Assembly (NCBI GenBank): GCA_034189385.1
Contig: JAXHVD010000040.1
Location: forward strand, 1 to 10,540
Reading direction: 5' to 3'
DNA: 10,540 nucleotides
Source of the DNA: Thermodesulfobacteriota bacterium
Lineage (GTDB): Bacteria > Desulfobacterota > Desulfobacteria > Desulfobacterales > C00003060
Part shown: one piece after another, positions 1 to 10,540 of the stretch
Layout of the letters: each line of letters opens with the position of its first letter
Position numbering within the stretch: position 1 is the first letter of the stretch
Notes under the pieces: model-generated
Database searches by the model: none
The model's input: the letters and a program-made list of their open reading frames with translations, nothing else
Told to the model about the DNA's origin: nothing
Made by a program: the position numbers and the translations under genes

Positions 1-116
1 AGCTATTCGGTGAGGAGATTCAAACCATTGATGCCGTTGCGCTGATGACAGACACGGACAACGGCAAAGGAGAGATGACTGCATTTTACGGAGACATCTA
101 TTTCTCAGCGAGATGA
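1..116 (+). CDS. 3' end of a DUF3047-like protein (partial, 5' truncated by window)
   Basis: Frame starting at nt 3 reads LFGEEIQTIDAVALMTDTDNGKGEMTAFYGDIYFSAR, stop TGA 114-116. The 'A(V)AxMTDTDN...A.YGDI.F' pattern matches my recollection of the DUF3047 C-terminus. Not in the ORF track. Confidence 0.75.
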   Translation, partial: LFGEEIQTIDAVALMTDTDNGKGEMTAFYGDIYFSAR

Positions 117-172
117 CCTGTGGACGAAGAGCAGTGTTATCCAGCAAGGTATGGGAACTCAGGAGAGGCATT

Positions 173-244
173 ATGGAACCATTACCACAGGAGCTCGTTT
201 TTACTCCTGCCCGCGCCAGCATGATGCCCTTTAGGAGTCCGTGA
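173..244 (+). CDS. Putative 23-aa leader/small ORF (MEPLPQELVFTPARASMMPFRSP)
   Basis: Strong SD AGGAG at 161-165 with ATG at 173. Its stop TGA (242-244) overlaps the GNAT ATG (244-246) as TGATG. Confidence 0.3.
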   Translation: MEPLPQELVFTPARASMMPFRSP

Positions 245-735
245 TGATCCATGTGGAACTGTGTGGCTATGTTCCAGGTGCCATCGGTCGGGTAGTGGAG
301 TTGCACGCAAGCTATTACCACCGGAACTGGAATTTCGGGCTGTTCTTTGAGGCGAAGGTTGCCACAGAACTGTCAGCCTTTCTTCGCCGATTCGACAAAG
401 GGCGCGACGGATTTTGGACGGTCTGTCTTAACAACAGGGTTGAAGGGTCTATCGCCATCGATGGGATCCAGGCAGTCAGAGACGGGGCACATCTGAGATG
501 GTTCATTCTTTCCGAGCAGATACGTGGACAAGGTCTGGGCAACAGACTGATGGAGGAGGTCATCTCTTTTTGCAGGAAGAAAAGCTACAGAAAAGTCTAT
601 CTTTGGACCTTTGACGGCCTTGACGCCGCGCGCCATCTCTATGAGAAGGCCGAATTCTGTCTGGTGGAGCAACGACAAGGTGAGCAATGGGGGATAGAAG
701 TCCTTGAGCAGAAGTTTGAACTACAACTGGATTGA
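244..735 (+). CDS. GNAT family N-acetyltransferase (resembles the GNAT domain of MarR-GNAT proteins)
   Basis: Acetyl-CoA-binding motif RGQGLGNRL, plus AHLRWF, VYLWTF..L.AARHLYEK and the N-terminal PGAIGRVVELHASYY. SD AGGAG at 233-237 favours ATG 244 over GTG 241. Confidence 0.9.
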   Translation: MIHVELCGYVPGAIGRVVELHASYYHRNWNFGLFFEAKVATELSAFLRRFDKGRDGFWTVCLNNRVEGSIAIDGIQAVRDGAHLRWFILSEQIRGQGLGNRLMEEVISFCRKKSYRKVYLWTFDGLDAARHLYEKAEFCLVEQRQGEQWGIEVLEQKFELQLD

Positions 736-922
736 GTCACGAAATAACGTGTCCGCTTCGAGGATCGGCAAAACCGTGCATTTGGTGTAGAAGGAGACAA
801 CAGGGAAATACCCGGGTAGTGCCCGGCACATGTGACGTGAGGGGTAACAGGCGGCCATAGGTTATCAAAGACCGCTATCCGGCAGGGATTTGACCGGGTG
901 TCCCAACAAAAGGAGATCTGGA

Positions 923-1510
923 ATGCTAAGAGACCTGGTGTCAAGAAACAGGAGTTATAGACGGTTCCATCAGGACGTCTCCGTGGATCTTGCGACCCTA
1001 AGAGAGCTTGTGGACCTCGCAAGGCTCTCGGCATCAGCGGCAAATTTGCAGCCCCTGAAGTACATTCTTTCTTGTAGTGCTGAGAAGAATGCGTTGATAT
1101 TTGCTCACCTTGCATGGGCCGCCTATCTTAAGGACTGGCCCGGTCCCTCAGAAGGGGAGAGACCATCGGCATACATGATTGTCCTTGGAGACACACGCCT
1201 GTGTCCCTCTTTTGGATGTGATCATGGCATAGCCGCTCAAAGCATCCTCTTGGGTGCTACGGAAAGGGGGCTGGGAGGCTGCATCATCGGCGCCATTCAA
1301 CGAAAGGAACTCCGTAAGGCCTTGGACATTCCGGCCTACTACGAAATTCTCATTGCCATAGCCCTTGGCAAACCAAAGGAGTCGGTGAAGATCGAGACAC
1401 TGGCGTCTGACGGAGAGATCAAGTACTGGCGGGACCAGGAAGGCACCCACCACGTGCCAAAACGTTCGCTGGATGACATCATTGTGGGCCAGTATGAGAC
1501 GGGTTCATGA
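923..1510 (+). CDS. Nitroreductase family (FMN-dependent) protein
   Basis: Motifs NRSYRRF, ARLSASAANLQP, DHGIAAQSILLGATERGLGGCIIG, IALGKP and HHVPKRSL. SD AGGAG at 911-915 supports ATG 923 rather than TTG 890. Confidence 0.9.
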   Translation: MLRDLVSRNRSYRRFHQDVSVDLATLRELVDLARLSASAANLQPLKYILSCSAEKNALIFAHLAWAAYLKDWPGPSEGERPSAYMIVLGDTRLCPSFGCDHGIAAQSILLGATERGLGGCIIGAIQRKELRKALDIPAYYEILIAIALGKPKESVKIETLASDGEIKYWRDQEGTHHVPKRSLDDIIVGQYETGS

Positions 1511-1570
1511 GCGGGCTGTGGCCTGTCCTCCGGGATCGCCCAAGCACCGATGGAGCACGCGAAAAGCGGA

Positions 1571-1963
1571 TCAGCCCTTCCATCTCAGTGAATGCCCATG
1601 GGCCTGTTGATACTTTTTCAGGATGAGTCTCCGGGGGAACTCAGGGCTTGAGAGGTATCTGAGGTTGGCGTCCAAGAAGCGTTGCTTAAGTTCTTTGAAC
1701 ACCTCATCCTTTTCAGTCTCTGCAATGAAATTGCGAATCTTTTCATAGCGGTACACAGCCTTGTCGTCCATCGCCGCCCCAATATCGTCTAGGAGAACAT
1801 CTTCTGAATCTTGGCCCTTGAGGTATTCCGGCTTCAGGCCCACTTCTATGGAAGCCACCATTGAGACGAGCCATCTGTCTCCAGCAACACGCTTGGAGGC
1901 ATCGTATAACTCAAGGGTCAGGCCATTTTCAAGGCTTATCATATCCACTAGTTTTTCTTCCAT
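1571..1963 (-). CDS. Hypothetical protein (~130 aa)
   Basis: Protein-like composition (LENGLTLELYDASKRVAGDRWLV...YEKIRNFI). Purine-rich SD (AGGAAGGG) precedes ATG 1963; alternative start 1981. No family recognised. Confidence 0.7.
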   Translation of the reverse strand: MEEKLVDMISLENGLTLELYDASKRVAGDRWLVSMVASIEVGLKPEYLKGQDSEDVLLDDIGAAMDDKAVYRYEKIRNFIAETEKDEVFKELKQRFLDANLRYLSSPEFPRRLILKKYQQAHGHSLRWKG

Positions 1964-2020
1964 GGTCCCTTCCTGATTCATTACTTCGGCAATTAACGAC
2001 CCCAGTAAGATGAATATGTT

Positions 2021-2048
2021 CTGGATGCCGGATCAAGTCCGGCTTGAC
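2021..2048. repeat. Partial copy of a REP-like palindromic element
   Basis: ctggatgccggatcaagtccggcttgac is 27/28 identical to 7137-7164 and forms the hairpin GCCGGA-tcaag-TCCGGC. Confidence 0.8.
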
Positions 2049-2120
2049 GATTACAGCACTTTTTACGAAACCATCAATACGAAAAAATGAATCGCAGATG
2101 GCCTTTCTCTTCAGGTATCA

Positions 2121-5100
2121 TCACTCAAAGAGGCTCAACTGGCGATCCCCTCTTTCCTGAGCCGGCCTTCCTGAAAAGGGGCTCCCGTATTGTTTGAGAT
2201 CTTCTTGAATCGCCTCAACATAGGGAGAAATACGCTGCTTGTTCTTCTTTCCAAACCATAGCCTCTTATTGGCGTGGGTGAGAAAGACCTTGTCCCGGGC
2301 CCGAGTCAGGGCCACATAAAACAGTCTTTGTTCTTCCGAAAGATCCCCATCATCGTCCCTTTTCCGAAAAGGGATCAGACCGTCTTCACACCCTGCAATG
2401 AAAAGCACGGGAAACTCTAGGCCCTTGGATGCGTGCATGGTCATCAGGGTCACTCTTTCTGCATTAGGATCGTATAGATCTTGTTCTTTTTCAAGGGCAA
2501 GGGTGGTGAGGAACTCTATACTCCGATCTTCAAAGGGCCGAGACAGGGCCAACAGGGTCGCCAGGTTTTCGTGGAAGCCCTTGTCATTTGACATGGCATC
2601 TCCAATGTTGAACTGGTCCAGTATGCGTTGAAGTTGTTCATGCACCTCTTGTCCATGAATCCGCTCTCTCAGTCTCTTCATGTCTTCTGAAAAACCTGCA
2701 AGTCTATCTCTGGCCGGCGGTCTCAGGCCGGAAATCTCGGCCCCGTGATCGAGAGCAGCTGCAAAGGGCCTTGCCGTGGCCTGGGACCATGTGGTCAGGG
2801 CCGCCACAGTGCCAGTACCGATCCCCCTTGGAGGGAAATTAATGATCCGCTGAAGGTCAAAATCGCTGCCGAAGGACAGCCCTACCTTCAGATAAGAAAT
2901 CAACTCCCTGATCCCTTTTCTGGTTTCAAGCTTCTGGTCCCCAACGAGCTGAAATGGAATCCCCGAACGTTCAAAGGCCTCCCTCAGGGCCTTTGCCTGT
3001 TCCTTTACCCTGTAAAGCACGGCAAAATCGGAGAAACTGCGTTCCCTTTTCTCGTAAGTGGGGTCGGTGCGACCGCTATCCATGGAAAAATGGCTGATGC
3101 CGCCAACCTCCTGATCGATCGTCTTGACAATATATTCGGCCTCGGCCCTTTCCGTGGAAAGCCGGGCAACGGTAAGGACCTTGGCCCCGTAAATGCCAGA
3201 CCAAACTTTCCCCTTGTCTTCCTCCCCGCCACGGAGGCCCATGACCTGTCCCGATGCCTGGAGAATGGTCTCTGTGGACCGATAGTTCTGGTTCAGGTGA
3301 ATCTTTTTGGCCCCTGGATAATCCGTGCAGAAGCAGTTGAAATAGTGTACGTCGGCCCCCCTGAATCCATAGATCGCCTGATTCGGGTCTCCGATCACGC
3401 AGATGTCGTGACCGGGTGGCGCCAGAAGCCGAATCAGTCGGTATTGGGCATAATTGACGTCCTGGTATTCGTCCACGGATATGTAAGGAAAACGCTTCTC
3501 GTATGCTTGCCGGATGGCATCGTGGGTTTCAAAGAGCGTCAATGTCTTAAAGACCAGGTCATCGAAATCAAGGAGATGGTTGGACGACAGAAATTGTTGA
3601 TAGGCCTTGTAGTGGGCCGGAAACTGCCTTAACAAGGTCTCAGGCACGGAGCCGCTTAAATCATCTTCCGGGGAAAGCATGCGCTGTTTGGCCAAAGAAA
3701 TGAAATGAAGAATCCTGTCAGGACCCCCTTCTGAGGCGGAAACCTTGCCGCTTTTGCGTCCCATAGCGGTTTTGACAACCTCCCTGCGGTCGGCCTCATT
3801 TAATACACAGACCGGAAGTCTTAGTCCCAAAGGGTCTGATTGTTCGGATATGACCTGAAGACAGAGGGCGTGAAAGGTCTTGACGGTCATCTCTTCCAGT
3901 GCCCTTGGATCTTCCACAGTCGCTCCCAACCGCCCGACCATCTCCTGGGCGGCCTTGTTGGTGAAGGTGACGGCCAGGACCTGTTTCGGCTTGGCAATCC
4001 CCTCTTGAAGCAGGTGCCCTATGCGATGGGTCAGGGTTCGGGTCTTTCCGGTGCCAGGGCCTGCCACGATCAGCAGGGGTCCGTCCACATGTTGCACGGC
4101 TTCCTGCTGGGCCTGATTCAGGTTTTCCCGAAGACCCGCACTTGAGGCGGAACCGTGTGGCGATCCCCTGTCTGGAGGTGCCATGAAAGGGGCTTTTGTT
4201 TCAGCGACCAACAGCTCGTTTTTAGGTGCTGCTCCTTTGGCCTGATCAAACAGGACCGGTTGAGACCTTTGGGCCCGTCCCTTTGTCTTGGCTCCAGCAG
4301 GCACCGCCAGAAGCCCCTTCTGGCCGAGAAGGTTGTGGCGTTCGTCGTCCGTAAAGAGGGAGACTGTTCCAAACTCGCCGTCATATCCCGGGGCAATCGT
4401 GACCTGGTTGTCTCTCATGCGATGGATGGCCTCTGAAAAAAGGGGTGGGCCGTGGCGCTCAAGGGCGTCTCTGGGCGTGTTCCTTAGGATCTCGAATTCT
4501 GATCCGAGCCTTTCAACCAGGGCGCGATAGGTTGTCGTTACCTTCTTGCTCTTTGGCCCTACCTGAAGCACCTCTGATAATACATCGGTGAGAGGAAGAA
4601 GGCTCGTGTAGGGATGTGCCCCCTTCGGTTTTGCCCCTGGTTTACGATCGGCCAACTCTTCCACGCGGTACATGACACCGACGGTAACGGGTCTGCCGCA
4701 TACCGGACAAAGCCCCTTGTTCTTAAGGGTCTCAAGGGGGGAGAGTCTCTGTCTGCATTTTCGGTGGCCGTCAAAATGATACTTCCCCTCTTCAGCAAAA
4801 TACTCCAGTGTGCCCAAAAAGCGCTTCGGGTCGCCCGTCTTCAGTGCGTCTCTGATAGCGAAATAAGAAGGCTGCGTGTCAAACAGGTTGGCCTCCCTGC
4901 CAAGGTTTGAAGGGGAATGGGCGTCAGAATTGGAGACCAGCGTGAACCCGTCCAAGGCAGAAAGCCGCCAGTTCATGGCAGGGTCTGCTGAAAGGCCTGT
5001 CTCTAAGGCAAAGATGTGAGAAGTGAGGTCGTCGAAGCATTCCTCAATGGAGTCAAAACCTGATTTTGAACCGAGTACGGAAAACCATGGCGTCCAGATG

Positions 5101-5591
5101 TGGGCTGGTATGAGAAAGGCATCTTCCGATGTCTCAAGGACGATTTCAAGTAGGGTCCTTGAATCAAGGCCCAAGATAGGCCTCCCATCAGAGGCAATGT
5201 TGCCGATCCGCTCCAGTCTCTGGGTAATCTTTCGGGCTGCTTCGAGGGTGGGCGCAAAGATGAGATTGTGGACCTTCCGGGTCTTACCGTCCTTTTTGTA
5301 GATACTGCTGATCTCCACACACAACATGAAGCGGACCGGCCCTTGGCAGGTCGGCGGCACCATGGAGGCCGTCTCTGCCGCAAAGGCAGGTCTTAGGCCA
5401 AAGAGACCATCTTCTTTTGGCTCAAGCTTTTCACAAAGCTCTGAAAACCACTTGGGGTGGGTGAAATCACCCGTGGCAAGAACAGTGATCCCCTTTAGCT
5501 GGGCCCACAAGTTCAGATGTTCGAGGTTCAGATTCTTGGCTGTTGCCCTTGAAAGGTAGGAATGGATATGAAGATCAGCAATAAACTCCAT
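2121..5591 (-). CDS. EndoQ-like (PHP-fold, TIGR00375-type) endonuclease fused to a UvrD/PcrA superfamily 1A helicase
   Basis: N-terminal ~415 aa: ADLHIHS, GDFTHP, PAHIWTPWFS, ETGLSAD, SNSDAHS, GKYHFDGHRKC...CPVCG, PGYDGEFG. C-terminal part: LNQAQQEAV (Q motif), AGPGTGKT, VTFTNKAA, DEYQD, GDPNQAIYGFRGA, LNQNYRS, INFPPRGIG, TMHASKGLEF, EEQRLFYVALTRA. Ends in QLSLFE. Confidence 0.9.
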   Translation of the reverse strand: MEFIADLHIHSYLSRATAKNLNLEHLNLWAQLKGITVLATGDFTHPKWFSELCEKLEPKEDGLFGLRPAFAAETASMVPPTCQGPVRFMLCVEISSIYKKDGKTRKVHNLIFAPTLEAARKITQRLERIGNIASDGRPILGLDSRTLLEIVLETSEDAFLIPAHIWTPWFSVLGSKSGFDSIEECFDDLTSHIFALETGLSADPAMNWRLSALDGFTLVSNSDAHSPSNLGREANLFDTQPSYFAIRDALKTGDPKRFLGTLEYFAEEGKYHFDGHRKCRQRLSPLETLKNKGLCPVCGRPVTVGVMYRVEELADRKPGAKPKGAHPYTSLLPLTDVLSEVLQVGPKSKKVTTTYRALVERLGSEFEILRNTPRDALERHGPPLFSEAIHRMRDNQVTIAPGYDGEFGTVSLFTDDERHNLLGQKGLLAVPAGAKTKGRAQRSQPVLFDQAKGAAPKNELLVAETKAPFMAPPDRGSPHGSASSAGLRENLNQAQQEAVQHVDGPLLIVAGPGTGKTRTLTHRIGHLLQEGIAKPKQVLAVTFTNKAAQEMVGRLGATVEDPRALEEMTVKTFHALCLQVISEQSDPLGLRLPVCVLNEADRREVVKTAMGRKSGKVSASEGGPDRILHFISLAKQRMLSPEDDLSGSVPETLLRQFPAHYKAYQQFLSSNHLLDFDDLVFKTLTLFETHDAIRQAYEKRFPYISVDEYQDVNYAQYRLIRLLAPPGHDICVIGDPNQAIYGFRGADVHYFNCFCTDYPGAKKIHLNQNYRSTETILQASGQVMGLRGGEEDKGKVWSGIYGAKVLTVARLSTERAEAEYIVKTIDQEVGGISHFSMDSGRTDPTYEKRERSFSDFAVLYRVKEQAKALREAFERSGIPFQLVGDQKLETRKGIRELISYLKVGLSFGSDFDLQRIINFPPRGIGTGTVAALTTWSQATARPFAAALDHGAEISGLRPPARDRLAGFSEDMKRLRERIHGQEVHEQLQRILDQFNIGDAMSNDKGFHENLATLLALSRPFEDRSIEFLTTLALEKEQDLYDPNAERVTLMTMHASKGLEFPVLFIAGCEDGLIPFRKRDDDGDLSEEQRLFYVALTRARDKVFLTHANKRLWFGKKNKQRISPYVEAIQEDLKQYGSPFSGRPAQERGDRQLSLFE

Positions 5592-5592
5592 T

Positions 5593-6168
5593 CTAAAACT
5601 TCACTTTAGGGGCCTCTTGTTTTTCTTCAGGTACTTCGAAGTAGGTGCCCTTTTCAAAATTGAACATCCCTGCGATCAGGTTGGTGGGAAAGCTTCTAAT
5701 CCTGGCGTTAAAGACCTTTACCGCCTCATTGAAACGGCGACGTTCCACGGCAATCCTGTTCTCCGTCCCGGCCAATTCATCTTGGAGGCGAATGAAATTC
5801 GTGTTGGCTTTTAAGTCAGGATATCGCTCTACCACCACTAAGAGGCGGGCCAGGGCCGAGGAGAGTTCATTGTTTGCCGCGATCTTTTCGTTAATGCTGC
5901 CTGCGCCGGCAACTTTGGAACGGGCCTCGGTAACACCCATTAAGACTTCTTTTTCATGCTTGGCATACCCCTTGACGGTCTCTACGTAATTGGGGATCAA
6001 ATCATAGCGGCGCTGGAGCTGGTTTTCCACCTGAGCCCAGGCCCCTTTGATGCCCTCGTCCATTTGAACGAGGCTGTTGTAGGTTCCCTTCAGATAGGAA
6101 AAGGGAATGAACACAAGAAGTATAATAACCCCTATGACGATGAGCGCGGTTTTTTGTCCCCCTGTCAT
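5593..6168 (-). CDS. lemA: LemA family protein
   Basis: N-terminal TM helix followed by YNSLV...AWAQVENQLQRRYDLIPNYVETVKGYA, ERYPDLKAN.NF..LQDELAGTENRIAVERRRFNEAV and FPTNLIA. SD GGAGG upstream. Confidence 0.95.
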   Translation of the reverse strand: MTGGQKTALIVIGVIILLVFIPFSYLKGTYNSLVQMDEGIKGAWAQVENQLQRRYDLIPNYVETVKGYAKHEKEVLMGVTEARSKVAGAGSINEKIAANNELSSALARLLVVVERYPDLKANTNFIRLQDELAGTENRIAVERRRFNEAVKVFNARIRSFPTNLIAGMFNFEKGTYFEVPEEKQEAPKVKF

Positions 6169-6219
6169 TGAACTACCTCCCTTGAAAAAAGATCATTTTA
6201 GGGCAATTGTAAGCAGCCC

Positions 6220-6954
6220 CTATTCCGTGTCCAGTTTATCCAACTGCTTCCACATGTTCCTTACTTCCTTAAGATAGGCCTGAAACAGGCCGGCCATTTC
6301 CGTGCCCGATGGTTTCAGCTTCTTTTCCCTAATGTCTAAAAGCTTTTCAAATAGGGCCTTGTCGAGGTCAAAGGTCTCACAGACCTGGGCGACGGCCTCT
6401 CGTTTACGCTGAGGGACCTCTTTTCCTTTCAAGTAGAGGAGGCCGTTAAAGACGGCAACAAAGGCATGAACAGACTGTGCAACCAGTTCCTGAAGATCCT
6501 TTCCCCTGCCGCCTGTTTCCAGAAAGGCCTCCCTCAGGAGCAAGAGCTTCGCCTTGATCTCCCTTTCGCACTGAAGCCTTAGGTAATGACGGTCAAAGGT
6601 GAGATCTTTCAAGATATCTCTGCCGTATACCGACTCATGGCAGTTCTGAAGGTTCAAGTATTCAATGGGAAAGGCGTCAAGCGATGTGCGAACATAGTCT
6701 TCCGTAAGAAACAAGGGCGTTGCCACATTGCGTTTCTTCCATTTCTTGACGACCTCGAAGGTCCGTTCAAGTGAATCGATGCCTTTATCAGAAAGCACTA
6801 TCATGAAGTTGATATCTGACTTGCCTGCAACGTACTCTCCGCTCGCTGCGCTGCCGTAAAGAATAATGGAAACCAGATCATCACCAAAAAGCTCCTTGTA
6901 GTCGCTGGTGACGTCGGAGAAGACTTCACGAGGTTCTTTGGGTATCTTGGACAT
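6220..6954 (-). CDS. Nucleotidyltransferase (pol-beta fold) domain protein with helical C-terminal domain
   Basis: FGDDLVSIILYGSAASGEYVAGKSDINFMIVL fits the hG[S]x9-13DhDh signature, but with N at the second Asp position. SD AGGAG lies 8 nt upstream of the ATG. Confidence 0.8.
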   Translation of the reverse strand: MSKIPKEPREVFSDVTSDYKELFGDDLVSIILYGSAASGEYVAGKSDINFMIVLSDKGIDSLERTFEVVKKWKKRNVATPLFLTEDYVRTSLDAFPIEYLNLQNCHESVYGRDILKDLTFDRHYLRLQCEREIKAKLLLLREAFLETGGRGKDLQELVAQSVHAFVAVFNGLLYLKGKEVPQRKREAVAQVCETFDLDKALFEKLLDIREKKLKPSGTEMAGLFQAYLKEVRNMWKQLDKLDTE

Positions 6955-7030
6955 GATATTTGCTCCTAGGAGATTGTTCCGTGTTAGGCGTTCCGGTCAG
7001 AGTCCTTGAATCTCTCAAGGTCCATTCCCC

Positions 7031-7094
7031 GCGGCTTGATTTCGACGAGCTCCATTCGGCCCGAGCTCATGGCCGAGGGCAGTCGAGTCGCCGC
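7031..7094. repeat. Nested GAGCTC-loop palindromic mini-elements
   Basis: Three concentric stems: GCGGC/GCCGC (7031-35/7090-94), TCGAC/GTCGA (7042-46/7082-86) and TCGGCC/GGCCGA (7056-61/7071-76). GAGCTC occurs at 7047 and 7063. Confidence 0.6.
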
Positions 7095-7100
7095 ATGTCC

Positions 7101-7164
7101 GTCATTCCGGCGCACGCCGGAATCCAGAAAACCAAACTGGATGCCGGATCAAGTCCGGCATGAC
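7101..7164. repeat. REP-like double-hairpin element (GTCA...TGAC)
   Basis: GTCA + ATTCCGGC-gcac-GCCGGAAT + CCAG..CTGG + ATGCCGGA-tcaag-TCCGGCAT + (T)GAC. The right half is repeated at 2021-2048. Confidence 0.8.
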
Positions 7165-7168
7165 ATAT

Positions 7169-7225
7169 GATACCCCATAGGTTCTGCCTGACGGCAGTGC
7201 TTCGCGGGCTCCGGGGTAGTTCATT
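7169..7225. repeat. GATACCCC...GGGGTAGTTCATT palindromic element with internal hairpin
   Basis: TACCCC (7171-76) pairs with GGGGTA (7213-18). Internal hairpin CTGCC-tgac-GGCAG at 7184-7197. Confidence 0.5.
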
Positions 7226-7252
7226 GGCGGGCTCTCAACGCCCCGACTTGTA

Positions 7253-8029
7253 TTAGAATCCGCCGCCGGCACCGCCGCCTCCACTCATGCCGCCGCCAAA
7301 GCCGCCGAAGCCGCCGCCAAAGCCGCCGAAACTTCCGCCAAAACCGCCCCGACCATATCCTCCAGAATATCCGCCGCCCCGGCCCATGCCCATGAGCAAC
7401 AAGAGGGGCCAGATGCCACCTCGTCTCCGTCCCATGGAAAAGAAAAGCACAAAGAAGATCAACGCAAGCAAGACCTTGATAAGGCTGCCGCCACTTCTGG
7501 CAGGCGGCCTCACGGGGGCTTGGCCTGTCAGGCGAACGCCTTGATCCTTGGCAATGATCTGGGCGATGGCAAGGGTGCCGTTCAAGAGCCCCTTGCCGAA
7601 TTGGTTCTGCCTTAGGTAGGGGATCATATATTGGTCGCGGATCTGACCGGCCAGGCCATCGGGGATGAGCCCTTCTATGCCGTATCCGGTTTCGATGCGC
7701 ATCTTCCGTTCTTTGATGGTCACAAAGAGAAGCACCCCTCTGTCCTTGCCCTTTTCCCCGATGCCCCAGGCTGCGTAAAGACGGTTGGCGTATTCGTTGT
7801 AATCCTCGCCGCCGATCTCCGGCATGGTGACCACGACGATCGGCACCTCAGTCTTTTTAAGAAGTTCTCCCGTAACCTGAACCAACCGCTGTTCATCATC
7901 GGCGGAGATGACATCGGCAAAGTCGTTGACGAGGCCCTTCGGCTTTGGGAATTCCTCTGCCCCGAGGGCCAGGGCTGACACGATGAGGGTAAAAAATAGA
8001 ACGGCGGTGAGGATTGTAAGACGCTTCAT
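7253..8029 (-). CDS. TPM domain (DUF477/YgcG-like) membrane protein with Gly-rich tail
   Basis: Signal peptide MKRLTILTAVLFFTLIVSALA, then VNDFADVIS, YANRLYAAWGIGEKGKDRGVLL and ERKMRIETGYGIEGLIPD, a C-terminal TM segment and GGFGGFGGGMSGGGGAGGGF. Start 8029 (or 8050) preferred over TTG 8173. Confidence 0.92.
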   Translation of the reverse strand: MKRLTILTAVLFFTLIVSALALGAEEFPKPKGLVNDFADVISADDEQRLVQVTGELLKKTEVPIVVVTMPEIGGEDYNEYANRLYAAWGIGEKGKDRGVLLFVTIKERKMRIETGYGIEGLIPDGLAGQIRDQYMIPYLRQNQFGKGLLNGTLAIAQIIAKDQGVRLTGQAPVRPPARSGGSLIKVLLALIFFVLFFSMGRRRGGIWPLLLLMGMGRGGGYSGGYGRGGFGGSFGGFGGGFGGFGGGMSGGGGAGGGF

Positions 8030-8099
8030 TTGTATAGGCCATCGGTTCATGGGCAATAAGCCTGGCTCCCACAAAACCTTGCCAGGTCGCTTGATATCA

Positions 8100-8108
8100 A
8101 CTATATCA
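8100..8108 (-). promoter_or_regulatory. Candidate extended -10 promoter (TGnTATAGT) for the TPM-NTase-lemA run
   Basis: Minus strand reads TGATATAGT. It abuts a perfect 10-bp palindrome TTGATATCAA (8091-8100). No good -35 box. Confidence 0.3.
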
Positions 8109-8211
8109 GAGAGCATTTGTAAAGGAAAAACCCAAAGATCATTTGGCGGTTGCCCCTGTCTTTTCAATGCCAAAACGGTTGTGCAAGCCTGTCGTGTAGG
8201 GAGTCGAGACC

Positions 8212-9249
8212 ATGAGGCTCGGGATCATTGGTCTTCCAGGATCAGGCAGATCCACGATCTTTCAGGCCCTTACTCGGACCAAGCCCGAAGAATGGGGGAA
8301 AAAGGCCCCTCTTATCGGTACGGTCCTTGTCCCTGATGAGCGCGTTAACGCCCTGACCAGACTTTTTAAACCCAAGAAAACCGTCTATGCCCATCTGGAG
8401 TATATCCTTCCATGGGGGGGCACGACCCAGACCCACGACAGGAAGGGCGACGAAGGCCTATGGAGCGAGGCGCGTCCCTGCGATGCCCTGGTCCATGTGG
8501 TACGCAATTTTGGCTTGCCAGGGGCCGATGGCCCCAATCCGCAGGAGGATCTTCTCGGCCTTGAGAGCGACATGGTTTTTGCTGATCTTGTGGTCGTGGA
8601 AAAGCGCATTGAGCGTATGGATCTGGACAGAAAACGGGGCAAGGAGATGAACGATGAGGAGCGAGGGCTGCTGGAAACATGCCGAAAGGTCCTGGAGGAT
8701 GAAAGGCCCCTTCGGGATGATCCTGAACTCGCCGCAGCCCCCCTTCTCAGGGGATACACCTTCCTTTCGGCAAAACCAGTTCTGATCGTCTATAACAACG
8801 ACGATGAAGACGAAGACTGTCCTCCTGGGTATGATTCTTCGGCCCTTACCAACGCCGTTGTGGTTCGGGGAAAGCTTGAAACAGAGCTTGCCGAACTCTC
8901 CCCTGAAGAGGCAGAAGAGTTCTTGGAAGCCTATCATGTCAAGGGATCGGCTACGGACCGGGTAGTGCGGCATTCCTGCGATTTGATGGGCCTTATCTCA
9001 TTTTTCACGGTGGTTCATGACGAGGTGCGCTGTTGGATGATCCCCAAGGGGACGACGGCATTGGATGGGGCCGGGGTGATCCACTCTGACATGAAAAAAG
9101 GGTTTATCCGTGCCGAGGTCTTGGCCTTTGATGATTTGATCGCCGCAGGGACCTACCAGGAAGCGAAGAAGGAGGCCAAGGTCCGCCTTGAGGGGAAGGA
9201 CTATGTGGTGCAAGATGGAGACGTGATCTATTTTCGCTTCAATGTCTAG
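8212..9249 (+). CDS. YchF/Obg-like protein with C-terminal TGS (DUF933) domain and divergent G-motifs
   Basis: N-terminus MRLGIIGLPGSGRSTIFQALT, VPDERV..L...FKPKK, DALVHVVRNF and FLSAKP. C-terminus ISFFT...EVRCW...AGVIHSDMKKGFIRAEV...RLEGKDYVVQDGDVIYFRFNV is typical of YchF. SD AGGGAG upstream. Confidence 0.88.
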   Translation: MRLGIIGLPGSGRSTIFQALTRTKPEEWGKKAPLIGTVLVPDERVNALTRLFKPKKTVYAHLEYILPWGGTTQTHDRKGDEGLWSEARPCDALVHVVRNFGLPGADGPNPQEDLLGLESDMVFADLVVVEKRIERMDLDRKRGKEMNDEERGLLETCRKVLEDERPLRDDPELAAAPLLRGYTFLSAKPVLIVYNNDDEDEDCPPGYDSSALTNAVVVRGKLETELAELSPEEAEEFLEAYHVKGSATDRVVRHSCDLMGLISFFTVVHDEVRCWMIPKGTTALDGAGVIHSDMKKGFIRAEVLAFDDLIAAGTYQEAKKEAKVRLEGKDYVVQDGDVIYFRFNV

Positions 9250-9274
9250 ATGTTGAGGAGGCGGCTGCGATAAG

Positions 9275-9302
9275 TTGACAAAGCCCATTTCTGCATTATT
9301 TT
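9275..9302 (+). promoter_or_regulatory. Candidate sigma70 promoter for dnaJ
   Basis: Perfect -35 TTGACA (9275-80), 16-nt spacer, then TATTTT (9297-9302). Confidence 0.45.
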
Positions 9303-9323
9303 TATGGGTTAAGGCGATAACCC

Positions 9324-9472
9324 GCAACTTCTCAAAAACTTAGGGCGACAGGTGGTTCAATACTCCTTTTCCTTTAGGGTCACTCGTAAGCGAGTTTCAG
9401 ACGTTTTCAAATTCAACTACCTGGCGGCCGACTTCGTCTTAGGAGCTTTGGCAGAACTTATTGAGAAGTTGC
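9324..9472. mobile_element. 149-bp MITE (non-autonomous) with TIRs and 8-bp target-site duplication
   Basis: TIR GCAACTTCTCAA (9324-35) / TTGAGAAGTTGC (9461-72): 12 bp perfect, 16/18 when extended. Flanked directly by GATAACCC at 9316-23 and 9473-80. No transposase ORF. Confidence 0.8.
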
Positions 9473-9510
9473 GATAACCCACCTGTGACAAATACGGGAT
9501 AGAGAAAAAT

Positions 9511-10540
9511 ATGACGACCAAACGGGATTATTATGAGGTCCTCGGTGTTAGTCGCGACGCCGATGATGACCAGATCAAGTCCAATTATCGAAAACTGGCC
9601 CTGAAATACCATCCAGACCGCAATCCCGGTGACAAGGAAGCTGAAGAAAACTTCAAGGAAGCCGCCGAGGCCTACGAGGTGTTAAGAGATGCCCAGAAAA
9701 GGGGAATCTACGACCAGTATGGCCATGAAGGGCTTCAAGGGACCGGATTTTCAGGGTTCAGAGGATTTGAGGACATATTTTCCAGCTTCGGCGACATCTT
9801 TGAAGATTTTTTCGGATTCGGCACGGGAAGGCGTCATAGGACCGCGGCACGGCGCGGGGCAGACCTTAGATATGATCTCTCCGTAAGCTTCATGGACGCA
9901 GCCTTTGGGGTTGACACGGAAATTGAGATCGAAAAGCTGGAGACCTGTGAGGCTTGCGAGGGTGCGGGATGTGAGCCTGGGACTACGCCGGAGAATTGTC
10001 AGCATTGTGGCGGAAGCGGTCAAATCAGTCGCAGTCAGGGGTTTTTCAGCATCCGAACCACCTGTCCCTACTGTCGGGGCGAAGGCCAGAAGATCACACA
10101 CCCCTGTGAAGAATGCCGTGGGACAGGACAGCTTGAGCGAAAGAAAAAGGTCTCTGTCAAGATGCCTGCCGGGGTTGACACGGGCTCAAGGTTGAGACTT
10201 ACCGGTGAAGGGGAAAGCGGTATGCGTGGTGGCCCGCCCGGAGACCTCTACATCTATGTCCACGTTGAACCCCATGACTTTTTCAAACGAAACAACAATG
10301 ATGTGATCTGCCAGATCCCCATCTCTTTTGTTCAAGCGACACTTGGTGACGACATCGATGTGCCTACCCTAAATGGAGATAAGAATCTTCACATCCCCAA
10401 GGGAACCCAGGCGGGAGAGATCTTTCGTTTTAAAGGCGAAGGCATCCCCTCGCTCAGGGGCTACGGCAGAGGGGATCAGATCATTCAGGTGATGGTCAAG
10501 ACCCCCACAGGGATAAGCAAGAAACAAGAAGCCCTCCTGA
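9511..10540 (+). CDS. dnaJ: Molecular chaperone DnaJ (class A), 3' truncated by window
   Basis: [13 protein letters not shown]...[33 protein letters not shown] (J domain with HPD), a G/F-rich region, four CxxCxGxG repeats ([32 protein letters not shown]), PAGVDTG and GGPPGDL. Open to the window end; absent from the ORF track. Confidence 0.97.

What the first reader, a model, noticed from the sequence alone, without database searches (positions are those of the whole stretch)
2121..5591. Single-chain EndoQ-like nuclease + UvrD helicase: candidate 'nick-and-unwind' deamination-repair machine
Seen: one uninterrupted ORF with an intact PHP/EndoQ motif set (HxH, H, SDAH, HxxC/CxxC Zn site; ~5591-4350), an Ala/Pro-rich linker (~4330-4135) and all SF1A helicase motifs. 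Established: characterised EndoQ enzymes are stand-alone and nick 5' of uracil, hypoxanthine, xanthine and AP sites, while UvrD/PcrA unwinds from nicks. Inference: the fusion couples lesion incision to displacement of the damaged strand, supplying a downstream step of an alternative excision repair pathway. I recall such fusions being annotated only as 'UvrD-helicase domain protein' and know of no functional study, though I cannot confirm that here.
Basis: partly seen in the sequence, partly recalled or inferred. Interest (0 to 1): 0.72.

Follow-up and report, generated by a model that had tools for sequence, protein, structure and literature searches.

The report
Clamp-tagged EndoQ nuclease–UvrD helicase fusion
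One intact gene joins an endonuclease Q-type domain (an enzyme type that nicks DNA beside uracil, hypoxanthine or missing bases) to a UvrD-type unwinding motor and ends in a sliding-clamp docking tag; it is a common bacterial arrangement that likely nicks and peels off damaged DNA, and I found no experimental test of it.

Summary
EndoQ metal and pocket residues and core helicase residues are invariant or nearly so in 121 diverse homologs. The fusion is widespread (42 of 151 phylum genomes; 15 phylum-level groups), chromosomal, absent from the phage collection. The helicase belongs to its own clamp-tailed clade. That clade is fused to EndoQ, encoded right behind it (10 operons), or unlinked, and I saw it only in genomes that have EndoQ. 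EndoQ often loses the helicase. The genome also has UDG, EndoV, Xth, Nfo and MutS. Best reading (0.55): clamp-tethered nick-and-unwind repair of U/Hx/AP sites; all activities are inferred. A 2016 supplement (PMC4858679, Fig. S1) already lists 34 long bacterial EndoQ homologs with this clamp motif, without naming a helicase; I found no functional study. This scan has reported the same fusion on other genomes at least eight times. New variant of a known kind; interest 0.48.

The parts
2121..5591 (-). Whole ORF, 1156 aa: EndoQ-like nuclease + linker + SF1A helicase + clamp motif
4332..5591 (-). EndoQ-like domain (aa 1-420): PHP barrel with H8, H10, E93, H108, H164, D223; pocket T167, E197, G199, L200, S201, N221; wedge W169; Zn site H276/C279/C295/C298
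   Evidence: PfuEndoQ alignment read against PMC5961232; conservation; Foldseek 5zb8 target TM 0.88
4308..4322 (-). Degenerate internal clamp-like motif QKGLL (aa 424-428) at the place where unfused EndoQ ends in QxxLF
   Evidence: QxxL[FL]-type motif within 35 aa after the EndoQ end in 73 of 119 homologs versus 74 of 1825 control windows; degenerate in this copy
4143..4322 (-). Predicted disordered linker (aa 424-483), length 17-169 aa across homologs
2268..4121 (-). UvrD/PcrA-type SF1A helicase core (aa 491-1108) with 2B subdomain; no PcrA/UvrD C-terminal domain
   Evidence: Pfam; TIGR01073 matched only to position 638 of 725; Foldseek UvrD-DNA 2is6 target TM 0.86; 59 aa after motif VI at the median
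2127..2141 (-). C-terminal QLSLF, the consensus beta-clamp binding motif
   Evidence: 110 of 116 close full-length homologs; strict 76 and loose 99 of 120 diverse ones versus 2 of 6284 control windows; consensus from 10.64898/2026.05.27.728225

Best explanation
The gene encodes one protein with an EndoQ-type domain, a UvrD-type helicase and a QLSLF tail; it is predicted to dock on the beta sliding clamp, nick DNA just 5' of uracil, hypoxanthine or an abasic site, and then likely use its motor to peel the lesion-bearing strand away from the nick. Shown here: the anatomy, the intact metal, pocket and ATPase residues, the conserved tail, and the genomic partnership of the two halves. Inferred: (1) lesion-specific 5' nicking, from homology to PfuEndoQ; (2) clamp binding, from the motif and a weak complex prediction; (3) ATP-driven 3'-5' movement along the intact strand, which would displace the 5' end that carries the lesion as a flap and could also eject product-bound EndoQ (UvrD polarity is recalled knowledge); (4) flap removal, fill-in from the 3'-OH and ligation by Pol I or another nuclease plus ligase (not examined). 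It would act beside, not instead of, UDG, EndoV, Xth and Nfo.
For: Six metal ligands, R114/H195 equivalents and pocket residues T142, E167, G169, L170, S171 equivalents are invariant in 121 of 121 diverse full-length homologs; W144 equivalent W in 112 of 121; Walker A K/T, DE, motif III Q, IV R, IVa R, V and VI R invariant. Fold matches to PfuEndoQ and UvrD-DNA. Trees of the two halves agree (Spearman 0.84, 34 of 57 splits shared, 60 rows). Ten unfused loci have the helicase gene directly downstream (6 of 80; 4 of 20), and clamp-like tails occur on both genes in most of them. All 64 EndoQ-linked helicases fall in one clade (SH 98) apart from PcrA, Rep and E. coli UvrD; the 7 other members come from genomes that hold EndoQ elsewhere. 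Archaeal EndoQ binds PCNA by a C-terminal motif (PMC4858679). DnaN + tail prediction: weak support, 0.57 versus best control 0.00, partner pLDDT at least 53, 92% contact agreement; at 0.60 or under the mark was passed by 18 of 157 solved complexes and by both of the 2 of 215 mismatches that passed, and clamp-peptide complexes are solved, so this may be memory. In 13 of 80 loci dnaN lies within 6 kb, mostly divergent (one related group). EndoQ stays bound to its product (PMC5961232, PMC11354406), which gives a motor a job.
Against: No activity was measured. EndoQ stands without an adjacent helicase in 16 of 20 unfused phylum loci checked and stand-alone forms nest repeatedly among fused ones (at least 8 forced changes); three congeners lost the helicase in place. 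Pol I nick translation could remove a 5' lesion without a helicase (recalled). G000 keeps two UDG-family genes, EndoV, Xth, Nfo and MutS1. EndoV is found in 18 of 42 fused, 27 of 64 other EndoQ and 27 of 45 EndoQ-less genomes; no clear exclusion, and 18 genomes have neither. The internal clamp motif is degenerate in this copy. TIGR00375 is below cut-off and the first Zn ligand is His rather than Cys in 119 of 121, so specificity may differ from archaeal EndoQ.
Confidence: 0.55

Rival explanations
1. The motor serves the nuclease rather than the strand: it moves EndoQ along DNA or strips product-bound EndoQ (or other proteins) from the nick so that Pol I can finish a short patch, with little strand displacement.
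For: EndoQ is single-turnover and stays on its product. The 2B subdomain is variable (73-194 aa between the 10th percentile and the maximum) and missing in the six split operons.
Against: All unwinding-related motifs (III Y/F/R, IVa R) are kept. Nothing here separates this from the best explanation, and both could hold.
Confidence: 0.15
2. The two halves are only co-tethered on the clamp: the helicase does general UvrD/PcrA work (excision or mismatch repair, fork clearance) and EndoQ works on its own.
For: In the window's order none of 31 genomes has a TIGR01073 match over cut-off or reaching the C-terminal domain, and the fused helicase is the best PcrA-like hit in many. Each half carries its own clamp-like motif when split. 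EndoQ drops the helicase often.
Against: The helicase clade was seen only in genomes with EndoQ (82 of 232 matches were not listed). Three genomes checked hold both the fusion and a separate full-length PcrA-type gene (G176, G162, G052). A separate ~670-aa SF1A is listed in 21 of the 31 order genomes.
Confidence: 0.15
3. It is an anti-phage nick-and-unwind enzyme that recognises uracil-rich or otherwise modified foreign DNA, loosely like Gabija's nickase plus UvrD pair.
For: A review notes a proposed antiviral role for Bacillus EndoQ and resistance to Ugi (PMC8307549). The helicase half hits GajB profiles.
Against: The PADLOC hits shown cover only the helicase half (best 25 of 54). The gene is near-core in the order (27 of 31). 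The recurring neighbour clusters that I annotated are dnaN, gyrB, rdgC-like, SLT, leuS and metabolic genes. No match in 50,697 phage records and 1 of 72,556 plasmid records, a stand-alone form.
Confidence: 0.1

Closest known systems
Endonuclease Q (PfuEndoQ PF1551, TkoEndoQ TK0887, MacEndoQ, Bacillus pumilus EndoQ; TIGR00375; PDB 5zb8, 7k30-7k33)
   Same: PHP + Zn + helical architecture, all six metal ligands, lesion-pocket residues, a C-terminal sliding-clamp motif.
   Different: Fused to an SF1A helicase; Zn site is His/Cys3; about 31% identity, below the TIGR00375 cut-off; the strong clamp motif lies behind the helicase.
Long bacterial 'EndoQ homologs' of Shiraishi et al. 2016, PMC4858679 Supplementary Fig. 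S1 (34 of 44 rows with the motif at aa 941-1244)
   Same: Very probably this family: same length class, same terminal QLxLF, overlapping taxa (Desulfobacteraceae, Caldilinea, Saccharopolyspora, Sorangium). I did not fetch those accessions.
   Different: The supplement and the main-text passages seen do not name the helicase ('helicase' 0 and 'fused' 0 occurrences in the main text) and give no experiment on them.
UvrD / PcrA / Rep (SF1A helicases; PDB 2is6, 3pjr)
   Same: Whole motor core and fold (target TM 0.86).
   Different: No C-terminal PcrA/UvrD domain; ends in a clamp motif; variable or absent 2B in relatives; own clade; below all equivalog cut-offs.
Helicase-nuclease machines AddAB, RecBCD, AdnAB and Gabija (GajA + GajB)
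   Same: A nuclease coupled to a UvrD-like motor.
   Different: The nuclease is N-terminal and PHP/EndoQ-type; no partner subunits are encoded nearby; those systems act at ends or on phage DNA (recalled).

Membership tests
Endonuclease Q | PHP + Zn-binding + helical three-domain fold | tested here: met
   phmmer over aa 5-411; Foldseek 5zb8 and 7k30 target TM 0.88
Endonuclease Q | Metal ligands H8, H10, E76, H84, H139, D193 plus R114, H195 | tested here: met
   H8, H10, E93, H108, H164, D223, R137, H225; 121 of 121
Endonuclease Q | Lesion pocket and DNA contacts T142, W144, E167, G169, L170, S171, N191, R201, K243, Y244 | tested here: met
   T167, W169, E197, G199, L200, S201, N221, R232, K270, Y271 in this protein; K276 equivalent is T303
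Endonuclease Q | C4 zinc site C249/C252/C268/C271 | tested here: inconclusive
   First ligand is H276 (119 of 121 homologs), other three Cys invariant; His can bind Zn (recalled), binding not tested
Endonuclease Q | TIGR00375 score over curated cut-off | tested here: not met
   153.9 versus 326.6 bits; this lowers strict orthology to the archaeal/Bacillus group, not the likeness of mechanism
Endonuclease Q | Nicking 5' of U, Hx, X and AP sites | not testable with these tools
   needs biochemistry
SF1A helicase (UvrD-like) | Motifs Q, I, Ia, II, III, IV, IVa, V, VI and 1A/1B/2A/2B fold | tested here: met
Canonical PcrA / UvrD / Rep orthologs | Equivalog score over cut-off and C-terminal domain | tested here: not met
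   TIGR01073 526.7 versus 911.2, match ends at 638 of 725; separate clade
SF1A helicase (UvrD-like) | ATP-dependent 3'-5' unwinding | not testable with these tools
   needs biochemistry
Beta-clamp binding proteins | QL[S/D]LF motif in an exposed tail, conserved beyond chance | tested here: met
Beta-clamp binding proteins | Physical binding to DnaN | tested here: inconclusive
   prediction gives weak support, 0.57 versus 0.00, possibly from memory of solved clamp-peptide complexes
Gabija or other PADLOC defence system | Cognate partner gene (GajA/OLD) and mobile or defence-island setting | tested here: not met
   hits shown only on the helicase half; near-core in the order; housekeeping neighbours; no phage match

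The most novel reading that the evidence does not exclude
Many bacterial phyla run an undescribed clamp-coupled, long-patch excision pathway for deaminated or misincorporated bases (dU, dI) and abasic sites: EndoQ marks the strand with a 5' nick and a dedicated, clamp-tailed UvrD subfamily, which occurs only with EndoQ (fused, in an operon or unlinked), strips the damaged strand behind the replication fork. This would supply the missing downstream step of EndoQ-initiated repair in a single polypeptide.
Probability: 0.35. Interest if true: 0.7.

Novelty: new variant of a known kind. Interest (0 to 1): 0.48.

Why it matters
What happens after EndoQ nicks is open: PMC4357722 offers two drawn models, one with an unnamed helicase. 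A natural nuclease-helicase-clamp-tag protein makes that step testable with one purified enzyme, and the 2016 list includes long forms in genetically tractable genera (Zymomonas, Desulfovibrio, Geobacter). It also shows EndoQ-type genes are far more common in bacteria than the early papers stated (106 of 151 genomes sampled in this phylum). The gene itself is an ordinary member of a large family, so the value lies in the untested pathway, not in this copy.

Tried and rejected
Assembly artefact: rejected. Non-nuclease PHP phosphatase: rejected; the only solved-structure sequence hits of the N domain are EndoQ (3 of 177,635). Second copy as a paralog: rejected; C56:98153-101617 lies in a block syntenic to 86% of the window contig at 77-90% identity, and several other small contigs are duplicated the same way, so the window contig is probably from a co-binned sister species; statements on G000's other repair genes therefore concern the bin. 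Replacement of EndoV: not supported (Fisher p 0.05 for any EndoQ, 0.14 for fused, kin not independent). Profiles against ung and mutS were run on G000 only, not across genomes. Mobile or defence element: not supported. Literature on the fusion: searches EndoQ+UvrD (3 papers), EndoQ+helicase (27), 'endonuclease Q'+fused (11), 'PHP domain'+UvrD (5), EndoQ/yqxK/TIGR00375/COG1379 (48), UvrD/PHP/fusion terms (6), and mutant-fitness searches for Desulfovibrio and Zymomonas gave no functional study in listings or the passages read; passages of PMC3919608, PMC5571576 and PMC10746277 held nothing on it. PMC6941527 and PMC7958190 were not held; the 2017 B. pumilus paper (PMID 28095753) was not looked up and may mention the fusion. 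No RNA holder listed. Rows left out: L064 and L073 (truncated helicase pieces) were not counted as operons; L123 (long branch) was dropped from the last tree; trees are FastTree only, with no AU test. A notebook line saying all 31 order genomes have the ~670-aa helicase is wrong: 21 are listed.
Full report
Observation. The minus-strand ORF at 2121-5591 is uninterrupted and 1156 aa long. Its first 420 residues hit only EndoQ among solved structures: PfuEndoQ 5zb8 at E 1.1e-50 over aa 5-411, and the 7k30-7k33 forms. TIGR00375 gives 153.9 bits, under its cut-off of 326.6. Residues 491-1108 are UvrD-helicase plus UvrD_C. An AlphaFold2 model built on 64 homologs (mean pLDDT 81.6, pTM 0.56) has two folded halves and a low-confidence linker at aa 424-483; Foldseek matches them to UvrD-DNA 2is6 (target TM 0.86) and PfuEndoQ (0.88). 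A contig of run X1 crosses the junction without a difference, though that run may be the source sample.

Catalytic residues. Reading the alignment against PMC5961232 (parts 2-4 of 6 read), the Pfu ligands H8, H10, E76, H84, H139, D193 map to H8, H10, E93, H108, H164, D223, and R114, T142, W144, E167, G169, L170, S171, N191, H195, R201, K243, Y244 map to R137, T167, W169, E197, G199, L200, S201, N221, H225, R232, K270, Y271 (S171 from PMC8307549). Of the best 150 representatives at 50% identity (3693 hits in all), 145 carry a helicase match and 120 a whole one; in those 120 plus the query the residues above are invariant except W169 (112 of 121) and N221 (105 of 121). The first Zn ligand is His in 119 of 121. 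Walker A, Walker B, motif III Q/Y/F, IV R, IVa R, V and VI R are invariant. Both active sites look maintained.

The protein ends in QLSLFE. QL[S/D]LF is the consensus beta-clamp motif, and a QLSLF peptide bound the E. coli clamp at 0.64 uM (10.64898/2026.05.27.728225, part 1 of 3 read). A matching tail is present in 110 of 116 close homologs over 1000 aa and in 76 (strict) or 99 (loose) of 120 diverse ones, against 2 of 6284 control windows for the strict pattern. A second motif follows the EndoQ domain in 73 of 119 homologs against 74 of 1825 control windows; here it is degenerate. A prediction of the last 36 residues with the bin's DnaN gave weak support: 0.57 against a best control of 0.00, partner pLDDT at least 53, 92% contact agreement; scores of 0.60 or under passed for 18 of 157 solved complexes and for both passing mismatches of 215, and clamp-peptide structures are known, so it shows likeness only.

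Distribution. In 31 related genomes 27 have the N domain, nearly all in one copy and mostly in frames over 1000 aa. In 151 genomes drawn across the phylum 106 have it, 42 in frames of 948 aa or more. The best 80 of at least 600 GTDB loci gave 53 whole fusions, 9 cut or partial fusions, 3 cut by the contig end, 8 with a helicase piece next door and 7 alone; the 60 rows taken into trees span 15 phylum-level groups by record title. There is no match among 50,697 phage records and one stand-alone match among 72,556 plasmid records. In 13 of the 80 loci, all of a related deltaproteobacterial group, dnaN lies nearby on the other strand, mostly with gyrB and an rdgC-like pair. In the window the gene starts one base after the lemA stop, behind TPM-domain and nucleotidyltransferase-like genes, an order shared with congeners.

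Partnership of the halves. Trees of the two halves agree (Spearman 0.84; 34 of 57 splits). Six of the 80 loci are clean two-gene operons whose helicase lacks 2B, and 4 of 20 unfused phylum loci have a helicase gene directly downstream; clamp-like tails sit on both genes in most. All 64 EndoQ-linked helicases form one clade (SH 98) apart from E. coli UvrD and Rep, full-length PcrA-type genes and two other stand-alone SF1A groups. Seven further members are not next to EndoQ, and each comes from a genome that has EndoQ elsewhere (G001, G055, G056, G089, G119, G133, G150); the five helicase-bearing EndoQ-less genomes I sampled (G081, G093, G103, G147, G175) gave only genes outside the clade. This rests on the 150 listed of 232 matches and on FastTree. 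The dependence looks one-way: the helicase needs EndoQ, EndoQ does not need the helicase. Stand-alone EndoQ nests among fused forms repeatedly, and three congeners lost the helicase at this locus.

Other repair genes. The bin holds two UDG-family genes, EndoV, MutS1, Xth, Nfo and DnaN. Across the 151 genomes EndoV is found in 18 of 42 with the fusion, 27 of 64 with other EndoQ and 27 of 45 without. The window's order shows no PcrA over cut-off in 31 genomes, which keeps a general-helicase role open there, but three phylum genomes checked hold both the fusion and a full-length PcrA-type gene. The window contig is 86% duplicated on C56 at 77-90% identity and probably belongs to a co-binned sister species.

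Mechanism. EndoQ cuts 5' of the lesion, leaving a 3'-OH and the lesion on the 5' end, and stays bound (PMC4357722, PMC5961232, PMC11354406; passages). A 3'-5' motor (recalled polarity of UvrD) moving on the intact strand would lift exactly that 5' end and could push the nuclease off. The clamp tag would place this on newly replicated or repair-loaded DNA, as the PIP box does for archaeal EndoQ (PMC4858679 passages). I put this at 0.55, motor-for-turnover at 0.15, mere co-tethering at 0.15, phage defence at 0.10, and leave 0.05 for another substrate. None of these steps was measured.

Prior knowledge. Supplementary Fig. S1 of PMC4858679 (whole file read) lists 44 bacterial EndoQ homologs with clamp motifs, 34 of them at positions 941-1244; it does not name the helicase. 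I was led to that file by earlier notes of this scan, which reported the same fusion on other genomes (8 shown, 32 look-alike windows); my own reading, including the clamp tail, was written before that look-up. Nine paper searches found no functional study in what I saw, but three EndoQ papers could not be or were not read. The finding is therefore a real, common, half-noticed variant of EndoQ whose pathway is untested.

Noticed in passing
window contig C35 versus G000:C56:93560-104048; C32 overlap: 86% of the window is duplicated in synteny on C56 at 77-90% identity, and C26, C32, C40, C43, C47, C61 are similar partial duplicates, so the bin likely holds a sister species.
   Followed up: yes
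window 5593-8173 (-): TPM-domain gene, a 244-aa gene with an N-terminal nucleotidyltransferase-like stretch (no Pfam hit; PADLOC PDC-S09 aa 6-65) and lemA form a conserved run upstream of the fusion in congeners.
   Followed up: partly
window 7023-7217 and 2002-2077: Short intergenic repeats with near-identical copies on many contigs of the bin (87 bp at 95-97% on five other contigs), REP- or MITE-like.
   Followed up: no
window 1571-1981 (-): A 136-aa protein with no Pfam, NCBIfam or PADLOC hit lies directly downstream of the fusion here and in L001-L003 and L007.
   Followed up: no
L001:4602-5915, L002:3566-4858, L003:3744-5045: Congeners in which the helicase half is deleted in place, leaving a 430-437-aa EndoQ with no terminal clamp motif.
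   Followed up: yes
L049, L050, L055, L056, L078, L082: Natural SF1A helicases of 483-515 aa that lack the 2B subdomain, encoded right behind EndoQ, most ending in QxxLF.
   Followed up: partly
L014, L018, L022, L024, L030, L031, L034, L062, L077 (about 4500-5950): A pair of small genes, one RdgC-like and one without a Pfam hit, sits between dnaN-gyrB and the fusion in many Desulfobacterales-type loci.
   Followed up: no
G000 relatives: None of 31 genomes of this order has a PcrA match over cut-off or reaching the C-terminal domain; a ~670-aa SF1A without that domain is listed in 21.
   Followed up: partly
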